Below, piece by piece: positions 1 to 64,000 of a DNA stretch of 64,000 nt (position 1 is the stretch's first letter; every line of letters begins with the position of its first letter). This stretch comes from Candidatus Latescibacterota bacterium (GTDB lineage: Bacteria; Latescibacterota; UBA2968; UBA8231). Made by a program: the position numbers and the translations under genes. The notes under the pieces were generated by a model. The model saw only the letters and a program-made list of their open reading frames with translations, ran no database searches and was not told the DNA's origin. The stretch is from NCBI GenBank assembly GCA_965206595.1, contig OZ242214.1, positions 6,208,001 through 6,272,000 of the forward strand, in the 5' to 3' direction.

Positions 1-59
1 GAGCTGCCGGTACGGGGTCCGGGCAACGGCTCCGCCGACGAACCGCGGTCAAGGGGGGA

Positions 60-1625
60 ATGATGGAGTCGAATCGGCGCAAGGTGCTGTGGGCGGACGA
101 TGAGATCGACATGCTCCGCTCACACTGCCTGTTCCTCAACGAGCGCGGCTACGAGGTGACCCCGGTCAGCAACGGGGAGGACGCGATAACACTGATGCGC
201 CGCGAGCATTTCGATATCGTGCTTCTCGACGAAATGATGCCCGGGCTCGACGGCCTCGCTACCGTCGAGGAAGTGAAAAACCAGGATCCCAACGTCCCTG
301 TGATCATGATCACCAAGAACGAGGAAGAGCACCTGATGGACGAGGCCATCGGCCGCCGCCTCGATGACTACCTGACCAAGCCGGTCAACCCGAGCCAGAT
401 CTTCATGGCCTGCCGGAAAATCCTCGACTCCAGGCAAATTCGCCAGAGCCAGGCCGGCCCGGCGTATGTGTCGCATGCCAACCAGATCCGCGAATGGCTT
501 TCAGGAACCCAGACTTGGCACACCTGGATCGACATCCACCGTCTGCTGTGCGAATGGGACATCGAGATCTCACGGATCGGCGACCGCGGACTGATGCGGA
601 TGATCGAGGACCAGCGGCGCGAGTGCAACCAGGAGTTCGCCCGTTATGTCGAGCGGGAATACCCGACCTGGGTGAAGAGCGAAGAGGACTCGCCGCCCTT
701 GTCGGTCGATGTCGTCTCCGAAAACGTCACACCGCATCTGCAAGCCGGGAAGCAGGTCTTCTTCATCGTCATCGATTGCCTGCGGCTCGATCAGTGGATA
801 ACGGTAGAACCATTGATTTCGGAATTTTTCAACGTGCGGCGGTCGCACTACTACTCGATCCTGCCTACGGCGACTCCCTACGCCCGCAACGCCCTTTTCA
901 GCGGCCTCTTTCCAAGCGAGATAGCGTCGAAGTACGCAGAGCAGTGGTCGACGGGAACCGACGACGAACAGAGCCTCAATCGTCACGAGCACCGCTTTCT
1001 CGACGACCTGATCGCCGCCGCGGGGATTGAACTCGCCGGGCCCACGCGCTACACCAAGATCCTCGAGGCGGGAGAGGGGCGGGATGCGGCGCGCCGAGTG
1101 GATTCGATGGGGACCGCCCCCTTGGTCGCGCTGGTCTACAACTTCCTCGACATGCTGGTCCACGGCCGTTCCAACTCCGAGCTCCTGCGGGAGATAGCCC
1201 CTGAGGAGAGTGCCTTCCGCTCCCTGGTGCAGTCGTGGTTCGAGCACTCCTCGCTGTTCGAGCTGCTGAAGAAGGTTGCGCGTATGGATGCCGTCGTCGT
1301 CCTGACGACGGATCACGGAGCCGTGCGCGGCAGGCGCGCGACCATGGTCCACGCCGACCGTCAGACATCCCCGAGCCTGCGCTACAAAAAGGGGCGGAAC
1401 CTGCGCTGCGATTCGAAGGACGCCCTGCTGATTGCGGAACCGCTCACGTACGGACTCCCCCACGCCGGGTTGGGGGGCAACTACCTGATCGCAAAGGAAG
1501 ATTTCTACTTCGTGTATCCCAGGAAATTCAATGAGTATCAGCGCCACTACAAAGACAGCTTCCAGCACGGCGGCATCTCCCTGGAGGAGATGATCCTGCC
1601 AGTGGTCACCCTTGAGCCGCGATGA
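60..1625 (+). CDS. porX: PorX-like response regulator: receiver domain plus PglZ/alkaline-phosphatase-superfamily domain
   Basis: N-terminal receiver (LWADDE, VLLDEMMPG, MITK, YLTKP). C-terminal PglZ motifs: VIDCLRLDQW, LPTATPYARNALFSG, TTDHG, SFQHGGISLEEMILP. Coupled to tsaE as in Bacteroidota. Confidence 0.88.
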   Translation: MMESNRRKVLWADDEIDMLRSHCLFLNERGYEVTPVSNGEDAITLMRREHFDIVLLDEMMPGLDGLATVEEVKNQDPNVPVIMITKNEEEHLMDEAIGRRLDDYLTKPVNPSQIFMACRKILDSRQIRQSQAGPAYVSHANQIREWLSGTQTWHTWIDIHRLLCEWDIEISRIGDRGLMRMIEDQRRECNQEFARYVEREYPTWVKSEEDSPPLSVDVVSENVTPHLQAGKQVFFIVIDCLRLDQWITVEPLISEFFNVRRSHYYSILPTATPYARNALFSGLFPSEIASKYAEQWSTGTDDEQSLNRHEHRFLDDLIAAAGIELAGPTRYTKILEAGEGRDAARRVDSMGTAPLVALVYNFLDMLVHGRSNSELLREIAPEESAFRSLVQSWFEHSSLFELLKKVARMDAVVVLTTDHGAVRGRRATMVHADRQTSPSLRYKKGRNLRCDSKDALLIAEPLTYGLPHAGLGGNYLIAKEDFYFVYPRKFNEYQRHYKDSFQHGGISLEEMILPVVTLEPR

Positions 1626-2125
1626 CGAGCGGGACCTCTGCGGAGGTATCGTCCTCCTGGCCGGATCCGGGTTTCACCGGCGGCGTGAAGACGACCCATT
1701 CGGCCGCCCAAACGCGGGCCTTGGGGGCTCGATTCGCCGCTCTGCTCAGTCCCGGAGAGCTGGTGGCTCTCAGCGGCGAACTGGGGGCCGGCAAGACCTG
1801 TTTCATCCAGGGAATCTGCACCGGGCTCGGCGTCGAAGAGACCGTTAACAGCCCGACATTCATCCTGATGAACCAGTACTCCGGACGTCGCCCCGGCATT
1901 GCGATTACCATCTCCCACTTCGATTTTTACCGCCTCTCGGGCGCTGGCGAGCTCGACAGCTTCGGGGCGGATGAATTCTTCGACGGAGATGGCATATGCT
2001 TGGTAGAGTGGGCGGAGCGGGCGTCGGAGCGGCTGCCGCCGCGGCGCTGGCAGGTTGAAATGGAGTACGACGGTGCCGGCTCGCGGTCGCTTCGCTTCTG
2101 CAAGCTCGGCATAGGGACCAGCTGA
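1622..2125 (+). CDS. tsaE: tRNA t6A biosynthesis ATPase TsaE
   Basis: LSGELGAGKT Walker A, VNSPTFILMNQY, HFDFYRL, LVEWAE. ATGA overlap with the upstream gene. Confidence 0.95.
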   Translation: MTSGTSAEVSSSWPDPGFTGGVKTTHSAAQTRALGARFAALLSPGELVALSGELGAGKTCFIQGICTGLGVEETVNSPTFILMNQYSGRRPGIAITISHFDFYRLSGAGELDSFGADEFFDGDGICLVEWAERASERLPPRRWQVEMEYDGAGSRSLRFCKLGIGTS

Positions 2126-2127
2126 CT

Positions 2128-2934
2128 ATGGAGAGTGCCAGATTGCCACGCCTGCAAGGAAAGCCGGCCAGCATGATTTTCACGTTGCTGTTGCTCTGCG
2201 CGAGCGCCTGGGCGCAGGAGGCGGAGCCGGTACGGCTGGTCGACAGCCCGACCGCCGGACTGACCTCCAAGGGGCGCTTCGGCATCGACCTGCGGCTGTT
2301 TTCGAACGGCGGTGTAATCGGCGAGGTGAACGCCGGGATCCTGAAGCGCATTGCGATCGGCCTTTCCTTCGGCGGCACGGAGATCATCGGCGACGACGCG
2401 GTTTCCTGGTATCCCCGTGTAGAGGCCGCGGCTCGCTATCGCGTGATCGAGGAGAGTTCGGCAATGCCGGGGGTAGCCATCGGATACGAAACCCAGGGGT
2501 ACGGCGCCTACGAAGAGAACCGCTACCAGATAAAATCGAAGGGACTGTTCGCGGCGTTCAGCAAGAACTACTCCTCCGCCGTGGGCCAGTTCGGCCTTCA
2601 TGCCGGAATCAACCTGACGCGCGAAGACGCGGACGACGGGGATCTGTCCGGGTGGTTGGGCGTCGACAAGAGGATCGGCAGGCAGCTGTCGATCGTCGGC
2701 GAGTACGACCTGGCCATCAACGACAACGGAGATGACACGCTGGGATCGGGAAAGGGCTACCTGAATTTCGGTGCATACTGGTCTGCGGTACCGAACATCG
2801 GTATCGGCATTCTGCTGAAAAACGTTCTCAGAAATCGGGACGCGCCGGAATCCGGAGACCCGGTTTATCAGCTATTATCTGCGGATCCCGACATCAGCCG
2901 AGAGATATCCATCCGCTATACCGAGGAGTTCTGA
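2128..2934 (+). CDS. Exported outer-membrane beta-barrel protein, YjbH-like
   Basis: Signal peptide (likely start ATG 2173, MIFTLLLLCASAWA-Q), 'LVDSPTAG' motif, alternating beta-strands, C-terminal Phe (RYTEEF). Confidence 0.6.
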   Translation: MESARLPRLQGKPASMIFTLLLLCASAWAQEAEPVRLVDSPTAGLTSKGRFGIDLRLFSNGGVIGEVNAGILKRIAIGLSFGGTEIIGDDAVSWYPRVEAAARYRVIEESSAMPGVAIGYETQGYGAYEENRYQIKSKGLFAAFSKNYSSAVGQFGLHAGINLTREDADDGDLSGWLGVDKRIGRQLSIVGEYDLAINDNGDDTLGSGKGYLNFGAYWSAVPNIGIGILLKNVLRNRDAPESGDPVYQLLSADPDISREISIRYTEEF

Positions 2935-2938
2935 GAGG

Positions 2939-4249
2939 ATGCTGACATCCCGGTTGATCATGGCATTGACTTCGCTGGCGCTGGCGATCCCGGTGTTTCC
3001 CCAGGAGGAGCGCGCTGTAGACCACTTCGCCGGGGTAGGGGTGCGGGCGATGGGGATGGGGGGAGCCTACGCGGGAGTAGCGGATGATTTCACCGCGATC
3101 TTCTGGAATCCGGCCGGACTGGTGCAGGTGCAGGAGCGGGAAGTCCATGTCGCCTTCCTGCGCAACGGGGTCACCAACGAATCGGAGCTGGAAGGCACCG
3201 GCTCGAGCTCCGAACTCAGCAACACGCGCTTCGGTTCGCTCGGATTCGTCTATCCCTACCCGGTGTACAGGGGCAGTCTAGTGTTCGCCGCCGGCTTCAA
3301 TCGCGTCAAGGATTTCGATTGGAGCTTGCGGGAGCGCGGCTTCGTCGCCGCCGACAGTCTGTCGTTCGACAACCACTTCAGCCATGAAGGGGAGCTGGCC
3401 ATGACTTCGGTGGCGGCTGCGGCGGACGTCTCCCCTTCGATCTCCCTCGGGGTCGCAGCCAGCCTGATTTCCGGGGAGGACGAGGCGGTCAACGAATACG
3501 AAACGCTGGATAGCGAAGACTACTTTCTCGAAAGGCGGTTCACGGCGAGAGAGGTCTTTGTCGACGACTACCAGACGACCTACCAGGTCACCCTGGGCGC
3601 CATGGTCCGGTCGCCCGTGGTGCGGTTCGGGTTGACGGTCGGGACCGGACCGACGCACGAAGTACGCTACACCTTCAAAGCACCTCCGGAGGCCGGCTGG
3701 AATTCGATCGAATACGACGACGGCTCGTTGGTGGAAACACCGAACGAGCCGATAAAGGATTCGTACGAGATCTCGTTGCCGCTCGAGTTCGGGGTCGGCG
3801 TGTCGCTACGTCCCGTTCCCGGGCTGCTGCTCGCCGCCGGTGTCCACGTGGCCGAGTGGACGCAGACCGAGTACCGCGGAAAAGACGAAAGCGAAGTACG
3901 GGCAAACACCTCCTTCGAGTCTCAGTACCGGGACGGGACCCGCTACCACTTCGGGGTTGAGTGGCAGGTGCCGGTGGTGGCCCTCGACCTGCGCGCGGGG
4001 TACTACACCGACCCGCTACCCTTCCTCGGTCCGCGCGATGCTAATCGGGAGGTCGACAGCGAGACGAATCCTCTCGTAATCGCCAAGCGGGACCGCGCCT
4101 TCCTGACCTTTGGCGCGGGCCTGGAAATGGAGGAGGCGGTAGAGGTGAATCTCGCCTGGAACCGCGGAACCTTCGAGCGCCTGGAGCATCCCTTGCAGGA
4201 AGAGGTCACCGTGGACCGGGCCTTCATAGGGTTGTCCTATCACTTCTGA
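2939..4249 (+). CDS. Outer-membrane barrel, FadL/OmpP1 (PorV-related) family
   Basis: Signal peptide; GVRAMGMGGAYAGVADDFTAIFWNPAGL signature; C-terminal beta-signal IGLSYHF. Confidence 0.8.
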   Translation: MLTSRLIMALTSLALAIPVFPQEERAVDHFAGVGVRAMGMGGAYAGVADDFTAIFWNPAGLVQVQEREVHVAFLRNGVTNESELEGTGSSSELSNTRFGSLGFVYPYPVYRGSLVFAAGFNRVKDFDWSLRERGFVAADSLSFDNHFSHEGELAMTSVAAAADVSPSISLGVAASLISGEDEAVNEYETLDSEDYFLERRFTAREVFVDDYQTTYQVTLGAMVRSPVVRFGLTVGTGPTHEVRYTFKAPPEAGWNSIEYDDGSLVETPNEPIKDSYEISLPLEFGVGVSLRPVPGLLLAAGVHVAEWTQTEYRGKDESEVRANTSFESQYRDGTRYHFGVEWQVPVVALDLRAGYYTDPLPFLGPRDANREVDSETNPLVIAKRDRAFLTFGAGLEMEEAVEVNLAWNRGTFERLEHPLQEEVTVDRAFIGLSYHF

Positions 4250-4262
4250 CCTCGCGGGAGCC

Positions 4263-4291
4263 TTGGATCGAACCGATACCGGGTGTATATT
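4263..4291 (+). promoter_or_regulatory. Putative sigma70-type promoter
   Basis: TTGGAT-N17-TATATT in an AT-rich intergenic gap upstream of the AGGAGG RBS of the next gene. Confidence 0.4.
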
Positions 4292-4371
4292 GAAAGAAAA
4301 TTGCCTGTGAAGGGTTGGGCAGCCAGTGCGAAAAAGACACAACAGGCTGAAAACAGGAGGTTGTGTTCATC

Positions 4372-5088
4372 ATGAAAAAAGGGACAGGAATTGTGATCGT
4401 CGGCCTGGGCGCCGTCAGCTTGTCGTTGAGCGGATGTTACACGGTGCTGAGTTCGCCGTACGCCGCCGATGATGCCAGGGAAGATGCCCGCTACGCCCGC
4501 TGGGAAGAGGAGATCATCAAGGACGGGTACGCACCTACCATCGGTCGTTTCGACGACCGCGACCGGTGGGACAGCCCGTACGACTATGGCCGCCAGGGTT
4601 TTCCGGTCTTCGGGTACAACTCCCAGTACGGCGCCTACGGAATGGGAGCCTTTAGCAGCCCCTACGGTGCGTATGGCGGCTACGGGGCGCCTTACAGCTA
4701 CGGCAATGATCCGTACTACAACAACGGCTACGGTCCCTACGGCTACGGCTACGATCCGTATTACGTGAACCCCGACGGGGTCTACGTGCCTCCAGGGTAC
4801 GAGCTGGTGACCACGTCGGAGCTCCTCCAGCTGAGGGAGGATGTCCGGGCCCTCACCAATACCACCCAGGATCATCTGCCCACGATCGATGAAGAGGCCT
4901 TGCGGATGCAGAGGATCGAGACCGACAGGCAGAACTGGCAGCGCCGCAACACTCCCCGCGCTACCAGAACCGCACCGACGACCAAGCGGGAGACAACCTC
5001 GACATCCTCCGCCCCGGCCGCCAAGCAGGCGACGGAAGAAGAATCTTCGGGCGAGTCGAATGCCGGGAGTAGACGAGGCCGCCGTTAG
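4372..5088 (+). CDS. Lipoprotein with Tyr/Gly-rich low-complexity region
   Basis: AGGAGG RBS at 4355-4360; lipobox LSGC; YGAYG/PYGYGYDPYY repeats; basic, disordered C-terminus. Confidence 0.75.
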   Translation: MKKGTGIVIVGLGAVSLSLSGCYTVLSSPYAADDAREDARYARWEEEIIKDGYAPTIGRFDDRDRWDSPYDYGRQGFPVFGYNSQYGAYGMGAFSSPYGAYGGYGAPYSYGNDPYYNNGYGPYGYGYDPYYVNPDGVYVPPGYELVTTSELLQLREDVRALTNTTQDHLPTIDEEALRMQRIETDRQNWQRRNTPRATRTAPTTKRETTSTSSAPAAKQATEEESSGESNAGSRRGRR

Positions 5089-5122
5089 CTGCCGGTTCAG
5101 CTCCGAAAATCGCACGACGAGA

Positions 5123-5160
5123 AGGCGGATGACCCGTTCCGGGCCATCCGCCTCTTTTTG
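5123..5160 (+). terminator. Rho-independent terminator
   Basis: AGGCGGATG-A-CCCG-ttc-CGGG-C-CATCCGCCT hairpin followed by CTTTTT, between convergent genes. Confidence 0.75.
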
Positions 5161-5190
5161 GTCCTTGGAGACACCTGCGGGCGGCTCGGC

Positions 5191-5910
5191 TCACTCTCCC
5201 GAGAGATCGAAATGCCGGCCTTCCAGCGTCGGCGGAGGTGCCACGCGTATCAGGAACTGCCTCAGCGGCCCCGTCAAGGCGGACAGCAACTGGCGCTCCC
5301 CGCCGTCCCCGCCGCCCAGCAGGTTGACCTGCATCGGTTGCCAGTTGCTGCTGCGCTGGCGTTGCTGGGTCCACGACCCGCCGGTCCGCAGGTTGATCAG
5401 CGAAAGTTTCAGGTCGACCGAGATGTTCATACCCGGCGTGTGCACCATCCCGTACCGGCTCGGGGATACCGGGGTCATCTGCGCCTGGAAGCTTTCCAGG
5501 ACGAGGTAGATCACCGCGTCGATCTCCAGCTCCTCTCGCAGGCCGGTGCGATTCTCCTCCGCAGCAAGCCAAGTGGAGTCGAAGAAAACTTCCTTGAAAT
5601 GCCAGCGGATCTCGTCCTGGGCGATCACGCGGCTCTCCGGGAGGTTGTGGCTGATCGACTTGGCCGTCGCATCGGTCAGGCGGCCCATCACCTTCTCTAT
5701 GTCCATGCCCCGAACCTCCTCGATGTTGGTTCCGGACAGGACGCCGATGGTCTCCACGTCCTTGAGCAGCGGGGAGAGTTCCGGATCCGGCAGCGCTGGC
5801 GCCCGGAACTCGACCTGCTTGAACGAGCCTTTGCCCGAGCGTCCGGCGCAACCGGCCAGCCCGAATACGAGCGCGGCGCCTACCAGGGCGACACTAAAAG
5901 CTTTTGCCAA
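5191..5910 (-). CDS. Outer-membrane lipoprotein of unknown function (CsgG/LpoB-like alpha/beta fold suspected)
   Basis: TTG start overlapping the Omp85 gene end; lipobox LAGC; 'LEIDAVIY...VDLKLSLINLRTG' pattern. Confidence 0.65.
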   Translation of the reverse strand: MAKAFSVALVGAALVFGLAGCAGRSGKGSFKQVEFRAPALPDPELSPLLKDVETIGVLSGTNIEEVRGMDIEKVMGRLTDATAKSISHNLPESRVIAQDEIRWHFKEVFFDSTWLAAEENRTGLREELEIDAVIYLVLESFQAQMTPVSPSRYGMVHTPGMNISVDLKLSLINLRTGGSWTQQRQRSSNWQPMQVNLLGGGDGGERQLLSALTGPLRQFLIRVAPPPTLEGRHFDLSGE

Positions 5911-8900
5911 AGCTGAAGTGCATGCGCCAGTCGGAGAAGTCCTTCAGGTCCGTCTGGCGGGCAAACTCGAAGTTCATGGGAGCCAGGAAGTAGACGAGCA
6001 GGCCGAATCCCACTCCGGCGCGCAGTTTGCGCGGCTCTCCCTCTTCTTCGCGCGGGGCGTCCGGCTGCATCAGCGGCCACGGTTCGAGTGTGTCTCCGTC
6101 CTTCCAGGTCCCACCGAGGTCGAAAAAGAAGCTGCCGTCGACCGCGGGGATGGCGAAGGTCCCGGGCCACCCGAAGGTAATGTTGCGGATGAAGGGAACC
6201 CGGACCTCGCTGTTGACCAGGAGGACGCGGCTTCCGGTGAACTCGGAGAACGGGTACCCTCGCAGCGGTCCGACGTTGAGGTTGTAACCCGGATAGAAGG
6301 GCAGAACCCAGGAGGGCCCGCCGAGATTGTAGGTAAGCCCGTCTCTACCCAGCGAGCCGACGCCGACCCCGCGCAGCCCCAGCACCGACCACCTGCCCAA
6401 GCGGACATAGTGACGATAGTCCGCTTCGATGTGGGAGAATGAGCGGTCGCCGCCGGTGAGAACCAGGGTGCGCCCGACCGAAAGGTAGTACTTGCGGCCC
6501 GACGTCGGACCGAGCAGGCCGTTGTTGAGCGAATCGTGGACGTAGGCGGTCTTGAACAGGTGGGTGCTGAAGCTCTCGATAGTCTCCGTTTCCGGCCAAA
6601 TCAGCTCCCGCCTCTCGTCGACAAAAGAGTAGCTCAACTCGACGCGGCGGTATATGTCGAGGGGATAGGTCGCGTCGGTCAACAGGCCCCCCTGACGGCT
6701 TCGTACCAATCCGCGCACCTGGCGGCCGCGAAAGAAAAACAGGCGGTTTTCGGTGTCGTTGAAATACTGATTCCAGTTGAAGATGGTGGCGCTGTAGGTC
6801 GGCCTTTGGCCGAAGTAGCTGTAGCCGACGGCAAAGGTTAAGTCGTTGTTGATCTCCCGCGAGCCGACGTAGTCGGTGAACATCACCAGCGAGTGGTTGC
6901 CGAGGAGGTCGCTCATGCTCAACTGGGCGATGCCTGACAGGAAGCCGTTGAAATACCCCATCTGAAACGAAACGCCGTCGAATTCCAGCGTGGGTGTATA
7001 GCGCCGTCGCGGCATTTCATCAAGGGCGAGCGCCCCGTTCCCTGCAAGGCCGGACTCGAGCTGAATACCACCGGAGGCCGCAACCGGTGGGACCGCCTCC
7101 GGGGAATCGGGTACTTCGGAAATCCCGGTGACAGCGTCCAGCGGCTGAGATGCCTCCGCCAGTTTGACCGCCTTCCCCTGACCGAAGGCCGCCTGATCCA
7201 GGAGAGAGGGAGCCGCATCGGCGAGGCCGTCCAGCGGCGTATCTCGAAGGACCGCCGCCAACGCTGACGTGTCCGCGGCTGCGGGGGTCACTGGCTCCGC
7301 CGCCTGAGGGGAAGCGGCCTCCGCCCCGCCCGGCCCGGACACCCGGGCAGCCAGCTCGGCATCCCTGCCCTTGATCTCCGGCCAGCTCGGCATGTCGAGC
7401 CGGTACAACTCCTGGCGGCCGTGATAATAGGTTCCCAGCACGATCTGCTTGCCGTCGGGGGACAGCGCCGGCGACATGACGCCGCTGATGGTGCGCGTGA
7501 TGCGGAACTCCCGACCCGTCTCCAGGTGTTGGACGAAGAGGTCGTTTATGCGCTCGCGCGTCGAGACGAAAAGCATCTTGTTGCCTTCGGGCAGCCACTG
7601 GGGCCACATATCGTCGGTCGGGCTGGAAATGAGGCCCCGGGTGCGGCCGGTCGCGACGTCGTACTCGCGAATGTCGAACTGGCCGTCGCGCTTGGCGCTG
7701 AACGCGATCCTGGCGCCATCCGGAGACCATGCCGGGTAGTCTTCGCGGGTCGGAGTGCCTGTCACCTGGGTCAGCTGCCGGGAGTCGACGTCCACATAGT
7801 AGATGTCGCTCTGGCCGTACCCCGTGCCGACGAACGCCAGGCGCCGGCTGTCGGGAGCCCAATCGAGGCCCCTGATGACCTCGAGGTCTTCGAAGACGAT
7901 GGTCCCGGTTACTTCCTTGTTGTAGAGGTCCCACAGAAGCAGCAGGTCCTTGGGCCCTTTTTTGGCGACGAAGGCGATGGTGCGGCCGTCGGGAGCCCAG
8001 GCGACCGAGCCCTGGCCGAAGGTCAGGTCGTCGAAAATCGCGGTGCGCATGCCCGTGGTGATGCGCTCGATAACCGTGCCGTTGCGCAGCCTGATGATGT
8101 CGATATGCTCCTCGACGCCGTCGGTGGAGAGCACGGCGAGCATGTCGCCGCTGAGGGACCAGCGCGGAGCCGCGTAGAGCGAATGGACGTCGTCGTCCTG
8201 CACGACCCGGGTGGCGAATTCCGAGACGTAGTCGCGGTTCTGCAACAGCGGCCAGTACTTCTTGCGCATGTGCGCCTGCCAGCGTTCGTCGAGGGTCTTC
8301 ATGTCGACGTCGAGCAGCCGTTCCAGGAGCTTGTCGGTGTCGGTCCGGCTGTCCCATACGCGGAGAATTCTGCTGATCTTCTCAGGGCCGTAGTTCGCCT
8401 CGATGTACTCCATCAGGCTGTGGCCCTGCTTGTAGGCGAGGAACGCATTGGGCAGGTAGTCCCAGGAAGAGTCCATCACCTCAAGGGGAATCAGCTCGTC
8501 GGTGAGGACGGCGTCGCGCAGCACCATCTCGTCGATGGTGCCCATGCCGGCCTCACCTTCGGCGAACTGCGCCAGCCCCTCCATGATCCAGGTGGGCGGG
8601 TGGGCGACCGGGTTGGTGATCCGTTTAACGGGTCCGCGGTTGACGATGTCGTACTGGAAGATGTGCATCAGCTCGTGCACGAGGACGTTGCGGAAGTTGT
8701 CGAGGTCGCCGTCGAAGGGGATGACCATGCGGTAGCGCAGCGGCTCGGCGAAGCCGGCCACCCCCGGAGGCAGGAAGGCCTGGATGATGTTGGTCTGCTG
8801 AAACTCGTAGTGCGACTTGAAGATTACGATCGGCGGTTTCGTCGAAAGCTCGTGGCGCATCAGGCCGCTGATGTGATCGTAGGCCTCCTCGAGAAAGAGG

Positions 8901-9133
8901 ATGGCGCTGTCGGCGAGATCCTCGAACTCCGGCTCGTAGTGAAGCAGCAGGTGCTCACTTTCGACATAGTGCCAGTCGAAGTCCTTGTAACGCACCTTGT
9001 TTTTGCCAAAGCCCTGGCGCAGTTGGGAAGACACGACGTCCTGGGCGGCCACCTCGCCGGCGCCAAGGAGGAGGCTCGCCAGAAGTGCTCCGAAGGGTCC
9101 GATGTATCGAATGCCGGGTTTCAAGACTCTCAC
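5894..9133 (-). CDS. Omp85-family barrel fused to an N-terminal zinc metallopeptidase (HEXXH) and a TolB-like PD40 beta-propeller
   Basis: Signal peptide; VLVHELMHIFQ...WIMEGLAQF; repeated WSPDG/WAPDG; LRGY loop motif; C-terminal MHFSFGKSF. Confidence 0.82.
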   Translation of the reverse strand: MRVLKPGIRYIGPFGALLASLLLGAGEVAAQDVVSSQLRQGFGKNKVRYKDFDWHYVESEHLLLHYEPEFEDLADSAILFLEEAYDHISGLMRHELSTKPPIVIFKSHYEFQQTNIIQAFLPPGVAGFAEPLRYRMVIPFDGDLDNFRNVLVHELMHIFQYDIVNRGPVKRITNPVAHPPTWIMEGLAQFAEGEAGMGTIDEMVLRDAVLTDELIPLEVMDSSWDYLPNAFLAYKQGHSLMEYIEANYGPEKISRILRVWDSRTDTDKLLERLLDVDMKTLDERWQAHMRKKYWPLLQNRDYVSEFATRVVQDDDVHSLYAAPRWSLSGDMLAVLSTDGVEEHIDIIRLRNGTVIERITTGMRTAIFDDLTFGQGSVAWAPDGRTIAFVAKKGPKDLLLLWDLYNKEVTGTIVFEDLEVIRGLDWAPDSRRLAFVGTGYGQSDIYYVDVDSRQLTQVTGTPTREDYPAWSPDGARIAFSAKRDGQFDIREYDVATGRTRGLISSPTDDMWPQWLPEGNKMLFVSTRERINDLFVQHLETGREFRITRTISGVMSPALSPDGKQIVLGTYYHGRQELYRLDMPSWPEIKGRDAELAARVSGPGGAEAASPQAAEPVTPAAADTSALAAVLRDTPLDGLADAAPSLLDQAAFGQGKAVKLAEASQPLDAVTGISEVPDSPEAVPPVAASGGIQLESGLAGNGALALDEMPRRRYTPTLEFDGVSFQMGYFNGFLSGIAQLSMSDLLGNHSLVMFTDYVGSREINNDLTFAVGYSYFGQRPTYSATIFNWNQYFNDTENRLFFFRGRQVRGLVRSRQGGLLTDATYPLDIYRRVELSYSFVDERRELIWPETETIESFSTHLFKTAYVHDSLNNGLLGPTSGRKYYLSVGRTLVLTGGDRSFSHIEADYRHYVRLGRWSVLGLRGVGVGSLGRDGLTYNLGGPSWVLPFYPGYNLNVGPLRGYPFSEFTGSRVLLVNSEVRVPFIRNITFGWPGTFAIPAVDGSFFFDLGGTWKDGDTLEPWPLMQPDAPREEEGEPRKLRAGVGFGLLVYFLAPMNFEFARQTDLKDFSDWRMHFSFGKSF

Positions 9134-10026
9134 CTGCTTTCCGGTTCAGTGCCGGGATTTTGTCCGTCAGGATCGCCGCTCTCGCCGGCGTCGCCGCCGG
9201 ACCCGACAGGGGCATCCAGTCCGAGACCCTCAAGCCCCGTCGCCAGTGAATCGACCTGTTCCCCGTCCTTCAGGACCTCTCTCGACTTGCGTCCCTGCAG
9301 CCGCCGCAGGTTGGCCCTGTACGCCTCTCGCCTGGGATTGAGCGCGCGCGCCCGCTGATAGGCGAGCTCGGCTTCCTCCCGCTCTCCGAGGCGCTCGTAC
9401 ACGACGCCGAGATTGTTGGACAGACTGGCCGATACGCTGTCCGCGGCGAGCGCTTTCTCGAGGTGGAACCGCGCTTCCTTCCACATACCGTTTTCGATGC
9501 ACCAGAGCGCGTATTCGTTTACTCGCTCGACGTTTTCCTTCTGCCTGCGGCTGCGCGCGGCGTGAAGCGATTTCAGCCTGCGATCCAACTCGGGGTCCCG
9601 TCCACCGGAGATCTCACTTCCGCCCGTGGCCCCGGCCCCGGGAACGCGGCTTCCCGATGCCTCCGGCGTTGAGGCGGGTGCGTCCATCCCTGCTGCGAAG
9701 GCCGGATCCGGAACCGCCGGCTTCACCGGCAGAGAGTCCCCGGCACTGACAACCTCGCTCGTAGCATCGGCGCCGCCCTCGGGCGAGCCCGCCACGTCTC
9801 CACGGGCGGTATCTTCTTGGACAATCTCACCATTCGGCCGGTTCCCCGGGCCCTCCCACCAGGGCTTCTCGGCCTCGGGGCGGCGTTTGACCACCTCGAA
9901 ACAGCCGCTCCAAACCAGGCATGACATGACAACCAGTGCGGCGCACAGGGACCGGGCGAGGCGGGTGCCCGGCCGGCAAGCGTCGATTCCGGATTCTGTA
10001 GCGACCTTCGAAAAATTCGTTGCCAT
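9130..10026 (-). CDS. TPR-repeat lipoprotein
   Basis: Lipobox WSGC; WKEARFHLEKAL...NNLGVVYERLGEREEAELAYQRARALNP; 4-bp overlap with the Omp85 gene. Confidence 0.75.
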   Translation of the reverse strand: MATNFSKVATESGIDACRPGTRLARSLCAALVVMSCLVWSGCFEVVKRRPEAEKPWWEGPGNRPNGEIVQEDTARGDVAGSPEGGADATSEVVSAGDSLPVKPAVPDPAFAAGMDAPASTPEASGSRVPGAGATGGSEISGGRDPELDRRLKSLHAARSRRQKENVERVNEYALWCIENGMWKEARFHLEKALAADSVSASLSNNLGVVYERLGEREEAELAYQRARALNPRREAYRANLRRLQGRKSREVLKDGEQVDSLATGLEGLGLDAPVGSGGDAGESGDPDGQNPGTEPESR

Positions 10027-10432
10027 GGGCTGTCTGCAATGCCGGAGACGGCTGAATTCCGCCTTCGGAATGGGGACGGGGATGCTGCCGTTCAGCTACC
10101 CCCCGATGCGGCAACCGCCCGAAGTGTGGGCCGGACCGGTGCCGGTAAGTCCTGGGCGCCCCACTCGTCGATGTGCTGCAATTGGGGCATGCCTTCCCGG
10201 GGCCGCTCCAAAGGGGAGGCCAAGTCGCTTCGAGAATATAAGCAGTGACCTGCCGGACCTCATAAGTGCCGTATGAAAGCCGCTCCTGTGGGCGGGGCGA
10301 GCACAAGCCGAGACTGGAAAGGGCGGCAGAGGGCACGGATACAGAGGTGAAGACGCCGATTCATTCGCAGGATCGGACGCCCGGAGGAACAACAGGTTTC
10401 TGGGGGTCTGATAATTTCCTGCCACGGAGGTC

Positions 10433-10452
10433 TCCCTGAGATATCTCAGGGA
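10433..10452. repeat. Perfect 20-bp palindrome TCCCTGAGATATCTCAGGGA
   Basis: Equals its own reverse complement; lies 16 bp past the stop of the GT-C gene. Confidence 0.9.
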
Positions 10453-10468
10453 AGGATCGGGGCTCCGT

Positions 10469-11842
10469 TCAGTCCGCGTCCGGGGTGGTTTGCTGCCGGA
10501 AAGAAGGAAGCCGTCCGTGCAGGATGGGAACCGCGACGAGCAGGAGGAAAAAAGGGGCGAACTCCACCCACCGCACCCAGACCTGCTCTTCCCAGACGCC
10601 CAGGTGGAGGTAGCGCCCCAGTACCTCGTAGGAAAGGACTACGAGGCCAGAGAGGCAGAGCCAGGCGGGGCTGGGGAAAAACGGCAGGAAGGGGAGAATC
10701 CAGAGCAGGTACCATGGGTGCAAAGTCGGGGAAAACAGAATGAAAACGGCCAGAACCGCGAAAAGCACGCGCAGTGGATTGGCGATGAGCACGGGAGCCG
10801 CAAGGCAAGCGAGCGCCACCGCGCCTGCGCAGATCAGGCGAGCGGCTGCATGGGCTGCATCGGTCTCGACTCCGGCAAGCTGCAAACCTTCGGATACGAG
10901 AGAGAAAACCGAGTCGTTGAAGCGCCATCTCGCTGAGTACGCCGACAGGCCGTCGAAAAGACCGGTGCCTGCACCGGCGTAGGGAGCGTACCCGGCAAGG
11001 ACTCCGAGAGGCAGAAGCAGAAACGGCAGGCGGCCTCCGGGACGAAACCAGGCGCGCAGGTCCCTCCCTTCATGCTTTCCGAACTCGCGCCAGAAGAGCG
11101 GTGCCGCCAGCAGCGGGAACAGCTTGCCGAGCACGGCCGCAGCCAGTGCCAGGGCCGCCGCGGCCCGGCGGCCGTCCAGCATCAGGGCCGCCGCTGCCAT
11201 CAGCAGTGCGGTGCCGAGGGCGTCGATATGGCCGCTGCCGGCGATCTCGAGCACGGCGAGCGGGTTCCAGAGGTAGAGGAAGACCCATCTGGGGTCGCGC
11301 CCGGTGCGCCGCAGCAGGAGAATCAGGGTCGCGGCCAGCAGCGCCTCGCAGCAGAGAAGGGCGATCTTCATCGCCGGCACGGTATGGCTGGCCGCGGAAA
11401 CACCGAGAAAGAACAGCTGTGCCAGGGGCGGGTAGATCGTCGACACGCTCTTGTGGTTGATGTGGGGGTAGTGGGCGTCCCGCAGTTCCTCCACGGCGGC
11501 ATCAGCGGGGGCGTGCAGATAGGGGTTGATCCCGGCGAGCTGGACGCGGCCGTCCCACAGGTAGCGGTAGATGTCGTCCGACAGGTTGGGAACCGCCGGC
11601 AGCAGGGTGAGGCGGAAAACCGCGGCGCCGATCAGAATGAAGGCCAGTGAGCCGCGCCGCCGGGCAACCGAAGCGGCCCCCAGGAGATACCCGGCGAAGG
11701 CGATGGCGAACAGCATCCAGAACCGGGGTACGACGGGGCGCAGATCTCCTTGTGCGGCGAGTACCAGCCACGATCCCTCCACCAGGGCGGCGCAGCCCCA
11801 GAGCGGAGCCTCCCGTCTCGATCGCTGCAGCAGGGCGCGCAC
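10469..11842 (-). CDS. Integral-membrane GT-C glycosyltransferase (GT87/DUF2029-like)
   Basis: LSDDIYRYLWDG, GINPY, TIYPP, WNPL, GHID, HPWYLLW; many TM helices. Confidence 0.8.
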   Translation of the reverse strand: MRALLQRSRREAPLWGCAALVEGSWLVLAAQGDLRPVVPRFWMLFAIAFAGYLLGAASVARRRGSLAFILIGAAVFRLTLLPAVPNLSDDIYRYLWDGRVQLAGINPYLHAPADAAVEELRDAHYPHINHKSVSTIYPPLAQLFFLGVSAASHTVPAMKIALLCCEALLAATLILLLRRTGRDPRWVFLYLWNPLAVLEIAGSGHIDALGTALLMAAAALMLDGRRAAAALALAAAVLGKLFPLLAAPLFWREFGKHEGRDLRAWFRPGGRLPFLLLPLGVLAGYAPYAGAGTGLFDGLSAYSARWRFNDSVFSLVSEGLQLAGVETDAAHAAARLICAGAVALACLAAPVLIANPLRVLFAVLAVFILFSPTLHPWYLLWILPFLPFFPSPAWLCLSGLVVLSYEVLGRYLHLGVWEEQVWVRWVEFAPFFLLLVAVPILHGRLPSFRQQTTPDAD

Positions 11843-11856
11843 AGGTGGGTGGGAAG

Positions 11857-12381
11857 TCAGTGGGTCAGCCGGCGGCCGCCGGCGTAGCGGCTGCCGAAAT
11901 AAGGCTGGTTGAGACTGTCGATCACCCCGCCCCGGCTCAGGCTTGCGTGGATGAAACGGTCGCCCCCGACGTAGACGCCGACATGCGAAATGCCCGGTCC
12001 GGAGGCGGCGATGCGAAAAAAGAGGAGGTCTCCAGGCCGCAGGTCGTCACGGCTGCTGATCGGGGCGCCGACGACGAACATCTGCTTCGAGGTTCTGGGG
12101 AGTTCGATGCCGTAGGCCTCGCGCACGATGGCCCGGGCCATGGCCGAGCAATCCATCCCTCCGCGGGTCGTACCTCCCCATTTGTAGGGTATTCCGAGGT
12201 ACCCGTCCGCAACCTCGAGCAACCGCCGGGGACTGCTGTTGCGCAGGGCCTGCTGGCGGGCACGCAGCTCCTTCACGACCGCACGGCCACCAGTTGGCTC
12301 GCTCGTGTAGCGCGGTGCCGGTGCGCAGGTGGCCAGCAGGGAGAGCAGCGCGAGGACCGGCAACAGACGGCGTGCAATCAC
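11857..12381 (-). CDS. NlpC/P60 (C40) peptidoglycan peptidase lipoprotein
   Basis: YLGIPYKWGG, GMDCS, LPRTS, PGDLLFF, SHVGVYVG, FIHAS; lipobox LATC. Confidence 0.92.
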   Translation of the reverse strand: MIARRLLPVLALLSLLATCAPAPRYTSEPTGGRAVVKELRARQQALRNSSPRRLLEVADGYLGIPYKWGGTTRGGMDCSAMARAIVREAYGIELPRTSKQMFVVGAPISSRDDLRPGDLLFFRIAASGPGISHVGVYVGGDRFIHASLSRGGVIDSLNQPYFGSRYAGGRRLTH

Positions 12382-13343
12382 GCCTGCCTCCGCAACAGCT
12401 CCAGGACCCTTTCCATATCTTCCGGCAGCGGCGAGGAAAAGCCCGCGGTTTTTGCGGTGGAAGGGTGTTCGAAAACGAGCCTGCTCGCATGCAGGGCCTG
12501 GCGCCCGATCAGCTCGAGCGCCTGCCGCGCGAGGGAGCGGTGCTCCGCGGCGATTCCGCGCAGTCGGGTGCGTCCCCCGTAGACGGGATCGCCAAAAACG
12601 GGATGACCCGCGTGCTGCATGTGGACGCGAATCTGGTGGGTTCTGCCGGTTTCCAGCTCGACGCGAATCAGGCTCAGGAACGCGAACCGTTCACAGGTCC
12701 GGTAATGGGTGACGGCGCGGCGTCCCTCTTCGCGGACCGCCATCTTCACCCGGTCCCGGGGGTTGCGGGCGATAGCGGCTTCGATCCGCCCCGCGCCCGG
12801 ATCTCCCCAGACGATGGCGGTGTAGACCCGGCTGAGGGTCCGCGCCTCGAGCTGGGCGGCGAGGTGGCGGTGGGCGTGGTCGTTCTTGGCGACGACCATC
12901 AGGCCGGTGGTGTCGCGGTCGAGACGATGGACGATGCCGGGCCGCAAAGCCCCGTTGATGCCGGAAAGATCCCGGCAGCGGTGGAGGAGGGCGTTCACCA
13001 GGGTTCCCGTACGGAATCCTGGAGCCGGGTGAACGGTCATCCCGGTGGACTTGTCGACAACCAGAAGATCCTCGTCTTCGTACGGGACCGAGAGGGGGAT
13101 CTCCTCGGGTTCGAGGTCGAGCCTTGCAGGGGCGGGGATCGTCATGTCGACGAGGTCACCGGCCTTGACCCGGTAGCTGGCGCGCCGCGGTTCCCCCCCG
13201 ACGCGAACGGCTCCTCCGTCGATCAGCGTCTGAATACGGCTCCGGGATAGCGGGCCGCAGCGTTCGGCGAGGAAGCGGTCAAGACGCTCTCCTTCCTCCT
13301 CGTCGGTAATGACAACTCGAACCGGGGCGCCGGGATGGGACAT
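12378..13343 (-). CDS. rluD: RluA/RluD-family rRNA pseudouridine synthase
   Basis: S4 domain ERLDRFL; GIVHRLDRDTTG; LETGRTHQIRVH; QALHA. Start reassigned to ATG 13343. Confidence 0.9.
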   Translation of the reverse strand: MSHPGAPVRVVITDEEEGERLDRFLAERCGPLSRSRIQTLIDGGAVRVGGEPRRASYRVKAGDLVDMTIPAPARLDLEPEEIPLSVPYEDEDLLVVDKSTGMTVHPAPGFRTGTLVNALLHRCRDLSGINGALRPGIVHRLDRDTTGLMVVAKNDHAHRHLAAQLEARTLSRVYTAIVWGDPGAGRIEAAIARNPRDRVKMAVREEGRRAVTHYRTCERFAFLSLIRVELETGRTHQIRVHMQHAGHPVFGDPVYGGRTRLRGIAAEHRSLARQALELIGRQALHASRLVFEHPSTAKTAGFSSPLPEDMERVLELLRRQA

Positions 13344-13404
13344 GCGCAACGGAGTTTGCAGCGTCCCGACGGGAGACCGTGCGGGGGGGTGGAGGGGGGT
13401 GGCG

Positions 13405-13977
13405 TCAGCTCCCGGCGACGCGCCCGGACTCCGCGACGGCCGGCTCGCCCTCACCCGGCCGCGGCTCGGGATCCTTTCGACGGCTGTAGCCGATGGCGAG
13501 GATGACGATGCCGACGGTCACGAACGAGTCGGCGACGTTGAAGACCGGCCAGCGCCAGTCCGGCCCGATGCCGAAGTCGAAGAAGTCTATCACCTCCCCC
13601 AGGCGAATGCGGTCGATAATGTTGCCGAGCGCCCCGCCGAGAACCATGGTCACTGCCGCCCGCAACAGCCTTGAATCGGAAGGCAGGGTGCGGAACAGGT
13701 AGGCGAGAACGACGAGAGCAACTACCGACACGAAAGTGTGGATCTCGGGGCCGCCCAAGCTGAGGCCGAAGGCGGCACCGCGGTTGTGGATGTAGGTCAA
13801 GCGAAAGAAACCGCCGAGAACCTTTATCGAGTCGTTCCGAGCCATCGAGGTCGCGACCAGGAGCTTGGTCGCCTGGTCGAACGCCAGAATCAGGGGAACG
13901 AGAAGGAGGGGGAGGGAAACCCGCTGCCACGGGGATCTTTCGCCGCCGCCCGGGTTACCAGCCGCTGACCTTGTCAT
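13405..13977 (-). CDS. lspA: Lipoprotein signal peptidase II
   Basis: DQATK, NRGAAFG, GGALGNIIDR, VIDFFD, FNVADS. Start reassigned to ATG 13977. Confidence 0.95.
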   Translation of the reverse strand: MTRSAAGNPGGGERSPWQRVSLPLLLVPLILAFDQATKLLVATSMARNDSIKVLGGFFRLTYIHNRGAAFGLSLGGPEIHTFVSVVALVVLAYLFRTLPSDSRLLRAAVTMVLGGALGNIIDRIRLGEVIDFFDFGIGPDWRWPVFNVADSFVTVGIVILAIGYSRRKDPEPRPGEGEPAVAESGRVAGS

Positions 13978-14335
13978 CCTTCGACTTGCAGGCGATGCAC
14001 TGGGTCGCCGTCGGCACCGCTTCCAGTCTGGGGAGGCCGATCTCGCCCCCACAGACGCGGCAGATGCCGAAGGTGCCGGCCTCGATCCGCTGCAGGGCCT
14101 CGTCGAGGTAATCGATGTAGTTCCCCTCGCGCTGGGCGAGCAGCAGGTTCTTCTCCCGCTCCATGGCGTCGGTGCCGCGGTCGGCCATGTGCAGGGAGTA
14201 GGCGGAGCGGTCTTCCGACGACTCCTGGGCGTCGTCGCTGCGGGAGACTCTTTCCAGCTCTTCGAGGTCGGCATTCGCCTGAACCCGTTTTTCGGTCAGC
14301 AGGTTCTTTAAATACCCCAGATCTTCGGCATTCAT
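13955..14335 (-). CDS. DksA/TraR C4 zinc-finger protein
   Basis: Coiled coil HMADRGTDAMERE; CRVC...RLEAVP...CIAC. Confidence 0.9.
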   Translation of the reverse strand: MNAEDLGYLKNLLTEKRVQANADLEELERVSRSDDAQESSEDRSAYSLHMADRGTDAMEREKNLLLAQREGNYIDYLDEALQRIEAGTFGICRVCGGEIGLPRLEAVPTATQCIACKSKDDKVSGW

Positions 14336-14379
14336 CGGTCTTCAGCTCTCTGTGGTGGTCATCTGAAAGTCGCGAAGGC

Positions 14380-17300
14380 TCAGGCGCGGTCGATCGCGAA
14401 AATAACGGTCTCGCCGTCGATGTCGCTCTCCTGGCGCAGCAGGGCATCTCCGGGAAGTTCGTCAAGCCGAATTTCGATTGCCAACGTCTCCGCAGCAATG
14501 TAGCAGCGGTGGTGCCGGGAGGCGTTCACAATTGGTTCGGAACCCGCGATCCACAGGCGGATTCGATCCGCAACATTGAGCCCCGCAGTCTTGCGCATGT
14601 TCTGCACCCGGTTCACCACTTCGCGCGCGGTCCCTTCACGGATCAGCTCTTCGTCGAGAGCGACGTCGAGGCCGACGCACAGGTTGCCGTCGACGGCAAC
14701 CACCACCCCTTCTTTCTCGCAGCGCGTCAGCTGCACGTCATCAGCGCCGATGGTACCTCCGGCGACGGCGAAGCGTTCGCCCGCGGCCAGGCGCGTCACC
14801 TCGGCGCGAGTCAGCTTCTCGATGAAAGCCGCCACCTCCTTCACGCGTTTGCCGAAACGGGGTCCGAGAGCGCGGTAGTTGGCCTTGCAGGAGACCTCGC
14901 TGATCTCCGCCTCGTCCTCGACGAAAACGACCTCCTTGACGTTGAGCTCGTCGGCGACGAGGTCGGCAAGGGCCGTGAGCTTCTCCCCGCCGGTCTCGTC
15001 GGGGGGGAGAAGCAGAACGCGGCCGAGGGGCTGGCGGATCCTGATCTCGTGCCTGCTGCGCAAGGAGCGTCCCAGGTTCACCGCCCGCGCGGCCAGCGCC
15101 ATCTGCTCCTCGAGTCCGGGATCCCGCATCTCCTCGTCGGCCGCGGGCATGTCGCACAGGTGCACGCTCACCGGTGCGTCGCCGTCCCACGAGCGCACCA
15201 GGTTCTGGTAGATCTTCTCGGTCGCGAAGGGCAGCACCGGCGCCAGGCTTTTGACGAAGGTCACCAGTACGCGGTAAAGAGTCGCGTATGCCGACGCCTT
15301 GTCGTCGTCGTCCTCCGATTTCCAGAAACGGCGCCGGCTGCGGCGGATGTACCAGTTGGTGAGTTTCTCGACGAAGGCGACCATGGCCGGCACCGTCCGG
15401 TACAGCCGGTAGGCTTCCATCTCGGCGTTGATGTCGTGGACAAGGGTCTGCAGCTCCGAGAGGATCCAGCGGTCGAGCAGGTTCCCCGCCCCGGGGTCGC
15501 GCGGTTCGGCCGGCGACCAGCGGTCGACCCCGGCGTAGGTGACGAAGAAGCTGTAGGCGTTCCACAATGGGATGATGACGTCGCGCAGACTTTGCCTGAT
15601 GCCGGTCTCGGTGAGGCGCATTTCCTCGGCCTTCAGGGCCGGAGAGTTCAACAGGTAGAGGCGCAGCGCGTCGGCCCCGTAGAGGTCGAGCATCTCCGTC
15701 GGCTCGGGGTAGTTCTTCAGCCGTTTGCTCATCTTGCGGCCATCTTCGGCGAGCAGCATGCCGGTGACGATGCAATTGCGGTAGGCCGGTTTATCGAACA
15801 GGGCCGCGGCGAGGATGGTCAGGGTGTAGAACCACCCCCGCGTCTGATCGAGAGACTCAGTAATGAAGTCGGCGGGGAAGTTCTGCTCGAAGTACTCCCG
15901 GTTCTCGAACGGATAGTGATTCTGCGCATACGGCATCGACCCGGATTCGAACCAGCAGTCCAGCACCGCGGGGACCCTCTTCAGCACCCCGTTGCCCGAC
16001 GGCGCGGGGATCTCGATGTCGTCGACGAACTGCTTGTGCAGGTCGGCGACCGTCCGTCCGCTGAGCCGTTCGAGCTCCTCGACGCTGCCGACGCAGACGG
16101 CTTCACCTGTTTCGTCGTTGCGCCAGACCGGCAGCGGCGTTCCCCAGTAGCGGTCGCGGCTGATGCACCAGTCGCGGGCTCCCTGCAGCCACTTTCCGAA
16201 GCGCCCGCCGCGGATGTGCTCCGGGATCCACCAGATCTGCTCGTTGGCGCCCAGCATCGAGTCCTTGATGTTCTCGACCCGGACGAACCAGCTCGAAATG
16301 GCGCGGTAGATCAGGGGGGATTCGCAGCGCCAGCAGAACGGGTACGAATGCACCAGGGAGCTTTCGCTAAACAGCTGGCCCCGGCGCCGCAGGAGGCGGA
16401 TGATGTCGGTGTCGGCGTCCTTGACGAAGCGGCCGGCGAAGTCGGGGACGGCGACGGTAAAGCGGCAGTCCTCGTCGATCGGGCAGACAGCGGGCAGTCC
16501 CTCCCGAAGGCCGAGCTGATAGTCGTCCTCGCCGAAACCAGGTGCGATGTGGACGATGCCGGTGCCGTCGTCGGTCGACACGAAGTCCGCGGGGACGACG
16601 CGGAACGCGCCCTCGTTCGCGAGCCCTGCGAAACAGTCGAACAGCGGCTCGTAGCGGAGGCCGAGAAGAGTTTCCACAGGCTGCTCCTCGACCGCGGCGA
16701 TCTCGTCCTCGTGCTGGCGGAAGACCGGATCGATGCGCTCGCGGGCAAGGATCAGGCGTTCGCCGTCGCGCAGTTGCACGCGGACGTACTCGCAGTCCCT
16801 GGCGATCGCCAGGGCCATGTTGGCGGGAAGCGTCCACGGCGTCGTGGTCCAGGCGAGGATCGAGGTGTTTTCCGCCTCCTTCACCCGGAAGCGGATCGTG
16901 ATCGAAGGGTCCTGGGTATCGCGATACCCCTGGTTGACCTCGAAGTTCGACAAGGCAGTGGCGCAGCGCGGGCAGTAGGCGAGCGACTTGTAGCCCTCGT
17001 AGACGAGGCCGCGGTCCCAGAGGCGCTTGAACACCCACCAGACCGACTCCATGAACTCAGGGTCCATGGTGAGGTACTGGTTGTCCCAGTCGACCCAGCG
17101 CCCGACGCGGCGGACCAGCTGCTCCCACTCGGCCGTGTAGCGCAGCACGAGCGAGCGGCAGTAGTCGTTGAAGGGCGGAACGCCGTATTCGAGAATGTCC
17201 TTACGCGATCGAAGGCCGAGCTGTTGTTCCGCCTCGTTCTCCACCGGCAGGCCGTGGCAGTCCCACCCGAAGCGGCGCTCGACCCGGTAGCCGCGCATGG

Positions 17301-17553
17301 TCCAGTAGCGGGCAACCACGTCCTTGACGATAGAAACCAGCAGGTGTCCGTAGTGGGGCAGGCCGCTCGCGAACGGCGGGCCGTCGTAGAAGATGAAAGG
17401 GTTGGACCCCGGTCTCGACTGCACGGACCGCTCGTAGGCGGCGGTCTGATCCCACAGCTCCAGGGTTTCCCGCTCCTGGGCCGGGAAGTCGACCAGGGAG
17501 GGGACCGGATCGAAGATGGGGGTCGGACTCTGTTTTCGGAGGGATTCCACCAT
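14380..17553 (-). CDS. ileS: Isoleucine--tRNA ligase (type 2)
   Basis: FYDGPPFASGLPHYGH, GWDCHGLP, AWTTTPWTLPAN, KMSKR; type-2 C-terminus (AREVVNRVQNMRK). Confidence 0.97.
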   Translation of the reverse strand: MVESLRKQSPTPIFDPVPSLVDFPAQERETLELWDQTAAYERSVQSRPGSNPFIFYDGPPFASGLPHYGHLLVSIVKDVVARYWTMRGYRVERRFGWDCHGLPVENEAEQQLGLRSRKDILEYGVPPFNDYCRSLVLRYTAEWEQLVRRVGRWVDWDNQYLTMDPEFMESVWWVFKRLWDRGLVYEGYKSLAYCPRCATALSNFEVNQGYRDTQDPSITIRFRVKEAENTSILAWTTTPWTLPANMALAIARDCEYVRVQLRDGERLILARERIDPVFRQHEDEIAAVEEQPVETLLGLRYEPLFDCFAGLANEGAFRVVPADFVSTDDGTGIVHIAPGFGEDDYQLGLREGLPAVCPIDEDCRFTVAVPDFAGRFVKDADTDIIRLLRRRGQLFSESSLVHSYPFCWRCESPLIYRAISSWFVRVENIKDSMLGANEQIWWIPEHIRGGRFGKWLQGARDWCISRDRYWGTPLPVWRNDETGEAVCVGSVEELERLSGRTVADLHKQFVDDIEIPAPSGNGVLKRVPAVLDCWFESGSMPYAQNHYPFENREYFEQNFPADFITESLDQTRGWFYTLTILAAALFDKPAYRNCIVTGMLLAEDGRKMSKRLKNYPEPTEMLDLYGADALRLYLLNSPALKAEEMRLTETGIRQSLRDVIIPLWNAYSFFVTYAGVDRWSPAEPRDPGAGNLLDRWILSELQTLVHDINAEMEAYRLYRTVPAMVAFVEKLTNWYIRRSRRRFWKSEDDDDKASAYATLYRVLVTFVKSLAPVLPFATEKIYQNLVRSWDGDAPVSVHLCDMPAADEEMRDPGLEEQMALAARAVNLGRSLRSRHEIRIRQPLGRVLLLPPDETGGEKLTALADLVADELNVKEVVFVEDEAEISEVSCKANYRALGPRFGKRVKEVAAFIEKLTRAEVTRLAAGERFAVAGGTIGADDVQLTRCEKEGVVVAVDGNLCVGLDVALDEELIREGTAREVVNRVQNMRKTAGLNVADRIRLWIAGSEPIVNASRHHRCYIAAETLAIEIRLDELPGDALLRQESDIDGETVIFAIDRA

Positions 17554-17632
17554 GTCTCTGGTGCCGGTTATTGGCCGGCCGTTGGTTTTCTGTCTGCGTG
17601 TCGGGAGCTGAAGTGGTTCGCGGATTCGTTCC

Positions 17633-17917
17633 TTACAGATGGATGCTGCGCAGAAACCAGATGACGATCTGCAGCAGCAGGATCAGGAACAGAGGGGTGA
17701 AATCCAGTCCGGTCGACCACAGGACCTTCGGCACGTAAGGGCGCAACCTGGCGAGCGCAGGCTCGGTCACGGCGCGCAGAAACTGAACGATCGGGTTGTT
17801 GGGGTCGGGATTGATCCACGAGATCATCACCGCGACGATCACCACCCACATGTACACGTTCAATAGTGAGGTAATGATCCCGATGACTCCCATCAGAAAG
17901 TAACTGTGATCGAACAA
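17633..17917 (-). CDS. yggT: YggT family membrane protein
   Basis: ISWINPDPNNPIVQFLRAVTEP...LDFTP. Confidence 0.9.
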   Translation of the reverse strand: MFDHSYFLMGVIGIITSLLNVYMWVVIVAVMISWINPDPNNPIVQFLRAVTEPALARLRPYVPKVLWSTGLDFTPLFLILLLQIVIWFLRSIHL

Positions 17918-17926
17918 TGGAAACTC

Positions 17927-18622
17927 CTATGGCGCCGCACGCGGTCCGAAAATCGCCGTTCCTACCCGCACCATGCTGGCGCCCTCTTCAATGGCGATTT
18001 CGAAATCGCCGCTCATGCCCATGGAGAGAACCGACGCCTCGACGCCTTCGATAGCGGCCGCGGCCAGGTCCTCGAACAGGGAACGCACGCACCCGAAACA
18101 GGAGCGCAGGCGAGTCTCGTCCGAGGTGAACTCCGCGATCGTCATCAGGCCTAGAACCCGCAAGTGGGACATCCCGGCGACCTGTTCCGCCAAGGCCAGG
18201 GTCTCCTCGGGGGGGACACCCCCCTGCGCTGCAGCCCCGGAGCTGTTGATTTGAAGCAGCACGTCGAGTGAGCGCCCGGCCTGGACCGCGCGCTGTTGCA
18301 GGGTGGCGGCCAAACGGAGGCTGTCCACCGACTGCACGACATCGAAAATTTCCACGGCCCTGCCCGCCTTGTTCGACTGAAGGCGGCCGACCAGGTGCCA
18401 GGTGGCGGCAGATTGCACGAACCCCCGCTTCGATTCCGCCTCCTGGACCCGGTTTTCCCCCAAGTGGGTAACCCCGGCAGCAATCGCTGCCTCGACTTCC
18501 TCGGCGGAGCGGGATTTGCTGACGGCTACGAGCGTTACGGCACCAGGAGGCCTTCCGGAGCGAACCGCGGCGCGCGCGATTCGCTCCTCGACGCCTTGCA
18601 GATTGCGGGCAATCTCTTTCAC
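17927..18622 (-). CDS. yggS: PLP homeostasis protein YggS
   Basis: LVAVSK, GENRVQE, WHLVGRLQSNK, GLMTI, LSMGMSGD, VRVGTAIFG. Start approximate (GTG 18622). Confidence 0.95.
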   Translation of the reverse strand: MKEIARNLQGVEERIARAAVRSGRPPGAVTLVAVSKSRSAEEVEAAIAAGVTHLGENRVQEAESKRGFVQSAATWHLVGRLQSNKAGRAVEIFDVVQSVDSLRLAATLQQRAVQAGRSLDVLLQINSSGAAAQGGVPPEETLALAEQVAGMSHLRVLGLMTIAEFTSDETRLRSCFGCVRSLFEDLAAAAIEGVEASVLSMGMSGDFEIAIEEGASMVRVGTAIFGPRAAP

Positions 18623-18814
18623 GAAGGACTGTTTCGTCGAATAAACCGCAACACCCGAATGTAGGGATGCCTCCCTCGGGGGCACAATTTGAGCGCGACC
18701 CGGTCCAGGGAGCGGCTGCGGCCGGCGGCGGCAATTGAGGCCGGGTTTCAGCTGTCTACGCTGGTTTGGCTGCTCCCCCGGAGAAACGCAGGTCCGCGGT
18801 TGCCGAAGCGAGCT

Positions 18815-20170
18815 TCAGCGCTCGGCGTTCTCCGTGGGTTCGGCCGCGGATCCCAAGGAGGGCTCGGCTGGCTTTTCCGGGTCGAAGAAGGCCAGATCCC
18901 CAGGCGGCATGAGCAGCCGCCAGAGCGCCGGCAGCAGGACCACATACAGCAGCAAGTCGGCTATCGCGATTTGGCGCACCAGCTCGGAAAGGGGTGGGGC
19001 AAACAAGGAGGCGACGCCATCGGGCTGGAAGGCGACCTCGTACAGCAGCGCTCCCGCCGGCAACAGCAGCAGGCCGTGGCGACGGGAAAAAGCGTGGGGG
19101 GCCAGCGGCAGCGGATGCCAGGCCGAGGGTGCGAGCAGGCGGGCGGCCACCACCGCGAGGAGCTGCAGGAGCAGGAGCTCATACAGACCCGGAGCCCTGG
19201 AGGTCACCAGCTGGAAAGGATCGAGGGATGCGCCGGCGAGGGAAAAGAAAACCAGCCCCGCCGGGGAGCCGCCCGGCTCCAACATCTGGCGCAGACGGCC
19301 GGACCCGTCCAGTGCAGCGAGCGCCACCCCGGCGCCCAGCCCGGCGATCAGCGCAAACAGGTGGGCGTCGCGGACGAGAAGCGCAAGCAGCAGAAAGCCG
19401 GAGCTCAGCGCAACAACCGACGCCGTGCGCGTGCCCAGCAGCCGGAGCCGCCACAGCACCAGGGCCAGTGCGGGTCCGACTGCGGCCGAGGACCACAGCC
19501 GCAACAGAACCTGCCCGGCGCCGCTGGCGAACGAATCCTGTTGCGCAGCGAAGAGCAGGACGGCACTCAGCAGGATCAGGCTGAACCCGGCGCCGAGGGC
19601 AGCGGCCAGCACCGGTTCGTTTTTCCGGGTCAGCGTCGAAACGACGATCGGTCCCCAGAAGGTCGCCAGGGCCCCGATGGCAAGAGCGGATTCAACGGAG
19701 AGCCCGGCAAGCAGGATCGCCCCGCCTCCGAAAACGGCGGCCGTTCCCGCGGTCGACAGGAAGATCGCCAGAGGAAGGGGAGGTCGGCGCCGTTCCCAGC
19801 GCAGGTCCAGGCCGAGGCCGACTAGGCAACCCAGCCACAACGCCGCCACCGCGTAGACGAGACCGAGACTGCCAGAGGCAGCCGGCAGAACCGCCCGCAT
19901 CCCCCCTTGTCCGAGGATCAGTCCGGCGGCCATCCAGCCGACGACGTCGGGGACGGAGATGCTGCGGACCATCTGTTGAGCGACGAAGGCGAGCGCCAGG
20001 AGCAACCCGACAGACCACGCAGAGTCGATACCCGGTCGCGGTTCCGGCGTCACCATCGCCATGAAGAGCAGCAGGCAGACTACCGCCCAGCGGGAGTTAT
20101 GGGGAAATCGCGAAGGAATTCCTAGGGAGGACCTCGCCCTTCGCAATCCTCCGACTCCGATCTTTTTCAT
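18815..20170 (-). CDS. Polytopic membrane protein, divergent cation:proton antiporter-like
   Basis: About 12 hydrophobic segments; 'VPDVVGWMAAGLILG' and 'LVFFSLAGASLD' resemble CPA2 motifs. Start uncertain. Confidence 0.55.
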   Translation of the reverse strand: MKKIGVGGLRRARSSLGIPSRFPHNSRWAVVCLLLFMAMVTPEPRPGIDSAWSVGLLLALAFVAQQMVRSISVPDVVGWMAAGLILGQGGMRAVLPAASGSLGLVYAVAALWLGCLVGLGLDLRWERRRPPLPLAIFLSTAGTAAVFGGGAILLAGLSVESALAIGALATFWGPIVVSTLTRKNEPVLAAALGAGFSLILLSAVLLFAAQQDSFASGAGQVLLRLWSSAAVGPALALVLWRLRLLGTRTASVVALSSGFLLLALLVRDAHLFALIAGLGAGVALAALDGSGRLRQMLEPGGSPAGLVFFSLAGASLDPFQLVTSRAPGLYELLLLQLLAVVAARLLAPSAWHPLPLAPHAFSRRHGLLLLPAGALLYEVAFQPDGVASLFAPPLSELVRQIAIADLLLYVVLLPALWRLLMPPGDLAFFDPEKPAEPSLGSAAEPTENAER

Positions 20171-20227
20171 CCGCCGGCCCTGGCAGGCAGGTATTCGCTC
20201 CGCGCATCCGGCGGGGAGCTAGCCAGC

Positions 20228-22894
20228 CTACCTGCCGCCGCGCTGCTGCCGCCGCGCCCGCTCCTGTCGCCGCTGCGAACGTTCGTGCCCGGCCAGGAGA
20301 ACCGGGCTGGCGACGAACACGGAGGAGTAGGTTCCTACCAGGATACCCACGGCGAGGGTAAGGGTGAAGTCGCGAATCACCTCGCCGCCCCATATCATCA
20401 GTACCCCGACGGCGATCAGGGTGGTCAACGATGTTACTACGGTGCGGCTCAGGCACTCGTTGATGCTGATGTTGAGGGTGTCCCCGAACTCGGTACGCGC
20501 GCCGCTGCGCAGGTTTTCGCGGATGCGGTCGAAGACGACGATGGTGTCGTTAAGCGAATACCCGACGATGGCGAGGATCGCCGCCACCACCGCGAGCGTG
20601 ATCTCGATGTCGAGAATCGAAAGCAGGCCGAGGGTTATGAGCACGTCGTGAGCGAGGGCGGCGACTGCGGCGATGCCGAACAGGAACTGTTTGAAGCGCC
20701 AGGCCATGTAGACGAGGATCAGCGCCAGCGACACGATCACGGCGCGAATCGCCGCCCCGGCCAGCTCCTCGCCGATCTTGGGACCGACCTTTTCCTGTCG
20801 CCTTACCCAGTCGGCCTCCTCGGCGATGTTGCTGCCCAGTCCCGACCTCAGAACCTGCTTGATGCCGTCGGCGACATCGGTGCCCACCTCCGATTCGGTG
20901 ACGCGAATCAGGATGTTCTCCGGCGCTCCGAACTGCTTGATCTCACTCGAGCTGTAGTCGCGGGTGCGGTCCCCGACCGGGACCGAGCCGAGATTGGACC
21001 TGATTTCCTCGACCGGAACCGCCGGTTCGAAACGCAGCTCGAGCAGGGTGCCCCCCGCAAAATCAATACCGGGAGTCAGCTTGTTGACCGCGGCCACCGA
21101 GACCAGGCCGAGGGCGAGCACCGCGGTGGACACGAGCATGGCGATCTTGCGGAAGTGGATGAAGGGAATGCTCAGGTTCGACAGCACCCCGACCGGGCCG
21201 ATGCTCAAAGACTCGACCCGCTCCCTGCCGGTGTACAGCTCGAAAAGGCTGCGGGTGATGACGAGGGCGGTGAATAGACTCGAGACGATCCCGACGCACA
21301 GGGTGAGTGCGAAGCCGCGGATCGGACCGGTTCCGAACTCGTAGAGTACGATGCCGACGATGAAGGTTGTGAGGTTTGCGTCGATGATGGCGGAGAGCGC
21401 GTTGCCGTAGCCGCTGTCGATCGCCGAGCGCACCGTCTTGCCGGAGCGCAGCTCCTCGCGGATGCGTTCGAAGATCAGAACGTTGGCGTCGACCGCCATT
21501 CCGATGGTCAGGATGATACCGGCGATTCCCGGCAGGGTCAGGGTGGCCGAGAAACCGGCGAGAACCGCAAACACGAAGAGGATGTTCAAGGCCAGGGCGA
21601 CGTTGGCGACGAGGCCGGCGAAGCGGTAGTAGAGGAGCATGAAAACGGCGACGATGGCCATGCTGATCACCGCGGCCACTCGCCCCTGGGCTATCGAGTC
21701 CTTCCCGAGAGAGGGGCCCACGGTGCGGTCCTCGATTACTTCGACCTTGGCCGGCAGGGCTCCGGCGCGCAGCACGATGGCGAGGTCCTTGGCTTCTTCC
21801 TCGTTGCTGAGACCGGTGATTTCCGCGCGCCCGGTCATGATCTTGGTCTGCAACACGGGCGCCATGTAGACGGCGCCGTCGAGGACGATGGCGAGCCGCT
21901 CCCCGATGTGGGCGCCTGTGATCTGACGGAAAAGGCGGACGCCGTCGTCCGTCGTCGACAAGCCGACGACCGGCTGCCCCAGGTTCTCGATCTGTTGGCT
22001 GATCTGGACCTGGGCATCCTCGATCATGTTGCCGGTCATCTCCGGTTTCTTGCGCACCAGGAACAGTTTGTGGAACCGCTGCCCCGGGACCCCTTCGGAT
22101 TTGCTGCTGAAAAGGAACTCCACGTCCTCTGGGATGAGGGCTTCGCCGCGGGGGTCTTCGATGTGGGCCTTGACCGCGGGGACGTCCTCGATCCGGATGA
22201 CGACGTCGTCGCCAAGGCCCTGCAGGAGCGACGACAGCTCGCGGTACCCGGGGTCTTCCTTCTCCGGCTCCTCGAACAGTCCCTCGGCATCCTCGGCACC
22301 GGTTTCGAACACGCTCACCGGCTCCTCCCCTGCTGCTGAGTCCGCCATTGCGGCTGCCTCCCCTTCGACTTCCGGTTCAGCGTCGCTCGCCGCGGCCGCG
22401 CTGTCTTCGCTGCCGACGGCGAGCAGGCCGCTTATGCGCTGCAGCAGGCGGTTGCGGTCCTCGACCGGCTCGACGAGCTGGAACTCGAGCAGGGCGGTCT
22501 GTCCGATCAGGTTCTTGGCGCGCTCGACGTCCTGCAGGCCAGGAAGCTCGACGATGATGCGGTTGACCCCCTGGCGCTGGATGGTCGGCTCGGCGACGCC
22601 GAACTGATCGACGCGGTTGCGGATGACCTCCTGTGCCCGCGCCACCGCATCCTGCGCCTCGTCGTCAGTCATCCCCTCGATATCAACTTCCATCACGAGA
22701 TGGATTCCCCCTTGCAGGTCGAGCCCGAGAGTTATCGCGCGTCCGTGGAGGTCGAAATACTCGCCGGGGGAATTGAGCTTCATCGTCTCGCGGCCCGCGC
22801 TCGACATCCCGTAGAAGTCGAGCGACGGATACAGGTGGAAAACGGCGATGGCGATCAACGCCAGACTCAGGAGAACCTTCCAGTTCTTTCTCAT
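20228..22894 (-). CDS. secDF: Fused protein translocase subunit SecDF
   Basis: LGLDLQGG, VGPSLG, GMAVDANVLIFERIREE (SecD); GIDFAGG, GYSLNDTIVVFDRIREN (SecF). Confidence 0.97.
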   Translation of the reverse strand: MRKNWKVLLSLALIAIAVFHLYPSLDFYGMSSAGRETMKLNSPGEYFDLHGRAITLGLDLQGGIHLVMEVDIEGMTDDEAQDAVARAQEVIRNRVDQFGVAEPTIQRQGVNRIIVELPGLQDVERAKNLIGQTALLEFQLVEPVEDRNRLLQRISGLLAVGSEDSAAAASDAEPEVEGEAAAMADSAAGEEPVSVFETGAEDAEGLFEEPEKEDPGYRELSSLLQGLGDDVVIRIEDVPAVKAHIEDPRGEALIPEDVEFLFSSKSEGVPGQRFHKLFLVRKKPEMTGNMIEDAQVQISQQIENLGQPVVGLSTTDDGVRLFRQITGAHIGERLAIVLDGAVYMAPVLQTKIMTGRAEITGLSNEEEAKDLAIVLRAGALPAKVEVIEDRTVGPSLGKDSIAQGRVAAVISMAIVAVFMLLYYRFAGLVANVALALNILFVFAVLAGFSATLTLPGIAGIILTIGMAVDANVLIFERIREELRSGKTVRSAIDSGYGNALSAIIDANLTTFIVGIVLYEFGTGPIRGFALTLCVGIVSSLFTALVITRSLFELYTGRERVESLSIGPVGVLSNLSIPFIHFRKIAMLVSTAVLALGLVSVAAVNKLTPGIDFAGGTLLELRFEPAVPVEEIRSNLGSVPVGDRTRDYSSSEIKQFGAPENILIRVTESEVGTDVADGIKQVLRSGLGSNIAEEADWVRRQEKVGPKIGEELAGAAIRAVIVSLALILVYMAWRFKQFLFGIAAVAALAHDVLITLGLLSILDIEITLAVVAAILAIVGYSLNDTIVVFDRIRENLRSGARTEFGDTLNISINECLSRTVVTSLTTLIAVGVLMIWGGEVIRDFTLTLAVGILVGTYSSVFVASPVLLAGHERSQRRQERARRQQRGGR

Positions 22895-22940
22895 CTTCTC
22901 ACGTATCCCATAGTTGCTTGTCCGCGAAATTGCCGGGACA

Positions 22941-23966
22941 CTACTCCAGCGGATTCAGCGGAAGTTTCATTTCCTCAAGGCGGCCGTCGAGGCCGGACGA
23001 TACCCGGTGGAGAACCGCCCCGTCCTCGATGTAGAAAATCACCGCCTCGGCCCTGGGGAGCGTCTCGACGAACTCGATACCCTCGACCGGTCCCATCACG
23101 AAGACCGCGGTCGCCAGGATATCGGCGTCGAGCGCGGTTTCCGTCCATACCGAGGCGCTGATCGCCCTTGCGGCGGGATACCCGGTGGCCGGGTCGAGCA
23201 GGTGGTGGTAGCGTCTGCCCTCGAACTCGAACGCCTGCTCGTAGTCTCCCGAAGTCGCAAGGGCCGGAAGTCCCACCTCTTCAGCTACCAGGTAGCGTTC
23301 GCGCTCCCTGGGATGCAGCAGGCCCAAGCGCCAGTCGCTGCCGTCCGGCTTGTCCCCCCAGTAGCGGATGTCGCCGCCGGCCTCGACGAGCCCCGCCTCG
23401 ACACCGGCCTCGCGCAGCGCCTCGACGGCGCGGTCGACGGCGTATCCCTTGGCCGATCCGCCGAGGTCGACGCGCATCTCCGGCGCCGCCAGGGCGATCC
23501 CGGAGGGGCCGACCTGCAACCGGCGGAAGTCGACCAGGGCACGCGCCGAGTCGACCCGTGACGAATCCGGCGGGACCGCGGCTTCGGGAAAGTTCCACAG
23601 CACCGTCAAAGGGCCGACGGTGGGGTCGTATGCCCCGCCGGTTCGGCGCGACCAGTAGAGACCCCGTTCCACCACGAACCGCAGTCCGGGCGCCTGGTCG
23701 TCGAGGCCGACACTGTCGGCGCTGTTGAGGCGACCGACGGCGCTGTCCGTCCGGTACCGGCTCAGCGACGAGTCGATGGCGTCGATCTCCCCTGCTGCCA
23801 GGGTGAAAAGCTCACCGGCTTCCTTCTCCGCGGCGTACATCGAAATGCGCACGACCGTGCCCATGGCGACATGGTGCTTCTCCACGGGAGGCGCGACTTC
23901 CGCGGGCGGCAGCAGTAGAAACAGGAAAAGCAGTCCCGCGCCGCCCAGAAGGATGCGCGCCCTCAA
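22941..23966 (-). CDS. apbE: FAD:protein FMN transferase ApbE
   Basis: AMGT, DPTVGPL, DLGGSAKGYAVD, ATSGDYE, YHHLLDPATGYP, ADILATA. Confidence 0.93.
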   Translation of the reverse strand: MRARILLGGAGLLFLFLLLPPAEVAPPVEKHHVAMGTVVRISMYAAEKEAGELFTLAAGEIDAIDSSLSRYRTDSAVGRLNSADSVGLDDQAPGLRFVVERGLYWSRRTGGAYDPTVGPLTVLWNFPEAAVPPDSSRVDSARALVDFRRLQVGPSGIALAAPEMRVDLGGSAKGYAVDRAVEALREAGVEAGLVEAGGDIRYWGDKPDGSDWRLGLLHPRERERYLVAEEVGLPALATSGDYEQAFEFEGRRYHHLLDPATGYPAARAISASVWTETALDADILATAVFVMGPVEGIEFVETLPRAEAVIFYIEDGAVLHRVSSGLDGRLEEMKLPLNPLE

Positions 23967-23969
23967 ATC

Positions 23970-24938
23970 TCAATTTTCGCGTTCGACCACGAGGCGGGCC
24001 GCGGTTTCGAGGATGGCCAGCGGCACGGACGGCTCGAGACCCCGCAGGCACTCCCGCGCCATGCCTGCGTATCGGCGCGCCTCCTCGGCGGCCGAGCCGA
24101 GTCCGTCCCGCGCTTCGACGAAATGCACGACCTCCTGCCAGTCGGACTCCGCCTGCTCTTCGCGCCTGAGGATCGCCTCGATCCGCTGGCGCTCGCTGTC
24201 GCCGGCCGCGGCGAGGGCGCGAATCAGCGGCAGGGTGATCTTGCCCTCGCGCAAATCGGAGCCGACCGGTTTCCCCATGGTGTCGGCGTCACCCGTGAAA
24301 TCGAGCATGTCGTCGGCGATCTGAAAGGCGAGCCCGAGGTACTCGCCGTACTTGCCCAGTGCCTCGGCTGTACGCGTCGGCGCCCCGGCGATCAAGGGAC
24401 CGATCTTGCAGGAGGCGGCGATCAGCGACGCGGTCTTGTCCCCCACCATGGCGAAATAGGAGGACTCTCTCGTGTCGCGCTGCAGCGAGATCTGGGACTC
24501 GTGGATTTCTCCCTGGATGAGACGTTCCGTGGCCCTGGAAACCGCGGCCAGGGCATCGCGGTTGCCGAGGTCGACGAGCAGGGAGAGCGACCGGGCGAAC
24601 AGAAAGTCGCCGATCATCACCGCGGTGTGGTCGCTCCACTTCGAGTTGACGGACGGTTTGCCCCGCCGCGTCTCGGCGCGGTCGACGACATCGTCGTGGA
24701 TCATGGTGGCGGCGTGGATCATCTCGACCGCGACTCCAGCGTCGATGACGCGATCGTCCCACGAGCCGGTCGCCTTGGTGCAGACCACGGCGAGAGCCGG
24801 CCGCAGCCTCTTCCCCTTGAGGGTGGCCATGTAGCGGGCAACCTGGTTCACCATTTCGACATCCGACCGCAACATCTCGTCGAGGCGGCGTTCGAAGATG
24901 TCGATCTCTTTCTGGATGGGGCCGAGCAGCTGGTCCAT
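23970..24938 (-). CDS. Long-chain polyprenyl diphosphate synthase (IspB/HepT-like)
   Basis: GKRLRP, HDDVVD..RRG, GDFL, KTA, FQIADDMLD, GKITLP. Start reassigned to ATG 24938. Confidence 0.92.
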   Translation of the reverse strand: MDQLLGPIQKEIDIFERRLDEMLRSDVEMVNQVARYMATLKGKRLRPALAVVCTKATGSWDDRVIDAGVAVEMIHAATMIHDDVVDRAETRRGKPSVNSKWSDHTAVMIGDFLFARSLSLLVDLGNRDALAAVSRATERLIQGEIHESQISLQRDTRESSYFAMVGDKTASLIAASCKIGPLIAGAPTRTAEALGKYGEYLGLAFQIADDMLDFTGDADTMGKPVGSDLREGKITLPLIRALAAAGDSERQRIEAILRREEQAESDWQEVVHFVEARDGLGSAAEEARRYAGMARECLRGLEPSVPLAILETAARLVVEREN

Positions 24939-25094
24939 GTAGGGTCGGGAAATGCCGCGAAACGGGGCCGGCAATCGGCGCCGGCATCGCGAAACAGCGT
25001 CTGAATTGCGGAGTAATTTGGTAATTAAAAGAAAGACAGATAGGTGGAGTGTCAAAAAGGGTGCGTACAGCCGTCCTCCGGCCGCGGTCCGGTG

Positions 25095-26261
25095 TCACAG
25101 ATCGGGGTACATGCGCCCCCGGTTGAGGATCGAGCGGGGATCGAGGGCTTTCTTCAGCGCCCTGTTGGCAGCCATCAGCGGCGGCGGAAGGGGTGTGAAG
25201 GCTTGGCTGTTGTCGTCCTGAGGGCCGGTAGAGAACCGCCATGCTCCACCCCCGCAGTCGAGGGCGCTGGCGTGCAGGGCGGCCCCGTCGCAGGCGGAAC
25301 GCATCAAGGCCCACACGGTGGCCCCGGCCTGGTCGAGGCCGCAGCGCACCAATCCCTGCGGCCGCAGCCGTTCGATCAGGGAAACCGCTGCGCTCGGGGG
25401 AACCGAAAAGCGCCACAGCTCCTCGCCGGCCCCAGGTTGCATTGCCGAGAGCTCGCGGATTTCCCCCCAGGTCCGGCGGGACTGGTCGGCATCCAGTATC
25501 CCGGCGGCGCTTCCGGTCTCCCGCGCCAGTGCTTCCGCCTGCTCCACAACCGCTGCCTCCAGTCCCTCGACGCGGGCGAAGGTGCGGTTGTCCTCGCCGC
25601 CTGCCGGGAACCAGGCCAGGCCGCTGATTTCGCAGGGAAGACGGGCCCACGACATCAGTGTTTCCGCCGCCTCGCCGATGCCGAGCCCTTCAATGGGTAC
25701 GGTGCGCTCGCTCTGCGGCCGCGGCCACAGCTTCAGGCAGATCTCGGTCAGCACTCCGAGAGTCCCGAAGGATCCGGTAAGTGCGCGGGGCAGGTCGTAG
25801 CCGGTGACGTTCTTGACAACCTTGCCGCCGGCGCGCACGAGCTCCCCCCGGCCGTCGACGAACTCGATCCCGAGGACGAAATCGCGGGCGGCCCCGGCCT
25901 TGAAACGCCGCGGTCCGGAAATGCCAATGGCGATCGTGCCGCCGAGCGTTGCTGCGGGGGACCAGTGCGGCGGCTCGAAGGAAAGGTGCTGGCCGCGCTC
26001 GGCGAGGAGCTGCTCCAGGGCGGCCAGTCTCATTCCGGGCCGCGCGACGACTATCAGCTCGTCCGGCTCGTAGCTCACGAGGCCGTCCAGCCCGGACAGC
26101 TCCAGCCGGTCCCCCTGCAGTCCTCCGCGGCCGAGAAAGGAACGCGTGCCGTTGCCGGCGATCACCAGGCTGCGCCCGCGGGCGGCCGCCTGGCGCACCG
26201 TCTCGGCCAGCTCTTCCGGATCTCCCGGCAGCGGTTCCCGCGCGCGAGTCGCCTGGGTCAT
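25095..26261 (-). CDS. glcE: Glycolate oxidase FAD-binding subunit GlcE
   Basis: YEPDEL, ATLGG, GGKVVKNVTGYDL, GSFGTLG, LKKALDP..ILNRGR. Confidence 0.88.
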   Translation of the reverse strand: MTQATRAREPLPGDPEELAETVRQAAARGRSLVIAGNGTRSFLGRGGLQGDRLELSGLDGLVSYEPDELIVVARPGMRLAALEQLLAERGQHLSFEPPHWSPAATLGGTIAIGISGPRRFKAGAARDFVLGIEFVDGRGELVRAGGKVVKNVTGYDLPRALTGSFGTLGVLTEICLKLWPRPQSERTVPIEGLGIGEAAETLMSWARLPCEISGLAWFPAGGEDNRTFARVEGLEAAVVEQAEALARETGSAAGILDADQSRRTWGEIRELSAMQPGAGEELWRFSVPPSAAVSLIERLRPQGLVRCGLDQAGATVWALMRSACDGAALHASALDCGGGAWRFSTGPQDDNSQAFTPLPPPLMAANRALKKALDPRSILNRGRMYPDL

Positions 26262-26264
26262 CCC

Positions 26265-27749
26265 TCAGAAACGCTCGAGCCCGGGAAAGGAGAGTTTCCC
26301 CCCGTGCACGTGCATGCGCCCTTCCGCGCAGCGCCGGAGCACGGGATACACCTTTCCCGGATTCAACAGGTGGCTGGGATCGAACTCCGCCTTGACGCGC
26401 TCCTGGGCGTCGAGGTCGGAGTCCCCGAACATGCAGGGCATGAGGTCCCTCTTCTCGATGCCGACGCCGTGCTCTCCCGTCAGCACGCCCCCGACGGCGA
26501 CGCAGAGCTTGAGGATCTCGGCGCCGAGATCCTCGGCTGTCTCCAGCTGTCCGGGCTGGTTGCCGTCGTAGAGGACGAGCGGATGCAGGTTGCCGTCCCC
26601 GGCGTGAAAGACGTTGGCCACGGCGAGACCGTACAATTCCGAAAGCTCCTGGATGCGGCTCAGGACCTCCGGCAGGCGCCCCCTCGGAATGGTGCCGTCC
26701 ATGCAGTAGTAATCCGGAGTGATCCTGCCCATCGCCGGGAACGCCGCCTTGCGGCCCGTCCACAGCTGCAGCCGCTCCGCCTCGTTCGCCGACTTCTTCA
26801 TCTGCCCCGCCCCTGCGGCCAGCAGCAGCTCTTCGAGCCGCGGAAACTGGGCCTCGACCTCGGCGCGGGGACCGTCGAGCTCGACGAGCAGCAGCGACTC
26901 GACCCCGCGCGGGTACCCGCACCCGAGAAAGTCCTCGACCGCTTCTATCGCCAGCCGGTCCATGATCTCCATACCCGCGGGAACCATACCGGAAGCTATG
27001 ATGTCGGCGACCGCGCGCCCGGCGGCCTGCACGCTGTCGAATACCACCATGACGGCGCGCGCCGTCTCCGGCTTCGGCAGAATGCGCAGCGTCGCCTGCG
27101 TGATGAGGCCGAGAAGGCCCTCCGATCCCGTCATCAGGGCCAACAGGTCGTAGCCGTTGCGCTCCAGCCCCTTGCCGCCGATCTCGACGACCTTCCCATC
27201 CGCCAGCACGATATGCAGTCCGAGGACGTTGTTGGTCGTCGTGCCGTACTTGAGGCAGTGCACGCCGCCGGAGTTCTCGGCGATGTTGCCCCCGATCGTG
27301 CAGGCGAGCTGGCTCGAAGGATCCGGGGCGTAGTAGAACCCCCGGTGCTGGACCGCATGGGTCACCCCGAGGTTGGTCACCCCCGGCTCGACCGTGACCG
27401 TGCGGTTGTCGTAGTCGATGTCGAGGATGCGGTTCATCGCCGCCATGCTGACGACGACGCCGTCCTGCAGCGGCAGGGCGCCCCCCGACAGTCCGGTGCC
27501 GGCCCCCCAGGGGACGATCGGGATGCCGATGTCGCAACAGGTTTTCATCAGGCCGGAAACCTGTTGCGACGAGCGGGGCAGGACGACGGCCATGGGAACC
27601 TGGCGGTACGCCGACAGGGCGTCGCATTCGTAGGCAACCAGATCCTCCTGCCGGTGGATGACCTGGCTTTCGTCGAGGAGCCCGCGGAGTCTGCGCACGA
27701 GCTCGTCGCGGCGCTGCAGGCGGGCGGGATCGGGTTGCGGCAGCTGCAT
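26265..27749 (-). CDS. glcD: Glycolate oxidase subunit GlcD
   Basis: GAGTGLSGG, YAPDPSSQLACTIGGN, HCLKYG, HAGDGNLHP, GEHGVG. Confidence 0.92.
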   Translation of the reverse strand: MQLPQPDPARLQRRDELVRRLRGLLDESQVIHRQEDLVAYECDALSAYRQVPMAVVLPRSSQQVSGLMKTCCDIGIPIVPWGAGTGLSGGALPLQDGVVVSMAAMNRILDIDYDNRTVTVEPGVTNLGVTHAVQHRGFYYAPDPSSQLACTIGGNIAENSGGVHCLKYGTTTNNVLGLHIVLADGKVVEIGGKGLERNGYDLLALMTGSEGLLGLITQATLRILPKPETARAVMVVFDSVQAAGRAVADIIASGMVPAGMEIMDRLAIEAVEDFLGCGYPRGVESLLLVELDGPRAEVEAQFPRLEELLLAAGAGQMKKSANEAERLQLWTGRKAAFPAMGRITPDYYCMDGTIPRGRLPEVLSRIQELSELYGLAVANVFHAGDGNLHPLVLYDGNQPGQLETAEDLGAEILKLCVAVGGVLTGEHGVGIEKRDLMPCMFGDSDLDAQERVKAEFDPSHLLNPGKVYPVLRRCAEGRMHVHGGKLSFPGLERF

Positions 27750-27765
27750 ACGGCGAACGCGAAGA

Positions 27766-28794
27766 TTAGCCGGAGCTTTCGAGTCCGAGCTCTTCGGAGT
27801 AGGCGAAAAGGGCGGGGGTGCCGCCTGTGTGCACGAACAACAGGGTGTGTTCGCGGGACCACCAGCCGCGCCCGATGTGGGCGATCAGCCCGGCCATGGT
27901 CTTTCCCGTATACGAGGGGTCGAGCAGGAGCCCTTCGGCGCGGGCGACCTGCTTGATGGCAGCGCGACTTTCTTCGGTGACGACCCCGTAGTCCGGTCCG
28001 ACGAACTCGGCGTAGCTCTCGAAGTCCTCCGCCTCGAACTTGAGGTCGAGGTCGAGAATGCGCGCCTGTTCGGCGGCCAGGGCGGCCATCCTCCCCGCTG
28101 CCTCGGCATCGTCGCGCGGGGCGGAACTGATTCCGACGATGCGCAGGCCGAGTCCGAGCGCCTTGCTGGCGACCACCATGCCGGTGTGGGTGTGGGCCCC
28201 GGAGCAGAGGTAGACGGCGTCGGGCCGGATTTTTCTGCTCTGCAACTGTTCCCACAGCTCGAGGAAGCCGTCGACGTAAGCGATGCCGCGATAAATGAAA
28301 CCGTCCGTGCTGGTGTTGAAGGGGCGGTGGCCCGCGGCCCGCAGCTCTTCCATGCGCGTGGCGATCGCCGCGGTCTGGGAGTCCGGCGGTTCCAGGAAAA
28401 CCTCGGCCCCGAAGAGACGCGATAGCAGCAGATTGCCCTGGCTGTGGGCATGGGCGTCCCGGCGGCCGACGACGACGGAACGCAGCCCGAGCCTGGCGGC
28501 GACGGCCGCGGTCTGGCGCGACTGGTTCGACTGCGCCGCGGCCCCGTGCAGCAGCACGTCGCAGCCCTGTTCCACCGCCTGCGCCAGCGAGTACTCGAAC
28601 TCCCTGATCTTGTTTCCCCCCATGGCCAGGCCGGTGAGGTCCTCCCGCTTGACCAACAGGCGGGGCCCGAGCTCGGCGCTCAGCCGCGGCAACGGCTCGA
28701 GCGGGGTAGGGAGGATCGCGAGGTTCAAGCGGGGCAGGCGCCCCAGGCGCTCGCGGATTTCTGACGCCGTGAAGGTCAAGGGGGTTCGTCCCAA
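27766..28794 (-). CDS. PLP-dependent D-cysteine desulfhydrase / cysteate sulfo-lyase family
   Basis: PTPL, KREDLTG..GGNKIR, QSN, LLDPSYTGK, FVHTGG. Confidence 0.85.
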   Translation of the reverse strand: MGRTPLTFTASEIRERLGRLPRLNLAILPTPLEPLPRLSAELGPRLLVKREDLTGLAMGGNKIREFEYSLAQAVEQGCDVLLHGAAAQSNQSRQTAAVAARLGLRSVVVGRRDAHAHSQGNLLLSRLFGAEVFLEPPDSQTAAIATRMEELRAAGHRPFNTSTDGFIYRGIAYVDGFLELWEQLQSRKIRPDAVYLCSGAHTHTGMVVASKALGLGLRIVGISSAPRDDAEAAGRMAALAAEQARILDLDLKFEAEDFESYAEFVGPDYGVVTEESRAAIKQVARAEGLLLDPSYTGKTMAGLIAHIGRGWWSREHTLLFVHTGGTPALFAYSEELGLESSG

Positions 28795-29034
28795 GCTGCG
28801 GAGAGGGTATTAGTTTAGAAGATAGGTTCGGGCCGAGCAGGGAGCCATCGCCGCCCGTCCGCACGACTTTAGATAAATTCAATGCAGCAAACAAGTTGTC
28901 GAATTCAGGAGGCGTCCTTAGGTTAAACGGATGTAACGTTTCCCGCCGCTTGCTTTACAGTTCGGCCTCTTCTCGCTGCCTTCCTCCCCCACCGCGAGAC
29001 CCAGGCGCCGGACTGAAACCGACTCCACGGCGAC

Positions 29035-31326
29035 ATGGACCTGGTAGAGCCGATTCCCCCCGAACTCGAGGGGCACCTGCGCAAAAAGCTGCGACCCGGG
29101 GAGCTGCTGATGGTGTTGCTGTCGTCGGACATCTCGCAGCAGGGCCGCTTCGACAGCTCCTGGCTGGCGATGACGGACGAGCGCCTAATGGTGCTGCGCT
29201 CGAACGGCGCCGGCATGGAGGAGCTGGAGGAGGTCCCCCTCGCCGACATCGAGAAGGTTCGCACCAGGAGCTACGTCGGCAACGGCACTCTGGTCGTCGA
29301 CCTGCCGGGGGGCAGCCGCGAGATCGTGCGTTTCTCCCAGGGAGCGTTCTACAAGTTCTCCGCGGTCCCACAGGTCGTCGAGGCAGCCCTCCTGTATCCG
29401 GCCGCCGAGGAAACCGCAAGCGAGGACGCCTCTCCCATACGCCGCGTCGAGTACTGCCGGACATGCGGCCGCGCCCTGCGTTCGGGCTCGACGGTATGCC
29501 CGAACTGCATTCGCAAGACCGAGACCTTCTGGCGGCTGCTCTCGTACATCCGCCCGTACAAACGGATCGCCGCCACCGGGTTCCTGCTGACCGTCACCGT
29601 CACCGCCATCAGCTTGCTGCCGCCGCTCCTGAACGAGAAGCTGATAGACGAGGTTCTCACCCCGGCCATACACGAGTACACCAGCCTCGAGGAAAGCGGC
29701 GCCTCGCTCGAGCACTGGAGCCCTCCCGCCGAAGCGGTGACGCTGCTGGGTTGGATCGTCCTATGCCTGCTGGGAATCCACCTCGGCCGCACCCTGCTCA
29801 ACAGCCTGCGCAGCTACAGTCTCGGCTGGCTCGGGCAGCGCGTGGTGTACGACCTGCAGACGGAGATCTTCGAGTGCCTGCAGTTCATGTCGCTGAGCTT
29901 TTACAGCCGCATGAGCACCGGCCGGGTGATGAACCGCGTCACCGGGGATACCGACCGCATGCGCCAGTTCATCACGCGCGGCTTTCAGGACATGGTGATC
30001 TCCGGCCTCACCGTCATCGGGATCGGCGCGGTACTGCTCTACAAGAACTGGGAGCTGGCCCTGCTCGCCCTGGTGCCGACCTCGATGATCGCGATAGGGA
30101 CCATCCTCTACACCCGGCGCGTGCACTGGGTCTACCACACGATCTGGCGGCGTGTCGCCACGCTCAACGCCCACCTCGCCGACACCATTCCCGGTGTCAA
30201 GGTGGTCAAGGCGTTCGCCCAGGAAGACAGGGAGCGCAAGCGCTTCGACCGGCGCAACGACCAGCTCGTCGAGGCGCGCATGGCGTCGGTCAGGATGCGC
30301 TCCCTCTTCCTGCCCGGAATCGCCTTCTTCACTTCGGTGGGATCGGTGGTTCTCTGGTGGTTCGGCGGCCATCGCGTCCTCAATGCGACGCTGACCCTCG
30401 GGGAGCTGCAGGCGTTCATCTCCTACATGATGATGTTCTATTCTCCGGTGGGAACCCTCTGCACCCTTTCCGACGACCTCGAGTCGGCCGCCACCTCGGC
30501 GGAACGTGTATTCGAGATCCTCGACACCGAACCGGATATCGTCGACGCCCCGGACGCCATCGACCCCGGCGTCATCGCCGGCCGCGTCGAGTTTCGCGAC
30601 GTCAGCTTCACCTACGACGGCTTCGCGCGCATCCTCGACCGCGTCTCCTTCGCGGCCGAACCCGGGGAGATGATCGGCATCGTGGGACCGAGCGGTGCCG
30701 GCAAGTCGACGCTAGTCAACCTCGTCTCGCGGTTCTACGACGCCACCGACGGCGCCGTCCTGATCGACGGCATCCCGGTCACCGGGATGAAGCAGCAGCG
30801 GCTGCGCGCCCAGGTCGGCGTGGTGCTGCAGGAGCCGTTGCTGTTCCAGGGCACCATCGCCGAGAACATCGCCTACGGCTGCCCCCAAGCGGAGCCGGAG
30901 GAGGTGATCGCCGCCGCGAGAGCGGCGAACGCGCACCAGTTCATCATGAATTTTCCCGACGGCTACGAAACCGAGGTGGGGGAGCGCGGGGGGCGGCTGT
31001 CGGGCGGCGAGCGCCAGCGGATCTCCATCGCCCGGGCGCTGATCGGCGACCCGCGCATCCTGATCCTCGACGAGGCGACCAGCTCCGTCGACACCGAAAC
31101 GGAGTACGAGATCCAGGAGGCGCTGGAGAGACTGATCGCCGACCGCACCACCTTTGCGATCGCCCACCGGTTGTCGACCCTCAAGAACGCCGACCGCCTG
31201 CTGGTGCTGGAGCGCGGCAGGGTAGCCGAAGTCGGCACCCACGCCGAGCTGCTGGGGCGCGAGGACGGGGTCTACCGCAGGCTCGTCGACATGCAGTCGG
31301 AACTCGCCAGGGTGAGAGCCCTGTAG
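29035..31326 (+). CDS. ABC exporter (TMD+NBD) with N-terminal PH-like domain and CxxC-x10-CxxC zinc ribbon
   Basis: CRTC...CPNC; TMD; GPSGAGKS, LSGGERQR, ILDEATS, IAHRLST. Confidence 0.9.
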   Translation: MDLVEPIPPELEGHLRKKLRPGELLMVLLSSDISQQGRFDSSWLAMTDERLMVLRSNGAGMEELEEVPLADIEKVRTRSYVGNGTLVVDLPGGSREIVRFSQGAFYKFSAVPQVVEAALLYPAAEETASEDASPIRRVEYCRTCGRALRSGSTVCPNCIRKTETFWRLLSYIRPYKRIAATGFLLTVTVTAISLLPPLLNEKLIDEVLTPAIHEYTSLEESGASLEHWSPPAEAVTLLGWIVLCLLGIHLGRTLLNSLRSYSLGWLGQRVVYDLQTEIFECLQFMSLSFYSRMSTGRVMNRVTGDTDRMRQFITRGFQDMVISGLTVIGIGAVLLYKNWELALLALVPTSMIAIGTILYTRRVHWVYHTIWRRVATLNAHLADTIPGVKVVKAFAQEDRERKRFDRRNDQLVEARMASVRMRSLFLPGIAFFTSVGSVVLWWFGGHRVLNATLTLGELQAFISYMMMFYSPVGTLCTLSDDLESAATSAERVFEILDTEPDIVDAPDAIDPGVIAGRVEFRDVSFTYDGFARILDRVSFAAEPGEMIGIVGPSGAGKSTLVNLVSRFYDATDGAVLIDGIPVTGMKQQRLRAQVGVVLQEPLLFQGTIAENIAYGCPQAEPEEVIAAARAANAHQFIMNFPDGYETEVGERGGRLSGGERQRISIARALIGDPRILILDEATSSVDTETEYEIQEALERLIADRTTFAIAHRLSTLKNADRLLVLERGRVAEVGTHAELLGREDGVYRRLVDMQSELARVRAL

Positions 31327-31336
31327 GAGAGATGGC

Positions 31337-31831
31337 ATGACCGGACACCAAACTGGCGGCTCCATGCTGGATGAGAAAGAGGTGACGCTGGCGCGCAACG
31401 CCGCGGGACAGCTCTGCCTGTCGGCAGCGGGAAAATCGTTCGCGGACATCGGCGTGCGGCGCGCCTTTCCACTTGAATTCCCTTTCCGCTACATCTCGTT
31501 CCTCGACGGCGAGGGGACGGAAATCGGGATGATCCGCGATCTGGAGATGCTGGAACCGGACAGCCGGGAGGTGCTGAGAGAGGCGCTGCACCGCATCTAC
31601 TTCCTCCCGGTGGTCGAGGCCATCCCCCATATCCGGGAGGAGTACGGCGTCATCCTGGCGGACCTGGAAACCTCCAGCGGCCCGCGGCGGATCGAGGTCC
31701 GCGGCTACCGGCGAAACGTCCGGCCCCTGTCGCGCGGCCGCGCCCTCATCGAGGACGTCGACGGCAACCGCTACGAGCTGCGCGACTGGTCGCGGCTGCC
31801 GAAACGGACCCGCGAGATGTTTGGTCTGTAG
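31337..31831 (+). CDS. DUF1854 family protein
   Basis: RRAFPL...YISFLD..G.EIG; IYFLP; LIEDVDGNRY. Typical partner of this ABC type. Confidence 0.8.
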   Translation: MTGHQTGGSMLDEKEVTLARNAAGQLCLSAAGKSFADIGVRRAFPLEFPFRYISFLDGEGTEIGMIRDLEMLEPDSREVLREALHRIYFLPVVEAIPHIREEYGVILADLETSSGPRRIEVRGYRRNVRPLSRGRALIEDVDGNRYELRDWSRLPKRTREMFGL

Positions 31832-31887
31832 ATGAACGTCCGGCCCGCGGCCGGCGTCAGAGGTTCTTCCTGGAGGGCAGCTCCGAC

Positions 31888-32706
31888 TCAGCTCCCGCCG
31901 GCGAAGAAGCGGCGCATCTTCTCCATGCCGATGCGCACCGTTTCCGCCGGGTCCCGCTCCCACCACTCCCGGTTGAACAGCTCGAGCGAGACGTACCCCG
32001 CGTAGCCGGCGGCGATGGCCTGCCGTTCGATTTCCCGCAGCTGCCCGGCGCCGTCTCCGGGCATTACGCGGTCGGCGTCCCCCTGCTGCGGCAGCGGCGT
32101 CCCCGAGGGGACGTCGTTCCAGTGCCAGATGGCGACCCGGTCCCCCGGGACTTGGGCGATCTCCGCGACCGAGCCGCCCCCGCGCAGGATATGGAAGGGG
32201 TCCATCACCACGCGGGCCTCGGGATGGTCGGCGGCGCGGGCGATCTTCCAGGCCTGCGTGATAGTGTGGACCGAGCCGGCGAACCCGAGGAACTCCATCG
32301 CCGGCCATACCCCGAACCCGCTTCCGAGCTCGATAAGCTCGCGGTACTGCTCGCCGGCCCCGTCGAGGTCGCACCGTTCCTGCGGCGGCGAGGCGACGAT
32401 GCGCCGGGAACCGATGGCCGCAGCCTGCTCCATGCGCCTCCCTGCTTCGGCCAGGGCCGCGGTGTGCTCCTCTCCGCGGGAACCGAGCCAGCCGTGAACG
32501 GCGATGACCCCGGGGACCTCGAGGCCCCTGTCCTCCAGCGCCCTGCGAATGTCGGCGAGCGCACCGCCGGCCCGCAGGAAGGCGTCGATATCGTCGCTCC
32601 ACAGCTCGATGGCGCGGAAGCCGGCCTCGGAAGCCAGGCGAATCTTGTCGAGCAGGGGAACGGGCTGGATCGTGCTGCTGTTGAGGCAGTACTGGAAACA
32701 CGGCAT
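31888..32706 (-). CDS. Sugar-phosphate isomerase/epimerase (xylose-isomerase-like TIM barrel)
   Basis: AGFRAIELW, AMEFLG, MDPFH, HWND, DRVMPGDG, SLELF. Confidence 0.85.
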   Translation of the reverse strand: MPCFQYCLNSSTIQPVPLLDKIRLASEAGFRAIELWSDDIDAFLRAGGALADIRRALEDRGLEVPGVIAVHGWLGSRGEEHTAALAEAGRRMEQAAAIGSRRIVASPPQERCDLDGAGEQYRELIELGSGFGVWPAMEFLGFAGSVHTITQAWKIARAADHPEARVVMDPFHILRGGGSVAEIAQVPGDRVAIWHWNDVPSGTPLPQQGDADRVMPGDGAGQLREIERQAIAAGYAGYVSLELFNREWWERDPAETVRIGMEKMRRFFAGGS

Positions 32707-32742
32707 GCGTGCTCTCCGGCGGATGAAACCGACTTCGAGCTG

Positions 32743-33765
32743 TCAGGCGACGTGCAGGTAGTCGCGGCCCTCGGCAAGGGCCATGCGCTGCAGCTCGCGG
32801 CCAATCTCGACCCGGGCACCCCGCGAGGCAACCGCGGACAGCAGCATCGGGTTGCGGCAGCGGCGCCAGCGCCCGGCGAACTCCGCGGCCGAGACGATGT
32901 CGACCCGGCGCAGGGTGCTGCCGATCTTGGCCGGGGCGATGTCGATGAAGGCGGCGAGGGGGCATCCCCCCCTGGCCAGGTGCTTCGAAAGGCGCCTCCC
33001 GGTCTTTCCGGCGCCCCAGATGAATACCGCGTCGCGTCCCTTGAGCGGACCGGCGAGCAGGTAGTGGGCTTTGGCGCGGAGGAAGTTCTCCACCGAGTAA
33101 CGGCTGTCGGTGCGGGTGAGGCGGCCGGGGTGCTCGCGCCAGCGCAGCAGCACCTCGGGGACCTTGGCGAAGCGAACCCCCGCGGCGGCGAGCCGCAGCC
33201 ACAGATCGTAGTCTTCCGCCCAGCCGCGGTCCTCGTATCCCCCCGCCTCCTCCAGGACGCTTCGGCGAACGCAGGCGCTGGGGTGGGTGATCGGACTCTC
33301 GATGAAGAGCTCCCTGAGGATCTCCTCGTGGGTTCGCAGCCGGTTCTGCCATCCGAGGTACACCCGCATGCCCTCGCCCAGCTGCGCCCGCGGAAAGCCC
33401 TCGACGAGACAGCCAACCACCCCGAGCCCGGGGTCGCGTTCCAGCATTTCCACCTGTCTCTCCAGGCGTTCCGGGAGGGAGAGGTCGTCGGCATCCATGC
33501 GGGCGACACAGGGAGCGCGGCAGTACCGCAGGCCGGCGTTGAGTGCGGCGATCAGGCCGGCGCGGCCCAGGGTCACGGGGCGGACGCGACGGTCGCGGGC
33601 GGCGGCCTCCCCCAAGATGCGGCTGCTTCCATCTTCGGAGCCGTCGTCGACGGCGACGATCTCGAGGTCTCGAAGGGTCTGTTCGCAGATGCTCCGCAGC
33701 GCCTCGGCAAGGGTCGCTGCGGCGTTGTGAACCGGCATAAGGACGGAAACTCGTGGCAGGGACAT
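32743..33765 (-). CDS. GT2 glycosyltransferase with C-terminal Rossmann-like domain (B3GNTL1/QTGAL-like)
   Basis: VSVLMPVHNA, DDGS, RMDADD, EDYDLW; C-terminal IWGAGKTGRRL, AFIDIAPAKI, EGRDYLHVA. Start ATG 33765 or 33777. Confidence 0.85.
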   Translation of the reverse strand: MSLPRVSVLMPVHNAAATLAEALRSICEQTLRDLEIVAVDDGSEDGSSRILGEAAARDRRVRPVTLGRAGLIAALNAGLRYCRAPCVARMDADDLSLPERLERQVEMLERDPGLGVVGCLVEGFPRAQLGEGMRVYLGWQNRLRTHEEILRELFIESPITHPSACVRRSVLEEAGGYEDRGWAEDYDLWLRLAAAGVRFAKVPEVLLRWREHPGRLTRTDSRYSVENFLRAKAHYLLAGPLKGRDAVFIWGAGKTGRRLSKHLARGGCPLAAFIDIAPAKIGSTLRRVDIVSAAEFAGRWRRCRNPMLLSAVASRGARVEIGRELQRMALAEGRDYLHVA

Positions 33766-33983
33766 GGTGGTATTCATCCCCAGGCGGCTCTGGTTGCAGG
33801 TGGCCGGAGGAACTTCTGCTTTCGAAGTTGAACCGGGGAAGGCAACTGGGACCGACCGGGATCCAGGGGAAGAGCGAACAGGCGATCCGGTCCGAGCGGA
33901 CGGTTGCGATTCTCCAAAGGATGCGCCGTCAGCACCTATATTGAGTGGCTCGGTATACGCAAAGGAAACCAGCAAGGGCCTCC

Positions 33984-34745
33984 ATGATCCACCTGAAATC
34001 CGCCAGGGAAATCGAGAAGATACGCGCCAGCTGCCGCATCGCGGCCGAGGCGATGATGCAAGTCCGGGAGGCTGTCGCTCCGGGAGTGAGCACTGGCGAG
34101 CTCGACGTTGTGGCCGCCGCGTACATCCGCAGCCGGGGGGCGGTTGCCAGCGCCAAGGGGTACCGCGGCTACCCGGCCAGTATCTGCGTCTCGATCAACG
34201 AGGTCATCGTTCACGGGATTCCCGGCCCGCGCCGGCTCGCCGAAGGGGATATCGTCGCCGTCGACATCGCGGTCAGGAAGGACGGCTTCCACGGCGACAT
34301 GAACGTTTCCTTCGCGGTCGGCGAGACCTCCGGGGAGGCCCGGGACCTGCTGGCGACGACCCGCGAAGGAATGGAGATCGGCCTGCGCGCCTGCGTCGCC
34401 GGCAAGCGGCTCGGGGACGCAGGCCACGCGATCCAGGAGTTCGTCGAAGGCAGGGGGTACTCGATCGTGCGGGAATACTGCGGCCACGGCATCGGGCGGG
34501 AGTTCCACGAGGAGCCGCAACTGCTGCATTTCGGCACCCCGGACACGGGCCGGCGGCTGCAACCCGGAGTGGTGTTCACCGTGGAGCCGATGGTCAACGC
34601 CGGCGGGCCGGAGGTGCGCCTCCTCGACGACGACTGGACCGCGGTTACCCTGGACGGAAGCCTCTCCGCCCAGTTCGAGCACACCGTGGCGGTGACCGCG
34701 GACGGCCCCGACGTGCTTTCGAGATTCGACGACCTGCCGTTCTGA
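33984..34745 (+). CDS. map: Methionine aminopeptidase type I
   Basis: CVSINEVIVHGIP, GDIVAVD, GHGIG..FHEEP, VEPMVN, SAQFEHTV. Confidence 0.96.
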   Translation: MIHLKSAREIEKIRASCRIAAEAMMQVREAVAPGVSTGELDVVAAAYIRSRGAVASAKGYRGYPASICVSINEVIVHGIPGPRRLAEGDIVAVDIAVRKDGFHGDMNVSFAVGETSGEARDLLATTREGMEIGLRACVAGKRLGDAGHAIQEFVEGRGYSIVREYCGHGIGREFHEEPQLLHFGTPDTGRRLQPGVVFTVEPMVNAGGPEVRLLDDDWTAVTLDGSLSAQFEHTVAVTADGPDVLSRFDDLPF

Positions 34746-34929
34746 ACCGGGTTTGCCGAATTCCGGGCGGCTCCTAGATTTTGTCGATGCAATCTGTTAC
34801 CGGAGTTCCTGGCATCCTGCGGCGTTCGCCTGAGGAGGACGCGGCCCCGGGCTGCAGGAGCCATGCCGGCCGAGTCCCGCCCCGGCCTCGACTGCCGGGA
34901 CGGCACCCAAGCGAGAAAAGGAAACCGAG

Positions 34930-35208
34930 ATGGCCCAGAATTTACGGTCCCGCAACGAAGAGGAAGCGACCGATTTTTCGACCTTCGATTCGGGAAGCAC
35001 ACGCGAGCTGGAAGTAGAGGACGTCTGCTGCATCACCGGCGAGGAGGTGCCTGCCAGCTTCTGCCGGTTTCCCGACTACCGGCGGGGAACGATGATGGTG
35101 ATGTCGAAGAAGCATGCGATCGAGCATCTGCGAAAAGGAACCACCATCGAGAAGTTCAAGGAGGTCCTTGTCGAACGGCACGGGCAGGAGGTCCTCGACG
35201 AATACTGA
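34930..35208 (+). CDS. Small hypothetical protein (92 aa)
   Basis: AAGGA RBS; coding-like composition; fills the gap between map and the convergent tlpA-like gene. Confidence 0.65.
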   Translation: MAQNLRSRNEEEATDFSTFDSGSTRELEVEDVCCITGEEVPASFCRFPDYRRGTMMVMSKKHAIEHLRKGTTIEKFKEVLVERHGQEVLDEY

Positions 35209-35323
35209 TCGAGGCATTTCCTGACGGCGCCTTCATCCGGCGTGATCGGAACGGGCAAGCAGGCCCCGTCTCCGGTCTCGCTGGCCCCCCTTTCCACCTG
35301 ATTTTCCGCCGCGTCGGCGGCGG

Positions 35324-35914
35324 TCAGACCCTGTCCAGCAACATCTGAATATCCTCCCCCAAGGCCGAGAATGGGGAGAAGCGCCCCGATCTGTCGCGGG
35401 GAACGCCGCGGTGCACGGCCCGGGTTTCGCCGTTCTGGTCGATGACGATCGTCAGCGGTATGGAGACCATCGGGGAGGAATCGTAGTTGCGCACCCAACG
35501 CATGTCCGCGTCGTAGTAGATCGGGTAGTTGATTCCGTACTCCCCCGTGAAGCGGCGCAGCCTGGCATCGATCTGCTCGGGCGTGCCGTGTTCGCTCATC
35601 GCGATGCCGACGATGGCGACGTCGTCCTCGGCGAACCCCTGGCGCAGCTTGACGAGGTCGGGTATTTCGATGCGACAGGGCCCGCACCAGGTCGCCCAGA
35701 AATTGATGACGAGCACCTTGCCCATGTGGGCTTCCGGCCTGAAGTCGGCGGCGTCGCCGACGGAGCCGGGGACGTTGGCAGGGGCCTGCTCGGAGGTGTC
35801 GGCGCCGCTGCAGCCGAATAGGCCCGGGAGGGCGGCCAGAAGGGGCGGGAGGAGGTGTTTCAGGATGATTCGACGTGCTGATCGCTGCATGGAAGCGAAT
35901 ATAGAGGCGGCCAA
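35324..35914 (-). CDS. TlpA/ResA-like thiol-disulfide oxidoreductase lipoprotein
   Basis: GKVLVINFWATWCGPCRIEIP; IP..IVIDQNG; lipobox LFGC. Confidence 0.9.
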   Translation of the reverse strand: MAASIFASMQRSARRIILKHLLPPLLAALPGLFGCSGADTSEQAPANVPGSVGDAADFRPEAHMGKVLVINFWATWCGPCRIEIPDLVKLRQGFAEDDVAIVGIAMSEHGTPEQIDARLRRFTGEYGINYPIYYDADMRWVRNYDSSPMVSIPLTIVIDQNGETRAVHRGVPRDRSGRFSPFSALGEDIQMLLDRV

Positions 35915-36106
35915 TGGGGGCTGCCACTGTCTGAGGGGCGACAGTCGGGGGGCAAGTCAATCCCATGTGAAGGAAGTCAACGACCTTTAGCGGATCCGAA
36001 AAATCTGCCGGGCGCAGGCAGCCGTACCGATGGCAACGCCGTGGAAAGCGCCACTTTGGCTCACATCAAGGCCAGCCTGTCCAAGTAAGCCAGCCTGTTA
36101 AACCCC

Positions 36107-39100
36107 TCAGGCTCGCGGTGCAGCCCCCCTGGTGTTCGGCGCTTCGGTGAGCCATGGTTTCTCCGGCTCGATCAGCGTTCCCACCGCCTTCAGCAGCTCG
36201 TCCGACGGATCGACCCGCAACGACCGCGAGCGCACCACCGCGTCCTTGCCTCCCCCGTTCCTCAGGTGGATCAGCAGCTCGCAGTTCCCGGTGTGCTGGT
36301 CGACAAGCCGGCGCAGGCGCTGCAGCAGGTCCGAGCTGCTTTCGTCGTCGAACTTGAGGACGAAGTTCACCGCCTTCGTCAGTTTCTGCCGCGCCTCGTC
36401 GAGGGGGATCAGCGACTCGGCCTGGAGGCCGAGGTTGCCGTTGCGGCGCGACACGCGGCCTTCGGCGAGCACCGCCCGCCCCTGCTCGATCAGGGGGCGG
36501 AAAGTGGTGTAGGCGTCGGAGAAGAAGACGACATCGATCTTGCCGCCCTGGTCTTCGATGGTCGCGAAGGCGATGCTCTGGCCGCGGCGGTCAGTCGACG
36601 TGCTGATCCGGGTGATGAGCCCGCCGATGCGCACGGAAGCCCCGTCGGCGTAGCGTTCGAGCTCCCCCACAGGGGTGGCGAAATAGCGCAGGTCCCTGGC
36701 GTGCTGGTTGAGCGGGTGGCTGGAGACGTAAAACCCCAGCAGCTCCTGCTCGCGTTCGAGGCATTCCGACTGGCTCCACTCCGCCGTTTCCGGAAGCGAC
36801 GGCTTGTCGACCTGCGCAACCACCTCTTCGGCATCGTCGAAGAGGCTTCTCTGGCCGCGCAACTTCTGCTCGTTGGCGATCTGGGCGTTCCTCAGCACCA
36901 GATCGAGACCTTCCAGCATCTGGGCGCGGTGCGTTCCCTGGCGGTCGACGGCCCCGGCGGCGATCAGGCTCTCGATCACCCGCCTGTTGACCGCCTTGAG
37001 GTCGAGGCGCTGGCAGAGATCGAACAGGTCTGCGAAGGCCTCCCCGTCGGCCCTGGCCTCGACGATGGCCTGCGCCGCCCCTTCGCCGACGTTCTTGATT
37101 GCGGCGAGACCGAAGCGGATGCCCTCCGGGGTCGGTGTGAAGTTGACGGCGCTCTTGTCGACGTCGGGGGGCAGCACAGGCAGGTCCATGTTCCGGCACT
37201 CCTCCAGCAGCACGGTCAGGCGATCGGTGTTGGTGCGGTCCGTGGTCAGGCTCGCGGCCATGTACTCCCTGGGATAGTGGGCCTTGAGGTAGGCGTTCTT
37301 GTAGGCCACCTCGGAATAGCAGGCCGAGTGCGACTTGTTGAACCCGTACCCGGAAAACACCTCGATATCTTCCCACACCTTCCCGGCGACCTTCTGCGGC
37401 ACGCCGTTTCCCTGCGCCCCTTCGAGGAAGTCGTGGCGGTATTTCTCCATGACGTCGGCGAGCTTCTTGCCCATCGCCTTGCGGATGCCGTCGGCCTGGC
37501 CGAGGGTGAAGCCGGCCATGTCGCGGGCGATGCGCTGCACCTGCTCCTGGTAGGTGATGACCCCGTAGGTCTCCTCGAGTATCGGCTCGAGCAGCGGGTG
37601 GTCGTGCTCGACCGCCTGCTCCCCCTGTTTGCGGGCGATGAAGTCCGGGATGCGCTGCATCGGTCCGGGGCGGTAGAGCGCGTTCATGGCGATCACGTCC
37701 TCGATCTTGTCCGGCTTGAGCTGCACGAGGTACTCGCGCATGCCGGCGCTCTCGAACTGGAACACCCCGATGGTGTCGCCCCTGCTGAACAGGTCGAAGG
37801 TCTCCGCGTCGTCCCAGGGGATCGCCGAGAGGTCGAAGCCGGGCTCGTGCAGGCGGATCAGGCGCACCGCCTCGTCCCTCAGCGACAGCTCCTTGAGTCC
37901 GAGGATGTCCATCTTGAGCAGGCCGACCGACATGCAGGTCTCGCCGTCGAACTGGGTGGTGACCGTGCCGTCCTTGGGAGCGCGGTAGAGGGGCACGTAA
38001 TCGGTCAGCTCGGAGGGGGCGATGATGACGGCGCAGGCATGGACGGAGGCGTGGCGGGCCATGCCCTCGAGCTTGCGGGAATACTCGATCAGCCGGCCCT
38101 CCGCGCCCGGCGCCTCGGCGAGCTGCTGCAGCTCCGGGACCCGTTCGATGGCGCTGTCGAGGGTGATCTTGAGCTCGTTGGGGATCAGCTTGGCGATGCC
38201 GTCGACCTCCCCGAAGGGCATTCCGAGAACGCGGCCGACGTCGCGCACCACCGCCTTGGCTCCCATGGTCCCGAAGGTGATCACCTGCGAGACGTTGGCC
38301 TCGCCGTACTTCTCGACGATGTAGCGGACGACCCTGTCGCGGCCGGTATCGGCGAAGTCGATGTCGATGTCGGGCGGTTCGATGCGCTCGGGATTGAGGA
38401 AACGCTCGAACAGCAGGTCGAACTTCATCGGATCGGTGTCGGTGATCTCCAGGCAGTAGGAGACCAGGCTGCCGGAGGCAGAGCCGCGGCCGGGGCCGAC
38501 TGAGATCCCGCTCCTGCGGGCGAACTTGACGATGTCCCAGACGATGAGGAAGTAGCCGGCGAATCCCTCCTTGATCAGCAGGTCGAGCTCGTAATCGAGC
38601 CGTTTCTCCAGGCCGGGATCTGATTTGCCGTAGCGCCGCTCGAGCCCTTCCCGGGCGAGCCGGGTCAGGAAATCGCCGCTGCTCTCGTACCCTTCGGGAA
38701 TCGGGAAGTTCGGCATGTGGGATTCCCCGAAATCGAGCTCGAGGTCGCATTTGTCGGCGATCTCGACCGTCTTTTCCAAGGCGTCCGGCAGGTCGTTGAA
38801 CAGCTCCTGCATTTGCGCCGGGTTCTTCATGAACAGCCCGTCGGGGTAGCAGAGGCGGTTGTCGTCGTCGACGGTCTTGCCGGTCTGGATGCAGATCAGG
38901 GCGTCGTGGGCGTCGTGGTCGTCGGCGCGGAGGAAGTGGAAGTCGTTGGTCGCGACCAGGGGCACCCCCAGCTTCCGGTGCAGTTCGAGCAGGCCCTCGT
39001 TGACCTTGGCCTCGGCGGGGATGCCGTGGCGCTGGATCTCGAGGTAGTAGTCGTCACCGAAGTGGTCGGCGAACCAGCGCGCCGACTCTTCGGCCGCGGC

Positions 39101-39568
39101 GAGGCCGTCGTTCTGCAGCAGGTGCGGGATCTCGCCGCTGACGCAGCCGGAAAGGCAGATCAGGCCTTCGCAATGTCCGGCGAGCAGTTCCCGGTCAATG
39201 CGCGGGAAGTAGTAGAAGCCCTCGAGATACGCTTTCGATACCAGCTTGACGAGGTTGCGGTAGCCGGTGCTGTTCCTGGCGAGGAGGACGAGGTGGTTGG
39301 AGGCGTGGCTCAGCCCTTTCGCCGCCTTGCGGTCGTGCCGGCTGCCGATGGCGACGTACACCTCGCAGCCGATGATCGGCTTGATGCCGATCTCCCGGCA
39401 GGCCCGGTAATGCTCGACGGCGCCGAACAGGTTGCCGTGGTCGGTGACCGCCAGCGCCGGCATCTCCAGCTCGGCGGCCAAGGCCGCCATGTCGCCGATG
39501 CGGCAGCCGCCGTCGAGAAGGCTGTACTCGCTGTGGCCGTGGAGGTGGACGAACTCGGCTTGAGGCAT
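36107..39568 (-). CDS. dnaE: DNA polymerase III alpha subunit
   Basis: FVHLHGHSEYSLLDG, GPGRGSASGS, PDIDIDF, YGFNKSHS. Start reassigned to ATG 39568. Confidence 0.97.
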   Translation of the reverse strand: MPQAEFVHLHGHSEYSLLDGGCRIGDMAALAAELEMPALAVTDHGNLFGAVEHYRACREIGIKPIIGCEVYVAIGSRHDRKAAKGLSHASNHLVLLARNSTGYRNLVKLVSKAYLEGFYYFPRIDRELLAGHCEGLICLSGCVSGEIPHLLQNDGLAAAEESARWFADHFGDDYYLEIQRHGIPAEAKVNEGLLELHRKLGVPLVATNDFHFLRADDHDAHDALICIQTGKTVDDDNRLCYPDGLFMKNPAQMQELFNDLPDALEKTVEIADKCDLELDFGESHMPNFPIPEGYESSGDFLTRLAREGLERRYGKSDPGLEKRLDYELDLLIKEGFAGYFLIVWDIVKFARRSGISVGPGRGSASGSLVSYCLEITDTDPMKFDLLFERFLNPERIEPPDIDIDFADTGRDRVVRYIVEKYGEANVSQVITFGTMGAKAVVRDVGRVLGMPFGEVDGIAKLIPNELKITLDSAIERVPELQQLAEAPGAEGRLIEYSRKLEGMARHASVHACAVIIAPSELTDYVPLYRAPKDGTVTTQFDGETCMSVGLLKMDILGLKELSLRDEAVRLIRLHEPGFDLSAIPWDDAETFDLFSRGDTIGVFQFESAGMREYLVQLKPDKIEDVIAMNALYRPGPMQRIPDFIARKQGEQAVEHDHPLLEPILEETYGVITYQEQVQRIARDMAGFTLGQADGIRKAMGKKLADVMEKYRHDFLEGAQGNGVPQKVAGKVWEDIEVFSGYGFNKSHSACYSEVAYKNAYLKAHYPREYMAASLTTDRTNTDRLTVLLEECRNMDLPVLPPDVDKSAVNFTPTPEGIRFGLAAIKNVGEGAAQAIVEARADGEAFADLFDLCQRLDLKAVNRRVIESLIAAGAVDRQGTHRAQMLEGLDLVLRNAQIANEQKLRGQRSLFDDAEEVVAQVDKPSLPETAEWSQSECLEREQELLGFYVSSHPLNQHARDLRYFATPVGELERYADGASVRIGGLITRISTSTDRRGQSIAFATIEDQGGKIDVVFFSDAYTTFRPLIEQGRAVLAEGRVSRRNGNLGLQAESLIPLDEARQKLTKAVNFVLKFDDESSSDLLQRLRRLVDQHTGNCELLIHLRNGGGKDAVVRSRSLRVDPSDELLKAVGTLIEPEKPWLTEAPNTRGAAPRA

Positions 39569-39999
39569 GAAGGAGCTACCTCCGGACGGGGAGTCGCGGT
39601 GAGAGAAGGCCGGCCGAGAAGGAACCGGGCATCGGCTGCGGGACGCGCCGGGGAAACCGGAAGAACCGGAGGGGGGATCGCAACGGCGGTCGCGGAAATG
39701 GGAGAGTTGTGCCGGTCCCGGCGCGTATCGGGGAAATCGCCGAAAACGCGGAATACCGCGCCTGCACAGGCCTTGAAGCGCAAACGTATCAAGGCGGTTC
39801 CGGCGCGTCAATCAGGCCGTTTCCCGAAGAGGGAATCCCCCTGCCCGGGGTGCCCAAAACCGGTTCGGGGCTGTATTATCTATAAAATATTTCAGGCGTA
39901 ATTCGACCATTTCCCCGGGCGCAACTCCGATCGTTTTTCGCCGCCGCCTACCCGCTGCCCGACCCCGCCTCCTGACTCGAACATCGATTCTGCAAACAC

Positions 40000-41103
40000 G
40001 TGAAGCCCGTACTCGTCGCCGGGACGCGACCCAATTTCGTCAAGATCGCGCCGCTGGCCGCGGCCCTGCGCCGCTACCCGGAGGAATTCTCCCCCGTGGT
40101 CGTGCACACGGGGCAGCACTACGACTACAACATGTCCGAGGTGTTCTTCAGTGACTTCGGGATGCCGCCGCCGGACCATTACCTGGAGGCGGGGACCGGC
40201 ACAGGGGCGGCGCAGATCGCCGACATCATTGCCAGGTTCGACCGGGTCCTGCAACGGGAAGAACCGGATCTTGTCATCGTCCTCGGAGACGTCGCAGGCA
40301 CCCTGGCATGCGCCATGGCCGCCGCGGTCAGCGACATCCCGCTTGCTCACGTCGAGGCCGGCCTGCGCTGCGGGGACCGGCGCCTGCCGGAGGAGATCAA
40401 CCGCGTGGCGACCGACGCGGCCGCGGACCTGCTCTACACCTACTCCGAGGATGCCGACGCCAACCTCCTCGCCGAGAACGTACCGGCGCGCTGCATTCAC
40501 CGGGTCGGCAATCTGATGATCGACACCCTGCGCAGGCTGCAGCCCAGAGCGGCGAAGTCGAGCATACTCTCCGATCTGGGGCTGGCCACGGGGGAGTACG
40601 GGGTCGTGACCCTGCACCGCCAGTCCAACGTCGACGCCGCTGCCTCGCTCGAAGGGATCCTGCGCGCCCTGGTCGAGATCCAGCGGCGCCTTCCCCTGGT
40701 GTTTCCCGTGCATCCGCGTACCCGCAACAGCCTGCGCCGCTTCGGCCTCGACGGAATGATCGCCGAAGCCGGGAACCTGCGTCTACTCGAGCCGCTCGGC
40801 TATCTTGACATGCTGAAGCTGCTCGCATCCTCCGCGGTCGCCCTTGTGGACTCGGGCGGCATTCAGGAGGAGACCACCGTGCTCGGCATCCCCTGCCTGA
40901 CCCTGAGAGAATCGACCGAACGGCCGGTCACCGTCACCCAGGGGACCAACAGGCTGACGGGAACCGTGACCGGGCGGATCGTCGAGGAAGCGGTCCGCGT
41001 CCTCGACGGCGAAGCCCCGAAAGGGAGGATACCCGACCTTTGGGACGGCCGCAGCGCCGAGCGCCTGGTCGAGCACCTGCGGCAGCCGATCGAGCGTAGA
41101 TGA
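40000..41103 (+). CDS. wecB: UDP-N-acetylglucosamine 2-epimerase (non-hydrolysing)
   Basis: [43 protein letters not shown]. Confidence 0.93.
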
Positions 41104-41134
41104 GGCGGAATACAGCAAGCGAACGGAGCGCCGA

Positions 41135-42067
41135 ATGAGAGTGCTGATTACGGGGGGCGCCGGTTTCATCGGCTCCCACCTGTGCGACCTCTTCCTCGCC
41201 GAAGGGTGCGAGGTGATCTGCATGGACAACCTGCTGACCGGCAGGGAGGAAAACATCGCCGCGCATCTCGACAATCCCAGGTTCCGCTTCGTCCGTTGCG
41301 ACGTAACCGAGTACCTCGATGTCGAAGGGGAGCTCGACTACATCCTGCATTTCGCCAGCCCGGCCAGTCCCGCCGACTTCGAGAAACTGGGGATCCGCAT
41401 CCTCAAGGTGGGGGCCCTCGGGACCCACAAGACCCTCGGCCTGGCGCGGGCAAAAGGGGCGAGGTTCCTGCTGGCCTCGACCTCCGAGGTCTACGGCGAC
41501 CCCCTCGTCCACCCGCAGAGCGAGGAGTACCGGGGCAACGTGAACTGCATCGGCATCCGCGGCGTCTACGACGAGGCCAAGCGCTTCGCCGAATCGATGG
41601 CGATGGCCTACAACCGCACTCACGGCATCGACGTGCGCATTGTCAGGATTTTCAACACATATGGAGAGCGCATGCGCAGGAACGACGGCCGCGCCGTTCC
41701 CAACTTCATTACCCAGTCCCTGGCCGGGGAGGATGTAACCGTCTACGGGGACGGCAGCCAGACGCGCAGCATCCAGCACGTCAGCGACCTCGTAGCCGGG
41801 ATTCGCGCACTGATGCGGTCGGACGAGACCACACCGGTCAACATCGGCAACCCCGCGGAGATGACGATGCGCCAGCTTGCCGGGAAGATCATCGAGCTGG
41901 CCGGGAGCCCCAGCCGCATCGTCTACCGGCCCCTGCCCGAGGACGACCCGAAAATCCGCCTGCCGGACATCGCCAAGGCGCGCACCCAGTTGAACTGGGA
42001 GCCGAAGGTCGGCCCGGACGAGGGGCTGCGGCGAACCATCGAGTGGTTCAGAAAGGAGCGCTCGTGA
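41135..42067 (+). CDS. UDP-glucuronate decarboxylase (UDP-xylose synthase)-like SDR
   Basis: [48 protein letters not shown]. Confidence 0.9.
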
Positions 42068-43629
42068 GCCCTGTCGGCAGACTTGGTTCGCTCCCCGGGC
42101 GCGCGCTGGAGGGGAGCCTGCGGGAAGGCAGGCGTGACCGGTCCGCCAAGGTGTGGAAAACCGCGGGGAACCTTGGCGCCTGCTTCACGAGGAAACGCGG
42201 AGGACCGGTTCTGCTGCCGCTTTTTCTTGCCCTGGCAATCTGCGGCTGCGCCTCGGCCCCCCCGGTGAAGATGCAGGGGCACAGGCTCGAATTGCCCCTG
42301 TCCTGGAACGAGCGGCAGACCGGTTCCGGCCCGGTGGACGAGCTCTGGTGGCGGCGCTACGACCCGACACTGAGCCGGCTGCTCTCCGAAGCGCTGCAGC
42401 ACAACCACAGTCTCGAGGCCGCGGCGTCCCGGGTAGCGGCGGCGGCGGCGCAGGCGCGCATCGCCGGCGCCCCGCAATGGCCGCAACTGGGGGCTACAGG
42501 GACCGGATCCCGGCGGCGGCAGAACTTCGCCGGCTTTCCGTTGCCAACAGGCGGCCGGGAGGTGCTGGCGACTACATCGAACAGTTTCGGCGTCTCCCTC
42601 AACGTCAGCTGGGAGGTCGATCTGTGGGGACGGCTGCGGGCGGGCCAGGCCGCAGCGCTCGCCGAGGTGATGGCGAGCCAGGCTGATTTGGCGGGTGCGC
42701 GCCTGTCGCTGATCGCGCAGACCGCGCGCGCCTATTGGGCGGCGACCGAAGCCCGGAAGCAGGTGGACCTGGCGGCGTCGGCCGCGGCGGCCGCGCGGCT
42801 GTCTACCGGGCAGGTCGAGGAGCGCTACCGGCGCGGCCTGCGCTCGGCCTTGGACCTGCGCCTGTCGCGGTCGAGCGAGGCGGCGGCCGCGGCCGTGCTG
42901 AGCCAGCGCCGGCACCGGCTCGATCTGCTCAAACGGCAACTGGAGATACTCCTGGGCAGGTACCCGGCCGCCGAGATCGAGACCGGGGCGGAGCTGCCGG
43001 AGGTCACAGATCCGATACCCCCCGGCCTGCCGGCCGATCTGCTGGCGCGGAGGCCGGACCTGGTGTCCGCGGAGCGGCGTCTCGCCGCCGCGGACGCCCG
43101 TCTCGGCGAGGCCCGCCGGGCGCTCTACCCGCGCATCAGCCTGACCGGCTCCGGGGGCCGGTCCAGCGCCGAGCTGAGGGACCTTCTCAACGGGGACTTC
43201 GGCGTCTGGAATCTCGTGGGCAATCTCACCCAGCCGCTGCTCCAGGGCGGCCGCCTGCGCGCCGGAGTCGATCTGGCGAAGGCCACCAGGGAACAGGCCG
43301 TTGCGGGATTCGCGCAGCAGGTGCTGCTCGCCTGCGGCGAGGTGGAGAGTGCCCTGGGGGCAGACGCCTACCTCGCTGAGCAGGAGACGGCGCTGCAGCG
43401 CGCCACGGAGGAGGCGGTGGCGGCCCGGAGACTGGCGCGGGAACGCTACGACCGGGGCCTGGCCAACCTGATCGCCCTGCTCGAAGCCCAGCGCCGCGCC
43501 TACGACGCCGAGAGTCAGCTCGCCTCGGTGCGGCGGCAGCGCCTGGACAACCGCACCGATCTGCATCTCGCCCTCGGAGGGGATATCAGCGCCGCGGCCG
43601 TGTCCGAAATTCAAAGCGAGTCCAACTAA
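42064..43629 (+). CDS. RND efflux outer-membrane factor lipoprotein (NodT/OprM family)
   Basis: Lipobox ICGC; WW..YDP.L; SWEVDLWG; [12 protein letters not shown]; LHLALGG. Start uncertain (GTG 42064 or later). Confidence 0.9.
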
Positions 43630-43630
43630 T

Positions 43631-44889
43631 TTGGAACAGACTGAGGTGATGTCGAAAAAGCCCACTGGATCGCGCCTGTGGCGGATCCTGATCCCGATCA
43701 CCATCGTCGCCGCCGGCGCCGGGGTGTACGCCGGGATGGTCGCCATGCAAACCCCGCCGCCCCGCCGCCCGCGTGTCCACATGGGCCCGTTGGTGGAAAC
43801 CATCTCCGCCCCGGCGCAGTCCCTGCGCGTGACCGTGAAGGGGCACGGGACCGTGCGCCCCGCCGAGGAGATCGACCTGGTTCCGCAGGTCGCCGGGGTC
43901 GTTGTGTGGAAATCGCCGCGGTTCGAATCGGGCGGCTTCTTCAAGCGCGGCGAGCTGCTGGTGCAGATCGATCCCAGGGAGTACCGGCTCGCCGTCGAGG
44001 TCGCCCAGGCCGAGGTGGCGCAGAGCCAGTACGCCCTCGAGGTGGCGCGGGGAGAGGCGGGTATCGCCCGCCAGGAATGGGAGCTGATCCAGGGAGCCGA
44101 GGGGGATTCGAACCCGCTGGCTCTGCACGTTCCCCAGCTTCGCGCCGCCGAGGCGAGGCTGCAGGCCGCCAGGGCGCGCGCCGAGGATGCGCGCCTGCGG
44201 CTCGAGCGCACCGAGTTGTACGCGCCGTTCGACGGGCGGGTGGGAGAAACCCGGCTCGACGGCGGGCAGTTTGCGTTCGCGGGGCAATCCCTGGCCCGCA
44301 TCCACGCCACCGGGGCGGCCGAGGTCGTCGTGCCGGTAGCGGACGAGGATCTCGCCTGGATCGAGCTGCCGGTTGTCGATGGCAACGGCAGCGGGAACCG
44401 GGGCGATCGGGCAGCGGTGGTGACCGCCATCGGCGGGGGCCGTGAGGACGCCGCCGAACCGGTTTTCCCGGGCGCCGCAATCAGCGGCCGTTACGCCGGC
44501 CGCGAGCGCCGCTGGCAGGGCGTGGTGCGCCGCATCGAAGGGGAGCTCGATCCGCGCAGCCGTCTGGCCAACCTGGTGGTCGAGGTCGCCGACCCCTACG
44601 CCGACCCGGAGGCGCCCCTGCTCGTGGGGGCGTTCGTCGACGTCGAGATCGCCGGCCGCGCCGTCGACGGGGTGCGCGCGCTGCCGCGCTACGCCCTGCG
44701 CGATGACGGCAGCATCTGGGTAGCGGCCGTGGACAGCACCTTGCGGGTGCGCCCGGCCGGCGTCGTCCACCGGCGCGGGGAAGAGGTGCTCGTCTACGCC
44801 GACCTCGAGCCCGGGGAGGAGGTCGTGGTCTCGGCCCTGCAGGGAGTCACCGACGGCATGCGCATCCGCGTCGCCGGGGAGGAATCGCG

Positions 44890-44893
<4 letters not shown>
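43631..44893 (+). CDS. RND efflux periplasmic adaptor (MFP)
   Basis: N-terminal TM; PQVAG; GELLVQID; LERTELYAPFDGRV; GAFVDVEI. Confidence 0.9.
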
Positions 44894-48101
<3,208 letters not shown>

Positions 48102-48105
<4 letters not shown>

Positions 48106-48129
48106 CACTCCAAAGGCCCCGGCTATCTT
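48102..48129 (+). promoter_or_regulatory. Putative sigma70 promoter of the molybdoenzyme operon
   Basis: TTGACA-N16-TATCTT upstream of the GAGGAG RBS and the TTG at 48213. Confidence 0.6.
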
Positions 48130-48212
48130 AGCCGGTCGCTTCAGACGGAAATTCACACAAGAGGGACCGGCGGCGTCCCGGCGCCGGTGGTATCCAATAG
48201 AGGAGCAGGGCT

Positions 48213-49121
48213 TTGAAGAACTTCGAATACACGGCTCCGCAAACCCTGAGAGAAGCAGTCCGACTGCTGGCGGAGAAAGGGTCCGACGCGCGCCTACTGG
48301 CAGGGGGAACCGACCTGATCGTGCAGATGCGGATCAACCGGTATCGCCCCGACCGCGTCGTCGACGTCAAGAACATCCCAGAGGTCAACGAGCTGGCCAT
48401 CCGGCCGCGCAAGGGCCTGGTCATCGGCGCCGCGGTTCCCTGCCATCGCATCTACGGCGACAGCGAGATTTGCGAGCGCTACCCGGGCCTCGTCGACGCC
48501 GCGGCGATCATCGGGGGCATCCAGATCCAGGGCCGCGCCACCTTCGGCGGCAATCTCTGCAACTCCTCGCCGAGCGCGGACACCACTCCGATCCTGATCG
48601 CCCACGGAGCCACCGCGGAAATTACCGGCCCCGAGGGCAAGCGCCGCGTCGCGGTCGAGGATTTCTGCACCGGCCCGGGGACCAACGTCCTGGGGGACGG
48701 CGAGCTGCTGGTTTCCCTGGTGGTGCCCCTCAATCGCAGGAACAGCGGCTCCCACTATCTGCGCTTCATCCCGCGGAACGAGATGGACATCGCCGTCGTC
48801 GGCGCCGGCGCCTGCGTCGAGCTGGGCAGCCGCGGCAAGGTTTTCAAGAGCGCCCGCATCGCTCTGGGGGCGGTGGCACCTACCCCTCTTTACGCCCGGG
48901 AGGCGAGCGAGAGCCTCGCCGGGAAGCCGGTAAGCGACGAGACGATCGCCGAGGCGGCCGAGGCGGCCAAGGGGATCGCCCGGCCGATTTCCGACATGCG
49001 CGGTCCTGCGGATTTTCGCACCCACCTCGTCGGGGTCCTGGTAAAACGGGCTCTCAACGGCGCCGTTGCCCGCGCTCGAGGCCAGTTCGTCGCCAACGCC
49101 GTCCAGGAAGCCGCGGGCTGA
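48213..49121 (+). CDS. Xanthine dehydrogenase-family FAD subunit (CoxM-like)
   Basis: LAGGTDL, RATFGGNLCNSSPSAD, RIALGAVAPTP, ISDMRG. Confidence 0.92.
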   Translation: MKNFEYTAPQTLREAVRLLAEKGSDARLLAGGTDLIVQMRINRYRPDRVVDVKNIPEVNELAIRPRKGLVIGAAVPCHRIYGDSEICERYPGLVDAAAIIGGIQIQGRATFGGNLCNSSPSADTTPILIAHGATAEITGPEGKRRVAVEDFCTGPGTNVLGDGELLVSLVVPLNRRNSGSHYLRFIPRNEMDIAVVGAGACVELGSRGKVFKSARIALGAVAPTPLYAREASESLAGKPVSDETIAEAAEAAKGIARPISDMRGPADFRTHLVGVLVKRALNGAVARARGQFVANAVQEAAG

Positions 49122-49216
49122 TTTTCGGTCAGCGGTTCTGTGAGTCGAGACCAGGTGGATCGTGTTAACAAGACAGTGACCAGAATCGTTTCAAGAAAAA
49201 GGGATGAGTTGAGATC

Positions 49217-49696
49217 ATGAGCGACAAGATTCACATCAGCTGTAAGTTGAATGGGGAGGCCACCGATTTTCTGTGCGAGGCGCGGCAGAGCCTGCTCGAG
49301 GTGGTGCGCGAGGAGTTGGGATTCACCGGCACAAAGGAGGGCTGCAACGACGGCAACTGCGGCGCCTGCAGCGTGCTGCTCGACGGCGTGCTGCTCGACT
49401 CCTGCCTGGTGCTCGCCATCGAGGCCGACGGCAAGGAGATCACCACGGTCGAGGGCTTGGCGACGCCGGAGGGACTGCATCCCCTGCAGCAGAAGTTCCT
49501 CGAGCACGCCAGTCTGCAGTGCGGCATCTGCACCCCGGGTTTTCTCGTCGCCAGCAAGGCGCTGCTCGACAGGAATCCCGATCCCAGCGAGCACGAAGTC
49601 CGCCACTGGCTGGCCGGAAACCTCTGCCGCTGCACCGGATACGACAAGATCGTGCGCGCCGTTCTCGACGCCGCTGAGGAAGTGCGCGGCGCCTGA
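49217..49696 (+). CDS. Xanthine dehydrogenase-family 2x[2Fe-2S] subunit (CoxS-like)
   Basis: GTKEGCNDGNCGAC...SC; QCGICTPG; GNLCRCTGY. Confidence 0.95.
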   Translation: MSDKIHISCKLNGEATDFLCEARQSLLEVVREELGFTGTKEGCNDGNCGACSVLLDGVLLDSCLVLAIEADGKEITTVEGLATPEGLHPLQQKFLEHASLQCGICTPGFLVASKALLDRNPDPSEHEVRHWLAGNLCRCTGYDKIVRAVLDAAEEVRGA

Positions 49697-49745
49697 ACGG
49701 CGGCCAACAGGAACGAACCGCTTTCAGAAACACGGAGGATGAGAG

Positions 49746-52058
49746 ATGGCATCGTCCCACGGTGAGATTCGCGACTACGGCAACAGGGAGTACAAGGTCA
49801 TCGGCACCAGGCCGATTCGGCACGACGGCACCGACAAGGTGACCGGGCGCGCCGTGTATGGCGGCGATGTGCAGCTCCCCGGCATGCTCTACGGGCAGGT
49901 GCTGCGCTCGCCACACGGGCACGCCCGCATCAAGTCGATCGACACCAGCAGGGCCGAAGCGCTGGAGGGGGTGCGCGCCGTGGTCACTGGACTGGGCGAT
50001 CTGCCCCCGACCGAAGGGGACGAGATCGTCGACCTCGGAGAGGGGCCGGCCAGGTTGAAATACATGCGCGACAACGTCTTGGCCACCGACAAGGTGCTCT
50101 ACCGCGGCCATGCGGTCGCCGCGGTCGCCGCGGTCAACCCGCACATCGCCGAGGAAGCGCTCGGCCTGATAGACGTCGAGTACGAGGTGCTGCCGTCGTA
50201 CACCGAGGTCCTCGAGGCGATGAAGGAGGATGCCGTGCTCCTGCACGAGGACCTGACCACGCAGGAGTTCGGCGAGGACACCGGCAGGAAGAGCAACATC
50301 GCCTCCCACAATCAGGACAAGCTCGGCGACGTCGCCGAAGGTTTCGTCCGGGCGGACGTGGTGGCCGAGTACGAGGTCAACACCGCCACCGTGCACCAGG
50401 GGTACATCGAACCGCACAACGGCACCGCTTCCTGGAGCCAGGACGGCAACCTGACGGTCTGGACCAGCACCCAGGGCTCCTTCACCGCACGCGGTCAGCT
50501 CGGGGCCGTGCTCGATGTCCCGGTGCAGAAGGTCAAGGTCGTGCCGCAGGAGATCGGCGGCGGCTTTGGCGGTAAGATCCCGGTCTACCTCGAGCCGGTG
50601 GCTGCGCTGCTTTCGCGCAAGACCGGACAGCCCGTCAAGATCATCATGACCCGGGCGGCCTGCTTCGAAGGCACCGGGCCGACGCCGGGATCGATCGTGC
50701 GCGTCAAGATGGGGGCCGACAGGAACGGCCGGCTGACCGCGGCCGAGGCCTGGATCGCCTTCGAGGCCGGGGGGTATCCCGGTTCGCCGGTGTTCGCCGC
50801 GGCGATGTGCGTCTTTTCCTGCTACGATATCCCCAACTGTCTCGTCGACAGTTTCGACGTGGTGACCAACAAGCCCCGCAGCTTCGCCTACCGCGCCCCG
50901 GGATCGACCCACGTCGCCTTCGCCACCGAGAAGGTGATGGACGATCTCGCCGCCCAGCTCGGGAAGGATCCGGTGGAGTTCCGCCTGCAGAACGTCGCCG
51001 TAGAGGGGACGCGGCGCTCCGACGGCGTCGTCTATCCGCGTATAGGGGCGAGGGAGTGCCTGGAGGTGATACGCGACCACGACCATTACAAGGCCGCGCT
51101 GGAAGGACCGAACCGGGGCCGCGGGATGGCCCTGGGCTACTGGTTCAACATCGGCTTCAAGTCCGCGGTGACCGCTTCCGTGAACGACGACGGCACCGTA
51201 AACCTCGTCGAGGGCTCCACCGACATCGGCGGCACCCGCACCAGCATCGCCATGCAGTTCGCCGAGACCATCGGGCTGGCCGCCGAAGAGATCAACCCCG
51301 CGGTGGTCGACACCAACTCGATCGGCTTCACCGACGTTACCGGGGGCAGCCGGGTTACCTACGCCACCGGCTGGGCGGCCCACGACGCCGCCATCGACGT
51401 CCGCAACCAGATGATCGAGCGGGCAGCGGCCCTGTGGGAGGTCGATGCGGCGGATGTCGAGTACGAGGACGGATTCTTCCGCACCAGGGACGGCGCCAGG
51501 AAGCTGACCTTCAAGGAGCTGGCCGGGAGGCTGGGCGAAACCGGAGGCCCGGTGATCGGCAAGGCCTCGGTCGATCCCAACGCCGGCGTCGGCGGCTCGT
51601 TTTCCGCCAACATCGTCGACGTCGAGGTCGACCCGGAGACGGGCAAGGTCACCATCCTGCGCTTCACGGCGATCCAGGATGCCGGCAAGGCGATTCACCC
51701 CAGCTACGTCGAGGGCCAGATGCAGGGCGGGTCGGTTCAGGGTATCGGCTGGGCCCTCAACGAGGAGTACTTCTACGCCGACGGGGTCATGGAGAACTCG
51801 ACCTTCCTCGACTACCGCATTCCGACCACTCTCGACCTGCCGATGATCGACACCGTCATCGTCGAGGTACCCAACCCCGGCCACCCGTTCGGGGTCCGCG
51901 GCGTCGGTGAGGCGAACATCGCTCCGCCGCCGGCCGCAATCGCGTCGGCGATCGCCGACGCCACAGGGGTGCGGCTCTGCGACCTGCCGATGCGTCCCGA
52001 CCGCATCGCCGCGGCGATCGCTGAAAAACGGGAGGCGGATTCGCTGGCGGCCGGATAG
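49746..52058 (+). CDS. Xanthine dehydrogenase-family molybdopterin-binding subunit (not a CO dehydrogenase)
   Basis: KVTG, RSPHGHA, IGGGFGGK, AYRAPG, VEGQMQG, RGVGE. Confidence 0.92.
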   Translation: MASSHGEIRDYGNREYKVIGTRPIRHDGTDKVTGRAVYGGDVQLPGMLYGQVLRSPHGHARIKSIDTSRAEALEGVRAVVTGLGDLPPTEGDEIVDLGEGPARLKYMRDNVLATDKVLYRGHAVAAVAAVNPHIAEEALGLIDVEYEVLPSYTEVLEAMKEDAVLLHEDLTTQEFGEDTGRKSNIASHNQDKLGDVAEGFVRADVVAEYEVNTATVHQGYIEPHNGTASWSQDGNLTVWTSTQGSFTARGQLGAVLDVPVQKVKVVPQEIGGGFGGKIPVYLEPVAALLSRKTGQPVKIIMTRAACFEGTGPTPGSIVRVKMGADRNGRLTAAEAWIAFEAGGYPGSPVFAAAMCVFSCYDIPNCLVDSFDVVTNKPRSFAYRAPGSTHVAFATEKVMDDLAAQLGKDPVEFRLQNVAVEGTRRSDGVVYPRIGARECLEVIRDHDHYKAALEGPNRGRGMALGYWFNIGFKSAVTASVNDDGTVNLVEGSTDIGGTRTSIAMQFAETIGLAAEEINPAVVDTNSIGFTDVTGGSRVTYATGWAAHDAAIDVRNQMIERAAALWEVDAADVEYEDGFFRTRDGARKLTFKELAGRLGETGGPVIGKASVDPNAGVGGSFSANIVDVEVDPETGKVTILRFTAIQDAGKAIHPSYVEGQMQGGSVQGIGWALNEEYFYADGVMENSTFLDYRIPTTLDLPMIDTVIVEVPNPGHPFGVRGVGEANIAPPPAAIASAIADATGVRLCDLPMRPDRIAAAIAEKREADSLAAG

Positions 52059-52106
52059 CCCTGGGGATATTTGCCCCGGGCTCCGGAAGCGGCACCCTTC
52101 TTCTTC

Positions 52107-52382
52107 ATGCCGACCGTTTGGATTCCACCCCTCTGGAGAGACAAGCTCACCGGGGGGCAGGAGACGGTGGAAGTGTCCGGCGGCACGGTGCGCGAAATCG
52201 TCGCCGAGCTCGAGGTCCGGTTTCCTGGGATTCGCGAGCGCCTCGTCGACGAGGAGGAAGACCGGATTCGCCGCAACATCGCCGTCGCCGTCGACGGGGA
52301 GGTGTCGCGGGAGGGAATGCGCAGGAAGGTTCCCGAGGGCGGCGAGGTCCACTTCCTGCCGGCGATGAGCGGCGGCAGTTAG
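52107..52382 (+). CDS. MoaD/ThiS-family ubiquitin-like protein ending GGS
   Basis: V.IP...GGTVREIV..L...FPG...VAVDG...EVHFLPAMSGGS. Start ATG 52107. Confidence 0.88.
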   Translation: MPTVWIPPLWRDKLTGGQETVEVSGGTVREIVAELEVRFPGIRERLVDEEEDRIRRNIAVAVDGEVSREGMRRKVPEGGEVHFLPAMSGGS

Positions 52383-52566
52383 TTCCCACCAAAAGCGGCA
52401 ATCCTGCAGTTCTACGTTCGGGCAGCCTTGCGGCTGCGGCAGGCGGGAGAGCGGGGAGAAGGTTGCCTGCCCTCGCCGAGAACCTGCTGATTCGCCCCCT
52501 CAGTCCGGATCCGGGATCCGACGTCCGTCGTCCCTGCCTGTCAGGATCCCCTCTTCGGGCAGCCGA

Positions 52567-54213
52567 CTACCCCCTTGAGAGAGTGATAACGAGAATGACG
52601 ATGGTGGACACCTCGCCGATGACCGCCATCGTCTGGGTGAAGATGGTCCAGTAGTCGCGTACCGGTTTCTCCTTGATCCAGATGCGGTCGCCGGGATCGA
52701 TCACGCGCACGTTCTTGGCCGGCTTGATCTGTCCGGTGCGCGCCTTGATGACGCGCACGTCGTCCGATGCCCGCCAGCCGTACCCGCCGGCGCTCTCGAT
52801 GTAGTCCCACACGGAATAGTCGGGGTTGTAGACGACGGCGCCGGGACTGGTCGCAGCGCCGCTGACTATCACCATCTGCTGAAGGCGCGGTATCGCGATG
52901 ATGTCTCCGGGCAGCAGTGCGATGTCCTGGGATTCGTCCCCCGCCTCGAGGGCGACGAAATCGACGACCATCTCCCCCGGCCTCTCGCGGCTTTTCATGA
53001 TGAAATACTGGTCCTCGTCTTCCGTCCTGTCGGCGGGGGGGATATAGCGGATGCGCTCGAATTCGGGATCCTCGACGACCTCTTCCCGCAGCCTGACCAC
53101 CCTCGCTTCGGACAGGGCCGCCTCGGGGGTGAACCCGCCCGCCAGGGCGATCACCTCGCTCAGGGAGGTGCCGTCTACGTGGACGACGTGGAAACCGGGC
53201 AGCATGACCTCCCCGACGATCTGGACCGTGCTGCGATCGTGGTACCCAGTCAGCCTCCTGAGGACGATCCAGTCGCCGGCCTGCAGCGGCAGGTCGGCCT
53301 CTTCCTGTCCCTGCAGAATCCCCTCGATGTCGATACGGCTCGTGTAGCGGGTCTTGCTGTCCTCGCGATAGCGGAAGAGGAAAGCGTTCTCGGAATCGTG
53401 AGAGGGGGCGGCCCCGAGAGCGAGCGTGAGGAGGTCGCTGATGCGGTCTCCCTCCACGAACTCGAAGAATCCGGGCCGCTGAACCGCCTCGCGGGCGGCG
53501 ATCTGGCCCATCCGCGCAGGGACCAGGACGACATCGCCGTCTTCGATGAACGGGTTGTACCGGGACAGCCCGGTTGCTTCGTACAGGCCCAGATCGACGC
53601 GGCGGGAGGTCATCGACTCGAGCTCCCTCGTATCTCCCTGCTGAGCGCGCTCGCCCAGTTTCACAGCCGAGTCGGCATCGAGCCCGGTCTTGATAACGAG
53701 GATGTTGCGGCTCGAGGCGACGTTGACCAATCCGCCGGCCTTGCGGATCAACTCCCCGACCCGCTCCACGCCGCTGGTCTGACGGATTCCAGGCTCCTTG
53801 ACCATGCCGACCACGGAAACGGGGAACTGGCGGATCTGGCTGAGCTCGACGTGGATCTTGCCCACCCGCACGGTTTGCCGGAAGGCATCGGCAATCGCCT
53901 TGTGCGCCTCCCGCAGCCGCAGTCCGCCGACCTGGACGGCGCCGACCTTCGGGATGAACACCCCGCCCTCGGAAAGCACCACGCTCACGAGCGGCTCTTC
54001 CATGATGCTGGTGTAGATCAGGAATTCGTCCCCGGGCCCTACCAGGTAGTTTCCGTTCGCCAGCACCTCGCGAAAGGCCTCCATGCCGATCGCCACCTCG
54101 GTGGACTGCTCCCCCGGCTCTACGGGGGCCTGTTCCTCCTGCTGGGCGGCGGCTAACGCAGTCAGGGCGAGAAGCCATGCCGAAGCGGCCAACAGGGCAA
54201 AGGACCACCTCAT
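52567..54213 (-). CDS. Polysaccharide export protein with SLBB repeats (Wza/KpsD-like)
   Basis: YLVGPGD; G.VFIPKVG; repeated V.V.G.V..PG and AGG SLBB units; C-terminal amphipathic helix. True start ATG 54213. Confidence 0.85.
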   Translation of the reverse strand: MRWSFALLAASAWLLALTALAAAQQEEQAPVEPGEQSTEVAIGMEAFREVLANGNYLVGPGDEFLIYTSIMEEPLVSVVLSEGGVFIPKVGAVQVGGLRLREAHKAIADAFRQTVRVGKIHVELSQIRQFPVSVVGMVKEPGIRQTSGVERVGELIRKAGGLVNVASSRNILVIKTGLDADSAVKLGERAQQGDTRELESMTSRRVDLGLYEATGLSRYNPFIEDGDVVLVPARMGQIAAREAVQRPGFFEFVEGDRISDLLTLALGAAPSHDSENAFLFRYREDSKTRYTSRIDIEGILQGQEEADLPLQAGDWIVLRRLTGYHDRSTVQIVGEVMLPGFHVVHVDGTSLSEVIALAGGFTPEAALSEARVVRLREEVVEDPEFERIRYIPPADRTEDEDQYFIMKSRERPGEMVVDFVALEAGDESQDIALLPGDIIAIPRLQQMVIVSGAATSPGAVVYNPDYSVWDYIESAGGYGWRASDDVRVIKARTGQIKPAKNVRVIDPGDRIWIKEKPVRDYWTIFTQTMAVIGEVSTIVILVITLSRG

Positions 54214-54750
54214 GGCGCTGTCTCCGGCGATGACCGCCAGCTTTCGTATGCGGTGACTTTCATGCTGCCATCCTCTCCTTTTTCGGCGTACAGGCGAAAT
54301 CCATCGGCGGCGTAGCTGCCGAACACGCCGGTGCCCTCGTCGACGTGAAAGATCGGACCGGTGTCGCTGTCGGCGCCCGAAATTCCGTTCCGTGAGACCT
54401 CGTATTCTCCCTCGAAACGGACCCCGAACCACCAGAAGTCGCTGTGCGTCGAGTCGGCCAACCAGTAGTCGAAGACGCGGTTCTGGGAGAGCTCCCGGCG
54501 CTTCCGGCGCCACTTCCGGCGCCACTTCCGGCCTTGCTCCAGTCCTCGCGGTCGATCTCGTCCCAGTCTTCCTGCTCCCGGTCCCGCAGCCAGGATCCCG
54601 CCGCTGTCGCCGCGCACCATGGAGATGTTTTCCCCCAGGAAATCTCTCAGCCTCCGGATCTCGCGATCCAGCGCCGCCAGCGAATCGGCATCGACCTGCC
54701 CGGAGAGGGGTTCGCGCAGGGCGACCAGCGAGTCGAGGTCAGCGGCTCGG
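54210..54750 (-). pseudogene. 3' remnant of a DUF4249-like lipoprotein gene
   Basis: No signal peptide or start; ends GPIFHVDEGTGVFGSYAAD; stop overlaps the SLBB ATG; protein-like text switches frame internally. Confidence 0.5.
54501..54532. repeat. 12-bp tandem repeat CTTCCGGCGCCA x2.7
   Basis: Copies at 54501, 54513 and 54525 (partial); reads RKWRRKWRRK on the minus strand. Confidence 0.85.
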
Positions 54751-55489
54751 CGGTGAACCGCTCCTTGTTGCCCTCGTCGGTGATGACGTTGAGCACCGAC
54801 GAGAGGCGGCCGCCGTACCTGGCGGGGTAGCCGCCGCGCAGCAGCTCGGTGCTCTTGGCAGCGTCGACGGGAATGGTGCTGAAGAGCCCGAACATGTGGG
54901 AGGCGTTGTAGACCTCGGAGCCGTCGAGGAGGACGAGGTTCTGATCCGGGGTGCCGCCGCGGACGTAGAGGCCGACCGAGAAGTCGGACAGGCTGGCCAC
55001 GCCGGGCAGGGTCTGTATCGTGCGGATCGGATCCGCCGAAAGCGCTGCGGGTGCCGTCTTGAGCTCGCGGACCTGCAGCGTCGTCCGGCCCGGGGAGATG
55101 TCGAAGCTCTCGACCTTTTGCCGCCCTGCCTCCACTACCGTCTCCTCGACCTCGATGGCCCTTTTCTCCATGCGGACTTCGACGACGATGTCGCCATCGG
55201 CGATCTCGAGCTCCCGCGTTTCGGTCCGGTAGCCGATGATGGAGGCGACGAGGGTGTAGCGTCCCGGGGGGACGCCAGCGATGGTGTAGTACCCGCTCTC
55301 GTTCGAGATGCTGCCCCAGTTGAGGCTTTCGAGGTAGACTGTGGCGAACGGCTGGCTTTCGCCGTCACTGGCGTCGCGAACGAAGCCGCTGATGTCGGCC
55401 GCTTCGGCGGTTCCCGTCCCGGCGGCGAAGGCAGCCTGAAGCAGGGCAGCGGGGAGGGGGGCGCTGGACGCGCGCAGGAACCTCCGCAA
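54647..55489 (-). pseudogene. Truncated TonB-dependent receptor (N-terminal domain and plug only)
   Basis: ISGFVRDASDGE; DPIRTIQTLPGV; LYVRGGTPDQNLVLLDG; GGYPARYGGRLSSVLNV. Similarity ends at GNKERF; no barrel follows. Confidence 0.8.
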
Positions 55490-55492
55490 GGA

Positions 55493-56017
<525 letters not shown>

Positions 56018-56074
56018 GCACGGTGCGTAGCGGCGCCGTGGCGATCGACGCCGTCCCGGTGCGGCGGCCGGGGT

Positions 56075-57079
56075 TCAACGGTTCGCATACTGCTTCTCGT
56101 AGTAAGCCCGGTATTCTTCCCCGGACTTGATCCGCCGCCACCAGGCCTCGTTGCGGACGTACCAGTCCACGGTGGCGCTCATGGAGGTGGCCAGGTCGCG
56201 CCGCGGCTTCCAGCCCAGGGCGGCGATCTTGGAGGAGTCGAGGGCGTAGCGGTAGTCGTGCCCGCTGCGGTCCCTGACGAACTGGATGAGGGCTTCGGGC
56301 TTGCCGAGCTGCTCGAGAATCGCGTGCGCGACCTCGAGGCCGTTCGACTCGTTCTCCCCTCCGACGTTGTAGACCTCGCCCACCTGCCCTTCGCGCAGCA
56401 CCAGGTCGATGGCTTCGCAGTGATCCTCGACGTGGAGGTGATCGCGCACCTGACTGCCGTCGCCGTAGACCGGCAGCGGCCGGTCGTCGATGGCGTTGGT
56501 GATGTAGAGCGGGACCCGTTTCTCCGGGTACTGGCAGGGGCCGATGTTGTTCGACGCCCGTGTGATCACCGCGGGCAGGCCGTGGTTGAGGTGGTATGCC
56601 CGCACCATGATGTCGGCGCTCGCCTTGCTGGCCGAGTAGGGATTGCGCGGGTCGATGGGGGACTCTTCGGTCCAGGCCCCCTCCTCGAGGCTGCCGTAGA
56701 CCTCGTCGGTGCTGACTTGGAGATAGCGTTCGATCCCGCAGCGGTTGGCCGCTTCGAGCAGCACCGCGGTCCCGTAGACGTTGGTGCGCACGAACTCGGC
56801 GCCGCCGAGCAGGGAGCGGTCGACGTGGCTCTCCGCGGCGAAATGGACGACGGCGTCCGCTTCCTCCACGAGGGGGTCGACGGCCTGCGGATCGCAGACG
56901 TCTCCGCGCACGAACCGGTAGCGCGGATCTCCCTCGACATCGGCGAGGTTCTCCGGGTTACCGGCGTAGGTCAGCTTGTCGAGGTTGGTCACCGTGCAGG
57001 CAGGGTGCCGGGCGAGCAGGTAGCGCACGAAATTGCTGCCGATGAAACCGCATCCCCCGGTGACGAGTATTCTCTTCAT
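56075..57079 (-). CDS. rfbB: dTDP-glucose 4,6-dehydratase
   Basis: TGGCGFIGSN, DKLTYAGN, AAESHVDRS, STDEVYG, YSASKA. Confidence 0.95.
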   Translation of the reverse strand: MKRILVTGGCGFIGSNFVRYLLARHPACTVTNLDKLTYAGNPENLADVEGDPRYRFVRGDVCDPQAVDPLVEEADAVVHFAAESHVDRSLLGGAEFVRTNVYGTAVLLEAANRCGIERYLQVSTDEVYGSLEEGAWTEESPIDPRNPYSASKASADIMVRAYHLNHGLPAVITRASNNIGPCQYPEKRVPLYITNAIDDRPLPVYGDGSQVRDHLHVEDHCEAIDLVLREGQVGEVYNVGGENESNGLEVAHAILEQLGKPEALIQFVRDRSGHDYRYALDSSKIAALGWKPRRDLATSMSATVDWYVRNEAWWRRIKSGEEYRAYYEKQYANR

Positions 57080-57083
57080 CGCC

Positions 57084-58457
57084 TCAGGTTCGCAGCGGCA
57101 CGAAACGGACCGGGGAGGTCCAGTCCGGCTCTTCTCCCGCCTCGCCGGGGGTCCGGGGACGGCGCCCGACGCTGACGTACTCGAAGCCGAGCTCTCCCAT
57201 GCGCCGCGGCTCGTAGACGTTGCGACAGTCGAGGAACTTCGCCGTGCGCAAGGCCTCCCGCAGGCGCGGCAGGTCGATGTTGCGGAACTCGTTCCACTCG
57301 GTCAGCAGGGCGATGGCGTCGCACCCCTCGGCAGCCGAATAGGGGTCTTCGAAACAGTGGATCTCGGGAAATTGCGCCTGCGCGCGTTCGTTGGCGGCCG
57401 GGTCGCAGGCGCGCACCGAGGCTCCTCCCGCCAGCAGCGCCGCGATCATGTCGAGGGAGGGGGCTTCGCGGATGTCGTCGGTGTCGGGCTTGAACGACAG
57501 CCCGAGGAGGCAGACCGACTTGCCATGGAAAGGGCCGATGAGGTCGGCGAGCTTGGAGATCATGCGCCGCCGCTGCAGCGTGTTGCTGCCGTCGATCGCC
57601 TCGATGAGCGGGGCCTCGACCCCTCCCTTGCGTGCGGTGGCGGCCAGCCCGGTGACGTCCTTGGGAAAGCAGCTGCCGCCGTACCCGGCGCCGGCGTTGA
57701 GGTAGCGGTGCCCGATGCGCTCGTCGAACCCCATGCCCCGGGCCACCGATGAGACGTCGGCGCCGTAGGCCTCGCAGATGTTGGCGATTTCGTTGATGAA
57801 GGAAATCTTGGCGGCGAGCAGTGCGTTCGACGCATACTTGATCATCTCCGCCGACTCGACGTCGGTCAGCACCATCGGGATGTCCCGCTCGTACAGCGGG
57901 TTGTACACGTCGAGGATCGCCTCCATGGCGCGGCGGCTCGTCGCCCCGATGACCAGCCGGTCCGGGTGCAGGAAGTCGTCGATCGCCGAACCCTCGCGCA
58001 GGAACTCGGGATTGGACACGACGTCGAAGTCCTGGTCCGGTCGCACCCTGCGGATCACCTCGCCTACGTCGACCCCGGTGCCGACCGGAACCGTCGATTT
58101 GTTGACGATGATCTTGTAGTCCTCCATGAAGGTGCCGATGGTCTCGGCGGCCGCGGTGACGTAGGAGATGTCGACGTCCCCCGTAGGAAGCGGCGGCGTG
58201 CCGACGCAGATGAAGATGATCTCCGATGTCTTGACGGCGAAGGCGACCTCGGTCGAGAAAGTCAGGCGGCCGCGGCTGACGTTGCGGGAGACCAGCTCGT
58301 CCAGTCCCGGTTCATAAATGGGGGATTCTCCGGCCTTGAGCCGGGAGATCCGCTCCTCGTCGATGTCGACGCAGACAACGGCGTTGCCGAAGTCGGCGAG
58401 ACAGGAGCCGGTGACGAGGCCGACGTAGCCCGTCCCCACTACGCAGACGCGCCTCAA
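57084..58457 (-). CDS. ugd: UDP-glucose 6-dehydrogenase
   Basis: GTGYVGL, KSTVPVGT, SNPEFLREG, GYGGSCFPKD, FKPDTDDIRE. Confidence 0.94.
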   Translation of the reverse strand: MRRVCVVGTGYVGLVTGSCLADFGNAVVCVDIDEERISRLKAGESPIYEPGLDELVSRNVSRGRLTFSTEVAFAVKTSEIIFICVGTPPLPTGDVDISYVTAAAETIGTFMEDYKIIVNKSTVPVGTGVDVGEVIRRVRPDQDFDVVSNPEFLREGSAIDDFLHPDRLVIGATSRRAMEAILDVYNPLYERDIPMVLTDVESAEMIKYASNALLAAKISFINEIANICEAYGADVSSVARGMGFDERIGHRYLNAGAGYGGSCFPKDVTGLAATARKGGVEAPLIEAIDGSNTLQRRRMISKLADLIGPFHGKSVCLLGLSFKPDTDDIREAPSLDMIAALLAGGASVRACDPAANERAQAQFPEIHCFEDPYSAAEGCDAIALLTEWNEFRNIDLPRLREALRTAKFLDCRNVYEPRRMGELGFEYVSVGRRPRTPGEAGEEPDWTSPVRFVPLRT

Positions 58458-58722
58458 TGATTTCCGCTCCGGTTGTTCAAAAGGGTAGGTCGTACCTGGC
58501 GGGACGGCGCCGCGAAGTGCCCCTCATCAACCTGCGAGCGGCGCCGCCGAATTCGAGCATCTATTTGTTAAAGAAAGAGTTAGCAGGCCATTTACCTTAG
58601 GTGTCGCGATACCGGATGTCAAACGGCTGCGGGCCCTTCTCGCTCGCCCCGCTCGGGCGCCGGTCCGTGGCCGCGGGCGCGGAAAAACAGGGGCTTTTTC
58701 GACCGAACTTTCAGGCCGCAGT

Positions 58723-60522
58723 TCAATTGTCGTCCTCGCGTTCGGAGAGCAGATCGCCGCGCTGCAGGCGCTCGGCGTTTTCCGTCGACCAGAGGATCCC
58801 CTTCATCAGCTTTTGCGCCGTGATGTAGCGTGTGGCCGCCAGCATGTGCATCCGCTTCTCCTCCTCGTCCCCGCTCAGGTCGAAGTGGCGGAAGGCGACC
58901 TCCAGGACTTGGAACATGTGCAGCTCGGCGTCCTCGCGCAGGAGGATGTGGCCCAGCGTATGGCGCAGGCGGGTGAGGTCGTGTCCTTCCTCCAGGTACT
59001 GGTTCACCAGCACCTCGGCCTCGAAGACCTTCTGGAAGTCGGCGAACTCCTGCAGCCGCTCGAGCATCGCTTCGGGGCCGTCGAAGGATTCCGCCAGTCG
59101 CTGTCCGGGGCGCGGCAGACGCGCCGCCGGCATGTTGAGCCAGCGCAGGTAGGTCAGGAAGACGGCGCCGTGGAAGAGTCCGCGCAGCAGCTCCCTGCGG
59201 GGGGCGAGGTGAAAGGCGCGGTAGAGGCCGTGGGCATAGGAGTAGATGTTGGCGACGTCGTGCCAGTCCCCCTCGTTCTTGAGGTGGAAACGGGCGACGC
59301 GGATGGCCCCGGCGTAGGTCATGGCGCGGCACAGGTCGCGCGGATCGACCCCCGCACGCAGGCGCGCTTCGATCTCGGCGAGGATCGGCTCGAAGTCGTC
59401 GCCGAGCATGACCTGGGCGAAAGCGGATATGTCGAGCGCGGCTTCGTTCTCCTGGTTCTCCTTCCAGATGTCGTCGAGGCGGGTGAAGATCTCCTCGAGG
59501 ACGGGGACGCTGTCCGACCAGCGCGAGGTCTCTTCGTGCCGCGTGCGGCCGACCAGGTCGACGACGATGGGGCGCAGGATTTCGTGGGCACCTTCCCATT
59601 CGACGTAGTCGAGGGCCTCGAACATCTTGTTGGCGAAGTCGAGGGCGTGGCCGTCCCCGGTGAAGTAGAAATCGGTGGCGGTGGTGAAGACCAGGTCGGC
59701 GAGCACCTCGGCCGGGTAGCCCCTGTCGTGCAGGGTGAGGAGGATGCGCTCGGCCGGCCCGCGGTCGCGTTGGTCGATGTAGCGGCGGAACCAGCGGCGC
59801 ATGGTCTCGAGGTCGGGGTCCCGGCTGGCGGGCGGAAAGGGGAAACGCTGCCGCCGCGAGCTCCCCGAGGTGCGGTTGGCGATCTGGCTGAGGCCGTGGA
59901 CGAGAAAGAGGTTCCGGTCCCCGGGGTCGATGTCCTCCCACAGGTTGGCCGCCAGGGTCAGGATGGTCACCCCGGAGGACCAGCCCTCGCTGGTCTTGTG
60001 TGTCCCGTAGAGGAGGCCCTGCTGGATGATCTCGCGCGGCGGAGCCCCGGCCTGGCGCAGGGCGGTCACCGCCTTGGCGATGAGGAAGGAGCTGCGGTCC
60101 TTGAGTCCCTGTTCCAGCGCCCTCTTGCCCCTTTCGATGAGGCGGCGAGCCGCGGCCTCGCGCTCGTCCGCGGCCAGGCCGACGTAGAGGCAGGCGTCCT
60201 GGCGCTCCTCGACCGGGAAGGTCTTCAGGTCGTCCCCCGACGTGAGGAAGCAGCCGCCGGTGTTCAGGTCGAACTCCCAGTGGTGCCAGTGGCAGATGAG
60301 GACGCCGTCGCGGATGCTGCCCTTGGACATCGGGTAGCCCATGTGGGGGCAGCGGTTGTCGACCGCGTGAAAGCCGCCCTCGTAGCGGAAGAGGGCGAGG
60401 TGGGTGCCGTTGACACTGAAGGGGCGGCTTTCCCCTTCGACGATGTCCGCGGCGGCGCACAGGCGGTGGTACACCAGAGGGGCGGCAGGGGAAGTATCGT
60501 TCGGGCGGGTGGCCTGACTCAT
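58723..60522 (-). CDS. Rieske [2Fe-2S] domain fused to an uncharacterised ~480-aa helical domain
   Basis: NRCPHMG...CHWHHWEFDL; GAGGAGG RBS before ATG 60522. Confidence 0.85.
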   Translation of the reverse strand: MSQATRPNDTSPAAPLVYHRLCAAADIVEGESRPFSVNGTHLALFRYEGGFHAVDNRCPHMGYPMSKGSIRDGVLICHWHHWEFDLNTGGCFLTSGDDLKTFPVEERQDACLYVGLAADEREAAARRLIERGKRALEQGLKDRSSFLIAKAVTALRQAGAPPREIIQQGLLYGTHKTSEGWSSGVTILTLAANLWEDIDPGDRNLFLVHGLSQIANRTSGSSRRQRFPFPPASRDPDLETMRRWFRRYIDQRDRGPAERILLTLHDRGYPAEVLADLVFTTATDFYFTGDGHALDFANKMFEALDYVEWEGAHEILRPIVVDLVGRTRHEETSRWSDSVPVLEEIFTRLDDIWKENQENEAALDISAFAQVMLGDDFEPILAEIEARLRAGVDPRDLCRAMTYAGAIRVARFHLKNEGDWHDVANIYSYAHGLYRAFHLAPRRELLRGLFHGAVFLTYLRWLNMPAARLPRPGQRLAESFDGPEAMLERLQEFADFQKVFEAEVLVNQYLEEGHDLTRLRHTLGHILLREDAELHMFQVLEVAFRHFDLSGDEEEKRMHMLAATRYITAQKLMKGILWSTENAERLQRGDLLSEREDDN

Positions 60523-60812
60523 GGTCAGCCTCCTCGGCGTGAAGGTGGGTCGGGTTGGGGGACTTCCGGTCCGGTTGCTCCCCGGCGGGAACAGTAGGCA
60601 AGTAACGTTTTGCGCTCCCGTTTGCAAGGGGTCGGGATCCCGGGAAACCCCTCCCCGGTTCGGATGGAGGGGGTCCGCCGGGACGCCGCTATCACTTTTC
60701 GTCTTGATCCATCCCGGATGCCGCCCTTATTTGCCATCCGCCGGCCCCATCCAAAAAGAACACCCAGGAACCGCCCGCGTTCCCGGACCTTCCTCGACAG
60801 GCGGGATCCCCC

Positions 60813-61805
60813 ATGAACGCTTCCTCCAAGGACCTGATCATCGGCGTTGCCGCATGCGCCCTCATCGTTTTTTTCTTCGCCAGCGCCGAGTTCATCGAGC
60901 TCTTCTTCGATTTTACGCGCCAGTACGAGGAATGGAACCTCGATGAGGCGATTGCCGCGGTGCCCGCCCTGGCGTTGGTGAGCGCCTGGTTCGCCGGGCG
61001 GCGTTGGCGCGAGGTCCGCCGTCTGAACGGGGAGCTGGAGGAGACGGTGGCGCAGCTCGAGGAGGCGATCGCGCAGCGCCGCGACATGGAAGACCAACTC
61101 GGGGAAGCGTACAAGATGGCCGCCATGGGCGCGCTTACAGGCGGGCTCGCCCACGAGTTCAACAACGTGCTGCAGCCGATCGTCACCCTCGCCCAGCTGA
61201 GCCTCGACCGCGACGGGACGGAAGAACAGCAGGCCCGGATCCGGAATATCCTCAAGGCGGCCGAGCACGGCTGCGAGATCGTCAAGGGGACCCTGGCCTT
61301 TCCCGCAGGCGGAACCCAGGAAACGCACGACATGGTCCCGGCCGAGGAGGTCGCCGGCTTCGTCGAGCAGGCGAGGGGCCGTCTCGGCGATGTCGAGATC
61401 GACACCCGCATCGCCGCCGGCTCCGGAGCCATCCGCGTCAACAGGGGGGAGTTCAACCAGGTGATGACCAACCTGGTCGGGAACGCGGCCGAGGCGATGG
61501 ACAACCGGGGCAAGATCGAGATCGGCCTCGGGTCGCGCACCCTCGATGCCGAGGCCGCGCGCGCGAAGGGTCTGGCAGCCGGCAGGTACGTCCGCGTGAC
61601 CGTGGCCGACAACGGCCCGGGCATGGCCTCCGAGGTGAGGGACCAGATCTTCGATCCCTTCTTCACCACCAGGGAGGCGGGAGAAGGGACGGGGCTCGTC
61701 TACAGCCTGGTGCAGGGATGGAACGGCAGGATCTCCGTGTACTCGTCCCCCCGGAACGGGGCGGCGTTCGAAATACTGATCCCGAGGCTGGGACCAGGGG
61801 CCTGA
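60813..61805 (+). CDS. Membrane sensor histidine kinase (G2 box apparently deleted)
   Basis: 2 TM; GGLAHEFNNVL; NLVGNA; DNGPGM; FDPFFTT; GEGTGLVYSLV lacks the usual GLGLS. Confidence 0.8.
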   Translation: MNASSKDLIIGVAACALIVFFFASAEFIELFFDFTRQYEEWNLDEAIAAVPALALVSAWFAGRRWREVRRLNGELEETVAQLEEAIAQRRDMEDQLGEAYKMAAMGALTGGLAHEFNNVLQPIVTLAQLSLDRDGTEEQQARIRNILKAAEHGCEIVKGTLAFPAGGTQETHDMVPAEEVAGFVEQARGRLGDVEIDTRIAAGSGAIRVNRGEFNQVMTNLVGNAAEAMDNRGKIEIGLGSRTLDAEAARAKGLAAGRYVRVTVADNGPGMASEVRDQIFDPFFTTREAGEGTGLVYSLVQGWNGRISVYSSPRNGAAFEILIPRLGPGA

Positions 61806-61808
61806 ACG

Positions 61809-62206
61809 ATGGCGGCCATACTGCTCGCCGCCGCCGACGCGGGAGTGCTCTTCGCGCTGGGGATGCTGCTGCGGGAGGCAGGCCACGAGGTGCTCGAGGC
61901 GGACCGCTGCCAAACCGTCCTGGAGACCGCGGCGCGCACCAGGCGGAACTCGCCGTGATCGATGTCAACATGGCGGGTATGAGCGGTGTCGAGCTGATCG
62001 AGGAGCTGCGCAAAACCCGTCCCGGAGCCGAAAATCGCCATGACAGCGGCGGCATGCACCAGACACCGGAGCTGGCCGCGACTCTCGCCGCGAATGCCGG
62101 GGCGGACAGGGTGCTGCAGAAGCCGTTCGCAAACGACGCGCTGCTGGCGGAAGTCGGGGCCCTGCTTCCCGAAATCGGTTTTTCCAATCCGGAGAGGGTC
62201 TCGTGA
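61809..62206 (+). pseudogene. Frameshifted single-domain response regulator
   Basis: First frame MAAILLAAADAG...GHEVLEA stops at 61958; second frame continues VIDVNMAGMSGVELI...GADRVLQKPF. The acidic pair after strand 1 is lost. Confidence 0.8.
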
Positions 62207-63016
62207 ATTCGGAAAATCAGTATGACGCCATCGCCGAAGCCTACAAGGAGTCGAAACAACTGCCCTTCCGGGAATTCGTCGAAGCCTATTCTCTATTCGA
62301 GATCCTGGGAGATATTCACGGGGCGACGGTTCTCGACCTGGCTTGCGGCGACGGCTTCTACACGCGCAGGATCAAGCAGGCCGGAGCCCTGGAAGTCACC
62401 GGCCTCGATCTTTCCGGGGAGATGATCAGCCTGGCCGAACAGGAAGAACGGGCCCGGCCCCTGGGCTGCAGGTATCTGCAAGGGGACGCGGCCGGTCTCG
62501 AGTTGTCGGGGCAGGTCGATCTCGTGGTGGCGATGTACCTTCTGAACTATGCCAGGGCCAGGGAAGAGCTTCTCAGGTTTGTCGAGGTGGCTTACGCCTG
62601 CCTGCGGCCTGGGGGACGATTCGTCGGCTTCAACGACAATGTCCGGCAGGTTCCCAGGGGAACCGTTTCCTATGCCCGGTACGGATTTGCAAAAGAGTGC
62701 ACCGACTCCCCCCGGGAAGGGGATGTCATCCTGTACAAAATGACACAGAAGGACGGCACGACGTTCGAATTCAAGAAATACTTATGAATTCAAGAAATAC
62801 TATCTAAAACCAGAGACGTATCGCTGGGCCTTCGGCCGAGCCGGGTTTCTGGATTTTGAATGGGCGGGCCCCTATCTGCACCCCGCCCAGCGCCAGAATC
62901 GAAACTGGCATGAATTCATGACCCGTCCTCCGGTCATCGGCTTCAAAACGGTAAAACCGCAGGATGTCGAGGAACCCCGAGGGGAGATGGGGGATCTTCA
63001 TGGACTGCAGGAATGA
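62203..63016 (+). pseudogene. Class I SAM methyltransferase interrupted by a 19-bp duplication
   Basis: VLDLACGDG, GLDLS..MI, YLLNYA, LRPGG. Stop at 62787; the natural C-terminus (EFKKYYLKPETYRWAF..AGF..FEW) continues in another frame to TGA 63016. Confidence 0.8.
62767..62801. repeat. Direct repeat GAATTCAAGAAATACT x2 (period 19)
   Basis: Copies at 62767-62782 and 62786-62801. Confidence 0.92.
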
Positions 63017-63064
63017 CACAAGGCCTGACCGGAAACCATCCGGATCGCGAGGAGAAAGCCTGAG

Positions 63065-64000
63065 ATGAAGAAAAATGACCTGATCGACATTGCGCAGGCC
63101 CTGGTCCCGCCCGGCAGGGGAATCCTGGCGGCCGACGAAAGCTCCGGCACGATCGCGAAGCGGTTTGCGAGCATCGGAACCGAGTCGACGGAGGAGAACC
63201 GGCGCTCCTACAGGGAGCTGCTGTTCACGACGCCGGGCATGGAGGAGTTCATAAGCGGCGTCATCCTGTACGACGAGACCATCCGGCAGGCGGCCGGCGA
63301 CGGCACGCCGCTGCCGCAGGTGCTGTCGGCGAAGGGGGTGATTCCCGGGATCAAGGCGGACAAGGGGCTGAAGGATCTGCCCGGTTTCCCGGGAGAGCAG
63401 ACCACCGAGGGACTCGACGGCCTGCAGGACCGGCTGGCCGAGTACCGGGAGCTGGGGGCGCGGTTCGCCAAGTGGCGGGCGGTGACCGCCATCGGCGACG
63501 GACTCCCCACTGCGGGCTGCATCGAGGCCAACGCTCACGGGCTGGCGCGCTACGCGGCGATATCGCAGGCGGCCGGGCTGGTGCCGATCGTCGAGCCGGA
63601 GGTGCTGATGGACGGCGACCACGACCTGCAGGCCTGCGAAGAGGCTACCGAGGCCACCCTTGCCAGCACCTACGGCCAGCTGCTCAGCCAGCGCGTCGAG
63701 CTCGAGGGCACCCTGCTGAAACCGAACATGGTGCTCTCCGGCAAGGACTGCCCGCAGCAGGCCCGGGTCGAGGAGGTCGCCGAGGCGACCCTCCTCTGCT
63801 TCCGCCGCACCGTGCCCGCGGCGGTCCCTGGCATCGTGTTCCTCTCGGGGGGACAGAGCCCGGAGCAGGCCACCGCCCACCTCAACGCGATGAACGCCAT
63901 CGGCGGGGCGCCCTGGCAGCTGAGCTTCTCGTACGGCCGCGCCCTGCAGGAGACGGCGTTGAAGGCGTGGCGGGGGGATTCCGCCAACATCGAGGCGGCG
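63065..64000 (+). CDS. Fructose-bisphosphate aldolase class I (runs off the window; absent from the ORF track)
   Basis: Manual translation: MKKNDLIDIAQALVPPGRGILAADES...FAKWRAV...VPIVEPEV...TLLKPNMV...FLSGGQS...FSYGRALQ. Confidence 0.95.
   Translation, partial: MKKNDLIDIAQALVPPGRGILAADESSGTIAKRFASIGTESTEENRRSYRELLFTTPGMEEFISGVILYDETIRQAAGDGTPLPQVLSAKGVIPGIKADKGLKDLPGFPGEQTTEGLDGLQDRLAEYRELGARFAKWRAVTAIGDGLPTAGCIEANAHGLARYAAISQAAGLVPIVEPEVLMDGDHDLQACEEATEATLASTYGQLLSQRVELEGTLLKPNMVLSGKDCPQQARVEEVAEATLLCFRRTVPAAVPGIVFLSGGQSPEQATAHLNAMNAIGGAPWQLSFSYGRALQETALKAWRGDSANIEAA

Follow-up and report, generated by a model that had tools for sequence, protein, structure and literature searches.

A conserved bacterial GT2 glycosyltransferase as a candidate counterpart of the animal queuosine-tRNA galactosyltransferase

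Sugar-modified queuosine (Q) has been described in animals, with its two enzymes named only in 2023, and to our knowledge glutamyl-Q is the only Q hypermodification known in bacteria. The stretch of DNA analysed here (the window, 64,000 nucleotides of a Latescibacterota genome) carries a gene whose product, P0001, had been described as a full-length look-alike of the animal queuosine-tRNA galactosyltransferase QTGAL (B3GNTL1). The question raised by this locus was whether P0001 may attach a sugar to Q at position 34 of tRNA (Q34). The reading preferred here, held tentatively, is that P0001 may be a Q34-tRNA hexosyltransferase, the counterpart of QTGAL/B3GNTL1 in bacteria and perhaps the protein from which the animal enzyme descends. 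Sugar modification of Q-tRNA in bacteria is offered as a plausible hypothesis, not as a finding.

The gene and its two domains

A minus-strand ORF at the locus spans 32743..33975 and opens with the first TTG. The ATG at 33765 gives a protein of 340 aa followed by a TGA stop, and another possible start is ATG 33777, four codons upstream. Alignments with homologues begin at residues 1-4, which supports ATG 33765 as the start. When 8000 candidates were scored with P0001, 3366 proteins matched at E<=0.001, and the best 120 aligned across 96-100% of its length at 56-92% identity; by this conservation the ORF is judged to be a genuine gene and not a chance reading frame. The peak 19-residue hydropathy was 1.09 with no TM segment and no signal peptide, and the protein is predicted to be soluble and cytoplasmic. 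The four motifs quoted in the preliminary description were all located in P0001, in the order claimed (Table 1).

Table 1. Positions in the window of the glycosyltransferase (GT) gene, its domains and motifs, and adjoining features
Feature	Position	Strand	Remarks
GT gene for P0001 (GT2 + Rossmann-like)	32743..33765	-	340 aa, TGA stop included; homologues cover residues 1-340
GT-A (GT2) catalytic domain, residues 1-225	33091..33765	-	PF00535, AF2 model, fold matches, conservation
RMDADD, DxD-type metal/nucleotide-sugar motif	33484..33501	-	R89, D91, D93, D94 invariant in 131 sequences
YLGWQNRL	33337..33360	-	residues 136-143
EDYDLWLR, with invariant D185	33193..33216	-	D185 = likely GT2 catalytic base position (inferred)
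C-terminal domain, residues 226-340	32746..33090	-	linker helix, then small Rossmann-like (CoA_binding-type) domain
IWGAGKTGRRL	32989..33021	-	residues 249-259
AFIDIAPAKI	32923..32952	-	residues 272-281
LAEGRDYLHVA	32746..32778	-	residues 330-340
Xylose-isomerase-like TIM-barrel gene (PF01261)	31888..32706	-	36 nt past the GT stop
Intergenic region between GT gene and map, divergent	33766..33983	.	no sigma-70-like promoter, no Rfam element
Methionine aminopeptidase, map (Peptidase_M24)	33945..34745	+	transcribed divergently, probably from ATG 33984; genomic context

The proposed architecture of a GT2 core followed by a conserved extra C-terminal domain was borne out. The Pfam family Glycos_transf_2 (PF00535) matched residues 7-173 (E 1e-33; 117.1 bits against a cut-off of 23.3), and fold comparison (VIA) of the AF2 model (pLDDT 97.8) revealed a GT-A core with Z scores of 24.5 to K4CP and 23.9 to SpsA. 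An alignment of 131 family sequences showed P11, R89, D91, D93, D94, W139 and D185 to be invariant; by analogy with GT2 enzymes in general, D185 is presumably the catalytic base. The acceptor-side half of the domain (residues ~120-225) was unusually conserved (W139, N141, E156, P158, H161, P162, R167), with EDYDLWLR and RLTRTD as further conserved motifs. On the sequence threshold, the modelled fold, the DxD motif and the acidic base position, P0001 is assigned to the GT2 (GT-A, inverting) family.

Among the best 25 of 29 NCBIfam families matched, none of the named GT2 equivalogs (EpsE, TuaG, MftF, PgaC and others) reached its cut-off. The top match, EpsE, scored 99.1 bits against a cut-off of 450, and the NCBIfam GT families matched inside the GT2 domain only (<= residue 228). 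Similarly, the best 80 matches from viral contigs were all confined to the GT2 core, ending by residue ~268. When the complete model was compared by Foldseek and VIA-wide, the matches were GT-A cores, with 3nkl in addition as a match to the C-terminal domain, and none of the listed matches was a chain uniting both domains.

The Rossmann-like part of the C-terminal domain (residues ~243-340) contains the glycine-rich loop wGaGxxGrr. A sequence profile of residues 243-340 matched 3nkl (E 1.4e-8) and Rex (5e-8) in the PDB, and by fold the domain matched 3nkl (Z 12.6), WbaP (Z 11.2), Rex (Z 10.1) and PglD-like N-acetyltransferases (Z 9.6 and 8.6). Pfam CoA_binding (PF02629) was detected in 29/33 family members (best E 1.8e-8), with P0001 itself under the cut-off at E 0.05-0.29. 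The structure 3nkl comes from the N-terminal part of a UDP-sugar dehydrogenase of the CapD/WbpM type; the closest solved relatives of the C-terminal domain bind nucleotides or dinucleotides and none is known as an RNA binder. The domain had been called unusual; its fold is not, being a small Rossmann module of the CoA_binding/PglD_N/WbaP type. Nucleotide-binding modules of this kind are common in sugar-nucleotide enzymes, which weakens the link to B3GNTL1/QTGAL. The net charge of the domain was +12 in P0001, with a family median of +7 and positive values in 95% of members (n=131); the N-terminal domain was acidic across the family (median net charge -5).

Distribution, queuosine pathway and gene neighbourhood

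Full-length identity was 55-61% between genomes labelled as Latescibacterota, Chloroflexota, Gemmatimonadota and Acidobacteriota. One family copy was present per genome and the distribution was patchy. Cultured carriers include Citrifermentans bremense R1, Sorangium strains and a Chloroflexus. By a quick method, the family tree tracked phyla, with 18 label changes compared to 42.7 in shuffles. The family is large, uncharacterised, bacterial and highly conserved, and this level of conservation accords better with an acceptor that is itself universal and conserved than with a glycan.

The presence of tgt and que genes, which the preliminary description had proposed as a check, was confirmed in the source genome: tgt (509 bits), queA (326), queG (396) and queC (167) each scored above the curated cut-off. 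The genome also carries tRNA genes for Tyr-GTA, His-GTG, Asn-GTT and Asp-GTC. From this gene content it is predicted to make Q-tRNA, so that the putative substrate would be present. For the bacterial hypermodifier GluQRS, no match in the source genome reached the cut-off (best match 175.9 bits, cut-off 276.7).

Across carriers of the GT gene, tgt was found in 35/35 genomes from diverse phyla, in 14/14 of a Chloroflexota sample in which 0/42 tgt-less genomes had the GT gene, and in 83/86 Latescibacterota. The three exceptions were genomes of 86-89% completeness, and no complete genome without tgt was found among the carriers examined. The background of tgt was 163/168 genomes in the phylum of the window and 259/301 in Chloroflexota; the 14/14 in Chloroflexota had a chance expectation of ~0.12, and those carriers are kin. 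As tgt is nearly universal, its co-occurrence with the GT gene hardly discriminates. Whole tgt-bearing genera were without the GT gene (g24, 0/15; g15, 0/5). The suggested co-occurrence with QTMAN-like (DUF3524) genes was not seen: QTMAN_N (PF12038) gave no hit in the source genome and in 0/168 genomes of the phylum, in a search that had no positive control, the control itself hitting 0/14 genomes.

In the window, the GT gene is accompanied by genes for the TIM-barrel protein, DUF1854, an ABC exporter, map, a redoxin and dnaE. The TIM-barrel gene is possibly co-transcribed with the GT gene; it was kept beside it in only 6/80 related loci, all close kin. The head-to-head arrangement with map, a translation gene, had been noted. 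The divergence is real, but its value as an argument is weakened, with the synteny limited to close kin (12/80 related loci). The statement that the gene lies outside a polysaccharide cluster was correct, with no flanking glycan-synthesis gene in the window. In 17 diverse loci (80 flanking ORFs), no glycan-cluster GT, flippase (Wzx), polymerase (Wzy) or exporter was found, and the only glycan-related hits were a class A PBP (L048), an epimerase (L010) and a galactokinase-like kinase (L061). All-vs-all clustering of 2476 flanking ORFs gave no neighbour common to different phyla, and no tRNA or que gene adjoined the GT gene in any locus examined. No preQ1 or other Rfam element was detected in window positions 28000-37000 at E<=1, none at gathering score near the GT gene in eight loci, and no sigma-70-like promoter in positions 31700-34100.

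Two divergent relatives, P0185 and P0282, carry a TudS (PF04463) thio-nucleotide desulfidase domain fused ahead of the whole GT module, and share 59% identity across both domains. RudS is a TudS fused to another domain that acts on s4U in tRNA, the fused domain steering TudS to tRNA (PMC11417400), and TudS prefers free 4-thio-UMP (PMC10611767). The term 'glycosyl' did not occur in the main text of PMC11417400 or PMC10611767. Four other apparent fusions (P0190, P0230, P0287, P0288) were discounted as seeming read-through, either of GC-rich DNA upstream or of sequence that is out of frame.

The animal look-alike and the candidate acceptors

To place the family outside bacteria, an Atlas language-model search was performed with the family member P0082 (59% identical to P0001) as the query and PF13641 clusters excluded. 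The top cluster scored 0.98 with 203/256 features in common, a measure of feature sharing with no alignment or E-value. Its 55 members were 100% eukaryotic, and its auto-name was 'putative UDP-GlcNAc:betaGal beta-1,3-N-acetylglucosaminyltransferase-l...', a name formerly used for B3GNTL1. The runner-up clusters had 171 and 163 features, and the family's own bacterial clusters 219-243. By this one indirect result, the nearest outside look-alike of the bacterial family is a B3GNTL1-named eukaryotic cluster, which supports the link to QTGAL.

Searches in other collections gave no match to B3GNTL1. It was found neither by sequence in the PDB nor among the best 120 near homologues and the 150 best representatives, which were unnamed or generically named and of bacterial type. 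For 10 candidates whose clusters were consulted, no eukaryotic name came up, and B3GNTL1 was not among 30 cluster members. A 240-aa query from the C-terminal side, run twice against proteins of >420 aa, yielded 8 and 10 matches, none eukaryotic, and a short-motif regex over 271 proteins had a single, bacterial-looking match. The identity between the bacterial and animal proteins is expected to be roughly 30%, a level at which the acceptor specificity of GT2 enzymes can shift fast.

Regarding the chemistry, QTGAL forms a beta-glycoside from UDP-galactose (bioRxiv 10.64898/2026.06.28.735034), and B3GNTL1 is listed under GT2 in Table 2 of PMC5902498; together these fit an inverting GT2. The literature searched contained no report of glycosylated Q in any bacterium. 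Overall, what the preliminary description observed in P0001 and its gene was confirmed, and its interpretation was partly supported.

As a Q34-tRNA hexosyltransferase, P0001 would be a soluble, metal-dependent inverting GT-A (GT2) enzyme. Its N-terminal domain would hold a UDP-hexose via VDDGS and RMDADD, the invariant D185 would serve as the catalytic base, and the sugar would be transferred to a hydroxyl of the queuosine cyclopentenediol at position 34 in at least one tRNA with a GUN anticodon. Both the conserved acceptor-side half and the C-terminal domain, which is basic and Rossmann-like, would hold the anticodon arm. The analysis itself shows the fold, the catalytic motifs, solubility, conservation throughout the family, the Q pathway and the B3GNTL1-named eukaryotic look-alike; we infer that Q34-tRNA is the acceptor, which sugar is donated, and that the C-terminal domain binds tRNA.

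A somewhat unlikely alternative is that P0001 works as an ordinary GT2 in the cytoplasm, serving the cell envelope or small-molecule metabolism, in which case the likeness to B3GNTL1 would reflect common descent without shared function. Its acceptor would be a lipid-linked glycan, glycolipid, compatible solute or cofactor, and the C-terminal module a regulatory or UDP-sugar-binding add-on. The names of the relatives, merely 'glycosyltransferase (involved in cell wall biosynthesis)' in the sources, point this way, as do the top NCBIfam matches to EpsE, TuaG and similar families, although these are far under their cut-offs (99 bits vs 450). Glycan enzymes of the WbaP, CapD and PglD types typically carry such a module, the patchy distribution would suit an accessory envelope trait, and sugar-related genes lie near the GT gene in some loci: the sugar-phosphate isomerase-like TIM-barrel gene 36 nt downstream in the window, the UDP-sugar epimerase-like gene in L010 and the galactokinase-like gene in L061. 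However, P0001 has no TM segment, its C-terminal domain is strongly basic, in the 17 loci scanned there was neither a further glycan-cluster GT nor a Wzx, Wzy or export gene, no neighbour was conserved across phyla, and few glycan GT2s would be expected to keep 55-60% identity from phylum to phylum. The TudS fusions would also be left unexplained.

Slightly less likely again is a QTGAL-related enzyme of the same fold that acts on another nucleotide-type molecule, the nucleotide part of which would be bound by the C-terminal domain. The acceptor could be a nucleotide-sugar, another modified tRNA or RNA base, or a modified nucleoside or nucleotide in free form. Consistent with this, the modules that the C-terminal domain resembles (PglD-like, VioB, WbaP, 3nkl, Rex) hold the nucleotides of UDP-/TDP-sugars or NAD/CoA, and the structural neighbours include AvpGT (9jn3/9jma; Z 21.7), a GT2 with the nucleoside Ara-A as a ligand. 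The fusion partner TudS favours free 4-thio-UMP (PMC10611767), and the strong cross-phylum conservation would suit any universal nucleotide-like acceptor. Against it, no candidate acceptor pathway adjoined the GT gene in any lineage examined, and the characterised member of the nearest outside look-alike, the B3GNTL1-named cluster, acts on Q in tRNA. Glycosylation of a conserved cytoplasmic protein, e.g. a translation factor or ribosomal protein, is very improbable: high conservation, a stand-alone gene in variable context and the divergence from map in the lineage of the window would suit it, but there was no conserved partner gene, the map synteny was limited to close kin (12/80 loci), and no known protein-glycosylating GT2 was prominent among the sequence or fold matches.

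A broader reading, held slightly more tentatively than the Q34-tRNA one, is that glycosylation of Q34 by this enzyme would be widespread among bacteria (Latescibacterota, Chloroflexota, Gemmatimonadota, Acidobacteriota, Myxococcota, Desulfuromonadales and others), that glycosyl-Q would be bacterial in origin with animal QTGAL as a descendant, and that proteins with a fused TudS domain would edit tRNA as bifunctional enzymes. If the family does glycosylate Q-tRNA, bacteria would gain a new tRNA modification, QTGAL would gain an evolutionary origin, and the effect of glyco-Q on decoding could be studied in tractable microbes (Geobacter-like bacteria, Sorangium, Chloroflexus). With a different acceptor, the family would still be noteworthy as a widespread, uncharacterised and very conserved soluble GT2. 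The predicted structure of P0001 is good enough for experiment design.

Comparison with known systems

The solved bacterial GT2s (K4CP chondroitin polymerase, SpsA, WrtF, TarS/TarP and heparosan synthase) have the GT-A fold and DxD motif in common with P0001, with Z 22-24.5 and 19-23% identity over ~220 residues. They match residues 1-~240 only and are without the C-terminal Rossmann-like domain in the arrangement of P0001. Their acceptors are glycans or teichoic acids and their genes lie in glycan clusters, whereas the P0001 gene lies outside any. The small Rossmann modules (3nkl, WbaP, the N-terminal domains of PglD/VioB/PerB and the NAD domain of Rex) have the same fold and glycine-rich loop as the C-terminal domain; the module of P0001 differs in its position C-terminal to a GT2 domain and in its strong, family-wide net positive charge.

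Of the enzymes linked to modified nucleotides, RudS/TudS are represented by a domain that is absent from P0001 and was seen in its relatives P0185 and P0282. GluQRS (YadB), the bacterial hypermodifier of Q34, would share the nucleoside Q34 with P0001, after tgt, queA and queG; it is an aminoacyl-tRNA-synthetase-like enzyme that glutamylates Q, with a fold and chemistry unrelated to P0001.

Unlike the setting of QTGAL, the P0001 genome gave no match to a QTMAN partner, in the search that lacked a positive control. The host of P0001 is a bacterium with de novo Q synthesis, whereas QTGAL is an animal enzyme. B3GNTL1 may be similar to P0001 in length, soluble as well, and collinear with it in the C-terminal half. 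Like P0001, QTGAL (B3GNTL1) belongs to the GT2 family, and the beta-glycoside that it forms from a UDP-sugar would suit an inverting GT-A enzyme.

The glycosyltransferase gene and its two-domain product

The start of the glycosyltransferase (GT) gene at ATG 33765 was considered reasonable, since the alignments of homologues begin at residue 1-4. ORF reading and a scan of the neighbours confirmed what the preliminary description had seen in the window, namely the gene, its motifs, the divergent map gene and the position outside a polysaccharide cluster. All four quoted motifs were present in the 340-aa product, P0001, at residues 136-143 (YLGWQNRL), 249-259 (IWGAGKTGRRL), 272-281 (AFIDIAPAKI) and 330-340 (LAEGRDYLHVA).

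Features surrounding the glycosyltransferase gene in the window
Feature	Position	Strand	Remark
GT gene ORF	32743-33975	-	ORF reading; 340 residues from ATG 33765, stop TGA
Alternative GT start	ATG 33777	-	sequence; four codons upstream of 33765
Methionine aminopeptidase gene (map)	33945 (GTG) or more likely 33984 (ATG) to 34745	+	divergent from the GT gene
Xylose-isomerase-like TIM-barrel gene	31888-32706	-	36 nt downstream of the GT gene, same strand
ABC exporter (763 aa) and DUF1854 protein	29035-31831	+	exporter first, DUF1854 after a 4-base overlap
92-aa ORF	34930-35208	+	between map and the redoxin gene; no Pfam family

The remaining neighbours of the GT gene were a redoxin gene and dnaE. 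Of the 80 related loci, 12, each closely akin to the window, also had the 92-aa ORF (54-76% identity), which probably encodes a genuine small protein of unknown function. The ABC exporter carries an N-terminal extension of ~170 residues that holds a CxxC...CxxC stretch; in seven related loci the exporter and the DUF1854 protein both had relatives flanking the GT gene on one common side, adjacent in six of them.

Residues 7-173 of P0001 matched the GT2 domain (Pfam, E 1e-33), while all matches to named GT2 enzymes in NCBIfam were below threshold, the best being EpsE with 99 bits against a cut-off of 450. By sequence, the PDB yielded GT2 cores alone, among them K4CP, PcManGT and ArnC, and none of the chains found bore the name QTGAL or B3GNTL1. 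In an alignment of 131 full-length relatives, P11, R89, D91, D93, D94, W139 and D185 were invariant. Unusually strong conservation continued past the nucleotide-binding half, with the pattern G..Y..W.N...E.P..HP...R......GGY....EDYDLWLR...G..(F)AK.....L..WR....R(L)(T)R.(D).RY, in which bracketed residues fall below the 90% level. AlphaFold2 run on this alignment gave a model (pLDDT 97.8, pTM 0.93) in which a linker helix lies between the GT-A domain and a small alpha/beta domain at residues ~243-340. The GT-A part matched K4CP (Z 24.5, rmsd 2.6, 225 aligned), WrtF and SpsA (Z 23.9 each); among the chains listed in the fold searches, none combined it with the C-terminal domain. No membrane helix is expected in P0001, the highest 19-residue hydropathy being 1.09.

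The C-terminal domain had been called unusual; as a fold it proved not to be exotic, with sequence-profile, Pfam and fold matches to known small domains. A profile of 33 family C-terminal domains matched best to 3nkl (E 1.4e-8), which is the N-terminal part of a UDP-sugar dehydrogenase of CapD/WbpM type, then to Rex NAD domains (5e-8), to VioB (7e-6) and to WbaP (9e-3), and Pfam CoA_binding matched 29 of the 33. Modelled alone (pLDDT 96.8), the domain matched 3nkl (Z 12.6), WbaP (11.2), 2g6t (10.7), Rex (10.1) and CoA-binding and PglD-like domains (8.6-9.8). These relatives bind nucleotides, nucleotide-sugars or dinucleotides; to our knowledge, none of the fold relatives binds RNA. The distinctive feature of the domain is its net charge: +12 in P0001 and a median of +7 in the family, where 95% of 131 sequences have a positive value. 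By contrast the N-terminal domain is acidic (median -5).

Family distribution, genomic context and domain fusions

The gene belongs to a real, large and uncharacterised family. A word-indexed search with P0001 scored 8000 candidates, of which 3366 reached E<=0.001. Its top 120 matches were 56-92% identical over 96-100% of the query; such names as they had were generic, and the organism labels included Gemmatimonadota, Latescibacterota and Chloroflexi. When representatives at 50% identity were searched exhaustively, 3747 matched at E<=1e-30, and at least 589 loci, at one genome per species, encode a relative. The best 80 of these loci came from Latescibacterota, Anaerolineales and other Chloroflexota (including Chloroflexus), Gemmatimonadota, Thermoanaerobaculia and other Acidobacteriota, Verrucomicrobiota, Desulfuromonadales (including Citrifermentans bremense R1), Sorangium, Anaeromyxobacter, Planctomycetota, Armatimonadota and one gammaproteobacterium. 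In a quick ML tree of 81 sequences the grouping was largely by phylum, with 18 label changes compared to 42.7 in shuffles. Within the window's phylum, 86 of 168 genomes had a family-level match, one copy each (93 at E<=1e-40 minus seven whose best match, 1e-41 to 1e-49, was to the GT2 core only), and whole genera were without the gene (0/15, 0/5). In one genome of the window's own family, the gene at G126:C30:47752-48276 matched just positions 2-176 with an in-frame TAA and is possibly a decaying copy. The best 80 viral matches in IMG/VR had just the GT2 core in common with the family.

The map argument of the preliminary description did not generalise: map was a neighbour in only 12 of 80 loci, all close kin. 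The TIM-barrel gene is possibly co-transcribed with the GT gene in the window; it adjoins it in just six of the 80 loci, again close kin, and is thus unlikely to be a general partner. When the 2476 ORFs lying no more than 5 kb from the gene at these 80 loci were clustered, the larger clusters were GT antisense ORFs or generic ABC transporters, and no neighbour was common to different phyla. Rfam elements were found near the gene neither in the window nor in eight other loci. From 127 ORFs picked greedily at 20 diverse loci, 80 from 17 loci were scanned against Pfam, leaving aside L060, L062 and L078 (long antisense artefact picks) and the outermost and dubious ORFs; a family was assigned to 51 and to none of the other 29. 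The placement outside polysaccharide clusters, noted for the window, generalised: no glycan-cluster glycosyltransferase, flippase, polymerase or exporter was among these 80 ORFs. The sugar-related ones were a class A PBP (L048), a GH77 (L045), a UDP-sugar-epimerase-like protein (L010) and a galactokinase-like kinase (L061). NUDIX genes adjoined the GT gene in three loci (L056, L058, L065).

Two relatives, P0185 (489 aa) and P0282 (463 aa), carry an N-terminal TudS domain (PF04463, 2-thiouracil desulfurase) before the complete GT2 and Rossmann-like module. They come from different sources, differ greatly in base composition and are 59% identical over 463 residues covering both domains. TudS enzymes are described as desulfurising thiouracil and 4-thio-UMP (PMC10611767), and RudS, a TudS fused to DUF1722, as taking s4U off tRNA (PMC11417400); both papers note that a fused domain may steer TudS towards tRNA (PMC10611767, PMC11417400). 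The main text of both papers is free of the term 'glycosyl'. The fusion links the GT module with modified-nucleotide or tRNA metabolism, and is the best independent hint of a nucleic-acid-type acceptor. A single further protein from the representatives search, P0235 (624 aa), has a class I SAM-methyltransferase domain (PF13649, residues 117-215) before the GT module. Further apparent fusions among the relatives were artefacts.

Resemblance to B3GNTL1 and the queuosine pathway

The Atlas search, which gives a score and a count of shared features and neither alignment nor E-value, was run with P0082, a family member 59% identical to P0001. Unfiltered, every cluster listed was a bacterial GT2 of the family itself (219-243 of 256 features in common). 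With PF13641 clusters excluded, the best of 30 was a 100% Eukaryota cluster (score 0.98, 203 shared features; 55 members, diatoms commonest, 511 aa) automatically named 'putative UDP-GlcNAc:betaGal beta-1,3-N-acetylglucosaminyltransferase-l...', the former protein name of B3GNTL1; the next clusters shared 171 and 163 features. This cluster comes directly after those of the family itself and ahead of every other GT2 cluster, which speaks for a specific relationship, and we treat the match as a lead. The runner-up groups included a Bacillota cluster (409 aa) with GT2 and C2185-like_N/CoA_binding-type domains and a number of GT2 clusters from phages (Uroviricota; 415 aa, 256 aa). Human B3GNTL1 probably carries the counterpart motifs quoted beside those of P0001, which are not counted as evidence here. 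Judging by fold, motifs and this look-alike, the family is likely an inverting UDP-sugar transferase related to QTGAL, and homology over the full length is quite probable. B3GNTL1 is listed in family GT2 (PMC5902498). QTGAL is described as using UDP-galactose to attach galactose, as a beta-glycoside, at the homoallylic hydroxyl of queuosine (Q) in tRNA-Tyr (bioRxiv 10.64898/2026.06.28.735034; PMC12518689).

The window's own genome (one contig, 7.05 Mb, 92.9% complete) does have tgt, whose absence would have spoken against a Q acceptor, and queA, queG and queC, each above its curated cut-off, together with single tRNA genes for Tyr(GTA), His(GTG) and Asp(GTC) and two for Asn(GTT). A second, sub-threshold queC paralogue lies at C1:6610664-6611269. 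GluQRS, the sole enzyme known to hypermodify Q in bacteria, seems to be absent from this genome, with nothing reaching the curated cut-off (best 175.9 bits against 276.7). The tgt gene was present in 5/5 and 30/30 carrier genomes of diverse phyla and in 163 of 168 genomes of the window's phylum, where the three carriers without a match were 86-89% complete. Of 301 sampled Chloroflexota genomes (>=90% complete), 259 had tgt, 14 a full-length GT gene and two more a core-only match; without five unpublished-flagged genomes (G228, G360, G363, G456, G465; tgt-positive, GT-negative) the counts were 254/296 and 14/296. All 14 carriers were tgt-positive and the GT gene was in none of the 42 tgt-less genomes, and at an 86% background 14 of 14 has a chance expectation of about 0.12; the carriers are moreover kin. 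The co-occurrence is therefore consistency and not evidence. Two tgt matches above cut-off were seen in six carriers (G002, G179, G183, G184, G185, G199; Desulfuromonadales-type) and in many Chloroflexota. QTMAN_N was matched in none of the 168 genomes, nor in the controls.

Candidate acceptors

A number of findings suggest that the acceptor is a cytoplasmic, conserved macromolecule or a nucleotide-like molecule: very high conservation across phyla, single-copy stand-alone genes, the absence of a membrane segment and of a glycan context, the basic C-terminal domain and the TudS fusions. The obvious candidate is Q34-tRNA, which we propose tentatively, at somewhat under an even chance. Counted against it are the alignment-free nature of the B3GNTL1 comparison, the absence of a genomic link to que or tRNA genes, the uninformative co-occurrence, and the lack of any report of glycosylated Q in bacteria in the literature searched, a scope that excludes supplementary files and the 2023 Cell paper, where the spread of QTGAL homologues over the tree may be given.

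The kinship of the C-terminal module with sugar-nucleotide enzymes also counts against Q34-tRNA and would suit an ordinary small-molecule or envelope GT2, which the stand-alone, membrane-free character of the family makes less likely. Another nucleotide-type acceptor would accommodate the TudS fusions, and is rated a little lower still, the look-alike pointing to a Q-modifying enzyme. A protein acceptor is very improbable. Glycosylation of Q-tRNA in bacteria is a hypothesis, well founded yet on indirect evidence. If it is true, glycosylated queuosine, as made by the animal enzyme QTGAL, would be a bacterial invention rather than an animal peculiarity.
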